Source: Escherichia phage vB_EcoM_ESCO9
Strand: one strand, 5' to 3'
Sequence record: OM386654.1
Length of the DNA: 64,000 bases
Shown here: in pieces, positions 1-64,000 of the stretch
Numbering within the stretch: position 1 is the first letter of the stretch
How the letters are laid out: each line of letters starts with the position of its first letter
Position numbers and translations under genes: made by a program
The notes under the pieces: generated by a model
What the model was told of the DNA's origin: nothing
What the model saw: only the letters and a program-made list of their open reading frames with translations
The model's database searches: none

Positions 1-350
1 TCTAAAATACGTTCAGACATAGCTTCAATGATTGCTGATCGTGCTTTCACCTTAGTTTCTGCTTCTTTAATTTTCTTTTCAAGTTCTGCAATGTACTTCA
101 GTAGTGCACTAACAACATCTGGAGTATTTTCTTGATCATCTTGGGAAATTTTTACCAAAGAAGAAGCTGCTCTGCAACGGACTTTAGGTTCTACGTAGCC
201 AAAAGTCATATTTTCAGAAGAAGATTGTTGTGAAAACCAGTGTTTGTTCGAAAACACAGGTTCATCTTCAAACCAGAACACATCTCCAGTGATATCACGA
301 GCCATGAAATTTGCATTGTCTGGGACTTCGTAACGATGACCTTCAAACAT
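1..350 (-). CDS. hypothetical protein, partial (C-terminus beyond window start)
   Basis: Open minus-strand frame to the window edge; candidate ATG at 350 with AAAGAG RBS. Confidence 0.4.
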   Translation of the reverse strand, partial: MFEGHRYEVPDNANFMARDITGDVFWFEDEPVFSNKHWFSQQSSSENMTFGYVEPKVRCRAASSLVKISQDDQENTPDVVSALLKYIAELEKKIKEAETKVKARSAIIEAMSERIL

Positions 351-361
351 AATCTCTTTCA

Positions 362-946
362 TTACACATCCTCCATTTGGAACATCTCTTTGTGGTTAGA
401 ATAGATCTGTTTGAAAATCTTGTCAAGACGTTCATATGATTCTTTATGCTCTTGTTTCCATCCTTGATTTCGGATTTTATCTGCCAGATCATAAACCTCG
501 CATAAAACTTTGGCAAAATTGGTATTATCTATAGCACAAGCCTCAAAACCCTGAACTAAACCCTCTACATCGTACCACGTATAGTCAGAGTTACTAGGAG
601 GCTTTCCTGCATCGGCTAAACGTTGCCTTACCCATTCAATACGTTTTTCATTCAAATGGCACTTACCTTCTCTGCACTCTTGTTCTAATTCTTCTTTAGA
701 TTCGTTGAATGGGTGAAGGACAGGAAGTTCTGCTTTTTGCAATTGCTCCAGGTATTCACCTACAATGCGCATAGCTTCACTGTGTGTACACTTTCTGCCT
801 GTGTGCCAATAACGGAAGATACTTTCCGTTAAACAGATATTTTTACTAAACATCGCATTGTCTTTAACATTCGATCTAGTAACCCAGTCTATATAATATA
901 CGTAAAACTGCAATAATTCATAACTGCTTGGTATAATTTTACTCAT
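362..946 (-). CDS. hypothetical protein; paralog of 1570..1938
   Basis: 194 aa ORF; AAGGAGAGG RBS; shares LLQFY...HPFN...HLN..R..WV motifs with 1570..1938. Confidence 0.6.
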   Translation of the reverse strand: MSKIIPSSYELLQFYVYYIDWVTRSNVKDNAMFSKNICLTESIFRYWHTGRKCTHSEAMRIVGEYLEQLQKAELPVLHPFNESKEELEQECREGKCHLNEKRIEWVRQRLADAGKPPSNSDYTWYDVEGLVQGFEACAIDNTNFAKVLCEVYDLADKIRNQGWKQEHKESYERLDKIFKQIYSNHKEMFQMEDV

Positions 947-955
947 GACCTCTCC

Positions 956-1123
956 TTAATTGTGAAAAATGTTATCGATCAGTATGACTAGTAGTACGAG
1001 GATAGAAGGGAGCAGGAATAGAAATCTTAACATTATGTGATGCGTGTGAGAAGCGGCTTTAGCTCCAGCCGCCAATAAGCCTACTAATCCTACAATAAAG
1101 AGCAGTTGTTCAGGGACACCCAT
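956..1123 (-). CDS. small hydrophobic membrane protein (55 aa), approximate
   Basis: ORF below track cutoff; start overlaps stop of upstream gene (TAATATG); hydrophobic. Confidence 0.3.
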   Translation of the reverse strand: MGVPEQLLFIVGLVGLLAAGAKAASHTHHIMLRFLFLLPSILVLLVILIDNIFHN

Positions 1124-1124
1124 A

Positions 1125-1349
1125 TTATGGAACACTTGGATACTCCGTAAGTTTGGCTAACAGTTGAATATGTGGACACGTGAATTGTTGTCCTGGATAG
1201 CGTGAGCTAATATCATCCAGTAAAGCAATCACAGCATTGTGCAATGCTTCGTAATCTTCATAATACACCATTTCTCCATTAGGATCTTCAACAATATCGC
1301 AGTGACAAGCGTGAGCAGTACACGCATCCCATTCCAGACGTTTTACCAT
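1125..1349 (-). CDS. hypothetical protein, Cys/His-rich
   Basis: 74 aa ORF packed in minus-strand operon. Confidence 0.5.
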   Translation of the reverse strand: MVKRLEWDACTAHACHCDIVEDPNGEMVYYEDYEALHNAVIALLDDISSRYPGQQFTCPHIQLLAKLTEYPSVP

Positions 1350-1358
1350 AAATTCTCC

Positions 1359-1577
1359 TTACTCATACGTTTGATATGATACATAACGATTGCAATCAAG
1401 TGCGAGAAACTTTTCAGCATCTCTTTGATGCTTGAACACAATACACTGTTCTTTTTTAGCTGCACTTTCACGAGCTTCTCTTGCCATATACTCACCTAAA
1501 CGAACGATACCAGAGAATAACACGTATGCAAGAATAAGACAAACAGTGATTGCACAGAAAGTTTTAAACTTAACCAT
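1359..1577 (-). CDS. small membrane protein
   Basis: Internal ATG at 1577 preceded by GGAGAAA RBS; hydrophobic N-terminus. Confidence 0.5.
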   Translation of the reverse strand: MVKFKTFCAITVCLILAYVLFSGIVRLGEYMAREARESAAKKEQCIVFKHQRDAEKFLALDCNRYVSYQTYE

Positions 1578-1938
1578 TGTATTTCTCCATATCACGAATA
1601 CGATCAATCACCCATTGTACACGTTCTTTATTAAGGTGTGCAATGCCTAGCTCTGTTTCCGTAAAGTAGTGCGAGAAATCCGTATTAAACGGATGTAAAT
1701 GGTTCAAACCCGCTTTCTTAAATTGTTCCTTCATTTCCTCTCGTACAGAGGATTGGAGCTTTGATACATTCTCAACATCTTTTATCCAAGCAATGTTGTA
1801 TAAGAAGTCTACAAGACACGTGCAAAGACCATAATGCTTTTTGCTAAAGTTTGTATCTTCTTGTTCCAACCACCACTCATAAAATTGTAGCAAATAGGGG
1901 CTGCTTTTCATGTTACACACTTTATTATTCTCTTGCAT
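1570..1938 (-). CDS. hypothetical protein; paralog of 362..946
   Basis: 122 aa ORF; AAGGAG RBS 7 nt upstream. Confidence 0.6.
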   Translation of the reverse strand: MQENNKVCNMKSSPYLLQFYEWWLEQEDTNFSKKHYGLCTCLVDFLYNIAWIKDVENVSKLQSSVREEMKEQFKKAGLNHLHPFNTDFSHYFTETELGIAHLNKERVQWVIDRIRDMEKYNG

Positions 1939-1947
1939 GGCTGCTCC

Positions 1948-2247
1948 TTAATGCCAATCTACGATCACTGAATCTACAAAACCCTCTTTGGTGTTTAAAG
2001 CATACACCTTACTAAGTCCACGCTCTCGTAGTGCTTCCATAGCAAGATCAATCAAATCAACTTGGCGTTTCCTTGCTTGTTCATTTGTCGGATAGTCATC
2101 CAAACCGAAAACAGATGGTTTAAATGCTTTGGAGTATTTGCCAGTCTTAGCCTTATCATAACAGTCCTGAATAATTTCATCAATAGGAAACCACAAACCT
2201 TCCCCGCTTTGCTTTGCAATACAACGCAGTTTTTCTGTAACAGTCAT
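1948..2247 (-). CDS. hypothetical protein
   Basis: 99 aa ORF; AAGGAGAGG RBS. Confidence 0.6.
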   Translation of the reverse strand: MTVTEKLRCIAKQSGEGLWFPIDEIIQDCYDKAKTGKYSKAFKPSVFGLDDYPTNEQARKRQVDLIDLAMEALRERGLSKVYALNTKEGFVDSVIVDWH

Positions 2248-2456
2248 TCTTCCTCTCCTTTCAATTTACACTCAAAGATACCATTCTTAATGTTATCTGT
2301 CAAATAAAGGCTATCTTCTATCTCTTCTTTTGTATACACATAAGCCTCCTTTTCCACGTCTGTCAGACCTTGCATCGGAGCTAGTAGCCACCAGCCCCGC
2401 CAGTCAAACATAGGAGACTTATCAGATACACGAAGAATGTATCTATCATTACACAT
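2244..2456 (-). CDS. hypothetical protein
   Basis: ATG at 2456 coupled to stop of upstream gene; track start at 2465 is TTG. Confidence 0.45.
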   Translation of the reverse strand: MCNDRYILRVSDKSPMFDWRGWWLLAPMQGLTDVEKEAYVYTKEEIEDSLYLTDNIKNGIFECKLKGEEE

Positions 2457-2457
2457 A

Positions 2458-2910
2458 TTATACAATGTTCACATGAACATCTGCAACACCAATAAGAGAA
2501 TATACTTCAACTACACTCTGTGTACGATCCAGCTTGTAACGTTTTGCCTCTTTTTCAACTTCCTCACGGGAGATGGTTTCCATGATTGGAACTCCATCCA
2601 CTACAAGCAGGTATTTCTCTTCATGCTTACTTTTTGGTGCTTCTTCTAATACTTCTACAAAGTATTCAAACTCACTTTTTGCAAGCAACGTGTAACACTG
2701 AAGAAAGTCTCCTTCATTTTGAGCGATAATTTCTTGTTCTCCTGCTAAGGATTGCAAAGCAGTGACACCATACCAGTCATCCACATCTAATACACGAAAA
2801 TAGGAATCACCTAAGAAAGAAGCAATCCTGCTATTGCACTCAGACACATTAGCAAACTTACGGATATAAGATGGGTTTTTAAAACGATACACTTTACCAA
2901 TTTCAAACAT
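2458..2910 (-). CDS. hypothetical protein
   Basis: 150 aa ORF; AAGGAG RBS. Confidence 0.6.
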   Translation of the reverse strand: MFEIGKVYRFKNPSYIRKFANVSECNSRIASFLGDSYFRVLDVDDWYGVTALQSLAGEQEIIAQNEGDFLQCYTLLAKSEFEYFVEVLEEAPKSKHEEKYLLVVDGVPIMETISREEVEKEAKRYKLDRTQSVVEVYSLIGVADVHVNIV

Positions 2911-2921
2911 TACACAACTCC

Positions 2922-3098
2922 TTATTGTTCAAGAGTAAAAGGAATGATCTCACCATAGCTGTATTGCATGGCATTCACTTCTGCTTCTGCACGTTGTGCT
3001 AGTTCTAATGTTGCACAGATTTTATAAGGTACAGTGCTGCATTGGCTCCAGCCTGGGGTATTCTTTGTTACTAAGTACACAGTAGTTTCTTTATTCAT
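2922..3098 (-). CDS. small hypothetical protein (58 aa), approximate
   Basis: ORF below track cutoff; AGGAGAGG RBS. Confidence 0.3.
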   Translation of the reverse strand: MNKETTVYLVTKNTPGWSQCSTVPYKICATLELAQRAEAEVNAMQYSYGEIIPFTLEQ

Positions 3099-3552
3099 AA
3101 CTTTCCTCTCCTAGTTCATCATACCATTTCAAAGCGTCTTTTGGAAGCATACCAAAATCTTCTTTCAGTTCTTTTTCAATCTCTTCTTTCATTTCATTCA
3201 ACACTTGCAGTTGGCGTATTTTCTTCCGTAACAAAGTTTCCCGCTCATTGTTGCTTGGTGTTACTTCATTTGCTGCCATCATCACATATCCGGTCGGGGA
3301 GCAAGGAAGATAATCATCAATATTTTCTAAAGCATAACGAAAATTGGAATCCAAGAAGTTTACATGCACTTGATCACATCCAAACAACTTGGCACGAAAT
3401 ACTTCATAACGAGTTTCAGATAAGATATGTCGCACACAGACAATACCTACATCATTTTGCACTGCACAGGTTACATCCAACAAACTTGAGTGTTCTTTGA
3501 CATAATCTGCAACACATTGCACATGTGCTTCCAGTATAGATAGTTGTCTCAT
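3091..3552 (-). CDS. hypothetical protein (first gene of left operon)
   Basis: 153 aa ORF; GGGGAGG RBS. Confidence 0.6.
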   Translation of the reverse strand: MRQLSILEAHVQCVADYVKEHSSLLDVTCAVQNDVGIVCVRHILSETRYEVFRAKLFGCDQVHVNFLDSNFRYALENIDDYLPCSPTGYVMMAANEVTPSNNERETLLRKKIRQLQVLNEMKEEIEKELKEDFGMLPKDALKWYDELGEESYE

Positions 3553-3961
3553 TTTCTACCTCCCCATAATGCTAACATTTTATTGAAAAATGGAAACGCG
3601 TCGTGCGCGGTATGCAAACCACTATACAGACATTTTTATTCAATGCAAGCATTATTTGCATCTTCGATTCTGTCTTTCACCCACTGCAATAATGGAGGAA
3701 TTAGTATAGGTATTCCCTATCAATTATTCTATATATACCTATTATTTTTAACACACCCCTTTGTACATAATATAGACAAATAAATATCTATGCCACAAAA
3801 ATTTTCCGGTATACCCGATTTATTTCGACACACCCCCTTTTCATAAGCGTAAAGTCAATAATATCAATAACTTGCCGCAAAATACTGCTCGCTTGCGAGA
3901 GGTGCTTAACGCGATTTTCAGCGCCCCCGATTTCTGCCGACCGTCCCCCTCAAATATCAAT

Positions 3962-3980
3962 GAGAATTATTATCATTTGC
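3962..3980. promoter_or_regulatory. Fur-box-like site
   Basis: gagaattattatcatttgc versus Fur consensus GATAATGATAATCATTATC (about 14 of 19). Confidence 0.35.
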
Positions 3981-4156
3981 ATTATCATTCAATGACTTAT
4001 AAGACTTTTGATTATTTTCTGAGCAAGAAAGGCACTACTCACAACAAAACAGATAAATTCTAAGTAAATCAATGGCTTGGCATTTCTAAACATCTATATA
4101 CACCTTGCCAAATGAAATGATCCTGCGTGAAATAGTGCTACCCGTGGAAGATAGCT

Positions 4157-4175
4157 GATAATGATTATCATTTGC
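4157..4175. promoter_or_regulatory. Fur-box-like site (best match)
   Basis: gataatgattatcatttgc matches Fur consensus at 16 of 19 positions. Confidence 0.5.
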
Positions 4176-4512
4176 ATATTTTCTATACTATAAAACACCC
4201 TAAAAATCAAGATAATTCTAATTTATTGCGCTTTTAAGAAAGTAGGCTCAACAAATGATAGGCTATATGGGGGGCAATAGTATGAAAAACCATCTATTCA
4301 TATATAAATAATTTTGCGCAATAGTGTTAATATTTTTCTTGACAAGAAAGATTTCTTTGTGTTCACATAGCGCCCCCTGGAAGGTGGCGCATTATGATCA
4401 TCAGCATCATTATTCACGATGTTTATTATTGTATAGCTTATTATTTAGCTTATATTATAGCCAATGTTCTAAACATTAGCTAATAATAACGCACCGCAAC
4501 AATGTAAGGGAT

Positions 4513-4556
4513 ACAATATACAATTGTATATTGTTGCGCTTGCAGTTGTTGCAAGC
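4513..4556. repeat. two adjacent perfect palindromes
   Basis: acaatatacaattgtatattgt (22 bp perfect inverted repeat) followed by gcttgca-gttgt-tgcaagc. Confidence 0.6.
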
Positions 4557-4695
4557 TACATAAGCACAAATAATGACTATCGGTGATGGTTATTATGTGG
4601 GGTGTGTAGTTGCGTTATTATTAGCCGCCTATGTGTCCGGCATAGGCTGCTAATGATACGCTTGCGAATTATATTTCTTGTTATAGTTATTGTAT

Positions 4696-5050
4696 GGAAT
4701 GATTACCACATGAAATGGTTACTGTATGCAATGATTACTGTATGAAATGATTATCTAAGTAATAGATAGGAAGGTAAAGATTAGACCATAAATAGATAGG
4801 ATGTGAATTATTTAGTAATGTTACTAACAATTTAATAGTTACTTTGTGCAACAATTCGATAGATTATAATTGTAGTTTTAAGGGTTAGATAGATTATATT
4901 TAGCTTAGTAATGATTTATATTAGTTATTATTGTTTAATACAATGTTATCAATGAGATAGTAACAGTAAGTTATAAATAAAGGTGAGATAATTAGTTTTA
5001 ATTTAGTTAGATAACTTATTATTTTATAGGTTAGATGGTCTTAAGTTAAG
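4696..5050. repeat. AT-rich iteron-like short direct repeats
   Basis: Repeated words aatgattac, tgtatg(a/c)aat, aatagatagg, ggttagat(a/g)g. Confidence 0.45.
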
Positions 5051-5122
5051 AATGATTCTCATTATTGCATTATGCAATTTATTGCATAAATAATCAGCTA
5101 TAAATAAGAATGATTATCATTT
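5051..5122. promoter_or_regulatory. Fur-box-like sites plus palindrome
   Basis: gaatgattctcattattgc and agaatgattatcattt; palindrome ttgcattatgcaa between them. Confidence 0.4.
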
Positions 5123-5320
5123 AAGAGGAAAGACAAGAAAAAGGCTGTTTTTGCCAGGTAATTACATGAAGAAATTAAAAATAAGCGGTCTAAAACACGT
5201 TGTAAGCGCCTTATGATCTTCATGGTATGGTTGTTCATCTGCTCCTTGATTAGCTCGATACCGCGATCTATTCACTTTTTTCGGTGAACGTTTTTGATAG
5301 GTAAAAGCTATCATCTTTAT

Positions 5321-5353
5321 TTAGGTAAAAAGAAAGGGCGCAATAAGCGCCCT
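5321..5353 (-). terminator. intrinsic terminator after gene 5369..5752
   Basis: Stem agggcgc/gcgccct followed by T-run on the minus strand. Confidence 0.55.
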
Positions 5354-5368
5354 TGTTTGAAATGTTAT

Positions 5369-5752
5369 TTACTGATAAGCTGGATCGTTTGTTATATCAA
5401 TCCAATGAGATAAATTAATTTTATTTTTTGCTTTCATTTTCTCGATCAAACGTTCGGCTAATGTTTCTGAACGAATATAAACATGCTCGCTAAAATCTTG
5501 CCCCGTTTCTTCGTCGATCATTTCTCTATATTCAACCTTGCCGATAAACGCATGATTCAGCGCATAAGTTTTACCCGTGTACCAGTTATGTAAATGGATC
5601 TCGCATTTATAATCATCGCTATACCCTTCGGTTGTTCTAACTTCAACCAAGTCACCTTTAAACACTGATAAGCACCACATAGGATCACGATCTACAGCGC
5701 CGTTAAAATCTTTACCGTTTACAGTAGCCGCCAGGTTGATGATATTGCTCAT
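5369..5752 (-). CDS. hypothetical early protein
   Basis: 127 aa ORF; GAGG RBS. Confidence 0.6.
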   Translation of the reverse strand: MSNIINLAATVNGKDFNGAVDRDPMWCLSVFKGDLVEVRTTEGYSDDYKCEIHLHNWYTGKTYALNHAFIGKVEYREMIDEETGQDFSEHVYIRSETLAERLIEKMKAKNKINLSHWIDITNDPAYQ

Positions 5753-5827
5753 GGTGATTCCTCGTTTACCGTTTAAAATGATTTGCCCTACACGATAACT
5801 ATAAGTTAACAGAGGCTATAAAGCAAG

Positions 5828-6058
5828 TTATTTTTCAAAAAATTTTTCTACTGTGATATTCTTCCCAGTGGGATTAGCTACTTTCAAAATTTTATCATGT
5901 ACTGGACGCCCAAAAGAATAAGATCCGTATACAGTAAACCAATAATCACCGTCAGGCTGTACTATCACCGCTGCATAGGGTACGCCTTTTTCGTTATTGC
6001 TGACAGAATAGATCACATTGCCGTTAATAGCTTCAGCGCGTTTAATTTGTTCGATCAT
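5828..6058 (-). CDS. hypothetical early protein
   Basis: 76 aa ORF downstream of promoter-hairpin cassette. Confidence 0.55.
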   Translation of the reverse strand: MIEQIKRAEAINGNVIYSVSNNEKGVPYAAVIVQPDGDYWFTVYGSYSFGRPVHDKILKVANPTGKNITVEKFFEK

Positions 6059-6075
6059 GATATGATTCCTATATT

Positions 6076-6137
6076 GAGCGGGAAACCACTTCCCGCCTTA
6101 CGTGATACATCTTAGTATAAGGGCGATCCGGTGTCAA
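6076..6137 (-). promoter_or_regulatory. early promoter plus leader stem-loop cassette
   Basis: Minus strand: TTGACA, 17 nt, TAAGAT, then hairpin GGCGGGAAGTGGTTTCCCGC. Confidence 0.6.
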
Positions 6138-6481
6138 TAGGTAGGATTGTAAATATTTGATAGTTTATTCCTTTGATGTTTTGTTGTTTGATAGGTATTA
6201 GCTATTAATATATAGCGGGATCTTCCGGTGATTATCTTCCCCTGTCCCCAGGTGCCGCCCGTTCCATAATAATAATCAAAAGCAGGATAAAAGGCAAGAT
6301 AAAAAGCAAATTATTTCCTATGTGCTTTAAACGCTCTAGATAGCTTTATAACAGCTTTTTCATCCTGGTAAGGTGATTAATCATTCCTACCTTGTTTAAG
6401 CGGTTACAGTCGGTTTTAGATGGTTTTACGCCACCTTTACGCCTATTCTTTACGTGTCGCTTCCATTGTGAAAAAGAATAC

Positions 6482-6513
6482 AAAAAAGGGCGCTTAGTGC
6501 GCCCCTTTCTTTT
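6482..6513. terminator. bidirectional terminator-like hairpin
   Basis: aaaaaa-gggcgc-ttagt-gcgccc-ctttctttt. Confidence 0.5.
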
Positions 6514-6521
6514 ACCGTGTA

Positions 6522-6911
6522 TTAATATTCGTTATAATACATCGCTAACTTTTCATCAAAAGCCGATTGACGATCTGCATACTCCCAGAACATTTCCTGA
6601 TCCTGTTGTTCGTCATCATCCATCATATTAAATTGCGCAACCTCCTGGTAAGTGATCGCCATATTATAACGATAGGTGATCTCTTCTGCGATGTTTTCCG
6701 GTAAAGATGATTCTACACTGTCTAACAGCATATTTAACATCATTTCAGCCGCTTTTTCATCATTATCAAAGCAGTAAGCAGACCATGCCGCATGATGTTT
6801 ATTTTTCATCTTTGCAATCAAGCCATTGACTAAAAAAGGCGCTACGTTGTTAACGATACCCTGTAAAGATTGGAATTTTTCAACGTTAGAAACAGAAACC
6901 AGGTTGCGCAT
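6522..6911 (-). CDS. hypothetical early protein
   Basis: Start moved to internal ATG at 6911; track start at 6947 lies inside the leader hairpin. Confidence 0.5.
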   Translation of the reverse strand: MRNLVSVSNVEKFQSLQGIVNNVAPFLVNGLIAKMKNKHHAAWSAYCFDNDEKAAEMMLNMLLDSVESSLPENIAEEITYRYNMAITYQEVAQFNMMDDDEQQDQEMFWEYADRQSAFDEKLAMYYNEY

Positions 6912-6934
6912 AGTATTTACCTTTTTGATTACCT

Positions 6935-6993
6935 GGCGGGAAACCATTTCCCGCCTACGTGGTAAATAATAACATATTGGGGATCGGTGTCAA
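6935..6993 (-). promoter_or_regulatory. early promoter plus leader stem-loop cassette
   Basis: TTGACA, 16 nt, TATTAT, hairpin GGCGGGAAATGGTTTCCCGCC. Confidence 0.6.
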
Positions 6994-6999
6994 TACTTT

Positions 7000-7386
7000 T
7001 TATTCAATATAAATCAAATTATCTTCACCAATGTAAGCATGCACCGATGGCATTAATTTAGCTGCATTTGTTAGGCGGTTGGCGGTGTTAGTAGTGTATA
7101 TTTCAGGGCGATCCCAAAAGCCTACGCCGTGACCGTTACGGGTAAAATGTAAATCATTCCCGATCTGGTTTGCTGTAGCGCCGTCGCTCATTGCCTCAGA
7201 GATAGCAGCATCATTGGCATCACAATAAGCCGCTACGTCATGAATGATCCGCTGATGGGCTTGATCTGAAAAATCATAATCGTCTAAGTTATCAATAAAA
7301 TAGCCTTCATGATCCCTGGCCGATTCAGCAAAAATAAAGGCTTCTTTATAACCGTTGATGATTTCAATAATGATTTCAGTTTTCAT
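7000..7386 (-). CDS. hypothetical early protein
   Basis: 128 aa ORF. Confidence 0.6.
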   Translation of the reverse strand: MKTEIIIEIINGYKEAFIFAESARDHEGYFIDNLDDYDFSDQAHQRIIHDVAAYCDANDAAISEAMSDGATANQIGNDLHFTRNGHGVGFWDRPEIYTTNTANRLTNAAKLMPSVHAYIGEDNLIYIE

Positions 7387-7598
7387 GCTGTACGCTCGAC
7401 AATAATAATGGTTTGCGGTATCTCGTTTTCTACTACTAACAAGGCTTTTTTCTGCGTGATAGATATTTTAACACGTTGTAAAGTAGCGGTAAAATCTTTC
7501 ATTTCATTATGCGCGGATTTAGTGCAATGCCAGATCTCAGGTTTACCTATTTGCAAGCCGCGTAAAAATTCTGTTTTACCTGTCTTATTCGTGATCAT
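7383..7598 (-). CDS. hypothetical early protein
   Basis: ATG at 7598 with AAGGTG RBS; track start at 7616 is TTG. Confidence 0.45.
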   Translation of the reverse strand: MITNKTGKTEFLRGLQIGKPEIWHCTKSAHNEMKDFTATLQRVKISITQKKALLVVENEIPQTIIIVERTA

Positions 7599-7608
7599 TT
7601 GATTCACC

Positions 7609-7713
7609 TTATCCAATACCGTGGGAAGATAGGATCATGTTAGCCATAGTTGCAACCAATCCAACCGATAACGCCAGGCCAACTATTACAACCGTGAAAA
7701 TTTTCTCTAACAT
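7609..7713 (-). CDS. small single-TM peptide (34 aa), approximate
   Basis: MLEKIFTVVIVGLALSVGLVATMANMILSSHGIG; GAGGGTAG RBS. Confidence 0.3.
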   Translation of the reverse strand: MLEKIFTVVIVGLALSVGLVATMANMILSSHGIG

Positions 7714-7794
7714 GATTCTACCCTCATTAATGGGCGTTGCCTTATTGCCCCGCCCTATGTCGTACACTTTACCAGATAACCGCGTATTGTCAAA

Positions 7795-7989
7795 CTATTT
7801 TTTATAAGGGATCAGTAAACTTCTTGCTACCGCTTCACGTAAACCTTCCCTTTTTATCAGGTCTATTGTTGCAGGGTGGCAAGTAAAAGCCTTTGACCAT
7901 TTTTGATCACCTGGTTTACGGGCGAAAATGTAAACTTCTCCGTCGATTTCATCCCAACGAGTATTGCTTGTTAGTTTTTTAAGCGCCAT
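7795..7989 (-). CDS. hypothetical early protein
   Basis: Start moved to ATG at 7989; longer ORF runs into leader hairpin. Confidence 0.5.
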   Translation of the reverse strand: MALKKLTSNTRWDEIDGEVYIFARKPGDQKWSKAFTCHPATIDLIKREGLREAVARSLLIPYKK

Positions 7990-8010
7990 GCTGATTTCTC
8001 TTTTAGTTGT

Positions 8011-8068
8011 GAGCGGCACTATTGCCGCCCTACGAAATACATTCTACCCGATTTATAATTGTTGTCAA
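8011..8068 (-). promoter_or_regulatory. early promoter plus leader stem-loop cassette
   Basis: TTGACA, 16 nt, TAGAAT, hairpin GGGCGGCAATAGTGCCGCTC. Confidence 0.6.
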
Positions 8069-8069
8069 A

Positions 8070-8339
8070 CTATTTTTTCAAGCTCGACCAGTCAAAACAC
8101 GGGGCGATCTCGTTAAAACTTGTACCCTGTAAAGCACATAATTTTTTAGCAATAGCCGCCGTAACCTGGCGTTGTACGCGCGGATCTGCTACTGATTGGA
8201 GAAAATAGGCGGTTTTATATGTGATCATGCTTTCGCCTGTTTCCTTGTTAACGTGGTGCACGGTTTTAGCCTTATCATCTTTTACCAGGGTGTAACCGGA
8301 TTCAATGGCCTTGATTGCAACGTCCAAAGATATTTTCAT
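8070..8339 (-). CDS. hypothetical early protein
   Basis: 89 aa ORF; AAAGAGGTAAATC RBS. Confidence 0.6.
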   Translation of the reverse strand: MKISLDVAIKAIESGYTLVKDDKAKTVHHVNKETGESMITYKTAYFLQSVADPRVQRQVTAAIAKKLCALQGTSFNEIAPCFDWSSLKK

Positions 8340-8358
8340 GATTTACCTCTTTATTGAC

Positions 8359-8379
8359 GGCGGGGAATACTCCCCCGCC
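8359..8379 (-). promoter_or_regulatory. leader stem-loop with no own promoter
   Basis: ggcggggaatactcccccgcc about 19 nt upstream of start codon; upstream gene ends immediately before it. Confidence 0.5.
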
Positions 8380-8386
8380 TTATTAA

Positions 8387-8557
8387 TTACTCTTCATCGT
8401 CGCCGTTATAGTATTCAATGCCGTTTTCATCGGTTACAGTAATGTTAACGCCACCGATAGCAACACGATCACGGGCAAACGTCATGGCTTCATTTAAATC
8501 TTCAGACCAAAAAATATTGTGACCTTTGCGCGATACATAAAACATAGTTGGGATCAT
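8387..8557 (-). CDS. small hypothetical protein (56 aa), approximate
   Basis: ORF below track cutoff; AGAAGAGAAA RBS; sits downstream of cassette 8579..8640. Confidence 0.35.
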   Translation of the reverse strand: MIPTMFYVSRKGHNIFWSEDLNEAMTFARDRVAIGGVNITVTDENGIEYYNGDDEE

Positions 8558-8578
8558 GATTTGTTTCTCTTCTGTTGT

Positions 8579-8640
8579 GAGCGGGAAACCATTTCCCGCC
8601 CTATGTGATAAACTTTACTACGTTGTTTGCCTAGTGTCAA
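8579..8640 (-). promoter_or_regulatory. early promoter plus leader stem-loop cassette
   Basis: TTGACA, 17 nt, TAAAGT, hairpin GGGCGGGAAATGGTTTCCCGCTC. Confidence 0.6.
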
Positions 8641-8641
8641 A

Positions 8642-8926
8642 TTATTTTTTAATGTTTTGCCCTACAAAATTGATCACTTCCTTAAGCTGTTTCTCAGTCA
8701 TGATCGTGCCTGGTAATTCTTCTTTGATTTCTTCCGGTAGATAGATATTACCGCGCCAGGTTAATAAACAACCGTTTTGATCTTCGCAGATAGAATAAGA
8801 GAAGATCCACTCATTATCATTCTCAAGCTCCCAAAAGCACAAAAAATCTTCTTTCCCTAAATTTTCAACGGTTAAACATAATCCGCGACGTGCTGCATAG
8901 TTGGAAAGTGCTTTTGTGATCTTCAT
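8642..8926 (-). CDS. hypothetical early protein
   Basis: 94 aa ORF. Confidence 0.6.
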   Translation of the reverse strand: MKITKALSNYAARRGLCLTVENLGKEDFLCFWELENDNEWIFSYSICEDQNGCLLTWRGNIYLPEEIKEELPGTIMTEKQLKEVINFVGQNIKK

Positions 8927-8945
8927 AGCTTATCTCTTCTGTTAA

Positions 8946-9008
8946 GGCGGGGAAACCATTTCCCCGCTCTATGAGATACAATATACTATCTGTTAGGTGT
9001 GCTGTCAA
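8946..9008 (-). promoter_or_regulatory. early promoter plus leader stem-loop cassette
   Basis: TTGACA, 17 nt, TATATT, hairpin GCGGGGAAATGGTTTCCCCGCC. Confidence 0.6.
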
Positions 9009-9332
9009 TCAATAATCTTTAAGATTTTCTACATTTACAAAAGTGCGTTTATTTTCTAAGTTTTCGCCGTACCATTGCCCCATGTTGATTTCTGCGGTGC
9101 GCAACCAGGACATGCCGCGTTGTATCTTTTTACTTGCAATCTCGATCCGGCTTTTGCATAGTGCTTTCGCTTGCAATGTAAAAACACTATTGCCCTGTAA
9201 TGCTTCCAGGTCATCATGTGCAAGGCGATACTCTTTAAAGCCTGATTCTATCATTTCAATAGCATCAAGTAAACGCGCGCGATGATAGAAAAAATCAGAG
9301 TTATCCAAATAAACACCGATCACAGATTTCAT
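9009..9332 (-). CDS. hypothetical early protein
   Basis: Start moved to ATG at 9332 (MKSVIGVY...) with AAAAGGGTAAAATT RBS. Confidence 0.5.
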   Translation of the reverse strand: MKSVIGVYLDNSDFFYHRARLLDAIEMIESGFKEYRLAHDDLEALQGNSVFTLQAKALCKSRIEIASKKIQRGMSWLRTAEINMGQWYGENLENKRTFVNVENLKDY

Positions 9333-9432
9333 AATTTTACCCTTTTGTTTGCGGCCTTTGCCGTTTTCAAGATATAGTTTAAAGCATAACAAAAAATTGT
9401 CAAGCCTTTAAAGCGTACAACTATAAAACCTA

Positions 9433-9552
9433 TTAAAACACAATGTATAACAACATGGCTATAGTAGCAATACAACATAAAGCCATGCTTGTTTTCCTTC
9501 CTTCCTCGTATGCTGGATTTATTACGCTATATTGTACGGGAATAATTTTCAT
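9433..9552 (-). CDS. small hydrophobic peptide (39 aa), approximate
   Basis: MKIIPVQYSVINPAYEEGRKTSMALCCIATIAMLLYIVF; AAGGAAACAGC RBS. Confidence 0.3.
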   Translation of the reverse strand: MKIIPVQYSVINPAYEEGRKTSMALCCIATIAMLLYIVF

Positions 9553-9561
9553 GCTGTTTCC

Positions 9562-9657
9562 TTAATGTCTTAAAACGTGGTTTACAATAGAAACAAGCAT
9601 ACAGAAGAAAAAAGATCCTGTCAATAAGATACCGAAAAATAAATGTAAATAGGGCAT
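9562..9657 (-). CDS. small hydrophobic peptide (31 aa), approximate
   Basis: MPYLHLFFGILLTGSFFFCMLVSIVNHVLRH; AAGGAG RBS. Confidence 0.3.
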   Translation of the reverse strand: MPYLHLFFGILLTGSFFFCMLVSIVNHVLRH

Positions 9658-9661
9658 GGTT

Positions 9662-9964
9662 TTACTCCTTAAAAAAATCATTGACAATTAAACTGATAAC
9701 GCCCAGCACCAGATCACCAGGTAGTGCCGCGCTTTCGTTGTTGCTTGTTTGCACTTCCTCACTAGTACCAGCACGATAGATTGCATGGTAAGCAATAGTA
9801 TAATAACCTTTCGTTATTTCTTTAAGATTAATGATTAGCACGTTATTTGTTTCATCTTGAAACAATTTAGCGGTGATAGTATTGTTTTCTTTTACACTAT
9901 CGACTTTTATTGATGGATCATTTACACCAGAAAAAAGAAAAAACGTTTTAGCTATGCCGTTCAT
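9662..9964 (-). CDS. hypothetical early protein
   Basis: 100 aa ORF; AAGGAG RBS. Confidence 0.55.
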   Translation of the reverse strand: MNGIAKTFFLFSGVNDPSIKVDSVKENNTITAKLFQDETNNVLIINLKEITKGYYTIAYHAIYRAGTSEEVQTSNNESAALPGDLVLGVISLIVNDFFKE

Positions 9965-10011
9965 GTAGTTCTCCTTTGTTGTGTGTATCTTATAACGTGC
10001 TTTCTATGTTG

Positions 10012-10413
10012 TCAATCTTTTATCTCGGTGCATTTTGCTAGGGTATACGTTGCAAGTGCTGACACTAGTTTTTCATTGCTACGATCTGCGGCTGTACTGT
10101 GTACTTTTTGAATACTTTTTAACCACGGCGTAAAATTTTGAGTAGTCAGCACACTGGTAATAATTTCACATGGCACATCTTCATTTAAGCCGTTAACAAT
10201 AGATTTATCTATTTTTGCCGTTAGTTGTGTAACAGCACCATAAGCGATCATGTGTGAATCCTCCATGATTTCATCGGGGATCGCATTATTAATAAGCATG
10301 ACGTTTTCCATTGCATCAACGGCGCTTAATTCTGCTACTGTGGAGGATATCGCCGCGCTAGATGTTCCAACCATGCCAAAAGAGATTAAACCAGCGATCA
10401 ATAATTTTTTCAT
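10012..10413 (-). CDS. secreted protein with N-terminal signal peptide
   Basis: MKKLLIAGLISFGMVGTSSAA signal-peptide-like N-terminus; GAGG RBS. Confidence 0.55.
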   Translation of the reverse strand: MKKLLIAGLISFGMVGTSSAAISSTVAELSAVDAMENVMLINNAIPDEIMEDSHMIAYGAVTQLTAKIDKSIVNGLNEDVPCEIITSVLTTQNFTPWLKSIQKVHSTAADRSNEKLVSALATYTLAKCTEIKD

Positions 10414-10421
10414 TTCTTGCC

Positions 10422-10604
10422 TCATATATGTTTTATTGAGATTATATTGTCACTATATACAACGTTTTTCAACGTGTCAATAAAAATCTTATTGCCTTCA
10501 ATCCCCAGGATCACGCCGCTAGTTATGAAGCCATATTGATCACGATATCGGGCGCATAACCTTTGCCCCTGGGCTAGTGCCTTGCTTATTTCGTCTAATT
10601 TCAT
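10422..10604 (-). CDS. hypothetical early protein
   Basis: 60 aa ORF; AGGAG RBS. Confidence 0.5.
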   Translation of the reverse strand: MKLDEISKALAQGQRLCARYRDQYGFITSGVILGIEGNKIFIDTLKNVVYSDNIISIKHI

Positions 10605-10696
10605 TTTTAAAGCTCCTGTAAAGCCGTCTAACGTTGATTTATAGGCTTATCCTGGCGTTACCATTGCCTATGGGTAACAAGCCTCTATATAAGCTA

Positions 10697-10724
10697 AAAG
10701 GGCGCTTATTGCGCCCTTTTTTGT
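10697..10724. terminator. bidirectional terminator-like hairpin
   Basis: aaagggcgc-ttatt-gcgccc-ttttttg. Confidence 0.5.
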
Positions 10725-10876
10725 TATTCGTTCCAGTATCTTTTTGTGCTGCGATCTCTCTTTGTTTTGTTCCGCTTGTCGCCTTTTTTGGTGATCTCTT
10801 CGTTCCAATCTTTACGCGCCTTGCTGCGGTTGAATTTTTCGATCTGCTGTGATGCGTTCATGTTTCTTCCTCTTAA

Positions 10877-11236
10877 TTACGCCACGTTATGCTGTTTTGC
10901 CAGGATTACGATCATGCTTGCAATATATAACCAATAATTTTCCCGCTCACGGGTAACGGTTGTTTCTTTGCTTGTTTCTTTTATGTACTTCCATTCAATT
11001 AATAAATGATCAATCTCGTTATAATCAAAGGCGATGTTAATGTCTGACGGTAAACCTTGTAACCATGAGGCTATCGCCTTGATCACGTTATAATTGTAAC
11101 GTTTTTGATTATCGGGATACCAGTATTCAGAGTTAAAACGGCGCATCAGTTCGGTGATCTTTTCTTTTTCGGTTGTAGTACCATCAAAAGAAATAGCCGA
11201 CACAATGTAAGTTTTAATTGCTTTTACTGATTTCAT
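10877..11236 (-). CDS. hypothetical early protein
   Basis: 119 aa ORF downstream of cassette. Confidence 0.6.
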   Translation of the reverse strand: MKSVKAIKTYIVSAISFDGTTTEKEKITELMRRFNSEYWYPDNQKRYNYNVIKAIASWLQGLPSDINIAFDYNEIDHLLIEWKYIKETSKETTVTRERENYWLYIASMIVILAKQHNVA

Positions 11237-11256
11237 GATCTTATCTCTTTATTGAT

Positions 11257-11315
11257 GGCGGGAAACCATTTCCCGCCGTTGTTGTTACTTTACTTATAAA
11301 TGATGCTACTGTCAA
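11257..11315 (-). promoter_or_regulatory. early promoter plus leader stem-loop cassette
   Basis: TTGACA, 17 nt, TAAAGT, hairpin GGCGGGAAATGGTTTCCCGCC. Confidence 0.6.
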
Positions 11316-11322
11316 GCGGATT

Positions 11323-11493
11323 TTATTTATTTTTTAGCGTTAACGTTCCCAGCTTATCAGCGTGACGCAGACCAGGGAAGATCCATTTACCTGATTCATC
11401 TTTTACCGGGGCTTTAAGCGTAGCGCCCAGGTTGGCGGCGTTAACTTTACGTGCAACGTTGCGAGCGGCTTCACGGGTAGCGAAAGTGATCAT
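11323..11493 (-). CDS. hypothetical early protein (56 aa)
   Basis: Start moved to ATG at 11493 with AAGAGGAAA RBS. Confidence 0.45.
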   Translation of the reverse strand: MITFATREAARNVARKVNAANLGATLKAPVKDESGKWIFPGLRHADKLGTLTLKNK

Positions 11494-11516
11494 GATGTTT
11501 CCTCTTCTCTTTGTTA

Positions 11517-11577
11517 GGCGGTGGGCTATTCCACCGCCTTGATGAATACAGTTTACTTTATTTTTGCAGTATTGCAA
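11517..11577 (-). promoter_or_regulatory. leader stem-loop with variant -35
   Basis: Hairpin ggcggtgggctattccaccgcc (compensatory stem changes); TTGCAA in place of TTGACA. Confidence 0.45.
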
Positions 11578-11583
11578 GCGGTT

Positions 11584-11799
11584 TTATGAAATAAATGTCA
11601 AAGTAAAATCATAATCTTTTGACAGTTTATATTGCACCTTGTTACCGTATATGTCACCTTTACGTAAAGATCCACGGATACCGATAACATCCTTCACGTC
11701 TTTTAAATTTTTCACGCCTGTAATGTCTTTGTTGAAATACTCGTCATCTGAAAATAAAACTTGACTTGCATTTTTTAACAGTGTGCGGATATTAGCCAT
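11584..11799 (-). CDS. hypothetical early protein (71 aa)
   Basis: Start moved to ATG at 11799. Confidence 0.45.
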   Translation of the reverse strand: MANIRTLLKNASQVLFSDDEYFNKDITGVKNLKDVKDVIGIRGSLRKGDIYGNKVQYKLSKDYDFTLTFIS

Positions 11800-11820
11800 C
11801 TTGATAATCTCTCTCACTAG

Positions 11821-11878
11821 GAGCGGCACTATTGCCGCCCTATGCATTACATTTTACTGATTTTAGTTATCTTGTCAA
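11821..11878 (-). promoter_or_regulatory. early promoter plus leader stem-loop cassette
   Basis: TTGACA, 16 nt, TAAAAT, hairpin GGGCGGCAATAGTGCCGCTC. Confidence 0.6.
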
Positions 11879-11886
11879 TATTATTT

Positions 11887-12114
11887 TTAGTTTAATTGAT
11901 CCAGGCACAACAAGCGATCAACATTTAGATCGGTTAGGCTAATCGTTGGCACCTGGTAGGATTCGATGTACTCAACGCTCGACCATTGCCCAAAGTTAGC
12001 GACCGCCCAGCTATTCAAGGAGGAGTGAAGATCATCCCCTTTCTTCTCTGTGATAACTGCTACTACCTGGGAGCTTCCAACCGTACCGGATACGCGAACA
12101 ATAACGATAGCCAT
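11887..12114 (-). CDS. hypothetical early protein
   Basis: 75 aa ORF; AAAGAAAGG RBS. Confidence 0.5.
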   Translation of the reverse strand: MAIVIVRVSGTVGSSQVVAVITEKKGDDLHSSLNSWAVANFGQWSSVEYIESYQVPTISLTDLNVDRLLCLDQLN

Positions 12115-12136
12115 AATGATAACCTTTCTTTGATTT

Positions 12137-12196
12137 GGCGGGAAACCATTTCCCGCCCTATGTGATAAACTATACCAGAATTTTAAACAGTGTCAA
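12137..12196 (-). promoter_or_regulatory. early promoter plus leader stem-loop cassette
   Basis: TTGACA, 16 nt, TATAGT, hairpin GGGCGGGAAATGGTTTCCCGCC. Confidence 0.6.
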
Positions 12197-12291
12197 ATTA
12201 TTTTCTATTTCTTCCGTAATAGCCTAACTTATGATCTAAGCTAAAACGTTTTGTGAGATAGGTCGAACGATGTTTCATTTTTATACCTCCT

Positions 12292-12531
12292 TTACATTCC
12301 AACCATAGCGGCACGGATCGCGGTTTTACTGAACTTGAATCCGTCTGGCGTTTTATCTTGATCCATACTTTCAAGAAATAACATCATATCCCGCGCTGCG
12401 TCATTCTTATTGGTGTTAGCTGCGATAAATTCACGCGCAAGATTATAAAAACCTTCATCGTTGTTGATCCAAAGGCTTACATTCCAATGAGTTTTGTTTT
12501 TGTGACCTAAGAACATTTTAGATTTAGCCAT
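12292..12531 (-). CDS. hypothetical early protein
   Basis: 79 aa ORF; AAAGAGATTAACATC RBS. Confidence 0.55.
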   Translation of the reverse strand: MAKSKMFLGHKNKTHWNVSLWINNDEGFYNLAREFIAANTNKNDAARDMMLFLESMDQDKTPDGFKFSKTAIRAAMVGM

Positions 12532-12555
12532 GATGTTAATCTCTTTTTCAGTGAG

Positions 12556-12614
12556 GCGGGAACTATTCCCGCTCTCGATATAAGTATTATATGCTTTTTA
12601 TTCGTGCTGTCAAT
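12556..12614 (-). promoter_or_regulatory. early promoter plus leader stem-loop cassette
   Basis: TTGACA, 16 nt, TATAAT (perfect -10), hairpin gcgggaa-cta-ttcccgc. Confidence 0.65.
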
Positions 12615-12619
12615 GCTTT

Positions 12620-12985
12620 TTATAAATCTTTTTTACGTTTAACATCGCTTGCATGACTGTATACAGCGATCCCATTATCACGGCAAAAACGGGAAAGGTA
12701 TGCATAATTTGAAAACTCTTTACCTTCCATATTAATAACCTTGCTAAATTCTTCCAGGGCGACGGTATCAAAATGATCCCCATAACCATATTGAAACGGA
12801 ACGTTAACGACTTCAATCAGTTTACCGCCGATCTCAACGTCAACCATCAAAGAGAAATAAGTATTACCATAAGACTTTTGAAACCAGCGACGGGCGCTAA
12901 TATGTACCGCTTCAATGCTGGATAGTTCAATTTTAGCAGTGTTAGCCAGGGTAGCATAAGCAGAAACATTGATATTTTTAGCCAT
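12620..12985 (-). CDS. hypothetical early protein
   Basis: 121 aa ORF; AAAAGAGATTAAAG RBS. Confidence 0.6.
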   Translation of the reverse strand: MAKNINVSAYATLANTAKIELSSIEAVHISARRWFQKSYGNTYFSLMVDVEIGGKLIEVVNVPFQYGYGDHFDTVALEEFSKVINMEGKEFSNYAYLSRFCRDNGIAVYSHASDVKRKKDL

Positions 12986-13080
12986 AGTCTTTAATCTCTT
13001 TTGATTAGTTAGGAGTATTCCCGATAAAAGTTATTATGCTTGTACTATCGTTCGTTGTCAATAGCACAAGACTAAAACTT

Positions 13081-13260
13081 TTAACGATAATCATCATATG
13101 CTTTATTGACCTGGCGAATATAGCATTCAAAAGCTAGATCAATAGATTTATATTCACGGATATAATCACCATAGGAAACCACATACATTTCTATAGCTTC
13201 CTCATATGCCAGGATGATAGAATCTAAACCTACGATCTCAGTCTTTGCAATAATAGCCAT
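13081..13260 (-). CDS. small hypothetical protein (59 aa), approximate
   Basis: ORF below track cutoff; AAGGA RBS. Confidence 0.3.
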   Translation of the reverse strand: MAIIAKTEIVGLDSIILAYEEAIEMYVVSYGDYIREYKSIDLAFECYIRQVNKAYDDYR

Positions 13261-13408
13261 GCTTTTATTCCTTAGTCATGTTTCAATCTATATAAGCATT
13301 ATAGCTTACTGATTTCAGGTGTCAAGTGATTTTTTTTATTTCACCTTATGGGGCGTTGCCCCGCTTTATGTGGTACATATTACGGGGCTTGTTCGCATAT
13401 GTCAAGCC

Positions 13409-13963
13409 TTACACAAGACAATTTTCATAATTTTTTAGGGCTTGTCTTTTTTCCTCTTCCGTCGGCATGTATGGCTGGATCTCTTCCTCTTCCAGGGTAG
13501 GCATGATTTCTTCCTCTTCCTCCTGGTCGTCCTGGTCTTCCTCTTGCGCTACTGCAACAAGTTTATTGATCTTCTCCTGGGCTTTAATCAATTTTGCATC
13601 TAGCACCATTTTAGCGGTGTTGTATACCGTCCATGCCATGCGTTTTTCTTCGTATGCTTTATCTAGTGCGGCTAATTTAGCGGGATATTCTTCTAACACC
13701 TTAAAAGCCGGATCAATGCTGTATAAGGGATTATTTTTAGCGTCATCGCTTGGATCTGCGGCGCTTGCAATGTCAGCGTTACCATTTGCCAGCCAACCAG
13801 GGCGAACAGATCGCGCCTTTGTGTTGCCGTTGCTCTTTGCCGCTCGATTTCCTATCTGCTCCCCGCTATACCCTACCATGTGATCGATCATGTCATCTGG
13901 TATTATGCGCGGATCATTAGCGTCATGCTTTACCCAGGACTGGATCACATACTCACGCCCCAT
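13409..13963 (-). CDS. hypothetical early protein with strongly acidic C-terminal region
   Basis: 184 aa ORF; EEDQDDQEEEEE tract. Confidence 0.6.
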   Translation of the reverse strand: MGREYVIQSWVKHDANDPRIIPDDMIDHMVGYSGEQIGNRAAKSNGNTKARSVRPGWLANGNADIASAADPSDDAKNNPLYSIDPAFKVLEEYPAKLAALDKAYEEKRMAWTVYNTAKMVLDAKLIKAQEKINKLVAVAQEEDQDDQEEEEEIMPTLEEEEIQPYMPTEEEKRQALKNYENCLV

Positions 13964-13964
13964 G

Positions 13965-14225
13965 CTAATTTGCCTCTTCTGTTAGTAGTTTACATACCTT
14001 AAACATGCTTGCCGCGTCTTTTGACGGTAGCCAGCCTATGCGATACACTCCCGGATCTGGATTAGTTATATCAGTCAGTTGCGCGTTGCGATGATTAAAA
14101 ATAGTGTAACCGCCGCCAGCACGGGGATAAACATTATCTTTAAACCTGATAGCGTATCTCGCCAGGTTGAACGTTGCAGCATGTTCAAAAGCGATCACAT
14201 TATCAAAAACTTTTAGAAAAAACAA
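13965..14225 (-). CDS. hypothetical early protein
   Basis: 86 aa ORF. Confidence 0.55.
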   Translation of the reverse strand: MFFLKVFDNVIAFEHAATFNLARYAIRFKDNVYPRAGGGYTIFNHRNAQLTDITNPDPGVYRIGWLPSKDAASMFKVCKLLTEEAN

Positions 14226-14227
14226 GA

Positions 14228-14374
14228 TTATCCTCCCCAGCGTTTAAAGCCCGTTGCACGGTTGTTTTTTAGCTCTCGTTTTAGTCTCTTGCAACGGTTT
14301 ACAAGTGCAAACCGTGCCGGAGTCGTAACAGTAGCGCCGTTTTTGGTGTGAATACTCATTACATATTGTTTCAT
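14228..14374 (-). CDS. small basic protein (48 aa), approximate
   Basis: ORF below track cutoff; K/R-rich; AGGA RBS. Confidence 0.3.
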   Translation of the reverse strand: MKQYVMSIHTKNGATVTTPARFALVNRCKRLKRELKNNRATGFKRWGG

Positions 14375-14393
14375 AAAGTTTTATCCTATGTAA

Positions 14394-14446
14394 GCGGGAA
14401 CTATTCCCGCTTTAAGATAGCTTATCAGGTTTTAGTGCAATGTCAA
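14394..14446 (-). promoter_or_regulatory. early promoter plus leader stem-loop cassette
   Basis: TTGACA, 16 nt, TAAGCT, hairpin GCGGGAATAGTTCCCGC. Confidence 0.55.
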
Positions 14447-14452
14447 CCGTTT

Positions 14453-14815
14453 TTATTCGTAAATTTTACCGCTTTCTACCCATACCATAACACGGCGCAT
14501 GTTATCCCATGCATCTTGTCGCAGATTTAAGGCATGCAATTCTTCGGTTGTGCTCATACCTGGTACGGGCTTGCTATATGTTACAAAGAGATCGCCAGCA
14601 TATTCATAAGCCAGGGTAAGATCACATTGAATCATCTTTTTAAGCATAGCATTAAGCATCATATTAGCGGCATGTTGATCACGTTTTAGCGGTAGCGTTG
14701 CGATCTGTGAGCGATAGCTTTCGATCCGTGCATCCACTGCATCACGTGGAAGATTTTTCACGTCGTCGCGGAAAGATACCAGGTTTAACATGATAGTATT
14801 GATTTGCTTGCTCAT
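14453..14815 (-). CDS. hypothetical early protein
   Basis: 120 aa ORF. Confidence 0.6.
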   Translation of the reverse strand: MSKQINTIMLNLVSFRDDVKNLPRDAVDARIESYRSQIATLPLKRDQHAANMMLNAMLKKMIQCDLTLAYEYAGDLFVTYSKPVPGMSTTEELHALNLRQDAWDNMRRVMVWVESGKIYE

Positions 14816-14840
14816 TGTGTTACCCTTTCTTTGATGGCCT

Positions 14841-14901
14841 GGCGGGAAACCATTTCCCCGCCTTATGTGGTATATATTACCAAATTATTTTTCAGTGTCA
14901 A
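14841..14901 (-). promoter_or_regulatory. early promoter plus leader stem-loop cassette
   Basis: TTGACA, 16 nt, TAATAT, hairpin GGCGGGGAAATGGTTTCCCGCC. Confidence 0.6.
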
Positions 14902-14904
14902 GCC

Positions 14905-15177
14905 TTAAAGCAAAAACGCTACATCTTGCGCTTTTAGTGTAGTATCAACCATTTTCGGGCTTTTATAATCAACAAAGCGCGCGGTTTTTTCAATAACGAA
15001 GCCGAGATAATCTTGTTTATTGAAATTACATTCTTTTTTAAATGTTTCCCGTGCCACGGTGATCGCTGCATCCAGGGATAAACGCCCATCAATATTGATG
15101 TTAGCGAAAGATCCGCCACCGCGCATAGGTTTACCAGTGATGCCCATTACGATCATTGATGCGCTATATGATGCCAT
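14905..15177 (-). CDS. hypothetical early protein
   Basis: 90 aa ORF. Confidence 0.55.
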   Translation of the reverse strand: MASYSASMIVMGITGKPMRGGGSFANINIDGRLSLDAAITVARETFKKECNFNKQDYLGFVIEKTARFVDYKSPKMVDTTLKAQDVAFLL

Positions 15178-15199
15178 GATTATTTCTCTCTTCTGTTAT

Positions 15200-15257
15200 G
15201 AGCGGCACTATTGCCGCCCTATGTGATACATCTTATCAGATTAAAAAACGTTGTCAA
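15200..15257 (-). promoter_or_regulatory. early promoter plus leader stem-loop cassette
   Basis: TTGACA, 16 nt, TAAGAT, hairpin GGGCGGCAATAGTGCCGCT. Confidence 0.6.
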
Positions 15258-15632
15258 GAATATTTTTAAAAAATAATAACCGCAACTACAATCCAAAATG
15301 GAACGGCAAGAATGATAGCGTTAATCGTTCCAACCGTCAAGCTGTTTTCTTTCTTGATCATCGTTATCAACCTTTTATAAGTAATGTTATTGTGACGGTG
15401 GATTATGGAGATCCTCACCTTTGCCCGTCCTACATTGCGCCCTCCTTTTGTTTATTGTCGTTGTGCCTCGCCCCCTCGACAAGATGAATAATACGCTACC
15501 AGGTGAGGAACGTCAACCCCTTTTTTAATCTTTTTTTCATTTCTTTTTTTTTTTGCTTGCTATCTATAAAGGAAAGGGCTATTATCTTTCTACCGCGCCA
15601 ACCAGGGCGCACATCAAAGAAAGGGCGATACC

Positions 15633-15899
15633 ATGACAAATACTACTCTACACCTCATGCACTCATTAGGCTGGCAAGGCGGCACGGTGCACCAGGTAGC
15701 AAGCGCAACGGGCTTAAAGGTTGAAACCGTTCTCAACCTGGGCGATCATAAGGTGGAAGAAATAGATCATTTTGATCCGTTCGCCAATGGTTATCTATGG
15801 GCTTGCAGTGGCGGCGGGGAAAGCAAGATACCACCAGGGGCGCGGGGCGATATGTATTTTTGGTTAGGTGTCCTATCCTGGCAAGAAAACAAAAAGTAA
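15633..15899 (+). CDS. hypothetical protein (uncertain)
   Basis: 88 aa plus-strand ORF in a locally GC-rich patch; weak AAAGGG RBS. Confidence 0.3.
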   Translation: MTNTTLHLMHSLGWQGGTVHQVASATGLKVETVLNLGDHKVEEIDHFDPFANGYLWACSGGGESKIPPGARGDMYFWLGVLSWQENKK

Positions 15900-15901
15900 T
15901 A

Positions 15902-15930
15902 TTGACAAGCCCAGGGATCGGGCTTATACT
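15902..15930 (+). promoter_or_regulatory. near-consensus sigma70-type promoter with no obvious downstream ORF
   Basis: TTGACA, 17 nt, TATACT. Confidence 0.5.
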
Positions 15931-16160
15931 GTTTTACATACAGAAGAGGAAACGCCACCCCCACGGCGTAAAGGCGGGGCTAACATACCAGGGGGCACTG
16001 GTTGGAAGGTTGATCGCCGGTAGCTCGTCTAAAATAAATTTGTAAAGAAATGTAAAGATAAAAATAATCGCTTGCTTTTGTTGTTGGTTATGCTATTCTT
16101 ATTGTATGGCGAGGGGACACGGGAGCGCGAGACAAACACCGCCCCTGCGCGTTATTCTCT

Positions 16161-16275
16161 AAATGAGAAAATTCTCATTTGCTAATGATTCTCATTCTCT
16201 TACTGAGAATGATTATCACTTACATAGTTAAATGATAATGATTCTCATTTACAAACGAAAATGATTCTCATTAAC
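16161..16275. promoter_or_regulatory. cluster of about five Fur-box-like sites
   Basis: aaatgagaaaattctcattt palindrome, gagaatgattatcacttac, aaatgataatgattctcattt, aaaatgattctcattaac. Confidence 0.5.
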
Positions 16276-16289
16276 ACACCTATAAAAAC

Positions 16290-16500
16290 ACGAAATTGAA
16301 CTTTTCATTTTTGATTTTTCTACGGAAAAAGGCAAAAAAACTTTAAATAAACTGGGGAATTTTTAAAAAATTGAAGTTTTCATTTTCAAAATCTGGATAG
16401 AAATACATACAAAAACTTTAAATAATTTTGACCAAACTTGAACTTTTCATTTTCAAAATTTGTACCCAAAAATCTGTAAAAACTTTAAATAATTTTGTAC
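16290..16500. repeat. three tandem ~67 bp direct repeats
   Basis: Each unit has TTGAAcTTTTCATTTTcaaaat ... aaaaactttaaataatttt. Confidence 0.6.
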
Positions 16501-16711
16501 TTTTTATAAAAATGATTTTACTGTTCTGTTATAAGTAGTAGTTAAGAGATAGTATGTCTTTTAAAGATCAGATACCATAGTCAAACAAACAAATTAAATA
16601 CTTTATTAACAGAGTACAGAATAATATTTACTCTGGATATATTATTCAGAGGGTGGATTTCCGTACATGAAACCCACACCCCTTTTTATAAAAATAAAAA
16701 TTTTCAAAATA

Positions 16712-17263
16712 TCAGGAAATATCAGATTGTGCTTTTAGATAAACAGCAAGGTCTGTATGCCATTTTCCTAAAAGATTTTGTCCTTTCCAACAGTCCTTAT
16801 TTTCCACGTCACGATCCCACATTCCCATTTTGATACCATAAATAGAATCATAAGGGCTTGCCTCTACGAACTCCTTATCTGCGTAAGCGATAAGTTTATT
16901 TTTGAGATCTTCATTTTGTGTGTATTTAAGATACAAACCACGCTTGACAATCTTCTCCCGTAAAGAAGTCCAAGTAGCTTCATCGTAATCTTTAACTAAT
17001 CTACCTAGTCGCTTATAATATGCTTGTTCTTTTTCTCCTGTATATCTTAGATCTCCGGTTAAAATAGAAGATGCAATACTGTAATCATAAAACAAACATG
17101 CTTTTCTCCACATCATATATTGTTCCACACAAGTAAATTCAACAGAACTTGTAATAGAATTATTATACTTGGGTGCTAAAGGTTCAATAAAAGATGATAG
17201 ATACCAGTTGCTAAATTCATCTTTTGCTGAAAAGAAGAACACATACTTATCAGTAATCCGCAT
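16712..17263 (-). CDS. NADAR-domain protein (YbiA-like)
   Basis: FFFSAKDEFSNWYLSSF ... EQYMMWRKACLF ... EASPYDSIYGIKMG ... KGQNLLGKWHTDL resemble E. coli YbiA motifs. Confidence 0.75.
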   Translation of the reverse strand: MRITDKYVFFFSAKDEFSNWYLSSFIEPLAPKYNNSITSSVEFTCVEQYMMWRKACLFYDYSIASSILTGDLRYTGEKEQAYYKRLGRLVKDYDEATWTSLREKIVKRGLYLKYTQNEDLKNKLIAYADKEFVEASPYDSIYGIKMGMWDRDVENKDCWKGQNLLGKWHTDLAVYLKAQSDIS

Positions 17264-18253
17264 TTACACCTCCTTATTGTATACTAACTTGCCACCATAT
17301 TGTGTAATAATTTTTTGAAGATTTTCCAAATCAGAAACACTTACTGTTTCTGTATGACCGTCTTTCAACTCTCTTGCTGTTAAAATACCAGTTTTTAATT
17401 TTTTCTTTATAGCTCTTTCAGCAGCCTTACACTGTTTCACTGTGCTAAAATCATATAAACAAATACGTTCCATAAAAAACAGATTACGGCTATTTTGAAT
17501 GTTTAATCGCCTATCACTATCTTTAGCTATACCAAACTTAAGAGCAACTATAATATTATCATCCTTAACAATATTAATATATAACTGCTGCTGACTATGA
17601 CCAGCACACATAGGACAACCTCGACCGAGGCTTAATAAATTATGAGCACTCCCTATCTGCTCACCATGCACAAGACAAAGATATTTAAACTTACCTATAG
17701 AAGAGGGTTTGGTAATCCAATCTACCCAGACATACCCTTTCCCTTCTACTTCCTTTTTTACCCTATAGGTGATCTGGTCTTCTGTATACCGATAGTTCCC
17801 ACAACGACACGGAATATACCCTCGTTTAAGGTTATCTCCTTCAGAGTAAAATTTACCATCACAAACACCTGCTTGAACATATTCATCATGAGAGCAAACA
17901 GGACATTCAACCATCCAGATAATATTCCTACATCCTTTACCCCGTGTTCCTGTGTTAGTGAAGATAGTGCCTTCCTTAAATTCCCCTGTAGAAAAGAAAT
18001 CTGCAATATGTTGATCGTCGGACATTGTTTGTGACTTCCTTATATTCTTCCTCCTACATTGTGGACAACCGCTACCACATTTAAAACTGTTAATACTTGT
18101 AGTATCCCATTTATAACCACAATGGCACAACAAATCAAGTTTTGTGTGGACCCCTTTCCATTGTCCCGTCCATCCTAAGATTTGGATTTGCTTACTCTCT
18201 GCTATTGGTATACACTCTTCTTTATATTGTTCCCATGATTTTGGTGCTGCCAT
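17264..18253 (-). CDS. Cys-rich zinc-ribbon protein with T5orf172/GIY-YIG-like C-terminal region
   Basis: Four CxxC-type pairs; C-terminal LYINIV...KFGIAKDSDRRL; stop abuts NADAR start. Confidence 0.45.
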   Translation of the reverse strand: MAAPKSWEQYKEECIPIAESKQIQILGWTGQWKGVHTKLDLLCHCGYKWDTTSINSFKCGSGCPQCRRKNIRKSQTMSDDQHIADFFSTGEFKEGTIFTNTGTRGKGCRNIIWMVECPVCSHDEYVQAGVCDGKFYSEGDNLKRGYIPCRCGNYRYTEDQITYRVKKEVEGKGYVWVDWITKPSSIGKFKYLCLVHGEQIGSAHNLLSLGRGCPMCAGHSQQQLYINIVKDDNIIVALKFGIAKDSDRRLNIQNSRNLFFMERICLYDFSTVKQCKAAERAIKKKLKTGILTARELKDGHTETVSVSDLENLQKIITQYGGKLVYNKEV

Positions 18254-18289
18254 CTACTACTCCTCTTATTAAATCTGGCATTAATGCAA

Positions 18290-18315
18290 GAAAACCCGCC
18301 GAAGCGGGTTTTTAT
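18290..18315. terminator. terminator-like hairpin after AAA ATPase gene
   Basis: acccgc-cgaa-gcgggt flanked by A-run and T-run. Confidence 0.5.
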
Positions 18316-18327
18316 TTGCTGGCTTAC

Positions 18328-19455
18328 TTAAAACACACTTGCCAAAGTTGCACCATTGGTGATAGTTGGTTCCAGAACAATACGGAAAGAATCTTCTGGA
18401 TCATCACTAAACACAACGATTTTACCGCCTGTGATAAGATCTGCTTTCATTTTTGTCGCATTCAATGGAATTCGAGCATCGCCTTCATCATCAAAAACCA
18501 CGTAAGAGCTATTAGCAAGGGCTTCTTTAGAATCTGCATCACTTGGAGATGACAAGTACACGTCTAGTGTGCACGAGCCACCTAAAAAGATTGCAGGTGT
18601 AAAGTTATGCCAACTAGATACCCAGCTAACTTTCTGAAGTTTCCCATTAATAACAACACTGCTGATATCCCATTTATTACCACCACCTAAAGAAACGCCC
18701 ATCATAGAGATGCATTCTTTAAAGGATAAATCAGGGTAGAAATTAAGTTCTTCTACTATACCTTGGATCACATCAAAGGACAACTCTAAACTTACATCCC
18801 AAAGTCTTTGGAAATTATCAAAGTGTGCTTTGTTATCCAGGTTTTTATCTAAATAGTCAATCATAGTTTCTAGTGAGATTTTATCATAATTAAAATTATA
18901 AAACACACGACTAGGACGATTTAAAAAGAATTCAGAGATAAAACCACTGTTTTTAGTCAGAATAAACAGTTTATTACCACTGCCAGTACCATCTAACAAA
19001 GTGAGAAGTGCTTCTTGATCTTGTTTCTTCTCATACACTTTATCAAACTCGTCAAAAATAATCACTGCTTTGTCTGTGATCTTGCTAATAAGTTCAATGA
19101 AATTAGCATCGCTGTAGGCTTGAGTAACCATAATAGTTGGAATACCTTCTTCTACAAGGTCACGACTAATGAGTTTGGCTAACATAGTTTTACCACTGCC
19201 CTTAGTGCCTGTCAGGAGCAAACCTGTATTTTTACCTTGTGCACTCCGGCGATGGAATGTACGAATAACGTGATTTGCTCGTTTTTCTGTTTCACCATAC
19301 AGAACATCCGGTACACCTGTTAGATTACCACGGCTTAAAAAGTAATTGCCAAGGGGATCACGACTAACAGTATAGAATCCAGGTGGAAGATAGTTAGATT
19401 CCACGCCCATATCTTTATTTACACTTACAATATCACCATAAATCGTGTATTTCAT
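18328..19455 (-). CDS. AAA-family ATPase; paralog of 33435..34595
   Basis: Walker A GTKGSGKT, Walker B IIFDEFDK, LFILTKN...RPSR region. Confidence 0.7.
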   Translation of the reverse strand: MKYTIYGDIVSVNKDMGVESNYLPPGFYTVSRDPLGNYFLSRGNLTGVPDVLYGETEKRANHVIRTFHRRSAQGKNTGLLLTGTKGSGKTMLAKLISRDLVEEGIPTIMVTQAYSDANFIELISKITDKAVIIFDEFDKVYEKKQDQEALLTLLDGTGSGNKLFILTKNSGFISEFFLNRPSRVFYNFNYDKISLETMIDYLDKNLDNKAHFDNFQRLWDVSLELSFDVIQGIVEELNFYPDLSFKECISMMGVSLGGGNKWDISSVVINGKLQKVSWVSSWHNFTPAIFLGGSCTLDVYLSSPSDADSKEALANSSYVVFDDEGDARIPLNATKMKADLITGGKIVVFSDDPEDSFRIVLEPTITNGATLASVF

Positions 19456-19467
19456 TTTAAACCCCTT

Positions 19468-19905
19468 TTATCTTTGTTGAGATGAACGAATTAAATCAGC
19501 AGCAAATTCAATCAGATACACTTTTGGTGCAATAATAATTTTTAGCCAATCGAAATTCGAAAAGAAAATAACAAATCCTAAAAAGAAAAAGAAAGCACAG
19601 ACAACAAGACCAACAATAGGCAAAGCAGATACCTCACCATAGCGATCTCGTGACCACAGACATTCTTTATCTTTAATTGCTTTTATGAGGTTCCGCACAA
19701 CAATAAAAGTAATAAACATAAAGCAAATACTAAAAAGTTGCCATAAACCTGCGGATACTGCTTTCCACATTAATAATTGATGAATTACTTCTGGAATTTG
19801 TTGTTTTCCAAACTCTACAACATCACTCATTGTTTGAATAGTGACGTTAACCATGTTCAGAAGTACATCAGTTGCTTTATCTGCGATTGCGTTTGTTTTA
19901 CTCAT
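19468..19905 (-). CDS. membrane protein
   Basis: 145 aa with hydrophobic helices. Confidence 0.6.
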   Translation of the reverse strand: MSKTNAIADKATDVLLNMVNVTIQTMSDVVEFGKQQIPEVIHQLLMWKAVSAGLWQLFSICFMFITFIVVRNLIKAIKDKECLWSRDRYGEVSALPIVGLVVCAFFFFLGFVIFFSNFDWLKIIIAPKVYLIEFAADLIRSSQQR

Positions 19906-19919
19906 TCTTTATTCCTCAC

Positions 19920-20093
19920 TTACCTTTTAAGGAAACCAATCATAATGAAGAACCACATCCAGGCAGGAGAGATAATAAAGCCAAAGAAACCGCAAATAAC
20001 CGCTTTCTTAATCTCTTCCAGACAACCCACCAGGAAAAGAACGAGTGAGACTACAATCCAGATAGCCATAAATACTGTAACAAAGAAACTCAT
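19920..20093 (-). CDS. small membrane protein (57 aa), approximate
   Basis: ORF below track cutoff; GGAGAAAGG RBS; two hydrophobic segments. Confidence 0.3.
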   Translation of the reverse strand: MSFFVTVFMAIWIVVSLVLFLVGCLEEIKKAVICGFFGFIISPAWMWFFIMIGFLKR

Positions 20094-20113
20094 ACCTTTC
20101 TCCCGTCTGTATT

Positions 20114-20365
20114 TTAAAATTCAACCACTACTTTGTCGAGGTGCTCTGCTTCAACTTGATCTAATGTTAACACCTCAACTAAACCCTTGTCAATACCTAA
20201 TTTAATAACATCAACATATTGTCCAAACAGATCCTGAATAGATATCTTGTGTTCGACAACAACCACTACTTCATTCCCTTTTGTGAATTCTCTCCATACA
20301 CGTCCACATTTGAAAATAAAGTCTGCTTCGTCTTCTGTTATCATTTTAGGTTTGATGCTTAACAT
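20114..20365 (-). CDS. hypothetical protein
   Basis: 83 aa ORF. Confidence 0.5.
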   Translation of the reverse strand: MLSIKPKMITEDEADFIFKCGRVWREFTKGNEVVVVVEHKISIQDLFGQYVDVIKLGIDKGLVEVLTLDQVEAEHLDKVVVEF

Positions 20366-20916
20366 TATAAAACTCCGTATTCCGGCTCAAAATCATATTT
20401 TTCACAAATCATGTCCCAGCGTTCGTTGCCGAAGCTGCGACCACAAATTGCATCGTAAGCATAATGCTCTGCTAACCATTTTACAACAGTGTCTACATCG
20501 TTATCAAGTGGTAATCTGAATTCTTTGCCGTATCGCATACGAAGAACAAATTCATCCCCTTCTTCAAACAAGTGCATATGGCTTTTTGCATAAGAAGCAA
20601 GGTTGAAAAAAGATACCTTTTCCCAGCATTCTTTTTCCACTGCAATTCCGTGATCAACAACTAAAGTACCGATAACGCGATACATAATAGGACTAAACAG
20701 TGCGCTTGGGCTAGGCTGCTCTTCAACTATAGACCAACCTGTCCCCTGCCAAATTTCATTTTTGAACCATTGTTGCATGTCATTCCCTTTTTCATCTACA
20801 ATGGATCGGTTACGCATTTCAAACCATTCTCCTTCGCAAAAGTATTTATGTTTAACGCGTTTGCCTTTTAACATTGCTTCTTTGGCTTCTATCCAAGTCA
20901 GATCGGTGTTTTGCAT
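20365..20916 (-). CDS. hypothetical protein
   Basis: Start moved to ATG at 20916 with GAGGAG RBS 8 nt upstream. Confidence 0.55.
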   Translation of the reverse strand: MQNTDLTWIEAKEAMLKGKRVKHKYFCEGEWFEMRNRSIVDEKGNDMQQWFKNEIWQGTGWSIVEEQPSPSALFSPIMYRVIGTLVVDHGIAVEKECWEKVSFFNLASYAKSHMHLFEEGDEFVLRMRYGKEFRLPLDNDVDTVVKWLAEHYAYDAICGRSFGNERWDMICEKYDFEPEYGVL

Positions 20917-21035
20917 TCGTTTATCTCCTCTCATTTGTGTATGCATTAAGATTAGCACAATAAAACAGTATGTCAATACTTGATCTGAAATTAATTTCTG
21001 GTACTCTGTGTGTATCGTAACAAAAGAGGTTAGAT

Positions 21036-21326
21036 ATGAACATCACACTAGCAACTAAGAATATTACAGAAACTTTTGATGGTTTTGGCATTATTATTGC
21101 TGTTCATGGGCATAACGAAAAATGGTTAGCCTCTTTTGAAGAGGACAAAGAACGCAATGTACGTTTGAATGCACCAATCAAAGTTTTACACCAGGTAGGT
21201 GAGAATAAGAAACAATGGAGATCATACAAAGAGTGGAACATTACGAACGAGTTAATACACAAACTTGACAAAGTGATAGACATGTTCGACAATGCACCCA
21301 TCGGTACAAAACGTGTCTTAATGTGA
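21036..21326 (+). CDS. hypothetical protein
   Basis: 96 aa; AAGAGG RBS; first gene of plus-strand block. Confidence 0.55.
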   Translation: MNITLATKNITETFDGFGIIIAVHGHNEKWLASFEEDKERNVRLNAPIKVLHQVGENKKQWRSYKEWNITNELIHKLDKVIDMFDNAPIGTKRVLM

Positions 21327-21338
21327 GAGGAGAACAAA

Positions 21339-21623
21339 ATGTACTATTCACAAGACGAAGCAGCAAACATTAAACTGGCAGTTGGCGATCTTATTGTGTC
21401 ACCTAACTACCATTGGGATAACACAGATTTGGTTGAAGTAGTAACTCATGTTGGGTTTGAGGGTGTTGTGCTCTACACACTGGGTGGAGGTGTTGTTGGG
21501 GAAATGGAACGTTATACAACAACGAAGAAACTGGTAAGCTCTTATCGCATGTTTTTACACCAAGGCTCGGAAGAGTATACAGCTTTCTTGTTGAAATTAG
21601 ACGCAGATCGGGAGAAGGCATGA
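21339..21623 (+). CDS. hypothetical protein
   Basis: 94 aa; GAGAGGAG RBS. Confidence 0.55.
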   Translation: MYYSQDEAANIKLAVGDLIVSPNYHWDNTDLVEVVTHVGFEGVVLYTLGGGVVGEMERYTTTKKLVSSYRMFLHQGSEEYTAFLLKLDADREKA

Positions 21624-21976
21624 TGAAAATTGTACACGATGAAATTCAATTTGAAGAGAGTGATCTTCTTGATCTAGATGTGACACTAAGTAAACTGATC
21701 TACAATGCACTTTCTACATATCGTGCAAAAGTGATAGCCACAAACAATGTTAAAATTCCTAGTGGGTTACTTCGTCGGATGTACCCACACGCTAAAGGTG
21801 ACTATCTACCTTATATGGAAGAACGAGCAGCAGAACACTGGCTAGAAATTCTTGAAAAAATGGAGTCCTCTTTTAAGGATTCAACTCCACCAGAAGAAGT
21901 TAATGAAAAACAGCGGCAAGATCGTTTAGAAGGTCGCATTTTGTTTGCTAAGTATTTCCATAATCTGTGGATGTAA
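21620..21976 (+). CDS. hypothetical protein
   Basis: 118 aa; ATGA start-stop overlap. Confidence 0.55.
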   Translation: MMKIVHDEIQFEESDLLDLDVTLSKLIYNALSTYRAKVIATNNVKIPSGLLRRMYPHAKGDYLPYMEERAAEHWLEILEKMESSFKDSTPPEEVNEKQRQDRLEGRILFAKYFHNLWM

Positions 21977-21988
21977 CAAGGAGTAAAC

Positions 21989-22144
21989 ATGGTTATCTAC
22001 AAAAATAAGTTCACTGGCTGTCTGCGTAAATTTATTGACAAAAAAGGGTATGTTTCTGTTGACAATGGTGTTACGTGGGTGCAAAATGGCACTTCAGAAC
22101 AACTGATCAAGGCTTTACCTTACTATGAGGAGTTTACAAAATGA
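21989..22144 (+). CDS. small hypothetical protein (51 aa)
   Basis: AAGGAG RBS; stop overlaps next start. Confidence 0.35.
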   Translation: MVIYKNKFTGCLRKFIDKKGYVSVDNGVTWVQNGTSEQLIKALPYYEEFTK

Positions 22145-22341
22145 CAGGATGGGTAAAAGTAGAAGATCCATACGATATTCCACTAGGTGAGTATGTGGTG
22201 GTAATGGAAGATGGTGAAAAAGGGTATTGTGAAGTGCATAAAAGTATGTCTGGTAAGATTATTGTGGTGAACCATCATTTTCACTTTGATTACCCTCCTA
22301 TTGTGGCATATATGCCTTTACCTAAATATGAAGGGGATTAA
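22141..22341 (+). CDS. hypothetical protein
   Basis: 66 aa; GAGGAG RBS. Confidence 0.5.
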   Translation: MTGWVKVEDPYDIPLGEYVVVMEDGEKGYCEVHKSMSGKIIVVNHHFHFDYPPIVAYMPLPKYEGD

Positions 22342-22488
22342 ATGTTATTCTTTAAACTTAATATTGCTTTTTGTTTGTTTGCAAACATTGCATTCTGGGT
22401 ACTAGGTAGTGTAAAATTAGGCTACTTCTTTATTGTACTACAAGCTATTTGTTTAGCTGGTCAAATAATCACTAAGGGGCGAGTATGA
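22342..22488 (+). CDS. small membrane peptide (48 aa)
   Basis: AAGGGGA RBS; hydrophobic; ATGA overlap with next gene. Confidence 0.35.
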   Translation: MLFFKLNIAFCLFANIAFWVLGSVKLGYFFIVLQAICLAGQIITKGRV

Positions 22489-22913
22489 CACAACAAATTC
22501 AAGACAAGTTTAATGAACTCTATCCAGCAAGCGAAAGCGGCACTCATAACGTGCGTAAATCGCTCTATAACGTCTTTAAAGCAGGATGGGAGGCTTGCCT
22601 TCAGGCTCAAGAAAAACCAGTGTCAGGGACGCGTAACGGCTTTTATATCCCGATTGTTGAAAGTGAGGAAGGATGGGGTAGCAAACATGATGGTTATATG
22701 GTAGGATTCACCATAGAAGATCTTGAAGAACGCCGTAAAGTCTTTGAGGCAGCTAATACAGAAAAGTATGGCTACTATTATGAACGACCTGTTCGTTACA
22801 TTCCTGTTGTGCTTAGTCCTAAAGCTGTTGAAACAATGTCTGCAACAGAAAAAGAAAGGACTCGCCATTGTGTATGGTTTGATGATATTGACGACTTTCG
22901 ATTTGGAGACTAA
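22485..22913 (+). CDS. hypothetical protein
   Basis: 142 aa. Confidence 0.6.
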   Translation: MTQQIQDKFNELYPASESGTHNVRKSLYNVFKAGWEACLQAQEKPVSGTRNGFYIPIVESEEGWGSKHDGYMVGFTIEDLEERRKVFEAANTEKYGYYYERPVRYIPVVLSPKAVETMSATEKERTRHCVWFDDIDDFRFGD

Positions 22914-22916
22914 TTT

Positions 22917-23189
22917 ATGAAAAATAAACACCCTTACTATCAACTATTGCATGTACTGCGCCGATTGCGCAATAAGCAGATTGAAGATTTCCGTCACTTC
23001 AAGCGTGATCGTGTGAATCGTCAATGGATGGATCATCGTTTCTTCTCTTTAACTGTACGTAAGTTCCGTGAAGAGATTAAGAAGACAGACCAGGTAATTG
23101 CAGGTGCTAAACGTGCAATCTCTATGTCAAAAATCACAGGTGTAAATCATATGTACGACTTCAAAACAGACTCTGTTGTACCTATGTAA
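22917..23189 (+). CDS. hypothetical protein
   Basis: 90 aa. Confidence 0.55.
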   Translation: MKNKHPYYQLLHVLRRLRNKQIEDFRHFKRDRVNRQWMDHRFFSLTVRKFREEIKKTDQVIAGAKRAISMSKITGVNHMYDFKTDSVVPM

Positions 23190-23353
23190 AAGTATTTTGT
23201 AAAGTTTTGTGGAGAGTATTGACTTTTTCAGAAAAACATGCTACCCTAAACCTGAAAGGTGACGAGCGAAGCGAGTTAGTATTCTCTATAGATATTGTTC
23301 CTGTCACTCATGGAGGGGCAGGAACAGAGTGTATTACTGTATAGGAGAATACT

Positions 23354-23620
23354 ATGGATGTTACTACACTAAGGTTTATACTTCTCTTCTTACTTATAGT
23401 TATAGGATTAATTGTTATACCCTATCTATACGTCTACATGTTATCTCGTAAGTATGGTTATGATCGTATACCATTTTACTATTTAATACCTGTCTTAGTT
23501 ATCTATCTATTTCTCTTTTGTAGATATTGCCCTGAATTAGTTCCTGAACATTGGAAGTTAGAACCTGTTGAAGTTTACCATTGTGAATGGAAGACAGAGT
23601 ACAGATCTAACAGTAATTAG
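23354..23620 (+). CDS. membrane protein
   Basis: 88 aa; two hydrophobic helices; AGGAGAATACT RBS. Confidence 0.55.
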   Translation: MDVTTLRFILLFLLIVIGLIVIPYLYVYMLSRKYGYDRIPFYYLIPVLVIYLFLFCRYCPELVPEHWKLEPVEVYHCEWKTEYRSNSN

Positions 23621-23623
23621 TTA

Positions 23624-23652
23624 TTGACTCTATCTACTAAATAATCTAGACT
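23624..23652 (+). promoter_or_regulatory. sigma70-type promoter
   Basis: TTGACT, 17 nt, TAGACT. Confidence 0.45.
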
Positions 23653-23680
23653 CTATGTAAAATTTACTAAGGAGACTACT

Positions 23681-23845
23681 ATGCAAAACATTTCTATCAC
23701 TAAAACAAAAAGGTCTGTACCTAAACTTACTCACTCTACATATCCTGTTATCATCCGTAAAGGAAAAGAATGGATTAAAGATGATCATGGTGGTTATGTA
23801 GAAGTGTCAAAGCTGAAAGAAGCAGAAGTTAACTTTGTACGCTAA
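23681..23845 (+). CDS. small hypothetical protein (54 aa)
   Basis: AAGGAG RBS. Confidence 0.35.
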   Translation: MQNISITKTKRSVPKLTHSTYPVIIRKGKEWIKDDHGGYVEVSKLKEAEVNFVR

Positions 23846-23855
23846 GGAGTAGACT

Positions 23856-24137
23856 ATGACTGAAGAGTTTAAGCAATGGTTTGATAAAAACTTTCCACCA
23901 CATATGTGGCCTAACGAAGAAGAACGTCAAGAAGTGATGATCTACACTTGGCTTGCCTGGCGGGATGGTATCCGTAGCAAAGAAGCCCAGGAAGAGGAAC
24001 CTATTGCTTACATCTTTAAACATCCAGCAGGTAAGTTGTTTTGGGCTTTAACAGATGAAAGTAATAAAGATCATGATGATGTTATTCCTGTGTATGCCAA
24101 GGACAATGTAAAGGATCAATCAGATGACAATGTATAG
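23856..24137 (+). CDS. hypothetical protein
   Basis: 93 aa; AAGGAG RBS. Confidence 0.55.
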   Translation: MTEEFKQWFDKNFPPHMWPNEEERQEVMIYTWLAWRDGIRSKEAQEEEPIAYIFKHPAGKLFWALTDESNKDHDDVIPVYAKDNVKDQSDDNV

Positions 24138-24606
24138 CATATGGGGTAGAATGGGCGAAGACCATGATTACTATTGCTTGAAAAGTAATGTTGAACAGGA
24201 AGATGTTGATAAAATTATAAAGCACTACCTGAAAACATGGCGTGAAGTGGAGTTTAGAGAGTTTGCTATCCTCCATAGTCAAGAAGGAGAAAAGGAGATA
24301 GACATGAGTACACTAACTAAAGCAGTACAAACGCATAAAGAATATGAGGAAGCAGTTAAAGATGAAGTAAACCCTACTTCACTGACCTTCGAAAACCTTA
24401 CCCCTTTGTTTTGGTCATACGATGGTAATGAAATTCTTACACATGATACACCAGAGGCTGTTAAAAATTGGGAAGGTTGTTGTAATTCCTATGAGGTATT
24501 ATATGTCGTAGAAGAAGATGATACGTACATTATGTTCCGCATAGATAACGGCTGTGGTGATCAATGGGATATTGTTCTTTCTAAACATTTACAATTGGGT
24601 GGTTAA
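24124..24606 (+). CDS. hypothetical protein
   Basis: 160 aa. Confidence 0.6.
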   Translation: MTMYSIWGRMGEDHDYYCLKSNVEQEDVDKIIKHYLKTWREVEFREFAILHSQEGEKEIDMSTLTKAVQTHKEYEEAVKDEVNPTSLTFENLTPLFWSYDGNEILTHDTPEAVKNWEGCCNSYEVLYVVEEDDTYIMFRIDNGCGDQWDIVLSKHLQLGG

Positions 24607-24607
24607 A

Positions 24608-24970
24608 ATGCTAAAGTACCTGATGATCACTTGGTTATGTTTACTTTCATTTGCGGGACATGCAACAGAGGGTTTTAAACTTGGTGCTGACGGTACTAAA
24701 TTCTTTACATATTGGGGTGGGAAAGCCTTATACCAAGAAGAAAAGAATAGCATAGAGTGTACGGTTAGTAAGAAGATTAAATCAGTAGATCAATATGGGG
24801 ATGCCTATACTGGTGTAGGTTTTAACTGTGGAAAAGATTTATTTCTATTTGTTAAGAAGTATTTAGATGTTAACCTTGTATTGCTTATTGTTGTAGATCC
24901 TGCTAAGTTTGAAGAGCGTAAAGCATATCGTGCAGATATGTTCCTAGAATATGATGATAAGGAGAAATAA
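24608..24970 (+). CDS. secreted protein with signal peptide
   Basis: MLKYLMITWLCLLSFAGHA signal-like N-terminus; start moved from 24554. Confidence 0.5.
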   Translation: MLKYLMITWLCLLSFAGHATEGFKLGADGTKFFTYWGGKALYQEEKNSIECTVSKKIKSVDQYGDAYTGVGFNCGKDLFLFVKKYLDVNLVLLIVVDPAKFEERKAYRADMFLEYDDKEK

Positions 24971-25321
24971 ATGCTTGATGTAACTATTAATGGTGTTAAA
25001 TATATTCCTTATGTAGAGAAAAGCAATCCTGATGCCTTGGATGTTATGTTTGAGGATTCAGATCTTGGTACTGTCACTGTACGGGAATATTTCCGACAAC
25101 TACTCTCTACGTTATGGAGAGAAGAAGAGTGTTTTAATGGTAAACGTCCATTTGGTAACTCATGCTGGCAATTTGATATGATCCGCGCCTTAATTGAGGC
25201 AGGGTATATTGAAGGTACAGTTGTGTACGATGAAGATGGATATCCAGAAGAGACTGACTACGACAGTAAAGAAGCTAATAAATTTATACAGGGCTTGATT
25301 GCACAGATGTGTTTGGGTTAA
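24971..25321 (+). CDS. hypothetical protein
   Basis: 116 aa. Confidence 0.55.
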   Translation: MLDVTINGVKYIPYVEKSNPDALDVMFEDSDLGTVTVREYFRQLLSTLWREEECFNGKRPFGNSCWQFDMIRALIEAGYIEGTVVYDEDGYPEETDYDSKEANKFIQGLIAQMCLG

Positions 25322-25322
25322 T

Positions 25323-25709
25323 ATGAAAGTATTAAATTTTTACCACTTAGGTAAAGTAATACCTGAAGGTGCAGTTTACATTGGCAGAGCTATGCCTCAT
25401 ATGGGGTTAAAAGCCTCAAAGTTTGCAAATCCTTTTAAGTTAAAGGATGATGAACCACGAGGGTCAACTATACAAAGATATAAAGAGTGGTTGTGGGAAC
25501 AAATTCGTTGTGGTAAAATCACTCTTGAGGATTTGTTAGAATTAGAAGGGAAAGACTTAGTTTGCTTCTGCGCACCTCAACCTTGTCATGGTGATGTGTT
25601 GGTAGCAGCGGTTGCTTGGGCTAGAGCAGAGTGGGATAAAAGGCATCCTACTTACACAGATGATTATTGGATTTGGGAGGATATTTATGAAGACTACACA
25701 AGAAATTAA
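25323..25709 (+). CDS. DUF4326-like protein
   Basis: VYIGR...NPF...Y..WL...L..L.GK.L.C.C.P..CHGDVL pattern; start moved to ATG at 25323. Confidence 0.5.
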   Translation: MKVLNFYHLGKVIPEGAVYIGRAMPHMGLKASKFANPFKLKDDEPRGSTIQRYKEWLWEQIRCGKITLEDLLELEGKDLVCFCAPQPCHGDVLVAAVAWARAEWDKRHPTYTDDYWIWEDIYEDYTRN

Positions 25710-26052
25710 CGTATTTGATCTGTCAGGTTTAGATATGGAAAAAGCAACCCTGTATCATCACGATAAAGATAACATTACGTACATCTACATCGGAGCAGAT
25801 AAATATAACATTCCTGAAAACTCCCTAGCGGTAATGAAGGAAGGGGATATGCCTTTGCAAGAGAAGATGATTGGTTTTTCCTTTCGTCAAGATGTTAAGA
25901 TGGATGGTGTTATTGCTGTCTTCCAGGTGGACGAGTTTTATATGGTTACTTTTGTCACACCAAATTTCACCAATATCAATGGGGAAGAGGCAGCAAACGA
26001 TGTTATTGTTCTAACGTTGGGTAATGCCTTAAAAGATTTAGAAAACGTTTAA
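25687..26052 (+). CDS. hypothetical protein
   Basis: Start moved to ATG at 25687 with GGAGG RBS. Confidence 0.5.
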   Translation: MKTTQEINVFDLSGLDMEKATLYHHDKDNITYIYIGADKYNIPENSLAVMKEGDMPLQEKMIGFSFRQDVKMDGVIAVFQVDEFYMVTFVTPNFTNINGEEAANDVIVLTLGNALKDLENV

Positions 26053-26073
26053 CAAACCAATAAGGAAAATATA

Positions 26074-26589
26074 ATGTTTTTTGATGCTCAATCTCCACTT
26101 GTTGACTCTGTAAGCAGGGCGGTAATATATCCAGACTTTGATGAAAGAGAAATATGGCTTAAGGAACACCACTATGATCCAGAAAATGTCAACTGGTGCA
26201 ATCTGGATGTTGGTAAGTATCCGCGAGATAAGGGCATCTTGAAATATTATGCTTGCTATACGGTGGATAACATCTATGAATACTACGTGTTTCGTAGTTT
26301 GATTATCCATCTAAATAAATTGGGTGCTCTAACAGGAGATTCTCAATTTACTCTAGGCCACTATAAACCATTTAAGAAAGGTGGAGAGCACTTTCCAAGC
26401 AATTGGATTATACAAACATTAAAAGATAATTCTCGTGCTAGTGATGTTATCCCAGACAAAAAAGAAAAGTGGACATGGCATGAGCAAATGGAGTATATTA
26501 TACAACATATGCCACAACGTGTATTGTATGAGGAAAAGTTGGTCAACCGTTGTGCCGAGTTAATACAGATTGTTAAAGGGTTTTACTAG
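26074..26589 (+). CDS. hypothetical protein
   Basis: 171 aa; AAGGAAA RBS. Confidence 0.6.
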   Translation: MFFDAQSPLVDSVSRAVIYPDFDEREIWLKEHHYDPENVNWCNLDVGKYPRDKGILKYYACYTVDNIYEYYVFRSLIIHLNKLGALTGDSQFTLGHYKPFKKGGEHFPSNWIIQTLKDNSRASDVIPDKKEKWTWHEQMEYIIQHMPQRVLYEEKLVNRCAELIQIVKGFY

Positions 26590-26597
26590 GGGGAAAT

Positions 26598-27074
26598 ATG
26601 TCTAAACGTTTTGGTCGTAATCAAAAAAGAAAGTTAAGTGCTCAACTAGCAGCTTTGCAAAAAGAGGTTAACACTTTACAAAAAAGTGTTTGTGAACTTA
26701 AGGAACAAAACCAACTTGAAAAAGAGTGTATCCAGCTTACACAGGAAGTTATTGGTGAGTATTTTCCTTCACTAGTTCCTAAGAAGGTGGCTCTTAGGGA
26801 AAATCTACCTTTTACCTTGTCCTTAATGCAAGCAAATGATAGATTCCAAACTGAAACTGATGATTTGATGTTTGCAATGCATCAATTACATGGTTTAGAA
26901 TATACAGCACAAGTGGATAAACTTCGTAACATGTTATATGTGCGGGTAGAAACACCTAAAGGTGAGACAGTAGCTTTTAATTATAATTTCCAACAGCTAC
27001 CTGATCATATTATTGAACAAATTTTAAAACGAGATTTTGTTCCTATGCTTGTTAAACAAATTAAGAGAGGTTGA
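26598..27074 (+). CDS. hypothetical protein (coiled-coil N-terminus)
   Basis: 158 aa. Confidence 0.6.
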   Translation: MSKRFGRNQKRKLSAQLAALQKEVNTLQKSVCELKEQNQLEKECIQLTQEVIGEYFPSLVPKKVALRENLPFTLSLMQANDRFQTETDDLMFAMHQLHGLEYTAQVDKLRNMLYVRVETPKGETVAFNYNFQQLPDHIIEQILKRDFVPMLVKQIKRG

Positions 27075-27075
27075 A

Positions 27076-28812
27076 ATGGCTAAGAAAGAGTTGAGCTTCA
27101 CTCCGACAGAAGAGCAAACAGCTATTAAGGAGGCTTTTCCAGATCATCGCTTTTTAACTATCCAAGCTAAATCTGGATCAGGTAAAACGTCAACACTTTA
27201 TTTGCTGGCTAACAGTACAGAAGATCGCATTCTTTACTTAGCTTTCAATAAAAGCATGGCAGAAGAAGCACGGCGTAAGATGCCACCAAATGTAGAATGC
27301 CGTACATTGCATTCCATTTGCTATCAATTCCTGGATCATCGCTTACGTGCAAAACTGTCACGACCAGAAGGACAATATGTTAACGTTGCAGGTACAGGTA
27401 GCGAGATAGCAAAGAAATTTAAGATTAATAATCTTATTGATAAACGAGGGAAAACACTTTTAACTCGTGCTATGATTGGTTTAATGATCAAGCAAACAGT
27501 AGGTAAGTTTGAATTTTCGGATGATCCTTTTATCAGCCGTAAACATTTTCCTAGTGTACATCTTGCAGATATTAAAAGAAAAGGTATTAACGAACACAAA
27601 CTAATTACAGAAGTAGTTAAGTATGCAAAACAATTGTGGCGAGAGCGCATTGATCCTAATACAGATACTTTGATGACGCATGACACCTATGTAAAATTGT
27701 TTGAATTATCAGGTGCTGATCTTGGTTATGACATTATTTTTGGGGATGAATTCCAGGATGTTAACCCTGCATTCTTGTCTATTCTGCGAAATGCTAAATC
27801 TGCAAAACAAGTAGTAGTGGTCGGGGACGAATATCAGAGCATCTACCAGTTCCGTGGAAGCCAAAATATGATGAAGGAAACCTCTACATATGGGGCAGAG
27901 CTTCCATTAACTGCTTGCTTCCGTTTTGGCCCCAAAGTGGCAAACATTGCCAATATGATTTTAAGCGATAAAGAACCTTTGCGTCATCCTTTGGTTGGTA
28001 AAGGCTTTGATACTGTAGTAGGTAGCTACAAATCAGATGTTGTAGACTATACAAAACCTTACACTATCATCTTTCGCAAGAATTTAACCTTGCTTATGGA
28101 GGCAATGGATCGTATTGCAGATGGGGAAGAAATTATTATTAACGTAGATACCAGGGATTTTATCTCTATGGTAGATAGTGTTAATGCTCTTCGGAGAGGA
28201 GATATTGAGAAAGTAAAACATGAAACTGTATTACCTTACGCAGACTGGAATGAATTTGTTGAGTGTGCAGAGGCTGATCCAGATGCTAAACGCTTGTTAA
28301 ACATCGTAGTTTCTGGTAAGGCGAACACTATAGCACATACACTTAGAACGCATAGAAATTCTCCTACAGCAAAAGTCACACTGACTACAGCACACAAGTC
28401 TAAAGGTTTGGAGTGGGATCAGGTTATTGTTGCTAATGATTTTCCTTCCAACTATGATAAAAAGACTGGTGAATGGGTAGGACTGGAAGAGGCAGAGCGA
28501 AACCTACTGTATGTAGCGCATACCCGTTGTGTTAAATGCTTACAATGGAACACAACCGTACAGGAGATTATAGATATCAACCGTGTTGCAACAGAGAAAG
28601 TACCAACAAGCACCACTTTACCGATCAATGGTATTAAACTTGGTGTATTTGGCGCTGGCACATCTCGAAAAACTGTAGAAAAATTTGTTGCAGATTCTTT
28701 TGATGGTAACTATAATCATGCACAAGCATATGAGAGTTGGCTAGAGGAAGGTGAAGGTGATTTCTTAGGTGAAATAAATCTTTTACCAGACATAAATAAA
28801 CTGGTAAACTAA
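27076..28812 (+). CDS. SF1 DNA helicase, UvrD/PcrA-like
   Basis: Walker A SGSGKT; IIFGDEFQD; VVVVGDEYQSIYQFRG; TAHKSKGLEWDQVIV. Confidence 0.8.
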   Translation: MAKKELSFTPTEEQTAIKEAFPDHRFLTIQAKSGSGKTSTLYLLANSTEDRILYLAFNKSMAEEARRKMPPNVECRTLHSICYQFLDHRLRAKLSRPEGQYVNVAGTGSEIAKKFKINNLIDKRGKTLLTRAMIGLMIKQTVGKFEFSDDPFISRKHFPSVHLADIKRKGINEHKLITEVVKYAKQLWRERIDPNTDTLMTHDTYVKLFELSGADLGYDIIFGDEFQDVNPAFLSILRNAKSAKQVVVVGDEYQSIYQFRGSQNMMKETSTYGAELPLTACFRFGPKVANIANMILSDKEPLRHPLVGKGFDTVVGSYKSDVVDYTKPYTIIFRKNLTLLMEAMDRIADGEEIIINVDTRDFISMVDSVNALRRGDIEKVKHETVLPYADWNEFVECAEADPDAKRLLNIVVSGKANTIAHTLRTHRNSPTAKVTLTTAHKSKGLEWDQVIVANDFPSNYDKKTGEWVGLEEAERNLLYVAHTRCVKCLQWNTTVQEIIDINRVATEKVPTSTTLPINGIKLGVFGAGTSRKTVEKFVADSFDGNYNHAQAYESWLEEGEGDFLGEINLLPDINKLVN

Positions 28813-28822
28813 GGGGGTTAAA

Positions 28823-29074
28823 GTGGCAGGGTATCATTTGAAGGAGATTAGCAAAGAGGAATATGGTTCTGTTGCTAAGATTCAAGAAGAGCTTTATGAA
28901 CTTCAAGATGCTATTGATCAAGATTGCAAGCTGATGCAACTTATTGAGTTATCAGATATTGTAGGCGCTGTTGAAGGTGTTCTTGAACAGTATTTTCCTG
29001 ATATGACGCTTCAAGATTTGATCACTATGTCAAACATTACTAAACGTGCATTCCGCAATGGAGGTCGATCATGA
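28823..29074 (+). CDS. hypothetical protein, possibly MazG-like all-alpha NTP pyrophosphatase (weak)
   Basis: 83 aa; E..EL.DAI...L.ELSDIVGA pattern; GTG start. Confidence 0.3.
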   Translation: MAGYHLKEISKEEYGSVAKIQEELYELQDAIDQDCKLMQLIELSDIVGAVEGVLEQYFPDMTLQDLITMSNITKRAFRNGGRS

Positions 29075-29643
29075 ATGTTGCAGTAATAGCTCAAGCTATT
29101 GATTACTATGGTCGATTTGCACAAATGTTAGAAGTTCCATATCTCGTGGATGCTGATATACTGGCGTACACACTACCAGAAAATAAAGAGGATCGCCCAT
29201 TAGGGCATCCTAACGGTAAATACTATGTAGCTAGTGCAGAACAATCTTTCCTGCAAATGGAGAAGGATGGTTTTGAATTTGCAGCAGGTAATCCGTATAT
29301 GGCACTAACGCCATGTTACCGTACAGAAGAAAATTTAGATGATACCCATTTTAATATTTTCTTGAAATTGGAGTTGATTGAGTTCTACCCTGGTGCTACA
29401 ATTGAAGAGTATGCTAACGCTATGCGCTGTTTCTTCTCTACTTATTATGGAGTTAAAACATATTTAGTACCCACTAATATTGGGGTTGACGTAGAGGATG
29501 AATATGGTTTAGAATTAGGTTCATTCGGTATGAGGGAGTCTCCAAACGGTCATCCTTATATCTATGCAACAGGTGTTGCGGAGCCTAGGGCTTCACTGGC
29601 AATAAACCGTGTTGTAAATAACATTCAAAGCATTAGCAAATAA
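29071..29643 (+). CDS. hypothetical protein
   Basis: 190 aa. Confidence 0.6.
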   Translation: MNVAVIAQAIDYYGRFAQMLEVPYLVDADILAYTLPENKEDRPLGHPNGKYYVASAEQSFLQMEKDGFEFAAGNPYMALTPCYRTEENLDDTHFNIFLKLELIEFYPGATIEEYANAMRCFFSTYYGVKTYLVPTNIGVDVEDEYGLELGSFGMRESPNGHPYIYATGVAEPRASLAINRVVNNIQSISK

Positions 29644-29655
29644 GAGGAGAATAGA

Positions 29656-30090
29656 ATGTCTATTGTGACACAAATGAAAGCAGATCGTATCTTAGCACGT
29701 ACAACCGACAAGGGTGCTTTTGCTTTGTTAACTAATATTATTGGTGAGTTTGACCTTGCTCGTACTCAAAAGGCAAATCTGAACAAATCAGAAGATGATA
29801 TTATGATTAACATTGTTAAGATTGGTATTGCACACGCTAAAGAGGAACTAGACTCGCTTAAGAAAGTTAATGCTTCCATTAGCAAATGTGAGCGAGCTAT
29901 GCGTGATATCACCACTCTGGAAAAATATTTACCAGAAATGCTATCTGAAGATGACCTTCGAGCGATTGCTGAAGAATTTGCCTTGACAGGCAAGAAAATG
30001 CCAGATATGATGAAACACCTTAAAGCAGAGTATCCTAATCAATATGATGGAAAACTTGCTTCTACCATTGCCAAAGAAATTTTAAACTAA
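29656..30090 (+). CDS. GatB/YqeY-domain protein
   Basis: C-terminal LEKYLPEMLSEDDLRAIAEEF...DGKLASTIAKEILN resembles YqeY. Confidence 0.65.
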   Translation: MSIVTQMKADRILARTTDKGAFALLTNIIGEFDLARTQKANLNKSEDDIMINIVKIGIAHAKEELDSLKKVNASISKCERAMRDITTLEKYLPEMLSEDDLRAIAEEFALTGKKMPDMMKHLKAEYPNQYDGKLASTIAKEILN

Positions 30091-30107
30091 TTTAGAAGGA
30101 GAACATA

Positions 30108-31058
30108 ATGATTGCATTTTACGCTAATAAACTGGAAGTTAAAAAAGCAGCAGAAGAGATGGGTATCCTGCATATTCTTAATGAAGCAATTCACAAAAGT
30201 TTTGGTTACACATCTGAAGCAGAAATCAATGATCTGATTCATAGTGTTAATGACTTGTTCTTCTATCCTAACTTCCTACAGCAATTAGATGGTTGTGGAT
30301 TTGAATATATGGAACTTCACCCTGAATACACATTTATGGAAGTAACACCTGAAGGTTTTCTGGAGATTATTCGTACTGAATATCTTGCCAACGAGGATAA
30401 AGAAATGGATATGGTTGCAAAAGTACAACTGACTGTGCATAATACGTGTTTCCTGGATACTAGTGCAACGGAAGAAGATATTAGTTATCTGCTTTCCGTT
30501 TGTAATCCGCATTGTCCACAACCACATTGGAAAGATGCAGACCATTATCTAACATATTCAACTGAAGAAAACATTACTTTCTTCGATGAAAACAGTGGTA
30601 TTAATGGTGCACATAAGAATTCTCCATATAGGAAAGATCGGTTTGTAGTTGATGTAAAAACATTTACTAAACTGTTTGAGGAGTATTATTCAAAAAATGA
30701 AAGTAAGACTGAATCTTCACCAAAACCACGTTTTCGCCGACCGCGTAAACCTGTGCCTACTCGTTCTGTAAGTTATGTTCGTATCATTTACACTACGCAG
30801 CAGGTATATACTCTTAAGAACGTAAGCACTCTTACTGTACAAGAAGATGTAATTAATATTGTGCGTAATAATGTTATTACAGAGGGTATTGAGGAAAAGA
30901 TTATGTCTGTTATCGATCCTAAACTTGTTATGGCAATCATTATTAATGAACCAAAAGGTGTAACAACATTGTTCCGAAATATTCATGGCACTTGGGAAAC
31001 TCAAGTTGACGGTTTGACTTCTGACGGTTGTACACGTATTACCAAAAACCTTGACTAA
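30108..31058 (+). CDS. hypothetical protein
   Basis: 316 aa; AAGGAG RBS. Confidence 0.6.
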   Translation: MIAFYANKLEVKKAAEEMGILHILNEAIHKSFGYTSEAEINDLIHSVNDLFFYPNFLQQLDGCGFEYMELHPEYTFMEVTPEGFLEIIRTEYLANEDKEMDMVAKVQLTVHNTCFLDTSATEEDISYLLSVCNPHCPQPHWKDADHYLTYSTEENITFFDENSGINGAHKNSPYRKDRFVVDVKTFTKLFEEYYSKNESKTESSPKPRFRRPRKPVPTRSVSYVRIIYTTQQVYTLKNVSTLTVQEDVINIVRNNVITEGIEEKIMSVIDPKLVMAIIINEPKGVTTLFRNIHGTWETQVDGLTSDGCTRITKNLD

Positions 31059-31105
31059 GATCAAGGACAATCTTACGAAAAAGATTTAAAATAAAGATCC
31101 ACCCT

Positions 31106-31134
31106 AAAGCCAGCTTAATGCTGGCTTTTATTTT
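31106..31134 (+). terminator. intrinsic terminator
   Basis: aaagccagc-ttaat-gctggcttt then tatttt. Confidence 0.6.
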
Positions 31135-31147
31135 CCACGGAGGATTA

Positions 31148-32947
31148 ATGACCCAAAAACTATATGAGGATGTAATCGGATTCCTCGAACAAACATCCGA
31201 AGAATTTACTCGTGAAAATGCAAACAAACCTGCAATGATTGTTAATACTCACCGAGATTTACTAGCAGGTATCCTAAGCAAGCACATGGCAATGACCCAT
31301 ATTTTACCTGAAGATTTAGCAGAATGGCATAAAAGTGGGTATGGTCACATCCACGATTTAGATTATTTACTCTCACCTTTAACTAATTGTTGCCTGGTAA
31401 ATTACCAAGATATGCTTGAGAACGGTTTCCGTATTGGTAATGCACATATTGAAAAACCAAAATCTATCGGTGTAGCGACTACTGTCCTAACTCAAATTAT
31501 TCAAGCAGTAGCTTCTAGCCAATATGGTGGACAAACTTGTGCACATGTTGATACTGGGCTTAGTCAATACGTTAAAGCAAGTTTTAATAAAATATATGCT
31601 GATGTTGGCGATTATGATATTGCTATGCGTATGGTAGATAAACAGGTCTATGATGCAATGCAAACTTTAATCTACCAGGTGAACACTCTAATGAGTGTAA
31701 ATGGTCAGTCACCTTTTATAACAATTAGTTTAGGTTTGGATACCTCTGCTTTTGGTAGAATGATCACTAAAAACTACCTAATGGTGCACAAACAAGGGTT
31801 GGGAAAAGATAGGGTAACTCCTGTGTTTCCTAAAGTTATCTTCTTCTTGGAAGATGGTGTTAACATGAAAGCTGGCGATCCAAATTATGATTTGAAGCAA
31901 CTGGCAATGGAGTGTTGTGCTGAACGCATTTATCCTGATTTTATCTCTGTACCTTTAAACAAAGAAGTTACAGGATCTTCAGATGGTCGCGTCACAAGCA
32001 TGGGTTGCCGTAGCTTCTTGTCATACTATGCAACAGAGCAAGGTGAAAAATATGATGGTCGTTTCAACTTAGGCGTAGTTTCTTTAAACTTACCTATCAT
32101 TGCAGCAGAGTCCCGTGAAAAGGGCATCTTATTTACTGAACTGTTGGAACAACATATGGAGATGGCGTATAAGGCACATATGCTACGTGTTAACCGTATT
32201 AGACATACCAAAGCATCTCAAAACCCTACATTGTTTATGGAAGGGGCTTTAGCTCGACTAGAAGCTAATGAAGAGATTGGTAAACTATTCGAAGGTGGTT
32301 ATGCCTCTATTAGTATCGGTTATGTAGGTTTAGCAGAAGCTATGGAGATTTTATACCCAGGTAACACCAATCCAAAAGCAATGGGTAAAAACATCCTTCA
32401 ATATATGAAGGATATCTGTGGCACATTTAAAGAACGTTCTGGTTTAGCTTTTAGTTTGTATGGAACACCAGCAGAATCCTTGTGCTATAAATTTGCCAAA
32501 GCATTAAATGATCGCTATCCTGGTTCTATTGATCGTGACTACTTGACAAACTCTTTCCATCAACCTGTGTGGATGCACACTACCCCGTTCCAAAAGTGGG
32601 ATTATGAGGAAGGTTTTGCACAAATCAGTAATGGTGGGAACATAGGCTATGTAGAAACACCAAACCTTAAAAATAACTTGCAAGCACTGGAAACCCTTGT
32701 AGATTATGCCTACAACAAAATTCCTTATTTTGGCGTGAACCAACCTGTAGATCAGTGTTTCAAATGTGGTTTTCATGGTGAATTTAAGGCAACAGCTAAA
32801 GGCTTCGAGTGTCCAATTTGTGGCAATCATGAGGAAGAATCTATATCTGTAATCAGAAGAGTGTCAGGATACCTGTCTGCCCCTAACTCTCGCCCTTATA
32901 ATAAAGGTAAAATGCAAGAGGTATTAGAAAGGGAGAAACATTTTTGA
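31148..32947 (+). CDS. nrdD: anaerobic ribonucleoside-triphosphate reductase (class III)
   Basis: C-terminal glycyl-radical RVSGYL motif and Zn ribbon CFKCG...CPICG; start moved to ATG 31148 after GGAGG. Confidence 0.9.
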   Translation: MTQKLYEDVIGFLEQTSEEFTRENANKPAMIVNTHRDLLAGILSKHMAMTHILPEDLAEWHKSGYGHIHDLDYLLSPLTNCCLVNYQDMLENGFRIGNAHIEKPKSIGVATTVLTQIIQAVASSQYGGQTCAHVDTGLSQYVKASFNKIYADVGDYDIAMRMVDKQVYDAMQTLIYQVNTLMSVNGQSPFITISLGLDTSAFGRMITKNYLMVHKQGLGKDRVTPVFPKVIFFLEDGVNMKAGDPNYDLKQLAMECCAERIYPDFISVPLNKEVTGSSDGRVTSMGCRSFLSYYATEQGEKYDGRFNLGVVSLNLPIIAAESREKGILFTELLEQHMEMAYKAHMLRVNRIRHTKASQNPTLFMEGALARLEANEEIGKLFEGGYASISIGYVGLAEAMEILYPGNTNPKAMGKNILQYMKDICGTFKERSGLAFSLYGTPAESLCYKFAKALNDRYPGSIDRDYLTNSFHQPVWMHTTPFQKWDYEEGFAQISNGGNIGYVETPNLKNNLQALETLVDYAYNKIPYFGVNQPVDQCFKCGFHGEFKATAKGFECPICGNHEEESISVIRRVSGYLSAPNSRPYNKGKMQEVLEREKHF

Positions 32948-33414
32948 ATTACGCCGGATATGAACCTGTTGACATGCTCAACGGTGATGGTGTAAGATGC
33001 TCTTTGTGGGTGAGCGGTTGTAGCCACGGTTGCCGTGGCTGCTTTAACCAGAAAGCCTGGTCGTATAACTACGGACAAGAGTTCACTACTGAAACATTAG
33101 ATCTTATCTTGAAAGATTTATCTCGACCTTTCATTAAAGGATTAACAGTTTTAGGTGGTGAACCTCTTGACAAAGAGAACATTGACACTGTAGAGTATGT
33201 TCTTGAGAAGGTAAGAGATTGTTTTGGAAACAAAAAAGATATTGTCTTATATACAGGATATCTTTTTGAAGAAATTCCAGAAAAAATTAAAAAACTGGTT
33301 GACATAGTGATAGATGGTAAGTATGATATGAATCAACCAACAACGAAACGTTATAGAGGCTCAGATAATCAACGAATGTGGGTTAAGAAAGACAACATTT
33401 GGGAATCTGACTAA
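32944..33414 (+). CDS. nrdG: anaerobic RNR activating protein (radical SAM)
   Basis: CSHGCRGC radical-SAM cluster motif; TTG start overlapping nrdD stop. Confidence 0.85.
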   Translation: MNYAGYEPVDMLNGDGVRCSLWVSGCSHGCRGCFNQKAWSYNYGQEFTTETLDLILKDLSRPFIKGLTVLGGEPLDKENIDTVEYVLEKVRDCFGNKKDIVLYTGYLFEEIPEKIKKLVDIVIDGKYDMNQPTTKRYRGSDNQRMWVKKDNIWESD

Positions 33415-33434
33415 ATTAAATAGAGGAGAAAACT

Positions 33435-34595
33435 ATGTTTACAGTATTCGGCAATCAAATCTTTCTGCGTCAGAAATCTGGTACAGATATTGAAGAAATT
33501 CCAGCAGGAACTTTTGGTGTAGGTGTTACTCAAAGTGGTGAGTTCTTCCTGTATCCTAAAAACGATATGGAAGTCCCTTCAGTAACATACGGTGATACTG
33601 ATGATAAATCAGAACGTATTATCAAAACGTTCCTTAGCCGCAAAGGTAAAAACACAGGTGTTCTCCTTGAAGGTACGAAAGGTAGCGGTAAAACTTTGCA
33701 AGCTAAAATGCTGTCTTCTGCTCTTCGTGAAATGGGTATTCCTACTATTTCTATCGGTAGTGCTTTTAATGGTGAAGGCTTTATCAATTTTATGTCTAAA
33801 ATCACACAACCTGTGATGATTATGATCGATGAATTTGATAAACTGTATGCTGAAAAAGATGCACAAGATGGTTTGCTTACCCTGCTGGATGGTGTTGGTG
33901 GCTACGACAAACTGTTTGTATTGACTAAAAATGATGGTTATGTATCAGAATTTTTGCGTAATCGTCCTAGCCGTATTTTCTACAGTTTTAGCTATAAGAA
34001 ACTACCTAAAGCTACTATGGATGATTATCTGGCTAAAAATCTGGAGAACAAAGCCTTCTTACCAGATTTTGAAACGCTTTATAATCTCTCCGTGGATTTG
34101 AACTTTGATATTGTTCAGTCATTAGTAGAAGAACTTAACCGTTACCCTAATGACAAATTCTCTGATGCACTTGCATTGATGGGTATCAGTATTACTGAAC
34201 ACCGCTATGCTGCAAAAGAGGTTAAACTTCTGAAAGTTAACGGTGTAGATCGTACAGGAGATGTTTCGTCAGATACCGATATTGACGGTATGACAGCACA
34301 AGGTTTGTTTAGCGGTAATCGTTATGTTGTAGCTGTAGACCATAAACTAGGTGAAGAGCATCTTCCTGAAATGGAAGGGATTGTTACCGTAGAAGATAAA
34401 GATGAAGAAGGTGATTACTACTGGGGTGTAGACCGTATCTTGCTAACGTATGATGAAAAACACATTCGTACAATGGGTGGTGACGGCTATCACTTTATGT
34501 TCACCGATGATAAAGGTAACAACATTGAAGTTGTTATTAAAAACAAAGAACGTAAAAACTACACAGAGTATGTGTTTGGTGGTCGTTCTTACTAA
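33435..34595 (+). CDS. AAA-family ATPase; paralog of 18328..19455
   Basis: GTKGSGKT, IMIDEFDK, LFVLTKN...RPSR; roughly half of aligned residues shared with the paralog. Confidence 0.7.
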   Translation: MFTVFGNQIFLRQKSGTDIEEIPAGTFGVGVTQSGEFFLYPKNDMEVPSVTYGDTDDKSERIIKTFLSRKGKNTGVLLEGTKGSGKTLQAKMLSSALREMGIPTISIGSAFNGEGFINFMSKITQPVMIMIDEFDKLYAEKDAQDGLLTLLDGVGGYDKLFVLTKNDGYVSEFLRNRPSRIFYSFSYKKLPKATMDDYLAKNLENKAFLPDFETLYNLSVDLNFDIVQSLVEELNRYPNDKFSDALALMGISITEHRYAAKEVKLLKVNGVDRTGDVSSDTDIDGMTAQGLFSGNRYVVAVDHKLGEEHLPEMEGIVTVEDKDEEGDYYWGVDRILLTYDEKHIRTMGGDGYHFMFTDDKGNNIEVVIKNKERKNYTEYVFGGRSY

Positions 34596-34603
34596 GTGAT
34601 AAA

Positions 34604-34628
34604 AGGAGGCGAAAGCCTCCTTTATTTA
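34604..34628 (+). terminator. intrinsic terminator
   Basis: aggaggc-gaaa-gcctcct then ttatttat (GNRA loop). Confidence 0.6.
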
Positions 34629-34641
34629 TATGGAGGGTATT

Positions 34642-34833
34642 ATGGATCATTATTTTGTTTTTAAAGATAAAGTTGATACCGCAGGTGGTCACGTTGCTAA
34701 AAATGATCGTGACATTAAAGAAGTATTAGGAGATCTGATTAACATTTTAGAACAAAAAGAGTTGCTTTTAGATAAGGATATTGCTAGACTTCTTGGTGTG
34801 GGGATAAGTGACATACAAAGATTACCATTCTAA
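34642..34833 (+). CDS. small hypothetical protein
   Basis: GGAGGG RBS before ATG 34642. Confidence 0.4.
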   Translation: MDHYFVFKDKVDTAGGHVAKNDRDIKEVLGDLINILEQKELLLDKDIARLLGVGISDIQRLPF

Positions 34834-34845
34834 AGGGGGAAGAAA

Positions 34846-34998
34846 ATGCTTACAGATGATGAATATAAAGCTATCCAAGAAAAACTAACGGAGCTTGAAA
34901 TTCTTGCTGTCAATATTAAAGATCAATCACATGCTGGAAAGTTACTACATCAAGAGATCAATAAAATTAAGCAGATGATATTCTTTTGGACGGAGGAT
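34846..34998 (+). CDS. small hypothetical protein (50 aa)
   Basis: ORF below track cutoff; GGGGGAAGAAA RBS. Confidence 0.3.
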
Positions 34999-35003
34999 TA
35001 AAA

Positions 35004-35660
35004 ATGACTGTTAAGCATATTTCTTTTGATGTATGGAATACTCTTATTACTGCTAATCCTTTGTATGCAGAAGAACGCAACAAGGTTATTGCCGAGTATG
35101 CCTCTTGTTCTGAGGCAGAAGCAGCTACTGTTTATAAAGAGGTAAAAACTCTCTTAGATTTAAAAGCAGAAAAAGGCATTTGTGGAACGTCTAAGGATGC
35201 TTGGGTAACACTTTCTACTCGTTTGAACATTGATCTTGACAAAGTGGATGGGTTAAAAAGAGATTGTTTGGCAATGTTTATAAAACATCCTCCAACATTG
35301 AATCCTGAACTTTGCAAGAAGTTGGAAGAGCTAAGTTCAACCTACTCTTTGAGTATTAAGAGCAATACTAATTTTGTACCAGGTAGTTTCTTAGCTGTAT
35401 ATTCTGGTTTAACAAAATTACCATTCGACTTTATGCATTTTTCTGACGAGTTTTGCTTGTGTAAACCAGATCCTAGGTTTTTTAAACTCTCTTTTGATGA
35501 AATGGTGACGTTTGATCTCGCACCAGAGGAGATTTTACACGTTGGAGATAGTTTGATTTATGATGGAAAAGCTGTTGACATAGGGATGAAGTTCTGTCAT
35601 ATTATTAATCCAGAAGACTTGTTGGCTAAACTTAAAAAAGAGGAACTTATTAATGCGTAA
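35004..35660 (+). CDS. HAD-superfamily hydrolase
   Basis: Motif I FDVWNTL, motif II SIKSNTN, motif III KPDPRFF, motif IV HVGDSLIYD. Confidence 0.75.
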   Translation: MTVKHISFDVWNTLITANPLYAEERNKVIAEYASCSEAEAATVYKEVKTLLDLKAEKGICGTSKDAWVTLSTRLNIDLDKVDGLKRDCLAMFIKHPPTLNPELCKKLEELSSTYSLSIKSNTNFVPGSFLAVYSGLTKLPFDFMHFSDEFCLCKPDPRFFKLSFDEMVTFDLAPEEILHVGDSLIYDGKAVDIGMKFCHIINPEDLLAKLKKEELINA

Positions 35661-36510
35661 TCAAATTCAACATTTTGCTAATACTTTTACTAACCTGAAG
35701 GAAGCAAAATTTAACATTGCAGATTATTCCAAACTAAAGTTTGGTAGTAACCAGGCAGCAAAAAGAATGGGGCGCATTCTGGCTGAAAGTTTCTTTTCTA
35801 AGTATGAAGAACGACTGGTAAATGAAAGTTTTGTTGTTATTCCATCTCCATATAACTATGTGAAAAATGCAGCTACAGTGTTATCTGAACATTTTGTAGA
35901 TCACCTCAACTACCTAATCTCTATCAAAGGTGGTAAACCAGTGGAGTGGGATATCGTTCATCGTAAAGTGAGCTATATCAATGATTATGGATTTCTTAGC
36001 AAAGAAGATCGTAAGGCTTTGATCGATGGTGACACTTTCTCTATCAATCGTGATTTCTGGGGTAATAAAACTCTGATTTTCATTGATGATGTTAATATTA
36101 CAGGAACGCACGAAGAAAAACTTATTGAAATTTTAGACAAAGAAGGTGTTGAAAACGATACGTTTTTCCTGTACTTTGCAAAGTATGAAGGTACAGAAGC
36201 CAACACCGAAGCTGCACTTAACTTCAACTATATCAATAACCTGGCAGCTTTTATTAAGATGATTAAGCAAGAAACTGATGCTAAATGTTTGGTTCGTCCT
36301 ATTAAGTATCTAATGAGTCAAAGCGAAGTTGATTTTAAAATTGCACTTTCACAGCTTCCTTTGTATTATGTAGAACAACTGTTCTTTGGTTGCCTTGCAG
36401 AAGGCTACAATAACATTGAAAAATATAAAGAGAACTTTGATTTTCTACGTCAATTTTTTGAAAGCAACATTATCAATAAATCTAATGTTAAAGGGGATTA
36501 TTATGTCTAA
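35653..36510 (+). CDS. phosphoribosyltransferase-like protein (type I PRTase motif)
   Basis: PRPP-binding-like TLIFIDDVNITGTHEE; overlaps HAD gene stop. Confidence 0.55.
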   Translation: MRNQIQHFANTFTNLKEAKFNIADYSKLKFGSNQAAKRMGRILAESFFSKYEERLVNESFVVIPSPYNYVKNAATVLSEHFVDHLNYLISIKGGKPVEWDIVHRKVSYINDYGFLSKEDRKALIDGDTFSINRDFWGNKTLIFIDDVNITGTHEEKLIEILDKEGVENDTFFLYFAKYEGTEANTEAALNFNYINNLAAFIKMIKQETDAKCLVRPIKYLMSQSEVDFKIALSQLPLYYVEQLFFGCLAEGYNNIEKYKENFDFLRQFFESNIINKSNVKGDYYV

Positions 36511-37219
36511 TAAAGTAATGACTTTCGGAGATCCTATCACCAATATTACAGAAAAAGATTTTGGGCGTGTAGCAACAGATAAAGATGGTGTCTTAAGAAT
36601 TCGTGTACAAGGTATTACAGCACAGGATGAATATGCTGTGTATGTTTCAGGTCTTAACTATATTGATGATCGCATTACACAAAACTTTGCACTGATCGGT
36701 GGTGTAGAGAAAATGTACTGGGAAGATGAAATTGTAACAAGTTATCCAGCAGGTATCATTGAGGTATACGGTGATCTTTTAGCAGCAGCCGAGAGAGGCG
36801 ATATAGACGCTATAGCACACTGCTGTAACTGTTTTTGCACTATGGGTAGTGGTATTGCACCAAAAATTAAAAGTAAGTGGCCTGGGGCGTTTAAAGCAGA
36901 CTGTGCCACTAAACGTGGTGATTATAAAAAATTAGGTACGTTTACCAAGTATACAGAAAACAATTTGACAATTTATAATTTATATGGACAATATGGTTAT
37001 AGTCGTCGTGAGGAAGGCAAGCGTGACCTGAATTATGAAGCTATCTATAATGCGTTAGATAGTATGGGAGACGATGTTGTATCTTCAGGCGGTAAAATTG
37101 TAGGTTTACCAATGCTTGGTTGTGGTTTGGCTGGAGGTTCTTGGAATATTGTAAAACTTATGATCGAAGAAACTCTAGTAAACAAAGGTTTAAATGTAAT
37201 TGTTTACAAACTGAAATAA
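36503..37219 (+). CDS. macro-domain protein, TARG1/OARD1-like
   Basis: IDAIAHCCNCFCTMGSGIAPKIK and LPMLGCGLAGGSWNIVKLMIEE...VIVYKL resemble human TARG1 LAHCISEDCRMGAGIA / MPRIGCGLDRLQW; about 95 aa N-terminal extension. Confidence 0.75.
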   Translation: MSNKVMTFGDPITNITEKDFGRVATDKDGVLRIRVQGITAQDEYAVYVSGLNYIDDRITQNFALIGGVEKMYWEDEIVTSYPAGIIEVYGDLLAAAERGDIDAIAHCCNCFCTMGSGIAPKIKSKWPGAFKADCATKRGDYKKLGTFTKYTENNLTIYNLYGQYGYSRREEGKRDLNYEAIYNALDSMGDDVVSSGGKIVGLPMLGCGLAGGSWNIVKLMIEETLVNKGLNVIVYKLK

Positions 37220-37228
37220 GGAGAAAGT

Positions 37229-37435
37229 ATGGCAGGTGTTTTAGCAGTATTAGGTTGTTTTATTGTTGTGTTCTTGATTGTGTTAATCCCTAGTTGGCTA
37301 CTGCTTTTAGCATACAATTATATGATTGACATTATCGGCTTAGACTGGCATCATGTTCCTGTAACGTTTTGGAGTGTAGTCTGTGTGACGTTCATTCTTG
37401 CGGTACTCCGTGGTATCTTTCAATCTAACAAATAA
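37229..37435 (+). CDS. small membrane protein
   Basis: 68 aa, two TM helices; AAGGAG RBS. Confidence 0.5.
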   Translation: MAGVLAVLGCFIVVFLIVLIPSWLLLLAYNYMIDIIGLDWHHVPVTFWSVVCVTFILAVLRGIFQSNK

Positions 37436-37449
37436 GAGAGGATCTTTAT

Positions 37450-37698
37450 ATGCGTAAAGTAAATGTTGAAGTGCTTGAAAAATTTATAAACACCCGTGAT
37501 TGTACTATCGGCAAGGTTTACGAGGCTATTCTCATTGAAGATGGGGATGAAGTTCCTGCCCCGTATCATGCCTTTAACGGTCAGGTTAGCAAAGTGGAAG
37601 GTGGTCTTGCTATTTGCTTTATTGATGATGTAGGTGATGCTGTAGCTTTCCCTATCATTAACAAAGAAGATAAACTTAAAATTACAGAACTGAACTAG
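37450..37698 (+). CDS. hypothetical protein
   Basis: 82 aa; AGAGAGG RBS. Confidence 0.5.
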   Translation: MRKVNVEVLEKFINTRDCTIGKVYEAILIEDGDEVPAPYHAFNGQVSKVEGGLAICFIDDVGDAVAFPIINKEDKLKITELN

Positions 37699-37757
37699 TT
37701 GACTTTCTTTAAAAACAGTTTATAGTATAAGATATAGAGCGGAGGATTGTCCTCCGC
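37699..37757 (+). promoter_or_regulatory. promoter plus leader stem-loop upstream of TerC gene
   Basis: TTGACT, 17-18 nt, TAGTAT, then hairpin gcggagga-ttgt-cctccgc, then AAGAGGAG RBS. Confidence 0.5.
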
Positions 37758-37775
37758 ATTAAAGAGGAGATAAGA

Positions 37776-38753
37776 ATGCAACTGGGTTTCCCAATTATTG
37801 ATGTGGTTGTTTTAGTGGGTATTTTAGTGTTGTCGATTTGTATTGATTTCTTTGGCCACAGAGAAAACAAAGAAATTTCATTTAAATCTGCAATTGGTTG
37901 GTCAATTTTTTGGATTGGGGTATCATTAGCCTACTATGGTTTTGTATACTTCCAGCACGGTGCTGATTTTGCGAGCTTGTTCTTGAGTGGGTATGTGTTG
38001 GAGAAATCTCTTTCTGTAGATAACTTAGTAGTATTTGTGGCAGTATTCGCAAGTTTTGGTATTAAAAGCACACACTTGCAACACAAGATTCTACTTTGGG
38101 GTATTGCAGGTGCGATTGTCTTCCGAGGTGTGTTTGTAGCAGTAGGCACTTACTTGTTGAGTTTGGGTTGGTATGTTAATATCTTCTTCGGTGCTGTCAT
38201 CCTTTTCTGTGCGGCTAAAATGGTATTCGCTGGAGATAATGATGCAGAAGTTGATTACTCTAAACACTGGGCTACTCGCATTGTTCGTAAGCTGTTCCCT
38301 GTATCTGATCAGATGGATGGTGAGAAGTTCTTCACAATCAAAAATGGTGTTCGTGTAGCAACTCCGGCTCTGGTTTGTGTGTTTGTAATGGAAATGGTTG
38401 ACGTAATCTTTGCAGTAGACTCTGTTCCAGCAGTAATTGCAGTGACACAAGAACCTCTGCTGGTGTTCTCTTCGATGCTCTGTGCAATCTTAGGTTTACG
38501 TGCTCTGTTCTTTGTTCTTAGTGTTGCACTGAAGTATTTGGTTCATCTGGAGAAAGCAGTTATCGTAGTCCTGGTATTTGTGGGTGTAAAACTGATGTAT
38601 CATCCGTTTGCAGAAACTCTGCACGCAAAAGTGAGTTTCCTGCCAGCACACATTGATCCGACGATCAGTATGTATATTGTGTTAGGTACTCTTGGGTTGG
38701 GTGTTATTGCAAGTTTAATCTTCCCTGAAAAAGAAGACCAGACTGTTGCTTAA
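37776..38753 (+). CDS. TerC-family integral membrane protein
   Basis: Multi-pass membrane protein with YVLEKSLSVDNLVVF signature. Confidence 0.8.
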   Translation: MQLGFPIIDVVVLVGILVLSICIDFFGHRENKEISFKSAIGWSIFWIGVSLAYYGFVYFQHGADFASLFLSGYVLEKSLSVDNLVVFVAVFASFGIKSTHLQHKILLWGIAGAIVFRGVFVAVGTYLLSLGWYVNIFFGAVILFCAAKMVFAGDNDAEVDYSKHWATRIVRKLFPVSDQMDGEKFFTIKNGVRVATPALVCVFVMEMVDVIFAVDSVPAVIAVTQEPLLVFSSMLCAILGLRALFFVLSVALKYLVHLEKAVIVVLVFVGVKLMYHPFAETLHAKVSFLPAHIDPTISMYIVLGTLGLGVIASLIFPEKEDQTVA

Positions 38754-38759
38754 TTCATT

Positions 38760-38782
38760 AAGCCCCTTCGGGGGCTTTGTTG
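38760..38782 (+). terminator. intrinsic terminator
   Basis: agcccc-ttcg-ggggct then ttgtt (UUCG loop). Confidence 0.6.
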
Positions 38783-38792
38783 AGGTGATCTG

Positions 38793-38999
38793 ATGGTAGT
38801 TTTACGTGTTCTTTGGATTCTGTTTGAAAATATTTGTTTTGCTTTAGGGTTATTTTGTTTGATTTTTATCTTGACAACATACATTGATAACCATACAATT
38901 ACTATCAACAGGAACGGAGAACAGATGTATTGTTTCTCTAGGGATTTTAAAAATTGTGTTGAGACTTTAAATGAGAGGGTTACAAATGAAAAACATTAA
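38793..38999 (+). CDS. small membrane protein
   Basis: 68 aa hydrophobic N-terminus. Confidence 0.4.
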   Translation: MVVLRVLWILFENICFALGLFCLIFILTTYIDNHTITINRNGEQMYCFSRDFKNCVETLNERVTNEKH

Positions 39000-39576
39000 A
39001 TCTTTTATTGTTGCAGTTGTTTTAGGTAGTGCATTGCTGGTAGGTTGTGATGATTCTGAAAATGTACAAAATCAACGTTACCAACAAACACCAAATCAGA
39101 TGGTAGATGAACAATATGTAAATCAGCCTGCACCTCAAGTTGTTCAAGCAGCACCTGCACAACCTTCAACAGTTGTTGTGCAAGGAGGCGGCAGTGGTTC
39201 TTCTGGTGTAGGTGAGTTTGCTACAGGTATGCTTCTTGGTCATATGTTGAGTGGTAATAGTGGCGGTGGTGGTTATAGAGATGGTGGTAGCAGCACAACA
39301 ATTATTAATAACAACGCTGCTCCTACAACTAACAGTAAAGCATATACAACACAAAAGCATAGTTTTTATGATAAACAAGGAAATACATATACAACCACTA
39401 AACAAAACACAATTAAGCAGCAAAGTGTACAAACGTATTCACGCCCATCAACAACAAAAGTGAATAGTGATTACTCTGCTCGTAAGTCTTACTCAAGCCC
39501 TATTAGCTCTTATAGTAAGTCTTCGAAAAGTTATTCTTCGTCGAAACGTAGTTTTAGTAGCTCACGTCGTCGTTAA
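38986..39576 (+). CDS. lipoprotein with Gly-rich and Ser/Tyr/Lys-rich low-complexity regions
   Basis: Signal peptide with lipobox LLVGC; GGGSGSSGVG...GNSGGGG; C-terminal SYSKSSKSYSSSKRSFSSSRRR. Confidence 0.6.
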   Translation: MKNIKSFIVAVVLGSALLVGCDDSENVQNQRYQQTPNQMVDEQYVNQPAPQVVQAAPAQPSTVVVQGGGSGSSGVGEFATGMLLGHMLSGNSGGGGYRDGGSSTTIINNNAAPTTNSKAYTTQKHSFYDKQGNTYTTTKQNTIKQQSVQTYSRPSTTKVNSDYSARKSYSSPISSYSKSSKSYSSSKRSFSSSRRR

Positions 39577-39611
39577 TAATTTAATACAGATTAAATAAGA
39601 AGGAGAAACAG

Positions 39612-40463
39612 ATGAAACTAGAAGTTGGTAAAGTATATCGCCTGGAAGGTTGGATCTTTAATCAAGAAATCCTTGAGAAGAATAAAGATGGTTTTGAGTT
39701 TGTTGGTACTACCAAGGAAAGTATGCACGATGACGAATACTGTAAATTCGTTGGTAAAAATACAGGTCAAGAACAATTTTGCTTTAAGAGCGCAATCGGG
39801 GACTATGCTTCTGTAATGCCAACACCAGAAAAGACTTCGAAGCAATATACTGTCTTTGGTGTAAAACTTGAAGAACTTGTAGAACACCCACGTTTTGAAG
39901 AGTTCAAGGTTGCTGCAATGCGCAAGCATTCTGAAATTAAAATACATAATTTGTTTGATTTAGAAGATCGGTTTGATATCTTTATGTATGATCGCAGGGA
40001 AAAGCATTTTGATGCAACGACTTCAAAATTTGCTGCAACAGAGGATATTAAAATCCTTGATGTTGATACCTTTCTTGAGAGTGTATCGTTTGTATTCATT
40101 CCTAAATACAAAAAACGTAGTGATCATAAACGTGTGAAAGGAACTCCTCGTAAGAAACGTACTGTAAACAAAGCAACTTTGCACTTCACTTCTGGTGATA
40201 AATATACTCTCAAAGGGTTTGAAAGTGTTTTATATGATGCTGGAACAGGTAATATCAAGTTTATCATTAAGGCAACCTACAAAGGTACGGTATTGCACGA
40301 AGAGGCTGTTACACTACCTGTATTCGATATCTCTCGTGTTGAGGTACGGGGTGTTAAAGAGTCCTTCGATCTGGATTTCTTAACTACTAATGCTACTGGT
40401 TATGTTAATCTGGAAGCAGATGGAGCATTTATTACTACAAATTATTTAGATATGTTTGTTTAA
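39612..40463 (+). CDS. hypothetical protein
   Basis: 283 aa; AAGGAG RBS. Confidence 0.6.
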   Translation: MKLEVGKVYRLEGWIFNQEILEKNKDGFEFVGTTKESMHDDEYCKFVGKNTGQEQFCFKSAIGDYASVMPTPEKTSKQYTVFGVKLEELVEHPRFEEFKVAAMRKHSEIKIHNLFDLEDRFDIFMYDRREKHFDATTSKFAATEDIKILDVDTFLESVSFVFIPKYKKRSDHKRVKGTPRKKRTVNKATLHFTSGDKYTLKGFESVLYDAGTGNIKFIIKATYKGTVLHEEAVTLPVFDISRVEVRGVKESFDLDFLTTNATGYVNLEADGAFITTNYLDMFV

Positions 40464-40531
40464 TACTTAATTTGTGTTATGATGGTGGTACAGAGGTATC
40501 ACCATCTACTAAAGAATATGGAGGAAATTGA

Positions 40532-41635
40532 ATGTCCAGTCCTTTTATCAGTGCCGTAAAAAGCAAACCGTCTGAAATGAGTGTATTCACGGCAACAACA
40601 GAAAAAAGTAAGTCTTTGTTTGCTCCAAGTGCTATGGATGCAAGCCCTGTATATGCCCCTGCTGTTGCACGACCTGTACAAATGCTGCCTCCAATGTCTC
40701 GTGAAGAGATTGAACAGGTTGGTGCTGATGCAGGACTTACTCTTCGTAACCTTAATGCTGAAGTGCTTAAACACCAGCGTTCATCTCAGGGAGATGAAAT
40801 GAGTGAACGTTTAACTGCACTTATTAAGCAAGCAAAGCAACTTGATCCTAACTCTATTAAACAATCTAAAGGCTTAGGTAAACTAGTTAAGAAAGTATTA
40901 GGTATGAAAGAAGATTTGTTTGGTGAATTTGACACCATCAATAATCGTATTGAAGGTTTGGTAAAGACACTACAAACAGACTTGAAAAAAGAAGAAGATT
41001 CTTTACGATATCTGCAACGTTTAGAAGAGGCTATTGCAAAATATGCTCTTAGCTTAAACAGGGATATAGAGCTTCTAACAGCTACTTATGAAAAAGAAGA
41101 AGTTCGCCTTAATACACTACCTGAAAATGAAGTAGAAGAGCGTCAACGTACTCGTGACACTATGGATCTGCTTGAAATTCGTATTGCAGATCTGAAAGCC
41201 TTACGTTTACTGTGCGTTCAGATGGGGCCACGTGTACAAAGTATGCAGAAAGTATCTGCAAGTTTGATGCGATCAGCCCGTAATATTGTGAATAATGTTA
41301 TTCCTGCTTACTCTGCAAACTTTTCTATGTATATTGAAAGTCTACGCCAGAAGAAAGCAGCCGATACGCAGAACAATGTACTGAATGAATTTAATGCTGC
41401 TATTGCAATGGGTAGTGATCTGGCTGCACAAAACCAGATTGAAGCTACACAACTTGCTAATCGTCAAGTATTGGATATTGAAACATTGCGTCGTGATCAA
41501 GAAAACTTAGTTAAAATGTTGGAAGAAACTAACCGAATCAACACTGAAGCCCGTGCTGCTCGTATTGATTACATTCAAGAAGTGCAATCTCTTGAAGATG
41601 GTATGATTCAAACTGTTAAACGTGGTCTACTTTAA
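40532..41635 (+). CDS. TelA-like (toxic anion resistance) protein candidate
   Basis: 367 aa, largely helical/coiled-coil; size and LDPNSIKQSKGLGKL region fit my recollection of TelA. Confidence 0.45.
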   Translation: MSSPFISAVKSKPSEMSVFTATTEKSKSLFAPSAMDASPVYAPAVARPVQMLPPMSREEIEQVGADAGLTLRNLNAEVLKHQRSSQGDEMSERLTALIKQAKQLDPNSIKQSKGLGKLVKKVLGMKEDLFGEFDTINNRIEGLVKTLQTDLKKEEDSLRYLQRLEEAIAKYALSLNRDIELLTATYEKEEVRLNTLPENEVEERQRTRDTMDLLEIRIADLKALRLLCVQMGPRVQSMQKVSASLMRSARNIVNNVIPAYSANFSMYIESLRQKKAADTQNNVLNEFNAAIAMGSDLAAQNQIEATQLANRQVLDIETLRRDQENLVKMLEETNRINTEARAARIDYIQEVQSLEDGMIQTVKRGLL

Positions 41636-41648
41636 GGAGAAATATATT

Positions 41649-41855
41649 ATGAATATTAAAATTTACAAACTGTCTGGTTCTATGATTGCTGTTCAGTATG
41701 ACAATGAAGATCGTTATGTTCTCCTCCAGGATGCTTGGTTAGATGATCCTAATGTATTCACTGTCCTGCGAGAACTACGTTCTGTCTATACCTATTCTTC
41801 TAAAGATGGTTTTGACAATTCAACGATGGAATTGGTAAAAGAGGAGAATGTGTAA
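41649..41855 (+). CDS. hypothetical protein
   Basis: Start moved to ATG 41649 with AAGGAG RBS. Confidence 0.5.
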   Translation: MNIKIYKLSGSMIAVQYDNEDRYVLLQDAWLDDPNVFTVLRELRSVYTYSSKDGFDNSTMELVKEENV

Positions 41856-42055
41856 TGAGTAAAGATATTCACTTAACTCGTGAAGAATTGCAAACCATTA
41901 TGGAAGATGCTTTCATTGATGGTTGGAAACAAGGTCAAGAATCAGATTGGTATGATGCCGAAGATTTTTTGTATTATCATATGACTGCACCTGTAGACGA
42001 GCAAACACACTCTGAAACAACTTTGGCTTTAATTGATCTTAAGGCTGGTGTATAA
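41855..42055 (+). CDS. hypothetical protein
   Basis: 66 aa; shares EL..I...AF..GWK.G motif with C-terminus of next ORF. Confidence 0.5.
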   Translation: MSKDIHLTREELQTIMEDAFIDGWKQGQESDWYDAEDFLYYHMTAPVDEQTHSETTLALIDLKAGV

Positions 42056-42618
42056 TGGGGTGTTTTAGTTTCTTGTGCAAAGAGTCTGGTAATGCTGCTC
42101 TTTCTACCTCTTTCGATGGCTCTCCTTGCTACCTATTTCTTTTGAAAGGTGGTAAGGTTGTCGAAGAGATGTATGGGAATTATGATAGCTATGGTAGTGT
42201 TTTCTCTAACGAAGAAGATAAACATGGCAATCGTAAAAGATTTAAGTGGTCTATGCCTTGGGAAGAAGTTTGTAATTTGATGTTCTCTTCCGATCTTGGA
42301 GATGGGATTGCTCTAGTATTAGAAGAGCACTTTACAGGCGAGATCCCAACAGAAAGATCTGAAGAAGACCCTAACCAGGGTTGGGGTGATGGGGAAGAAG
42401 ATCCAGATTGCTTCTTCAGCACTGAAAATAATAAATTTAAACGTGTTGACAATCCTTACCACAAAGTGCATAATACTTGCATTGAGACAGAAGAAGACTC
42501 AAAGCTAGAAATTGAAGATGATTTAGTTGTAACTATCTCTTTAAACGAGTTGCAAAAAATCACTAGAGAGGCTTTCTATTTAGGTTGGAAAGTAGGTAAA
42601 GGAGGAGATAGTGCTTAA
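42055..42618 (+). CDS. hypothetical acidic protein
   Basis: 187 aa. Confidence 0.55.
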   Translation: MGCFSFLCKESGNAALSTSFDGSPCYLFLLKGGKVVEEMYGNYDSYGSVFSNEEDKHGNRKRFKWSMPWEEVCNLMFSSDLGDGIALVLEEHFTGEIPTERSEEDPNQGWGDGEEDPDCFFSTENNKFKRVDNPYHKVHNTCIETEEDSKLEIEDDLVVTISLNELQKITREAFYLGWKVGKGGDSA

Positions 42619-42880
42619 ATTTAATATCAAAGACGACAAATCAGATGAACCTAAATGTTTTGGAGAACTTGACGTAGGTGATACATTTGTATATTATGTT
42701 GCCTATCAAGATTCTGGTTTAGATACATTCAGAAATTTAGTGTTTATTAAGGTTAATACAAACCAAGCAATGTGTCTGAACGGTTCGCAAAGAGGTCAAC
42801 TTAGCTGTATTTCGTATGATACAGAAATGGTAGAAGTGGATTTAGAAGTTACTAACATTACACTCAGAAAGGAGAAATAA
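42611..42880 (+). CDS. hypothetical protein
   Basis: 89 aa; GTG start after AAAGGAGGAG. Confidence 0.5.
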   Translation: MLKFNIKDDKSDEPKCFGELDVGDTFVYYVAYQDSGLDTFRNLVFIKVNTNQAMCLNGSQRGQLSCISYDTEMVEVDLEVTNITLRKEK

Positions 42881-42881
42881 T

Positions 42882-43676
42882 ATGTCCAATAAAATCAGTC
42901 TTAAAAAACGTCAAGAAACTCTTACCGTATCTCTGCGTAAGAAAAAGATTAACGATGTTGTTCTTCGTGTCGGTAGTGCCTTAGATATTTCGGGTAGTAT
43001 GTGTGAGCTGTATCGTGATGGCACTGTTAGTGATTTTGTAGGTAAACTGCTGCCGTTTGGTATGAAGTTTGATGATAATGCACAGATTGACATGTGGGCT
43101 TTCAATAGTTCTTCTTTTGAACTGCCTCCTGCAACGGCTGATGTATATGATGATTATGTCGGCTCTTGTATGTCTAATGTTTGCATCAATGGTGGTACAG
43201 CTTATGCCCCAGTAATGCAAGAGATCTATGATACATACTTCGGTAGTGTACCTATGAAAAATATTACACGCGAAGTCGTTGAGTATGAAGAAGTTCCGGC
43301 TAAGGGTTTCCTTGCTAAACTAACTGGTAAAAAAGAACGTGTAGAAGTTACACGTACTGTTGTAGAACAGGTTGTAGATACTGATGCACAAGTTGATCGT
43401 ACTCCTGCAATGATTTTCTTCCAAACTGACGGGGAGAACATGGATACTTCAGCAGTACGTAGTTTGCTGAACAAACACCGCAACACTCCTGTTTACTGGT
43501 TTATGGTTGGTGTAGGCAATGCAAACTTTAAATTCCTGAAAGACTTGGCAAAAGAATACGATAATGTTGATTTTATCGGTATTGCAGATTTGTCCTTGTC
43601 TGACGAAGAACTTTACGATAAACTGCTATCCGAAGAGTTTGGTGAGTGGGTTAAAAAATTTGGAGCAAAAGCGTAA
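42882..43676 (+). CDS. vWA-domain protein, TerY-like
   Basis: MIDAS-like motifs DISGSM, GGTAYAPV, FFQTDGENMD; N-terminus ISLKK...VSL resembles TerD N-termini. Confidence 0.65.
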   Translation: MSNKISLKKRQETLTVSLRKKKINDVVLRVGSALDISGSMCELYRDGTVSDFVGKLLPFGMKFDDNAQIDMWAFNSSSFELPPATADVYDDYVGSCMSNVCINGGTAYAPVMQEIYDTYFGSVPMKNITREVVEYEEVPAKGFLAKLTGKKERVEVTRTVVEQVVDTDAQVDRTPAMIFFQTDGENMDTSAVRSLLNKHRNTPVYWFMVGVGNANFKFLKDLAKEYDNVDFIGIADLSLSDEELYDKLLSEEFGEWVKKFGAKA

Positions 43677-43683
43677 AAAACGC

Positions 43684-43711
43684 TTGACTTTGTAGAAAAG
43701 ATTAGTAAAAT
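43684..43711 (+). promoter_or_regulatory. sigma70-type promoter upstream of TerD gene
   Basis: TTGACT, 16 nt, TAAAAT. Confidence 0.55.
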
Positions 43712-43748
43712 AGACAACGTAAATTAACAACAAAGGAGATAATAAATT

Positions 43749-44345
43749 ATGACTCAGAAAATTTCCCTGAAAAAAGGTTCTAGCGAAAAAGTTTCTCTGA
43801 AAAAGATTGCACCAGCACTGAAACGCATTCGTCTGGAATTCTCTTGGAAATCTAACGAAAAACTGGATCTGGATGTTAGTGCTCTGATTTGCCGACACAA
43901 TGCATCTGGTCTGCCGGAACTGTTGTCTCCTCGCCACCTGGTGTGCTACGCGCAGAAATTTGATCCTGAACGTTCTACTTTTGCAGGTGAAGATGTTCGT
44001 GATGGTGTAGGACAGATGGAGCAGATTGATGTTACACTGGATAATATCTCTGCTGAAGCACAGGAAATTGCATTCGTAATTACTATTGATGACGAAACGG
44101 GTAAGAAACGCCTTGGTCACGCTACCGAAGGTTTCCTTAAAATCTTCGATGATGAACGTAATGTTGAACTGCTGGATTTTGACTTCTTGGCTCCAGAACT
44201 TGCAGGTAATACCATTTGCCACGTTGCCTCCCTGGTGCGGGAAGATAGCGAATGGAAACTGAAAGCATATGGTGTAGGTAAAGCTGGACTTGACATTTAT
44301 GATGTAGTTAAAGCGTTTGGCGCTGGCGACGATTGGTTCGAGTAA
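43749..44345 (+). CDS. TerD-domain protein
   Basis: ISLKKG..VSLKK, DLDVSAL, IAFVITIDD, SEWKLKAYGVG align with E. coli TerD. Confidence 0.85.
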   Translation: MTQKISLKKGSSEKVSLKKIAPALKRIRLEFSWKSNEKLDLDVSALICRHNASGLPELLSPRHLVCYAQKFDPERSTFAGEDVRDGVGQMEQIDVTLDNISAEAQEIAFVITIDDETGKKRLGHATEGFLKIFDDERNVELLDFDFLAPELAGNTICHVASLVREDSEWKLKAYGVGKAGLDIYDVVKAFGAGDDWFE

Positions 44346-44353
44346 TAAATCAT

Positions 44354-44377
44354 AGCGCCCTTCGGGGCGCATATTTT
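44354..44377 (+). terminator. intrinsic terminator
   Basis: gcgccc-ttcg-gggcgc then atatttt. Confidence 0.6.
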
Positions 44378-44397
44378 AAATAGAAGAGGAGAAAACA

Positions 44398-45000
44398 ATG
44401 GGTATTACTTTAGAAGGTCAAAAACTTATTCGTAGCGGTAATTTTCTTGTGGATATTGACAACAATGAAGATTATGCTTTAGAAGTTAGTGATGTACTGT
44501 TTAATGCTTTGCAGTCTGGTTTCAATTTTGAAGTTTATGAAGTAATCCGTGGAACTAAACTCAGAGATACCCTTGGATCAACTAGTGATGTTTATTCGGC
44601 AATCTGGCAATATTTCGGGTTAATGGATGGTAAGACATACCTTACTGATAGTTATTCTGAAGATGTTGTTTATCTTGATATGGAAGAGTTTCGTCGTCTG
44701 TTCAAAAATGAAGAAAATGAAGAAGAGGGTGAACTTTTTGAAGGAATTACTCTCGAAGGTAATGTTGAAATTGTGTATAAAGCAGGAAAAACATTCCACT
44801 TGCGCGAAAACGGTAAAGCAAAAGTTGATTTTGTAAACAAGACAGTAACAACTGAACATAATTATCTTAAAGATGGTCAACCAGCTTTTGAACGTGTAAC
44901 AATTAAATTTAAAGTATTGTCTGCACTAATTACGGATCAAGAACGTATTGATTTTGTAGAAGATGGTGTAGTAACTCATACGAAGGTCTACAACATCTAA
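44398..45000 (+). CDS. hypothetical protein
   Basis: 200 aa; AGAGGAG RBS. Confidence 0.6.
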   Translation: MGITLEGQKLIRSGNFLVDIDNNEDYALEVSDVLFNALQSGFNFEVYEVIRGTKLRDTLGSTSDVYSAIWQYFGLMDGKTYLTDSYSEDVVYLDMEEFRRLFKNEENEEEGELFEGITLEGNVEIVYKAGKTFHLRENGKAKVDFVNKTVTTEHNYLKDGQPAFERVTIKFKVLSALITDQERIDFVEDGVVTHTKVYNI

Positions 45001-45092
45001 CAGGGTGTAAGAGGGGGATAATCCCCCTCAACTTGCAAAACAGCCTCTTCTGTGTTACAATAAAAGTTCGTTTAACAAAATAGGAGGCAAGT

Positions 45093-45602
45093 TTGTCAAT
45101 AAAAACCTTTGTCGCAATTGCGTTACTATCCTTAACTGCTTTTACATTTACACCTGTCGTGGCGCAAGCCGAAGCTGCAAACGTAAAAACTGCTAAAGTA
45201 GTTCACAAGTGTACAAAGCGTGATAGTAAAGAAAATCTATTAGCTTGTGCAATCTATGCAGAAAGTCGTAATCAAGGAAAGCGCGGTATGTCTGCTGTTG
45301 GTAATGTAGTATTAAATAGGGCTAGAGATTCATATTTCCCTGATACTATAAAAGAAGTTTTGTTTCAAAAAGGACAATTCTCTTACACAAAGACATTCAA
45401 CGTTATGGAACGTGATAAGTGGAAGGAAGCTAAGGCTATAGCAGAACGTCTGCTTTATCTCGATACGCATTTTCCAGAATTACGAATTGCATTAGATATT
45501 ACAAAAGGAGCATTATACTTTAAAAAATCTACAATAAGAGCACACTGGGAAAAAGATATGGTTCTAGTGTACCGCTACAAAGAACATCAATTCTATCGCT
45601 AA
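45093..45602 (+). CDS. secreted cell-wall hydrolase, SleB-like (candidate endolysin)
   Basis: Signal peptide; LLACAIYAESRNQGKRGMSAVGNVVLNRARDSYFPDTI; TTG start after GGAGG. Confidence 0.65.
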   Translation: MSIKTFVAIALLSLTAFTFTPVVAQAEAANVKTAKVVHKCTKRDSKENLLACAIYAESRNQGKRGMSAVGNVVLNRARDSYFPDTIKEVLFQKGQFSYTKTFNVMERDKWKEAKAIAERLLYLDTHFPELRIALDITKGALYFKKSTIRAHWEKDMVLVYRYKEHQFYR

Positions 45603-45612
45603 GGAGATATAG

Positions 45613-45891
45613 ATGAAAGATGGCGTTATCGTTGCAAGTTATCTTGTTATTGGTCTTACAGAAGAGGATGTACATTACATTAGGAAACATTTAGAACAGT
45701 TTGCAATGATGTTCATCGAAGACGAAGACAATATGGATGTTTATTCAATTGAAATGATCAATGATAACGTCTATCCTTGTATAGCTTTACGAGTCGATGA
45801 AGATGTTTGGGAACGTTTTTCACGTAGTCACGATAATGTTGAATGTTCTATGGTTATGTCACAAAACAACATACTGGGAGTGTTACACTGA
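45613..45891 (+). CDS. hypothetical protein
   Basis: 92 aa. Confidence 0.5.
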   Translation: MKDGVIVASYLVIGLTEEDVHYIRKHLEQFAMMFIEDEDNMDVYSIEMINDNVYPCIALRVDEDVWERFSRSHDNVECSMVMSQNNILGVLH

Positions 45892-46121
45892 TGGCTGATG
45901 TTATTGAGGTTAACTTTAAAACAAAAAAGAAAGTTGATAAGTATACAATCTTAAAAAATATTTGCGTTGTGTGCTTCAATTCTGTAATATATGACTCACG
46001 TAAGGGCGAAAATGAAAATGAACCTTACATCCAGATTTCTAAAGGTAAAGGGCAGTGTATCTGCAAAAACTGTGCTGTAGCAATTAAGGAGGTTGTAGAT
46101 GAAAACCATTGGGATCAATGA
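45891..46121 (+). CDS. hypothetical protein with CxxC pairs
   Basis: Start moved to ATG 45891 (TGATG overlap). Confidence 0.45.
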   Translation: MADVIEVNFKTKKKVDKYTILKNICVVCFNSVIYDSRKGENENEPYIQISKGKGQCICKNCAVAIKEVVDENHWDQ

Positions 46122-46293
46122 TACTGGTGAAGTTGTAAAATCTTGGGATGATCTTAGTGGTATCCCTACAGATAAGCTGATTAAACTGCGTGATGTTTGT
46201 CGTGATCATCTTAATGAAACATATAAAGAGTATATGGAAGCACGAGATCACAGTTTAGCTATCCAAATGGAACTCGCAAAACGTAATCAATAG
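46099..46293 (+). CDS. hypothetical protein
   Basis: 64 aa; AAGGAGG RBS. Confidence 0.45.
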   Translation: MKTIGINDTGEVVKSWDDLSGIPTDKLIKLRDVCRDHLNETYKEYMEARDHSLAIQMELAKRNQ

Positions 46294-46350
46294 GTAAAAC
46301 CATTTGGACTTTTTAGTCTAAAAATGCTAAAGTAATAATACGGAGGGAGT

Positions 46351-46914
46351 ATGATATTTCACATAACTCCCTATCTTTCTGGAGATATTGGAAAAGGTAT
46401 CAATGACACAATAAGTGTCTTACCAGAAGATAGTTGGATTTGCCTAAGAGACATTGATACAATGTTTCTTCTTCCAGAACAACCTGCTTGGCTGGAATCA
46501 ATTGTCCGTTCAAATCCTGATTTTGATGTTCTTGGTGCATCTTGTAACAGATTGGGATCAACATATCAATTATTTAATAATGAAAGAAGTGAAGATCCGA
46601 ATATATTACACCACATTGAGATTGCAAAAAGAGCACATCTAGAATGGGGAAACTCAATAGAGGAAGTACCTACAGATGCTATCTTAGCAGGATTCTTTCT
46701 TCTCTTTCGTAAGAGTCTGTGGAATGAAATTCCTTTTGAGGAAAGATCAATACAGTTTGATATAATTTTCTCTAAAGCATTGCACGCTAACAATAAAAGG
46801 CTAGGTTTACTACGTGGGTTATATTTATTTCACACATACCGTTTAGGTAATGATGATCCTAGAAAAGCTGTTTCACACCTTTTACATTGTCAAGACATGA
46901 ATAAAATTATTTAA
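46351..46914 (+). CDS. possible GT-A-like glycosyltransferase (weak)
   Basis: DxD-like LRDIDTMF; position in glycosyltransferase cluster. Confidence 0.35.
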   Translation: MIFHITPYLSGDIGKGINDTISVLPEDSWICLRDIDTMFLLPEQPAWLESIVRSNPDFDVLGASCNRLGSTYQLFNNERSEDPNILHHIEIAKRAHLEWGNSIEEVPTDAILAGFFLLFRKSLWNEIPFEERSIQFDIIFSKALHANNKRLGLLRGLYLFHTYRLGNDDPRKAVSHLLHCQDMNKII

Positions 46915-46923
46915 GGAGTTATT

Positions 46924-47610
46924 TTGGAAAATACAAAAATTGGTGTTGGTGTTATTACTGTAGGTAAGCGTCCTCTTAAAGATTATCTTGTGACTGATCC
47001 TAGTGCTACTTTTGTTGTACAGTATGATCGGGAACGAAAAGGTGTTGCATATGCTCGTAATGAACTGATGAAAAAGTTTTATGATGAAGGATATGATTAC
47101 TGGTTTATTTTTGATGATGATTGCTATCCTGTTGTTCAAGGTTGGGAAACATATTTTGTAAAACAGGCGAAGGAAAATGGTTGGGATTTCTTTGGTATGC
47201 CTGAATACTTTAAAGATAAAGTAAAAGGTATTGAAGGGGAAGTGGTTATTTGGGAGCTAGGAATGTGCCAGTTTGGTATGTATTCCCGTGCAGTTATTGA
47301 GAAAGCTGGCTATTTCCGCTCATACACCCACGGCTATGGGTATGAAGATGCAGAGTGGATTCATCGCGTCCCACTGGCAGGTTTGAACCGAGGTATTCAA
47401 GGCGTACCATGTCCTATTCGAATTATGGCGTTTATCCATCCTGATGATGTATTTGGAGACAATCCTTTACCTTTTGCGAATCTGTCAAAAGAAGAGAAAG
47501 AACAGGGGATTGGTGTAAACTGGGAACAATATAAACAATCCCTGGAGGATCTTCGCAATGGTAAAACTTTTATCTCTTATGAGGAGGCTCAAAAATATGG
47601 TAAATCCTAA
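46924..47610 (+). CDS. GT-A fold glycosyltransferase (family-2-like)
   Basis: WFIFDDDCYP DxD motif and GYGYEDAEW..R. Confidence 0.6.
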   Translation: MENTKIGVGVITVGKRPLKDYLVTDPSATFVVQYDRERKGVAYARNELMKKFYDEGYDYWFIFDDDCYPVVQGWETYFVKQAKENGWDFFGMPEYFKDKVKGIEGEVVIWELGMCQFGMYSRAVIEKAGYFRSYTHGYGYEDAEWIHRVPLAGLNRGIQGVPCPIRIMAFIHPDDVFGDNPLPFANLSKEEKEQGIGVNWEQYKQSLEDLRNGKTFISYEEAQKYGKS

Positions 47611-48571
47611 TACTCCTGTACTTAAGTGTGATAATAAGTTAGGCAGTGGTTGTGATTACCATCGTATTGTAATGCCATTTGCTGGAAATACGTTTAAACC
47701 TAAGAAAGACGTTTTAGTTTTTAATAGAGTGTATTCTCGTGGATCAGACGAAGTTAAACGCCTGAAGGCACAAGGTGTTAAGATTATTGTTGATTTAGAT
47801 GATTTTTATTCGCTTAATCCTGAACATTATATGGCTGGCGTATTTACTAATCACTCAAAGACTATTGTAGAGATGATTAAGTTAGCAGATGTGGTTACTG
47901 TAACAACAGAATACCTAGCTTACAAAATTCGTCATTTAAATCGTAATGTTGTCGTTATTAGAAACGCACTACCTTACGACGAAGGTCAATTTACTTTGAC
48001 AAAAGACCGTTATTCTGACACGCCTATTATTTGGGCGGGAGGAGCAAGCCATGAACCTGATTTATCTCTTGTAGCTAATACATTTGATGATACGCTATTG
48101 ACAATTGCAGGGTATGAAGTGTATCCTTCTGCACCTGTTGGAAATAATAGTCAGTATCTAACTACTGCGGAGTGGGTTAAAGTAAAACGTAAAATTCCAA
48201 ATGCACAGTATAAACCAGCTATTAAAAATTTAGGTGAGTATATGTCTGTGTATGACGGTCACAGTATTGCAATTGCTCCTCTGGTAGATAATGACTTCAA
48301 CAACTGTAAAAGCAATTTGAAGATTTTGGAAGCAGGTGCAAAGGGTCTTCCTATTATCTGTTCTCCTGTGCTGCCGTACTTCAATCCGGTAGATGCAAAG
48401 GCTGTTATCTATGCAGACTCTAAAGCATCTTGGCATTATAAAGTTGTCAAGCTAATGAGGAACCCTAGATACACAGAAGATCGTGGTATGATGCTTGCAG
48501 AACACGTTCGTCTTAATTATAATCTTGCAGATGCTAATGAACTGCGTCGTCAAGTTATTGAAAGTCTTTAA
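47597..48571 (+). CDS. GT-B fold glycosyltransferase; paralog of 48583..49527
   Basis: C-terminal KSNLKILEAGAKGLPIICSP; start moved to ATG 47597 after GAGGAGG. Confidence 0.6.
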   Translation: MVNPNTPVLKCDNKLGSGCDYHRIVMPFAGNTFKPKKDVLVFNRVYSRGSDEVKRLKAQGVKIIVDLDDFYSLNPEHYMAGVFTNHSKTIVEMIKLADVVTVTTEYLAYKIRHLNRNVVVIRNALPYDEGQFTLTKDRYSDTPIIWAGGASHEPDLSLVANTFDDTLLTIAGYEVYPSAPVGNNSQYLTTAEWVKVKRKIPNAQYKPAIKNLGEYMSVYDGHSIAIAPLVDNDFNNCKSNLKILEAGAKGLPIICSPVLPYFNPVDAKAVIYADSKASWHYKVVKLMRNPRYTEDRGMMLAEHVRLNYNLADANELRRQVIESL

Positions 48572-48582
48572 TAAGGAGCTAT

Positions 48583-49527
48583 ATGCCTAATATTATTCTT
48601 GACACACGCGGAAATGAAAAGTATAGTGTATGTGATTTTCATAGAATCATTTTGCCATATAAACGCAAACTGACCATTAATCCTAAGCATAATATTTTTG
48701 TGTTCAATGGAGTACCAACACGTGGAAAGCCAGGTTTCCTGGCTCTTAAACAACTTGGGTTTAAATTGGTAATGGATCTGGATGATTCTTTAATTATTCC
48801 TGAAGGGCATATGCTTGAAGGATTATTTGAAAATCAAATCCGAGATGACCTAAAATGGTTCCTTGAAAGAAGTGATCTTGTAACTACAACAACTCCGGCA
48901 TTAAAGGTTGAATTAAGCCAATACAATGATAATGTACATATTGTGCCTAACGGACTACCTTTTGATGAAGGACAGTTTGTTCTTACTAAAGATCGTTATT
49001 CTAAAAGTCCACTGGTTTGGGCGGGAAGTGAAACACATAAACATGATTTAGCAATTCTTCCTGATTTTGGTAAAGATTTAACTTTATGTGGATTTCGTAG
49101 AGATCACGAAGAGTTAAGTAGTGCTCAATGGTTGCAAATTAAAGAAAATATTCAACCAGATTGTGTTTATGAAGGTATTCGTCCTTATGAGTGTTATATG
49201 GAAGCATACGATGGTCATCAAATCTCCATAGCTCCATTAGTAAATAATCATTTTAATAATGCCAAAAGTAATTTAAAAATTCTTGAAGCTGGTGCTAAAG
49301 GTTTGCCACTCGTTTGTTCGCCACGAGAGAACTATTATACTGAAGAATTTAAAGATCTAATCTTCTTTGCTGATTCAGTTAAAGAGTGGAAAGATATTGT
49401 AGAATACTTAATCGAATCCCCTGATGTTTGTATTGAGAAAGGATTGGCTCTTGCTAAGTATGTAAGAGATAACTACAATATTGATGATTTAAATGAAACC
49501 CGCAGACTGCTTATCGAGGATTTATAA
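48583..49527 (+). CDS. GT-B fold glycosyltransferase; paralog of 47597..48571
   Basis: KSNLKILEAGAKGLPLVCSP; shared DGH.I.IAPLV.N.FNN.KSNLKILEAGAKGLP block. Confidence 0.6.
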   Translation: MPNIILDTRGNEKYSVCDFHRIILPYKRKLTINPKHNIFVFNGVPTRGKPGFLALKQLGFKLVMDLDDSLIIPEGHMLEGLFENQIRDDLKWFLERSDLVTTTTPALKVELSQYNDNVHIVPNGLPFDEGQFVLTKDRYSKSPLVWAGSETHKHDLAILPDFGKDLTLCGFRRDHEELSSAQWLQIKENIQPDCVYEGIRPYECYMEAYDGHQISIAPLVNNHFNNAKSNLKILEAGAKGLPLVCSPRENYYTEEFKDLIFFADSVKEWKDIVEYLIESPDVCIEKGLALAKYVRDNYNIDDLNETRRLLIEDL

Positions 49528-49796
49528 TGCACACTTTTGATTTTGAGTATAAACAAGATAATAAAGAACCTATTATTGTTGAAGTAGATTACTATTATGA
49601 AGAACCTAACCCTTTCTCACGAGAAAGTGATTGGGATTATTATGGTGGTCTTATTGTTGATGGTATTAGGTTTTATTCTGGTACAAAAGACCTTTTTGAT
49701 ATAGATATTTCCCCATCGGAAATTGTTTACCAATTTAAGAAACATATGGAAGATTTGGAAATGCAATATATTATGGAGACAAACGAATCATTTTAG
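49527..49796 (+). CDS. hypothetical protein
   Basis: 89 aa. Confidence 0.5.
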   Translation: MHTFDFEYKQDNKEPIIVEVDYYYEEPNPFSRESDWDYYGGLIVDGIRFYSGTKDLFDIDISPSEIVYQFKKHMEDLEMQYIMETNESF

Positions 49797-49808
49797 TAGG
49801 AGAATCCT

Positions 49809-51581
49809 GTGTCTTATGTTGTAAATAAATATGGGTATAACATTGATCTAAGTCAAGAAGGACATACTGGGTGTCCTCGTTGTATGAAAGGAGGGCGTGA
49901 TCGATCACAAAACAATTTGATGGTATATGGCTTAGATGCCGATGAAGACCATCGAGGCGCACATTGTTTTTCTTGTGGCTTTACTATCCCTGATCAAAAA
50001 TGGTTAAATGCACACGGCGAAGAAATTGAAGAGGAGGATATCTTGGGTAGTGAGTTTAATCCAGAAGTACATGATAAACTAAAAGCCAGCACTGGAACTA
50101 ATCCAAAAGGTTATCGCGGTATTCGTGAAGATATCTCTAAGCCTTTCGGTGTACGTTATATGTACGATGAAGCTACTGGCGAAGTAATTTCAACACTATA
50201 CCCTACAACTAAAGATTACAATATTGCTGGGTATAAACAACGTATCGATCCAAAAGATTTCTCACATCCTATCGGTGAAACAGGAAAGGATTGTGATCTT
50301 TTTGGGGAGTTTAAATATCGTAACCACAGCGGTACTATTCTAATCGTTGGTGGTGAACACGATATGCTGGCTGCAACACAGATGCTAAAAGATTATAACA
50401 AGGGTGGTAAATATCCTGTTCCTGCTGTAGTATCTGGTACTTGTGGCGAAACATCTCTGCATAAGCAGCTTCAACATCGTTATAAATTCTTAGATCAATT
50501 TAAAAAGATTGTTCTATGTATGGATAATGATGAAGCTGGACGTGCAGCAGTTGAGAAATGTGTTAAAATCTTACCACGTAATAAAGTTTACGTGATGGAA
50601 CTAACGGATGTTAAAGATCCTAACCAGGCACTAGTAGAAGGAAAAATTGATCATTTTATTGATCGCTTTTTCAAAGCTAAACTGTACACACCTGCTGGTG
50701 TTTACGCTTCTAACGTACTATATGAAGCAGCCTTGGAATGCCTGGAAGCTAAAATGATCACCCTTCCTCCATTCATGCGTGTTGCTTCGAATATGTTAGG
50801 TGGAGGCTTGGTAGAAGAAGAAATTACTGTTATACTTGCAAAAACAAGTATCGGTAAGACACTGTTGGTTAACGAGATTACGAAACACATTATTCTTGCA
50901 CACCCAGAACATACTCTTGGTATTTTATCTTTGGAGGCAACGTATAAGAAGTATTCTCGTAACTTACTGTCTTCATTCTTGCATATCCCTCTTCACCGTA
51001 AAACGAAAGAAGAGAAGGAAAAGATTTTAAAAGATAATGAAGAAAAGATTCGTGATTTTTACGAACGAGAAGATGGAACACCACGTTTCTATGTTTGTGA
51101 TGATCGTGGAGCTAACGTAGATGTGATTAAAGAGAAGGTTCTGGAAATGATTATTTATTTCGGAGTAACCATTCTTGTTATCGACCCTTATTCTGACTTG
51201 CTTTCTGGTATGGACGTGTCACAACAAGAGGAACTTGCGACGTGGCTGAAACGCATTATGAAAGAGTATGCAATAACCATTGTTGTAATTTCACACGTTA
51301 AAAAGTCTTCTAACAATAGTAATGAACATATTGTAGAAGATGATGCAATGGGTAGTAGCTTCCTTGCTAAAGGTGCTGGTATCACAATTGCGCTGGAGCG
51401 TGATAAACAAGCTGAAGATCCTATGGAACGTAACCGCACATATTGCTACATTCTAAAGAACCGTGAGTTCTCAGAGACTGGTGCAGCAGGTAGTTTCTTC
51501 TATGAGATTAAAACAGCTACACTTCACGATTACGATCAATACACAAGTAACCCAGAGAATATTCCTGATGGTTCTTATTAA
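49809..51581 (+). CDS. bifunctional DNA primase-helicase (T7 gp4-like)
   Basis: N-terminal Zn finger CPRC...CFSCGF; TOPRIM-like VGGEHD / DNDEAG; Walker A AKTSIGKT; Walker B LVIDPYSD. Confidence 0.85.
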   Translation: MSYVVNKYGYNIDLSQEGHTGCPRCMKGGRDRSQNNLMVYGLDADEDHRGAHCFSCGFTIPDQKWLNAHGEEIEEEDILGSEFNPEVHDKLKASTGTNPKGYRGIREDISKPFGVRYMYDEATGEVISTLYPTTKDYNIAGYKQRIDPKDFSHPIGETGKDCDLFGEFKYRNHSGTILIVGGEHDMLAATQMLKDYNKGGKYPVPAVVSGTCGETSLHKQLQHRYKFLDQFKKIVLCMDNDEAGRAAVEKCVKILPRNKVYVMELTDVKDPNQALVEGKIDHFIDRFFKAKLYTPAGVYASNVLYEAALECLEAKMITLPPFMRVASNMLGGGLVEEEITVILAKTSIGKTLLVNEITKHIILAHPEHTLGILSLEATYKKYSRNLLSSFLHIPLHRKTKEEKEKILKDNEEKIRDFYEREDGTPRFYVCDDRGANVDVIKEKVLEMIIYFGVTILVIDPYSDLLSGMDVSQQEELATWLKRIMKEYAITIVVISHVKKSSNNSNEHIVEDDAMGSSFLAKGAGITIALERDKQAEDPMERNRTYCYILKNREFSETGAAGSFFYEIKTATLHDYDQYTSNPENIPDGSY

Positions 51582-51591
51582 GGAGAGAAAT

Positions 51592-51987
51592 ATGAAAGAC
51601 AACGAAAATATCCTTTATGGGGTATCCCCTTCTGCGTTAGGGTATGATTATACGAAAACTGTTGCTAAGTTTAAATTTCAAGATGGATCGGAGTTAGAAC
51701 CATACGGTTATGCTTATGGTGAACATTTGTGGTTTGAGGATGGTTGCCTATACCTTCTCATTCAAACTACCAGTGGTTTTGTGGGAGAGCTTGTAGATCG
51801 TATGCTGAAAAATGTTAGTGATAAAGTTGTTCTTGATATCGCTAGTAAGGATGAAAACATTAATAACATTGTTTCCACTTTTAATGGTTTGACAGGCACT
51901 GTTAAAATTGAACGTGTAGGCTTGAGAAATACCAATGGTGTCCCTAATTGCCTTATTAAAGTACAACTAAGTGCTGACAATAAATAA
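51592..51987 (+). CDS. hypothetical protein
   Basis: Start moved to ATG 51592 after AAGGAGAG. Confidence 0.5.
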   Translation: MKDNENILYGVSPSALGYDYTKTVAKFKFQDGSELEPYGYAYGEHLWFEDGCLYLLIQTTSGFVGELVDRMLKNVSDKVVLDIASKDENINNIVSTFNGLTGTVKIERVGLRNTNGVPNCLIKVQLSADNK

Positions 51988-51991
51988 CAAG

Positions 51992-52010
51992 AAGGGGCGA
52001 AAGCCCCTTT
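51992..52010 (+). terminator. terminator-like hairpin (weak U-tract)
   Basis: aggggc-gaaa-gcccct then tt. Confidence 0.4.
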
Positions 52011-52077
52011 ACAAAACAATTAATTTGTGGTACAGTATTAACAAATTAAGACTTTAGAAATATTTTAAGGAGGGAGA

Positions 52078-54657
52078 ATGGGAGCTTTTACTTTCGACAT
52101 TGAAAGTAACAACTTGCTTAATGACGAAAGTGTAGATTACTTGGCAAGTCCATATCGTTTAAAAGATAGTTTTGCAATGCACTGTATTGTGTGCGAAAGT
52201 CATGATACTGGAGAGATTATTGCTTTCCATGATGGTGATAAATATCTTTTCGATGGTCGTCCGTATATTGAGACTGACGGAAAGTATGAATACCGACTGG
52301 AGGAATATGAGCATTTAGAATATACCCATTTCCCTCTTAAAGATTTTCCTGATTTTGTAAATGGAACAGGTAAATTTAAAGGTAATTCAAACTATAAAAT
52401 TACCAAAGTAGTTGGACATAACATCATTAACTTTGACTTACTGGCAATTAAATTATTTTTTAAACTCAACTACAGTATTAAGTACAATACTTGGGGTAAT
52501 AGTAACATTGAAATTTGTGATACTATGATCTTAAGTAAGACACTAAACCCTGATCGCTTCGGTGGTCATAGTCTGGCAGAGTTATCTAAGAAAGCTGGAG
52601 GGGATGTTAAAATTGATTTTAGAAAAAACATCCCTGAAACTGAAAGATTTAAAACATTTGCAGCAGATATGCTGTATTACTGTATTTACGATAACAAAGC
52701 TAACACCGCAGTGTTCCGTTATTTGATGGAAGAGTGGGGTGATTATAATAAGTGGTCTGAACCATTTAACTTAGAACAACGTGTAGCTGATATTATTACA
52801 CGTCAAGAGCACCGTGGCTTTGCTTTCAATATGAAGCAAGCAGAAGATAATATTCGTGATCTGGATGCTCGAATGGAAGCATGTCGTTTAGAGGCAGAAC
52901 CTGTGCTACCTCCTAAACCTGCTACTAAAGGTTATTTGAAATCATTCATTCCACCTAAACTACAGTTTAAAAAGAATGGTGAACCTTCAAGTAACATGAT
53001 AAAGTTTGCAGAGAAACATTCTGGTGAACTTGTACAAAAAGAAGATGGTTGGTGGTTATTTGCATTAGGTAAAGAGTTTAAACTGCCTATTCCAGCAGAA
53101 GAACCTATTTGTGATCCTACAGTACCTGCTACTTTAGACGACACTACACATATTAAAAATTGGTTAGTTGGTTTAGGTTGGAGTCCATCTGAATATAAAG
53201 ATAAAGATATCACTCTTAAATCTGGCACTAAGATTAAGAAAGATGAAGCACAAATGGAGAAAGCTATTCGTGACTATGTTGATCAAACATTAGCATCTAA
53301 CTTCTGCCAGGATAGATGTGATCATCTGGAGTGCACACCAGAAACTTTGGAATGGAAACTAAGAGATCGTATTGCTAAAGCTAAAGGTCGTGGTGTTAAG
53401 GTGCTTACTAACCCTTCCTTTACAAAAGGGCAAGAGAAGGATATTTGTCCTAACTTGGAAGCACTAGGTGAAAAGTTTCCTTATGCTACGCAGATTGTGC
53501 AGTATCTTACGTATAAACATCGTAGAAACTCTATTCTAGGCGGTGGTGCTGATTGGGAAGAGGATGAAGAGGATTACGATAAAGGTTATCTGGCGGCAGT
53601 AAGGGCTGATGGTCGTATACCGACTCCTGCTGCAACGTGTGATGCAGCTACGTCTCGTATGAAACATAGGTTAGTAGCAAATATCCCACGTGTAACATCT
53701 CTGTACGGATATGAAATGCGTAACTTATTTGGTGTAGAAGTTCCAAAATACTTCCAAATTGGTTATGACTTTGATTCTCTTGAGGCAAAAATAGAATCAC
53801 ACTACTGTTGGCGGTACGAGCAGGAACCACATGAATATTGTAATGCTCTATTATTGGAAAAACCTAATGATGTTCATACAATGATGGCTCGACGTATTTC
53901 TGACACTATTGGTCGTAAGTTTGAACGAAGCCCTGCTAAATCTGTTAAGTATGGTATTACTTATGGTGCTCAAGCTGCAAAAGTAGCAAAAACTATAGGT
54001 AGTGATATGTATACAGGACAGCTTGTATACGATGCTTTCTGGGAAGCTGCAAAACCTCTTGCGCTTCTTAAAGAACGTCTGCATGATTTTTGGGTTAAAA
54101 CAGGTAAGAAATACATTCTTGGTATTGATGGTAGGAAAGTACCTACACGATCTGCACACGCAATACTTAACTCTCTGTTCCAGAGTGGTGGTGTTATTTG
54201 TGCAAAAAGAGCAATGGTTATCTACGACGATCTTATCGAAGAAGAAGGATTAGCTGTTGACTTTTTTGTTGATGACTGGAAAAATAAGTCATTCGTTCAA
54301 CAAATGATTGCATATCACGATGAAGCACAGCTTGAAGTAACTCGTGATCTGGTGCATTTTAAATGGTTCTCTAAAGAATCTTTAGGTTGGACTCAAGTTG
54401 ATGATCCAGAAGAACAAAAGAAAATTGATAAAGAATGTTTGGATAAGGTTAATGCCTGGAAAGAAGAGGAAGAGAAACGTACTGGCAAGATTTGGGCTAA
54501 CGTACATGAATCTCCGAAAGGTGGTTGGTTTACAGCCTACAGTCGTGCTGGAGAATTAGCATCTATCGCTGTTAATAAAGCTGGTGAGTATTACAATCTT
54601 AATGTACCTCTCACTGCTGGTTACGATGTTGGTAGTTCATGGTCAACTTGTCACTGA
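52078..54657 (+). CDS. family A DNA polymerase with 3'-5' exonuclease domain
   Basis: Exo I FDIES; motif A-like GYDFDSLEAKI; motif B RSPAKSVKYGITYG; motif C YHDEAQLEV. Confidence 0.9.
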   Translation: MGAFTFDIESNNLLNDESVDYLASPYRLKDSFAMHCIVCESHDTGEIIAFHDGDKYLFDGRPYIETDGKYEYRLEEYEHLEYTHFPLKDFPDFVNGTGKFKGNSNYKITKVVGHNIINFDLLAIKLFFKLNYSIKYNTWGNSNIEICDTMILSKTLNPDRFGGHSLAELSKKAGGDVKIDFRKNIPETERFKTFAADMLYYCIYDNKANTAVFRYLMEEWGDYNKWSEPFNLEQRVADIITRQEHRGFAFNMKQAEDNIRDLDARMEACRLEAEPVLPPKPATKGYLKSFIPPKLQFKKNGEPSSNMIKFAEKHSGELVQKEDGWWLFALGKEFKLPIPAEEPICDPTVPATLDDTTHIKNWLVGLGWSPSEYKDKDITLKSGTKIKKDEAQMEKAIRDYVDQTLASNFCQDRCDHLECTPETLEWKLRDRIAKAKGRGVKVLTNPSFTKGQEKDICPNLEALGEKFPYATQIVQYLTYKHRRNSILGGGADWEEDEEDYDKGYLAAVRADGRIPTPAATCDAATSRMKHRLVANIPRVTSLYGYEMRNLFGVEVPKYFQIGYDFDSLEAKIESHYCWRYEQEPHEYCNALLLEKPNDVHTMMARRISDTIGRKFERSPAKSVKYGITYGAQAAKVAKTIGSDMYTGQLVYDAFWEAAKPLALLKERLHDFWVKTGKKYILGIDGRKVPTRSAHAILNSLFQSGGVICAKRAMVIYDDLIEEEGLAVDFFVDDWKNKSFVQQMIAYHDEAQLEVTRDLVHFKWFSKESLGWTQVDDPEEQKKIDKECLDKVNAWKEEEEKRTGKIWANVHESPKGGWFTAYSRAGELASIAVNKAGEYYNLNVPLTAGYDVGSSWSTCH

Positions 54658-54684
54658 CATCTCTTTGATTTTAAAGGAGTTTTT

Positions 54685-55281
54685 ATGCTTACCGTATATG
54701 GTGAAGGTATTAATGATTTGGAAGGCGAGAGTACGCTACCTGGTAGTAAGAAACTAACGCCGCATTATATGAAATGGATGGCTATGTTGGGGAGGTGTTA
54801 CTCCCCTTGTCAACAAGAACGTGATCCTTGTTATAATGGGGTGACGGTTTGTGAAGAATGGAAACTGTTCTCCAATTTCTACTCTTGGTTGCAAACTTGG
54901 GATAACTGGGAAAACTTAGAACTTGATAAAGATATTATAGGAGGGAGAGTTTACTCTCCCGATACCTGTCTTTTAGTAACAGGAGATCTTAACAAGTTCT
55001 TAGCTTATAGAGTAAGTAAAAGATCTCATGGGACTATGGTAGGATGTAGTTACGAAAAAGATCGTAAAAAGTATAAAGCCCATATTCAACGTGATGGACG
55101 TGTTATAACACTGGGACGTTTTAATACTGAAATTGAAGCGCATCTTTGTTGGTTGAAGGCTAAGGCAGAACAGCTTACAAAATTCTTTGAAACTGAAGAT
55201 GAAAGAGTTGTTCCACATCTTAAAGCACTATATAATGAAATGCTTGAGCATGTAGAACAACACAAAGAGTGGACACGATAG
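54685..55281 (+). CDS. HNH-family homing endonuclease with AP2-like DNA-binding domain
   Basis: Y..W..M..RC N-terminal pattern; C-terminal YKAHIQRDGRVITLGRFNTEIEAHLCW AP2-like. Confidence 0.55.
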   Translation: MLTVYGEGINDLEGESTLPGSKKLTPHYMKWMAMLGRCYSPCQQERDPCYNGVTVCEEWKLFSNFYSWLQTWDNWENLELDKDIIGGRVYSPDTCLLVTGDLNKFLAYRVSKRSHGTMVGCSYEKDRKKYKAHIQRDGRVITLGRFNTEIEAHLCWLKAKAEQLTKFFETEDERVVPHLKALYNEMLEHVEQHKEWTR

Positions 55282-55289
55282 GAGAAAAT

Positions 55290-55883
55290 ATGAATATTGA
55301 AGATCAAAAAGTACGAGCTTTAGAAGTATTACGTATGTGCCAACTGGTAGATCCGTTTGCAATTGTAGCTGGCGGCGCTGTACGTGACTGGCGATTAGAG
55401 AAACCTGCGCAAGATATTGACATTTACTTGCGTATGCCTAACCACAATACACTCGTGCTAGTAGAGAAGTTTTTGATGTTGGGTGTTGGTGCACGTAATG
55501 TTAAACAACTTACTAAGCAAACAGAACACACTTATGCCGAACTACCACATTTGAAATGGGTATTTGAAGCATACTATAAAGACCTTAAGTTTAACTTTAT
55601 GATCATGGAAGAAGGTGTACGCAGTGAAATCGTATGGAACTTTGATGTAGCTATTTGCCTGTGTTACTGGGATGGTCAAAATTATGTATATCATCCAGAT
55701 TTTGAATTTGCACTGAAAACTAATATTTGTACTATTAATCACCGCTACACAGGTAAAGAAGCACACGTCCGTAAAATGGCAGAACGTTTCCCTATGTTCC
55801 GCTTTGTAAAAGACGTTTTCATTCCCAAAGAACCAGAAGTACGTACACTGGATTCATTTAACAACGAAGAATTTAAGATTTAA
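55290..55883 (+). CDS. nucleotidyltransferase, CCA-adding-enzyme head-domain-like
   Basis: VAGGAVRDWRLEKPAQDIDIY resembles GGAVRD...DxD motif. Confidence 0.5.
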   Translation: MNIEDQKVRALEVLRMCQLVDPFAIVAGGAVRDWRLEKPAQDIDIYLRMPNHNTLVLVEKFLMLGVGARNVKQLTKQTEHTYAELPHLKWVFEAYYKDLKFNFMIMEEGVRSEIVWNFDVAICLCYWDGQNYVYHPDFEFALKTNICTINHRYTGKEAHVRKMAERFPMFRFVKDVFIPKEPEVRTLDSFNNEEFKI

Positions 55884-55926
55884 GTGTTGACAAACATTAT
55901 AATTATGTGTTATTATTAGGACTTGA

Positions 55927-56325
55927 ATGACAGATAATCGTTCTAAAATCTTAGTCGAGACGTTCTACAGTAGAGAAACTAATCGTCTTGAGCTAACTAA
56001 AAAAGATGTTGAACCTCAAGATAATACCTTTTTTATTCAAATACTATGTCTCTTTGGTGGATACAATCGTTTAACAGTGAGAGTAGAAAACAAAGAGATA
56101 TCTGAAACCACTATCACAAAACGTGAACTAATGCTACTACAGGATACAATACGAGATGTTTTGGATAATCCTGGAAAAGCAAAAGTAATTAACCTTGGTG
56201 GAGAAAAGATACAAATCCTCCATTTCGAAAGTGGTGAAATAGGATTTGGTATTGGTCTTGGTAAATACCTGTTGGAAGAAACTGACGCTACTCTTTTACG
56301 AGAGTTTTGTGTTAAAGTAATGTAA
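55927..56325 (+). CDS. hypothetical protein
   Basis: 132 aa. Confidence 0.5.
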   Translation: MTDNRSKILVETFYSRETNRLELTKKDVEPQDNTFFIQILCLFGGYNRLTVRVENKEISETTITKRELMLLQDTIRDVLDNPGKAKVINLGGEKIQILHFESGEIGFGIGLGKYLLEETDATLLREFCVKVM

Positions 56326-56341
56326 TTATAGAGGAGAATTT

Positions 56342-57289
56342 ATGCCAGTAATTAATTCTGAAATCGATCGTCGTACTAAAAAAGAAGCATTCTGGGCTGA
56401 AGGTATCGTTGAATATGTCAAACTAGATAAGTTTGATGAAATGAAAGTCTCTTATATTAAGGTTGCAGGTCAGCCAGATAAGAAAATTGAATCAACTCAC
56501 AAAGCATCCCTGCTTATTAAAGAGAAAGGTGCTGGTGCTGATGATAAAGGTGTTTGGGTTAGCCTAGGTGAAGTTAAACTGCACCCAGAACATGAAAACC
56601 TGCAAGTTAAAGATGGTGATAAGTGGATTACTATCGAAAAAGGTGTAGAAGTAACTATGGATGTTAAACCTTCCGAATGGAATGGCAAAACATACTACAA
56701 CTCCTCTAAAGGTAAAATCACTGTTCTTTCAACAGAAGGTGTTCAGCAAGCACAATCTTCTTCAAAAGGTGGAAATAAGCCATCTAATAACGAAGGTAGC
56801 AAGCCTAACTACAAAAAACGTGATACCGTAGGGATTGAAACAGGACACGCTGTAAACGGCGCTCTGGAGCTTCTACGTGCTGGTGTGAAAGGTGATGCTT
56901 TCGACTTGGCTGGTGTGGTACAATCTGCAACTGTTAATCTGAAAGCAGAAATTGCTAAAGATCGTGGCGTTGATGTGACTGACTATGATCTTGGTGCTTC
57001 AGTTGGACACGCAATTCTTAACGCTTGTCGTGATCATACAGGTAAAACTGTAACGGCAGAAGAGATTATTGAAGCTGCTCGTGAAGTTCTTGCTTTGTCT
57101 GATAAAGTAGCTGCTGCTATCCGTGGAATGTCTACCCCAGTACAAGAAGTTAAGAAAGAAACTAAAAAAGTAGAGAAAAAAGAGCCAGCACCGAAAGAAC
57201 CAGAACCTGTTGTTCAAGATTTCGATGATGATATCCCATTTGCTCCTATTGGTTTGCAGTATGGTCGAAATTTCCTGCACTGTTTCTAA
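56342..57289 (+). CDS. putative ssDNA-binding protein (SSB-like acidic tail motif)
   Basis: DFDDDIPF motif near C-terminus; position between replication genes. Confidence 0.4.
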   Translation: MPVINSEIDRRTKKEAFWAEGIVEYVKLDKFDEMKVSYIKVAGQPDKKIESTHKASLLIKEKGAGADDKGVWVSLGEVKLHPEHENLQVKDGDKWITIEKGVEVTMDVKPSEWNGKTYYNSSKGKITVLSTEGVQQAQSSSKGGNKPSNNEGSKPNYKKRDTVGIETGHAVNGALELLRAGVKGDAFDLAGVVQSATVNLKAEIAKDRGVDVTDYDLGASVGHAILNACRDHTGKTVTAEEIIEAAREVLALSDKVAAAIRGMSTPVQEVKKETKKVEKKEPAPKEPEPVVQDFDDDIPFAPIGLQYGRNFLHCF

Positions 57290-57311
57290 TAGTTAAATAT
57301 TGTGTGAATAT

Positions 57312-57337
57312 AAGGAGCCTAACGGCTCCTTTTCTTT
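57312..57337 (+). terminator. intrinsic terminator
   Basis: aggagcc-taac-ggctcct then tttcttt. Confidence 0.6.
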
Positions 57338-57349
57338 GAAGGAGATATA

Positions 57350-58081
57350 ATGAGCGAATTTGTAAACAACACCGCATTAAACTACCTGCAAACCCTCGAA
57401 AGCAATAGTGTAGATTTGATTCTTACTGACCCACCATATGCTATTTCTCGTGACACAAATTTTCAGTCTGGAGAGCCTACTGGAAAAGATACGGATAGAT
57501 TCCGTGTATCTTACAACTTCGGTGATTGGGATGTTGTAGATATTCCTTACTTTAAAGAAGTATTCAAAGAAGCCTACAGGGTGCTTAGAAAAGGTGGTAC
57601 TTGCATAGTTTGGTATGATATCTGGAAGATCCAGGAACTACGTGAAATCCTTGAACCGCTTGGTTTTCGTATGTTCCGTACCATCGAATGGATTAAAACA
57701 AACCCTGTACCCATCAACAGTGGTGTTAACTACCTTAGTAACGCTAAAGAGATGGCTATTGTTTGTGTTAAAGGTTCGAAACCAACCTTCAATGCTTCCT
57801 ACCATAAGGGTGTGTTTGAGTATCCTATCTATCAAGGAGCAGATCGTTTTCATCCAACACAAAAACACTTGACTTTGTTTTGTGACCTTATTAATATACA
57901 CACCAACGAAGGAGATGTAGTCTTAGACTTCTTCTCTGGAAGTGCAACAACACAAGTTGCGGCACTTTTAACAGGTAGAGAATACTTAGGCTGTGAAGCC
58001 GATGTAAATATTTTTAAGCAAGCGGAGGAACGACTAAATGAGTACACTGAACAGCAAAATCACCCTGAAAGCACTGATTAA
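57350..58081 (+). CDS. DNA methyltransferase (N6-adenine or N4-cytosine, DPPY type)
   Basis: LILTDPPYAI motif IV precedes AdoMet motif VLDFFSGSATT. Confidence 0.8.
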   Translation: MSEFVNNTALNYLQTLESNSVDLILTDPPYAISRDTNFQSGEPTGKDTDRFRVSYNFGDWDVVDIPYFKEVFKEAYRVLRKGGTCIVWYDIWKIQELREILEPLGFRMFRTIEWIKTNPVPINSGVNYLSNAKEMAIVCVKGSKPTFNASYHKGVFEYPIYQGADRFHPTQKHLTLFCDLINIHTNEGDVVLDFFSGSATTQVAALLTGREYLGCEADVNIFKQAEERLNEYTEQQNHPESTD

Positions 58082-58469
58082 CAATGGTATGAACCTGGAC
58101 TCTGGTCTGTCTCCAAAGATTTCTATGGCACGACTGGAACAAGTTACTGGTCTTCGTCAAGTAAGTAATGGCGGTAAGATTATTCGTGATGACGCTGTAC
58201 CTTTTAATAAGTTTCAGATTGAACGTCATTACGATCCTGTAACTGCAAGCCTCACTGGTGTAACTTTCTCAGGTTATCGTACTGCCGGATACCAGCGTAA
58301 AGTTGTAGCTGAACGTATTAAGAGTCGCAAACAGAAAATTGCGACATTGAAGAAACTGGTAGAGAAAGATGTTTCAGAACTTCTTAACCTGTATGAAACT
58401 CTTGAGACAAAAGGTGAAGATCATAAACTCTTCTCTAAAGAAGATGTAAGCGTAATTTTCACTGATTAA
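58038..58469 (+). CDS. hypothetical protein
   Basis: GGAGG RBS 9 nt before ATG 58038; overlaps methyltransferase 3' end by 44 nt in another frame. Confidence 0.5.
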   Translation: MSTLNSKITLKALINNGMNLDSGLSPKISMARLEQVTGLRQVSNGGKIIRDDAVPFNKFQIERHYDPVTASLTGVTFSGYRTAGYQRKVVAERIKSRKQKIATLKKLVEKDVSELLNLYETLETKGEDHKLFSKEDVSVIFTD

Positions 58470-58475
58470 GATAAA

Positions 58476-58506
58476 AGAAAAGGAGCCTAATGGCTCCTTT
58501 TTGTTT
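58476..58506. terminator. bidirectional terminator between convergent genes
   Basis: aaaggagcc-taat-ggctccttttt, T-rich on both strands. Confidence 0.65.
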
Positions 58507-60391
58507 ATGTAACATTGACTGTAAATCTGACAAGAGGTGATAACACGTCATTATCAGCATCATAGTGTGCAACATCAAACACTGTTGTACCTGCTGCAAA
58601 TCCATATTGTTCAACCTGATCTGCATAAGTAAATGTGTAAGTGTTAGTATCCAGGGTTTGTTCTGTAAGAATTGCTGCTGTGAGGACGTTTACATTTCGG
58701 AAGTAATGTTTAGTATATCCTGCTGGTTCCCAAGAGACAATTGCATCTTGGTTAGCTTGTCTTACAGCGGCTCCTCCTGTTGGAACAGACATATCAACCC
58801 AAACAGGTGACGCTGATGTTAAGTCTGTACCGTCTGCTGCCGATTTAGCAAGTTTTGTAGCTGCTGTTTGATATACAGAAGAAATATAATGGATACGACC
58901 ATCAATACCTTCTTCATAAACATAACCACTGTAACGTTCAGCACCATCTACCCAAGAACCAATTATAACATCATCACGTGCTGTAGAGATGGTTCTTTGT
59001 ACATTTCTGTACTTCTGCCAATCCACACCATTAACTTCTACACCATATAAATAAGAACGTCCTAGGATCTGCCAAACAATTTTTGCTTGAGAAGCAGGAA
59101 CTATTGTACGCATCTTATCAAAGATAGCTATCGTAGCATCATGGTAACGTGTAGTGTTACTGTACCTACCTGCAACAGTCGAAGATGCTGATACAGCATC
59201 ATTTTCACCTTGTCCCCAAATAATTGCTTTAACCTTACTTGCATAAGGTGTGACTTTAGTGATAAAGTTAGTTAAGCATGGCCCATCTGCTGTGTTATCC
59301 AGATCATACCAGTAGTTGTCTGGTGTTCCTGTTCCGGCTTTATCATCTGCATATTTATCTGCTGCTGATGATCCAGAAGCTGCATTTAACGGAAGAACTT
59401 CAGCATTTGCTAAACCACGTTGCGTAGCATATGCATTACGGGCTGTTGTGCTACTCATTGCTGCTTTATTTGCACCAGATAGTTCTGTAAAGTGTGCATT
59501 TACGTTATCTTGTCCAGCAAAGACAATAACTTCTTTAATGAATGAATCATCTGTAGCTATTGAGCTATTAAAGATAACGGCTGCTGCTTTGGTGCTCTTA
59601 ACGCTAATTTTAAGGTATGTTGGAGCAAACCCATAAAGAGGAATAGAGTCAGAGATATCAAAGTAGGCGTAAGTATTTGTGGTTGTTGTAGTCCACTGGA
59701 CACTATTATCACTTAAATCTAATACTTCTACAGTATAAGTATCACCATCTAGCGGATCAGTTACATCCCAAGCAACACGAACGTCTCCATAACTGTTTGC
59801 CACGGCTGTTACATTAGAAATAACAGGAATAGCATTAACACCTAAATAAGAACTATCAGAGGCCACAACTGTTCCTTGATACGTTGCAGTACAACCTATA
59901 CGGCAATTACCATCTTTAAGAGCAGTTATTAATCCTGTAGGGCTTACAGTAGCTACTTCTGGATCTGTTGTGGTGTACGTAATTACCATGTCTGGAAGAT
60001 CTTTAGCACCTTCTGGACTGATTGTAGCAACCAACTGTTGAGTAGTGCCTACATCCATAGCTGATAGACTTTCAGTGTACACGCTTAATTCTGAAGCATA
60101 ACCACCAGATTGATCAGTTAAGACAGCACCTAAATTATTTTTAGCTGTCATTATTGCATCAAAACCACCTTCGGCAACAAACTCCATCATACCACTATTA
60201 TCTATAACCATTTTGGTATTATCTGAAGATGAAAAAGCTATATCAAATAACGCACCATCTTCCGGTGAAACTGTGTATGTCAGTTGCTTTTTACTACCAA
60301 CTATTGCAATACCAATAGAGGAAGTGGTTATAGATGTAGCTGTTACTACTGAAGCTGATGTTGTTGACATAAATAAAGGAATAGGATACAT
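58505..60391 (-). CDS. tail fibre / receptor-binding protein with Ig-like domains and SASA-type carbohydrate esterase domain
   Basis: BIG2-like TVSPTGLITALKDGNCRIGCTA; esterase-like VFAGQDN and IIWGQGEND. Confidence 0.6.
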   Translation of the reverse strand: MYPIPLFMSTTSASVVTATSITTSSIGIAIVGSKKQLTYTVSPEDGALFDIAFSSSDNTKMVIDNSGMMEFVAEGGFDAIMTAKNNLGAVLTDQSGGYASELSVYTESLSAMDVGTTQQLVATISPEGAKDLPDMVITYTTTDPEVATVSPTGLITALKDGNCRIGCTATYQGTVVASDSSYLGVNAIPVISNVTAVANSYGDVRVAWDVTDPLDGDTYTVEVLDLSDNSVQWTTTTTNTYAYFDISDSIPLYGFAPTYLKISVKSTKAAAVIFNSSIATDDSFIKEVIVFAGQDNVNAHFTELSGANKAAMSSTTARNAYATQRGLANAEVLPLNAASGSSAADKYADDKAGTGTPDNYWYDLDNTADGPCLTNFITKVTPYASKVKAIIWGQGENDAVSASSTVAGRYSNTTRYHDATIAIFDKMRTIVPASQAKIVWQILGRSYLYGVEVNGVDWQKYRNVQRTISTARDDVIIGSWVDGAERYSGYVYEEGIDGRIHYISSVYQTAATKLAKSAADGTDLTSASPVWVDMSVPTGGAAVRQANQDAIVSWEPAGYTKHYFRNVNVLTAAILTEQTLDTNTYTFTYADQVEQYGFAAGTTVFDVAHYDADNDVLSPLVRFTVNVT

Positions 60392-60400
60392 TTAATCTCC

Positions 60401-60428
60401 TTAAATAATAAGCCCCCGAAGGGGCTTT
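60401..60428 (-). terminator. terminator-like hairpin between tail genes
   Basis: Minus strand: aaagcccc-ttcg-ggggctt then attattt; followed by AAGGAG RBS. Confidence 0.5.
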
Positions 60429-60430
60429 GA

Positions 60431-62392
60431 TTATGTGCGTTTAGCAACAATAGCATCTACGTAATCGCCAACACCACAATATGTTAGTTGTAGTATTGTT
60501 ACTCCGTTAGGATCTGTATTAATATCACTAGAACCAATTACTTTGTAAGATGGATCTAAAGTAACAGTACGACCTCCAGTGGCATCTTGGATAAGATAAA
60601 CTATTGCAGAGAATGGTTTAGGTTTTGTGCTATCTTCGACACCAGGCCATGCTTTTATAGTAGAGTTACCAGTAAGATTCAACACATTCATGTTATGTGT
60701 TCCTGGAGGTGTCCAGTCACCTGTAACAGAGTTGTTGGTGTATGCTGTAACCTCTATAAAATTAGTTGTTACTTTTGTTGGAACTATATCTTGACCATCT
60801 ACAGAACTAGTGAGTTCTTCCCATGCTCCATCTTTACGAGCATAGATCTTACCGTCACTAGGTGCATCTGTGATGCTAGGCAGTGTACCTTGAGAAGTCC
60901 AGGCAGTTGCAGATGTTTTTAAGAACACCTCACCAGTGGAGATATTAAAGGCATAATCACCTTGTTTACCATCACTAGAAATTGGATCTGTTGTTTTAAC
61001 AATCCAAGTTGCACCGTCTGTACCGTTAGTACCAGCGTCACCTTTTTCACCCTTATCACCTTTCAAACTACCCATATCTACATATTCAGCAGTTTGAGTT
61101 TGTTCATCATAGGTGTAAATGTAAAGATGACCTGTATCTTCCGTCAGATAAGCATCACCGTAATTGGCTGTAGGAGGAAGTGCACTTGCAGACGCAACGT
61201 GTCCTTTTGCAGTGATTGGAGTACCAGCTAAACGACCAACATTTGTCCACTGTGTGGCTCCTTGCAACCAAACCCAAAGTTCATTATTGATCAGATAACC
61301 ATCACCATCTTCTCCAGTTTGTGGTAGTTCAGAAGTGTCAGTCAGAATATCAATAATTGTCAACCCTGCACCAGTTGGCCCCGTCAAGCCTTGTATACCC
61401 TGCTCACCTTGATCACCCTTGTCTCCCTTATCACCTTTTTCTCCTTTCAGAGAGGCAATATATTCATCAATAGTACCAACGTTACCAGCATTTAACCAGA
61501 CTTGATAAGCAGAATCACCAGTGTTACCCTTATCTCCTTTGTCGCCTTTATCTCCTTTTGGCCCCACTATAGCGCCCATATTGATCCATTCTACACCGTT
61601 TGACACGTATAGATATGTACCAATACTCCATGCTTGAGATGTGTTTCCAGGAGATGCAGAAGGAAGATCTGAAACAGAATTAGCTGCACCTTGGTAATCA
61701 AAACCATTAGCATTATTACCTGGTACACCTTGTGGCCCCTCTGGGCCAGGTTCCCCTTTATCACCTTTAATTGAAGCAAGATAATCTAGTTCTGTACCTT
61801 CATTTCCTGCTGCAAGCCATACTTCATAAGCAGATTTACCTTCTGGCCCCTGTGAGTTTACTTTTCTCCAAGCAGTGCCATCCCAAGCATACATATTCTC
61901 GCCTACAATCCATGCGTCACCTGCATTGTTTCCAGTTGTAGGTAATTGGTTGGTATTAGACAGCGTTCCTAATAGCTTTAATGGAGCACCTGGATCGCCT
62001 TTTAAAGAAGCCAACCACTCTGCCTCAGTACCTTGGAAACCATTGTCTACGGCAATCTGGTAAGCTGATTTACCAGCTTCTGGAATGGACTCTCTAAGAT
62101 CTTCAATTTCAGCTTCAATAGCATCTAATTCTGATTCTATTTGAGCAATGTCATCTGCATTACCCACATTTTTCCAAGCTGTATCTGAAATCCCTCCAGT
62201 AGATGTAGGAGTAGAGTTAGCAGGTACAACTTTAGGTAGAGAACCTTTCCACTGATAGTAGTTACCGTCAGTTTCAAAGAGCAATGCTTCACGAGCATCT
62301 CTTAAGGTAAAACCACTTGCAAAACTTCTACGCTTTCTATAGCGAGACTCTACCATGTCTGCAATGGCACTATTTGGACGTGTTAAAATCAC
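60431..62392 (-). CDS. tail fibre protein with collagen-like Gly-X-Y tracts and tandem fibre repeats
   Basis: GDKGDKGDKGNTGD, KGEKGDKGDKGDQGEQG; three repeats of SAYQ..W...G..GTE..YLASLKG; GTG start. Confidence 0.8.
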   Translation of the reverse strand: MILTRPNSAIADMVESRYRKRRSFASGFTLRDAREALLFETDGNYYQWKGSLPKVVPANSTPTSTGGISDTAWKNVGNADDIAQIESELDAIEAEIEDLRESIPEAGKSAYQIAVDNGFQGTEAEWLASLKGDPGAPLKLLGTLSNTNQLPTTGNNAGDAWIVGENMYAWDGTAWRKVNSQGPEGKSAYEVWLAAGNEGTELDYLASIKGDKGEPGPEGPQGVPGNNANGFDYQGAANSVSDLPSASPGNTSQAWSIGTYLYVSNGVEWINMGAIVGPKGDKGDKGDKGNTGDSAYQVWLNAGNVGTIDEYIASLKGEKGDKGDKGDQGEQGIQGLTGPTGAGLTIIDILTDTSELPQTGEDGDGYLINNELWVWLQGATQWTNVGRLAGTPITAKGHVASASALPPTANYGDAYLTEDTGHLYIYTYDEQTQTAEYVDMGSLKGDKGEKGDAGTNGTDGATWIVKTTDPISSDGKQGDYAFNISTGEVFLKTSATAWTSQGTLPSITDAPSDGKIYARKDGAWEELTSSVDGQDIVPTKVTTNFIEVTAYTNNSVTGDWTPPGTHNMNVLNLTGNSTIKAWPGVEDSTKPKPFSAIVYLIQDATGGRTVTLDPSYKVIGSSDINTDPNGVTILQLTYCGVGDYVDAIVAKRT

Positions 62393-62408
62393 TTTACTAC
62401 TCCTTTTA

Positions 62409-62429
62409 TAAAGGGGCTTTCGCCCCTTT
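62409..62429. terminator. hairpin, terminator-like
   Basis: aggggc-tttc-gcccct flanked by A and T runs. Confidence 0.4.
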
Positions 62430-62433
62430 TTAA

Positions 62434-63963
62434 TTAAGCATTATTGACAGTAACAAAAGTAACAGGGTTCAGAGCTTTAATTTGTGTATTCTCTGCTGTA
62501 GGTGTTACAATTGGATCTGCAATATCTATTGTGTACAAACTATTTGTCACATATGTAGCACGTGCTATAGTTGTCACAAGATCGCCGCCATTTGCACCTG
62601 CACCTGGAATAACAATCTTAGTACCTGCTGCTTTAGCGTAGCCATTACTAGCCCAGTTTAAAGCATTAGACTGTAGATAGGTTTGACCTGTAACAGTTGC
62701 TTTTATTTTCTCGTTGGCACTAAAGAAAGCACCACCTACTGTAACAACATGTTTTTTACCGCTTGCACAATGAATAACTGTTCCAGTAGGGAATTCACGC
62801 CCACCTGGGAATTCATCATAAGCTGTAAAATATTGTTCAGAGATAGTAGTTAAAACTGGCCCACGATGACCTGTTCCATCAACAGCAGTTGGAACACCAA
62901 AGTTATTTCCAACCTGATCGCAACGATCCGTGTAGATTTTAGCAAAAGAAACTGTTGTTTCATCTCCGCTAAGTGCTGTACATCCTACCCACTTCATATA
63001 CGTGAATTGGCTGCGAGTATAGAAACCGCCACCACTTCCTTCTCCGCTTCCGTGTTGACCAATAAAGTCAATACTACGGCAACGAATATTATTAAAGGTA
63101 GAGCTAGATGGTAGCCCACGCCATTTAAAAACATTACAATTGATATTACTAACAATTGTAGAGTTTTCCCAGTCATCTGATCCAGATGTTGCAATCTCAA
63201 TTGAAGATTCTGGAATATCCAAATTCTTAATTGTAAAGTTAATTGGTGGCCCCGCATATCTTCCACTGTTAACACCCCAGTCAATAAAGACCATGCGTGT
63301 TGAAACAGACGGATCATTAAGCAGATAACCAGTTAAACCATCAACTTCAAAATCTTGGCATCCGTATAATGCAACACCACAAGTAGTTAAACCTGTACCT
63401 GTTGAAACTGCTGTGTTAGGATAAACTTCATTATCACGTATTGTGAAGTTTTTACCCATTTCAACGTGTAAACATTGACGGCAATTGTAAACCCTATTCC
63501 CAACGATACTGAAATTACGTACATATTGTGAATCAGGAACATCAACACCATATGGGCCACTACCTGCTACACCAATACCAATACCCCAGTTTGCACCTTG
63601 TCCAGAAGCATCTACGTTAGCAATGTGGTTATTCTCGATAATCAAACCTTCAGTGTAGTGTTTTTGAACTACGTTAAGTTCAATAGCATCACCTTTAATA
63701 TCGTGAATATAGTTGTTAGAGTAACGCCCGTAGGTCATTACTTCTCCAGTACCTTGTTGCAGGATCGCATATTTACAACCATACATTTCGTTGTAACTGA
63801 AGTCCAACGTACCTTCACTTGTCATTGCTTGCATTAAGAATGCTGCTGTAGATGTTGCGTTGGAGAAGATATTACGATAGAATCGGCAATCGCCACCTAA
63901 CATCTTAACATAACATTTTTCAAAGCGAACGTTTTCCATCCAACAGGACACAGTAGAAATCAT
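62434..63963 (-). CDS. tailspike / depolymerase-like protein with parallel beta-helix repeats
   Basis: Repeats IENNHIANV, VGNRVYN, IRDNEVY; frame stays open upstream to the window end so the true N-terminus may lie beyond 64000. Confidence 0.6.
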   Translation of the reverse strand: MISTVSCWMENVRFEKCYVKMLGGDCRFYRNIFSNATSTAAFLMQAMTSEGTLDFSYNEMYGCKYAILQQGTGEVMTYGRYSNNYIHDIKGDAIELNVVQKHYTEGLIIENNHIANVDASGQGANWGIGIGVAGSGPYGVDVPDSQYVRNFSIVGNRVYNCRQCLHVEMGKNFTIRDNEVYPNTAVSTGTGLTTCGVALYGCQDFEVDGLTGYLLNDPSVSTRMVFIDWGVNSGRYAGPPINFTIKNLDIPESSIEIATSGSDDWENSTIVSNINCNVFKWRGLPSSSTFNNIRCRSIDFIGQHGSGEGSGGGFYTRSQFTYMKWVGCTALSGDETTVSFAKIYTDRCDQVGNNFGVPTAVDGTGHRGPVLTTISEQYFTAYDEFPGGREFPTGTVIHCASGKKHVVTVGGAFFSANEKIKATVTGQTYLQSNALNWASNGYAKAAGTKIVIPGAGANGGDLVTTIARATYVTNSLYTIDIADPIVTPTAENTQIKALNPVTFVTVNNA

Positions 63964-64000
63964 TGTTCCACCGTTACCAGTGAATGTACCACCATACCAA

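Follow-up and report, generated by a model that had tools for sequence, protein, structure and literature searches.

The window, a 64,000-nt stretch of DNA from Escherichia phage vB_EcoM_ESCO9 (OM386654.1), ends in three successive genes on the minus strand, here referred to as genes A, B, and C. Based on an ORF scan, they are located at 58505-60391 (628 aa), 60431-62392 (653 aa), and 62434-63963, respectively, in agreement with the consecutive minus-strand genes that the initial annotation had placed in this region. The stretch derives from a Justusliebigvirus, i.e., a phi92-like myophage; its DNA is ~98.8% identical to that of phages muut and ZYD, and more than 50 Justusliebigvirus genomes match it at 97-98.8% DNA identity over 5.6 kb. 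Gene order and annotation agree with those of phages Paula and phi92, and the synteny of the genes for a colanidase, a fiber, and an Ig-like protein is also kept in the Phapecoctavirus ESCO25. Genes A to C are the promoter-distal end of the phi92-like tail-fiber/tailspike cluster. A terminator scan identified a bidirectional terminator-like hairpin (58477..58502, both strands; 10-11 pairs plus T runs), which separates this minus-strand operon from the convergent replication-side operon on the plus strand, and terminators are annotated at the equivalent position in the Paula record. The scan also returned a G+C-rich hairpin with a weak T tail on the minus strand in the gap between genes B and A (60410..60427), which may function as a partial terminator. 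The region is largely ordinary in that it represents a known system: dozens of sequenced phages carry the same genes with 97-99% identity.

The reading frame of gene C (62434..64000, minus strand) is open to the end of the window, and the gene is, therefore, incomplete. The 521 aa present correspond to the C-terminal part of an 804-aa colanidase tailspike, the orthologue of phi92 gp150; the full-length homologue P0191 has 804 aa, and the N-terminal ~283 aa lie past position 64000. Using phmmer, we found that gene C matches PDB 6E0V over all 521 aa (E=0; chain residues 106-626). The AF2 model (pLDDT 91.5) is all-beta with short recurrent strands, and the best Foldseek match is 6e0v_A (99% identity, TMq 0.93), followed by beta-helix proteins, among them AlgE6 and the tailspikes of HK620, Sf6, and CBA120; these data identify the fold as a right-handed parallel beta-helix. 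Consistently, the homologue P0202, which is named a parallel beta-helix protein, contains the Pfam domain Beta_helix. The initial annotation had proposed a beta-helix tailspike that is likely a polysaccharide depolymerase, with structure prediction as a check; the prediction gave the beta-helix fold, and the proposed depolymerase can be named as the gp150 colanidase. According to the account of Xu et al. 2025 given in PMC13450770, phi92 gp150 hydrolyzes colanic acid at the Glc-Fuc linkage. The sequence relatedness of gene C to WcaM (E 7e-29) is consistent with hydrolysis of colanic acid. Structure and identity were established here for gene C itself, and the colanidase activity attributed to it was adopted from published work on phi92 gp150. 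We suggest that the gene C tailspike would cut the colanic acid exopolysaccharide, thereby allowing the phage to reach the cell surface.

Gene B (60431..62392, minus strand; 653 aa) encodes the orthologue of phi92 gp151, a collagen-like fiber. It matches phrog_15437 ("tail fiber protein") over its full length, its equivalent Paula_0166 is annotated as a Phi92_gp151 homologue, and 55 phage records share 95% identity or more with it from end to end. The N-terminus (aa 11-77; 62162..62362, minus strand) is a tailspike-type domain of the TSP1/Gp66 N-terminal family PF18668 (Tail_spike_N; E 3.6e-21; 75.5 bits vs a cut-off of 25), which by sequence matches the N-terminal parts of CBA120 TSP1, TSP3, and TSP4 and of other tailspikes in the PDB. 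Pfam Collagen is also above its cut-off (32.0 vs 27.2 bits), and the G-X-Y triplets form four runs of 6-9 triplets each; this hit bears out the earlier description of a collagen-like fiber. In addition, the Pfam search returned a Fibritin_C-like stretch, and a short coiled coil is predicted. The C-terminal globular domain (aa 526-653; 60434..60817, minus strand) aligns with the final 127 positions of phrog_4549 ("tail fiber protein") and is 36-56% identical to the C-termini of tail-fiber and hypothetical proteins of rV5-like, Proteus, and Yersinia phages; it is presumably the distal tip.

Between these ends, gene B contains three composite repeats (aa 105-400; 61193..62080, minus strand) with bounds at aa 105-184, 185-291, and 292-400, and a partial fourth copy at aa 401-470. 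Each repeat comprises a SAY...LASLKG motif, a collagen G-X-Y run, and an LPxxG...W...W segment. The motif SAYxxW..G..GT..E[WY][LI]AS[LI]KG is present in three copies starting at aa 109, 187, and 294, and the repeats are significant at the protein level (local alignment z-scores of 13-20 vs shuffles). The initial annotation had described three tandem repeats of ~35 aa; three protein repeats were indeed found, but each unit is composite and spans 80-108 aa, rather than 35 aa arranged head to tail. It had also described direct repeats at the DNA level at 61300-62050. The location is correct, as the motif copies map to ~61364-62068; however, the DNA repeats are weak. The copies are 57-66% identical in DNA over the motif and 44-54% over whole units; the longest exact run shared by any two units is 11 nt, and no exact direct repeat in the whole gene exceeds 14 nt, the one of this length lying within collagen codons. 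TRF detected nothing beyond 9-nt collagen-codon arrays, and a repeat finder returned a single pair of 47 nt with 70% identity.

These data bear on the proposal that homologous recombination still acts on the direct repeats and, by altering their number, changes the host range. Three paralogous units do lie in tandem, the 9-nt collagen-codon arrays are present, and the lengths of the G-X-Y runs vary slightly between genera. Against this, the copies are too diverged, with exact shared runs of at most 14 nt, and the repeat number, which the initial annotation had suggested comparing among relatives, is fixed: Paula and phi92 share with the window a 653-aa product with three identically placed units, and a Phapecoctavirus orthologue at 60% identity also has three. 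The end-to-end matches at 95% identity or more in 55 records argue in the same direction. With a constant copy number of three in two genera, recombination-driven variation is not supported, and we regard it as very improbable. Rather, we suggest that gene B forms a fiber in which a tailspike-type docking domain and a short coiled coil would be followed by a shaft of three old, diverged, collagen-bearing repeats and a globular tip that presumably binds a surface ligand. The architecture was read from the domain matches; we infer the ligand and the position on the virion.

With regard to this position, gp151 could be a head or neck fiber instead of a tail fiber. In the phi92 cryo-EM analysis from 2026, the models of gp150, gp151, and gp140 did not fit the density of fiber II, and those of gp151 and gp140 resemble the head spike gp52 of phage Pa223 (PMC13450770). 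Moreover, the repeat region is homologous to the "collagen-like protein" of Serratia phage Kashira, the gene for which is located two genes downstream of the major capsid gene. However, the PF18668 N-terminal domain is typical of CBA120 and G7C-type tailspikes, the C-terminal domain matches tail-fiber families, and in two genera gene B is flanked by genes for a tailspike and a tail protein in the tail-fiber cluster. On balance, we consider a location on the head or neck to be improbable and favor a tail fiber.

Gene A (58505..60391, minus strand; 628 aa) is the intact equivalent of the split phi92 genes gp152 and gp153. It matches phrog_32204 ("tail protein") over its full length, and database records name it tail protein, tail component, "tail carbohydrate esterase", or "non-contractile tail sheath". 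It is 99.8% identical to the copy in phage muut, and in phi92, 85% of it is covered, spread over three frames, with a 218-nt deletion that removes nt 591-808 of the gene. Two Big_2 Ig-like domains (aa 30-187; 59831..60304, minus strand; Pfam Big_2 E 2e-12 in two stretches) form the N-terminus, which has PHROG matches to the Ig-like parts of major tail proteins and shares 58-63% identity with the N-termini of Phapecoctavirus tail proteins. A probable FN3-like domain follows (aa 190-275; 59567..59824, minus strand), which is absent by deletion in phi92. It weakly resembles the C-terminal FN3 domain: in an internal comparison, aa 192-257 of a homologue weakly match the profile of that domain, and in the family profile of gene A, an FN3-like module upstream of the esterase fold aligns with residues 617-716 of the phage N4 protein gp65. 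Next are a SASA-type SGNH-fold domain (aa 280-530; 58802..59554, minus strand) and a C-terminal FN3 domain (aa 535-628; 58508..58789, minus strand), which was identified by Foldseek matches. The profile of the latter matches the FN3 domain of chitinase A1 (1k85) and three more copies in N4 gp65, and the module recurs several times in N4 gp65-like proteins, as seen from repeated domain matches in homologues. With this order of domains (two Ig-like, FN3-like, SASA-type SGNH, FN3), the gene A product would be a modular, probably nontrimeric tail accessory protein.

The initial annotation had assigned Ig-like domains and a SASA-type domain to gene A, and both were found. The Pfam SASA (PF03629) score of gene A itself is below the gathering threshold (E 0.019; 15.0 vs 24.8 bits); the homologues P0035, P0145, P0163, P0167, P0189, and P0117 exceed this threshold, and the assignment to SASA is, therefore, transitive. 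With the family profile, sequence matches extend to 2apj and 1zmb. Structure prediction, the check suggested for this protein, yielded a very confident AF2 model with the SGNH alpha/beta/alpha fold, the nearest neighbors of which are the SASA esterases 1zmb, 2apj, and NanS as well as N4 gp65.

The hallmarks of SASA enzymes are a Gln beside the Ser in Block I, which belongs to the oxyanion hole, and an (H)QGE motif in Block III, which holds this Gln, and NanS is without the Block V Asp (PMC9487903). Gene A retains much of this site, i.e., Block I (GQDN), Block II including G340, Block III (WGQGEND), and His501; the oxyanion-hole features Q294 and W-G-Q394-G-E396 are kept, H501 aligns with the Block V family His (present in 49/56 domains that cover the column), and, as in NanS, there is no Asp at His-3. 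The catalytic Ser, however, is replaced: Block I reads FAGQDNVN, with the codon GAT (59507..59509, minus strand) encoding Asp295 in a column that contains Ser in 60/72 aligned homologous domains. This Asp is invariant in all 32 close homologues (set P0001-P0036; GQDN). In a clade at 40-44% identity to gene A, Asp and His also stay (GGDN), and the oxyanion Gln and the Gln of QGE are lost (GGDN, SLGE). Many other degenerate variants occur in related phage-tail copies, including GQAN, GQMN, GHEN, and the second domain of N4.

From its sequence, gene A had been suggested to encode an esterase that could deacetylate an O-acetylated polysaccharide, a suggestion that is at odds with Asp at the Ser position in gene A and its 32 close homologues. 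One way to retain it is that gene A is an active O-acetylesterase on ECA, NGR, O-antigen, or colanic acid, like G7C gp63.1, with Asp295 as an unconventional nucleophile or general base. Asp295 is strictly conserved, which suggests that the site is under selection; there are SGNH proteins with unconventional triads (e.g., PDB 9h4u, titled "diluted triad"), and some GenBank records use the name "tail carbohydrate esterase". However, the accepted SGNH mechanism depends on the Block I Ser as the nucleophile (PMC9487903), and gene A lacks this residue. Moreover, the loss of both Gln residues in the 40-44% clade is unlike a preserved esterase site, and the related tail proteins show many degenerate variants. 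We, therefore, regard an active esterase as rather unlikely, if worth keeping in view. Because the SASA domain carries Asp in place of the catalytic Ser, a module that binds or positions a glycan is likelier than a classical serine O-acetylesterase, and this is most likely its function as judged from the residues at the site. We infer that the ligand could be a wecB-dependent glycan (ECA or NGR) or O-acetylated colanic acid. Alternatively, that Asp295, Gln, QGE, and His are all strictly conserved could point to a catalytic site that is unusual but working, not dead.

Amino acids ~270-628 of gene A are homologous to the central part of N4 gp65 (phmmer E 9e-24, profile E 2e-152, Foldseek TMq 0.80). 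Only residues ~428-1062 of gp65 align to gene A, rather than its full 10-domain architecture; N-terminal pieces of gp65 align to the gp142 homologue of relatives, and a gp64-like region (E 2e-30) lies within the gp142 homologue of Paula, both outside the window. Thus, gene A is a homologue of N4 gp65, and the remainder of gp65, with gp64, maps to gp142. N4 uses gp65 as its receptor-binding protein (PMC13434306), and phi92-like phages depend on wecB (PMC8594841). We speculate, as an unlikely scenario, that the SASA site is selectively maintained as that of a pseudo-esterase lectin for an acetylated wecB-dependent glycan (ECA/NGR) or of a new Asp-His hydrolase, and that gene A acts with the gp64-like gp142 fiber as the myophage counterpart of the N4 gp64-gp65 sheath.

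It is also a possibility, which we likewise consider doubtful, that gene A is a dispensable tail decoration or structural accessory, the Ig-like and FN3 domains of which would give weak adhesion, with neither an enzymatic function nor a specific receptor function. phi92 is fully infective despite the 218-nt deletion and frame changes in its copy, the Ig-like domains at the N-terminus are similar to those that siphophage major tail proteins carry as accessories, and gene A follows the hairpin at 60410-60427, which might reduce its expression. Given the disrupted copy in the broad-host-range phi92, at least some hosts can be infected without gene A, and a role in receptor binding may be lacking. 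On the other hand, about 58 other genomes retain an intact full-length gene A (94-99.8% identity); ~1/3 of the relatives carry an extra C-terminal module of 311 aa, which is also found in tail fibers of other phages; and the N4 homologue is a bona fide receptor-binding protein (PMC13434306). The initial annotation had counted three receptor-binding proteins at this locus; this goes too far, as a ligand is known only for gp150 and gene A is broken in phi92.

Altogether, our findings are probably best explained by a colanidase tailspike (gene C), a fiber (gene B), and a binding-type SASA protein (gene A). As first stated, the finding adds nothing new, since the locus is part of an adsorption apparatus described in 2012. 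The SASA domain with its Ser-to-Asp replacement and the homology to N4 gp65 are modest new details. Together with the 311-aa module, these refinements are possibly useful for annotating or engineering these phages. In particular, proteins annotated as "tail carbohydrate esterase" contain a domain without the catalytic serine, and deacetylation should not be assumed; and the variable element here is the presence, absence, or type of the 311-aa module of gene A, not the gp151 repeats.

The closest known system is the multivalent "Swiss-army-knife" adsorption apparatus of phi92 (Schwarzer et al. 2012), of which gp150-gp153 are the genes represented here. They share order, orientation, and sequence with the window: gene C is 99% identical to the crystallized gp150, and gene B has the length of gp151. 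In contrast, gene A is a single intact 628-aa ORF here, while the phi92 copy is broken by the 218-nt deletion and frame changes; also, the cluster is represented by no more than its last three genes, and the first ~283 aa of gp150 are missing. Like the tailspikes of P22, Sf6, HK620, and CBA120, gene C is a beta-helix protein, to which a C-terminal Ig-like domain is added; the related WcaM is a protein of the colanic-acid cluster. The likeness of its fold to the other tailspikes is weak (E ~1e-3), and the specificity of gene C is for colanic acid and not for O-antigen.

Compared with the SASA/CE6 sialate and acetylxylan O-acetylesterases (PF03629; 1ZMB, 2APJ, and NanS 3PT5), gene A has Asp for the catalytic Ser, scores 15 vs 24.8 bits, and carries its domain between the FN3 domains of a phage tail protein. 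G7C gp63.1 has a canonical catalytic Ser. This O-antigen deacetylase (PDB 4QNL) belongs to a different SGNH subfamily and is much more distant. N4 gp65 (PDB 9LC0, 9YF4/5) resembles gene A in combining an SGNH-like domain with FN3 repeats; however, with 1382 aa, it has a second SGNH-like domain, additional FN3 copies, and parts at both termini that have no counterpart in gene A. The N-terminal part and D9-D10 of gp65 bind the tail plug, and gene A lacks this full architecture. Unlike gp65, gene A has an Ig-like N-terminus and belongs to a contractile-tailed phage.

The three consecutive minus-strand ORFs at 58505-64000, here named genes A, B, and C, belong to the adsorption apparatus of the phi92 type, and this part of it is known and has been sequenced repeatedly. 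Along its entire length, the 5.6 kb locus shares 97-98.8% identity with >50 Justusliebigvirus phages in GenBank, including ZYD, muut, VEcB, Paula, and phi92. Based on the annotations of Paula and phi92, gene A (58505-60391; 628 aa; gp152/gp153 in phi92) encodes a putative tail component protein, gene B (60431-62392; 653 aa; gp151) a potential tail fiber, and gene C (listed as 62434-63963; gp150) a colanidase tailspike. Because the reading frame of gene C is open up to the last base of the window, this gene is truncated; its full-length homologues have 804 aa. The remainder of the tail-fibre cluster (gp149-gp141) is located upstream, outside the window, and the whole is what Schwarzer et al. 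(2012; cited from PMC5380687, PMC8594841, and PMC10269720) described as the phi92 "multivalent adsorption apparatus". The initial annotation, which proposed three receptor-binding proteins, two of them with predicted enzymatic domains, described a real locus and made mostly correct domain calls; however, its suggestion of a deacetylase is weakened and that of recombination is unsupported.

The plus-strand ORFs across 58505-64000 are short, and each lies inside one of the long minus-strand genes. A bidirectional terminator-like hairpin (58477-58502, both strands) separates the A-C operon from the convergent plus-strand replication genes. In addition, a G+C-rich hairpin (60410-60427; AAGCCCCTTCGGGGGCTT) in the 39 nt that separate genes B and A might attenuate transcription into gene A. 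Scans of 57500-64000 identified neither Rfam families nor tRNAs. Promoter-like matches (19) did not exceed the shuffled expectation (16.2 +/- 4.3); therefore, we do not assign a promoter. On the plus strand, the ORF homologous to phi92 gp154 (58038-58469) overlaps the end of a DNA methyltransferase gene (57350-58081) by 44 nt, and this overlap is annotated likewise in Paula and phi92. Among the matches to 58400-64000 are three 146-kb "Campylobacter phage" records (GenBank MG065639, MG065656, and MG065689) that are 98.3% identical and list C. jejuni as the host; these host labels look doubtful.

Gene C had been proposed to encode a beta-helix tailspike and likely depolymerase, which is right and already known. 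Its 521 residues in the window match residues 106-626 of the chain in PDB 6E0V (E=0). From 35 homologues, AF2 predicted an all-beta structure of short, recurring strands (pLDDT 91.5), whose best Foldseek match is 6e0v_A (99% identity, TMq 0.93), entitled [quoted passage not shown]. Weaker matches include the right-handed beta-helix proteins AlgE6 and the HK620, Sf6, and CBA120 tailspikes. Pfam Beta_helix is present in one homologue, and the C-terminus is a TSP_Ig-like domain in Pfam. The central part (aa 75-268) of gene C (window 62434-63999) is related to WcaM from the host's own colanic-acid biosynthesis cluster (E 7e-29, a match below the equivalog cut-off). According to PMC13450770, which cites Xu et al. 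2025, gp150 hydrolyses the beta-1,4 Glc-Fuc bond of colanic acid.

At aa 11-77, gene B has an N-terminal domain of the tailspike type (PF18668, 75.5 bits), to which the N-termini in the structures of CBA120 TSP1/3/4 and other tailspikes are similar as well. It is followed by a heptad-rich segment (aa ~78-106) that we read as a predicted coiled coil; Pfam also finds collagen triplets and a fibritin-C-like stretch. In a 2026 cryo-EM study of phi92, the gp151 model did not fit the density of fibre II, and gp151 was likened to a head spike (PMC13450770); the type of N-terminal domain and the conserved place of the gene in the tail-fibre cluster favour a location on the tail.

The motif SAYxxW..G..GT..E[WY][LI]AS[LI]KG occurs three times in gene B (aa 109, 187, and 294), and after each copy come a G-X-Y run and an LPxxG...W...W segment. 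BLASTP comparison of the protein with itself returned only the identity match, and the repeats were then quantified by local alignment against shuffled sequences, giving z-scores of 13-20 for the composite units at aa 105-184, 185-291, and 292-400 and ~7 for a partial fourth unit after them. The three tandem repeats of the initial annotation are thus real and in the right place; however, the unit is 80-108 aa rather than ~35 aa head to tail. They were also taken for direct repeats at the DNA level, where we found only low similarity. Identity between copies is 57-66% in the motif and 44-54% over whole units, the longest exact run common to two units is 11 nt, and across the whole gene exact direct repeats reach at most 14 nt, in collagen codons; TRF detected only 9-nt collagen-codon arrays. 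In the window, Paula, and phi92 alike, the protein has 653 aa, and its three motifs occupy the same positions. An orthologue with 60% identity in Phapecoctavirus also has three (at 109, 187, and 300), and the orthologues compared differ only in how long the G-X-Y runs are. This fixed copy number argues against ongoing change in repeat number and, together with the divergence of the DNA copies, leaves host-range variation driven by recombination of these repeats unsupported. Homology to the repeat region of gene B is also seen in a 960-aa "collagen-like protein" of Serratia phage Kashira (1637-4519 of the compared region L005), which has long G-X-Y runs and two SAY motifs. Its gene is the second one downstream of that for the major capsid protein, a hint that this repeat module is also used outside tail-fibre clusters.

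Gene A matches Pfam Big_2 in two stretches (E 2e-12) and SASA with 15 bits, below the cut-off of 24.8; no NCBIfam model matched. A word-indexed homologue search with the full-length protein gave mostly Big_2 matches and little depth for the esterase-like domain. For this reason, we searched exhaustively with aa 270-628 and obtained 81 homologues, several of which are above the Pfam SASA cut-off. Against PDB sequences, a profile of 43 members matched phage N4 gp65 (E 2e-152) and the SASA esterases 2apj (3e-5) and 1zmb (1e-3), and identified the last ~95 residues as FN3. AF2 modelled aa 270-628 with very high confidence (pLDDT 95.9, pTM 0.91), and Foldseek matched this model to N4 gp65 (E 5e-25, TMq 0.80), followed by GDSL/SGNH esterases and FN3 domains, so that the proposed esterase fold holds. 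Gene A, accordingly, comprises two Ig-like domains (aa ~30-187), an FN3-like domain (aa ~190-275), a SASA-type SGNH domain (aa ~280-530), and a final FN3 domain (aa ~535-628).

In SGNH enzymes, the nucleophile is the Ser of Block I; SASA enzymes are distinguished by a Gln beside this Ser, which is held by the (H)QGE of Block III, and NanS lacks the Asp of Block V (reviewed in PMC9487903). When the window protein was aligned with 73 homologous domains, the consensus read GQSN ... GQGE ... H; the set is complete in 29 domains, and the nucleophile column is Ser in 60 of 72. Gene A reads G-Q294-D295-N, G340, W-G-Q394-G-E396-N-D, and H501, i.e., it has every SASA hallmark but the Ser, in place of which stands Asp295. 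The codon (GAT, 59507-59509, minus strand) is at least two substitutions away from all Ser codons, and the Asp is invariant in all 32 gene A homologues of the Justusliebigvirus type. In a clade with 40-44% identity, GGDN keeps the Asp and the His, while both Gln residues are lost. Further departures among tail-protein members are GQAN, GQMN, GHEN, and the second domain of N4-like proteins. With the catalytic Ser missing, the idea that gene A deacetylates a surface polysaccharide is weakened. We read the domain as derived from a SASA esterase and unlikely to function as a classical serine O-acetylesterase; a glycan-binding role would be the most economical explanation, and, less probably, the domain may have an unconventional catalytic site. 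Colanic acid is O-acetylated and, as the substrate of the neighbouring tailspike, is a candidate ligand for gene A. Likewise candidates are ECA and NGR, the wecB-dependent glycans that both phi92-like phages and N4 require (PMC8594841, PMC8669472).

The variable element in this locus is gene A and not the repeats of gene B. In phi92, a 218-nt deletion (gene nt 591-808) and frame changes interrupt gene A (6001-7663 of L002), and this gives rise to gp152 and gp153 as two annotated genes; no annotated CDS of this phage includes Block I of the SASA-like domain. Many relatives (alia, Paula, PaulScherrer, KMB37, and others) have a 939-aa form, in which the 628 aa are extended by a 311-aa C-terminal module without a Pfam match. 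The junction is clean: 938 nt in Paula (9104-10041 of L001) replace 5 nt, including the stop codon, at window 58503-58507. The module is present at >=90% identity in about 21 Justusliebigvirus records and as a 62-63% variant in a few; it also ends the syntenic Phapecoctavirus protein and is found in Kagunavirus and RcapMu tail proteins. The syntenic cassette of Phapecoctavirus ESCO25 (383-8242 of L004) consists of a colanic-acid protein, a collagen-like fibre, and an Ig-like protein, and matches to gene A in Phapecoctavirus are confined to the Ig-like part (aa 35-220) and the 311-aa module. RCC1-type Pfam matches occur in related database proteins that have only the Ig-like part of gene A in common.

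Only the Ser-to-Asp SASA domain and the kinship with N4 gp65 might be worth taking to the bench. In N4, gp64 and gp65 form a heterodimeric sheath, of which gp65 is the receptor-binding protein (PMC13434306). We considered whether the "glycan deacetylase" homology between N4 and Vequintavirinae (Maffei et al. 2021) represents gene A and dropped this assignment, because the S5F legend names N4 Gp64 and not gp65; we did not find the link between gp65 and gene A stated in the accessible literature. N4 gp66 has no similarity to genes B and C. By local tblastn with N4 gp64 and gp65 (N4 region 6758-12192 of L003), residues 428-1062 of gp65 correspond to gene A, while its residues 55-115 and 340-416 correspond to the Paula gp142 homologue (20919-22427 of L001), outside the window, as do residues 107-367 of gp64 (E 2e-30). 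With gp64 and the N-terminal parts of gp65 in a gp142-type fibre and the middle of gp65 in gene A, the N4 sheath subunits are partitioned differently in phi92-like myophages.
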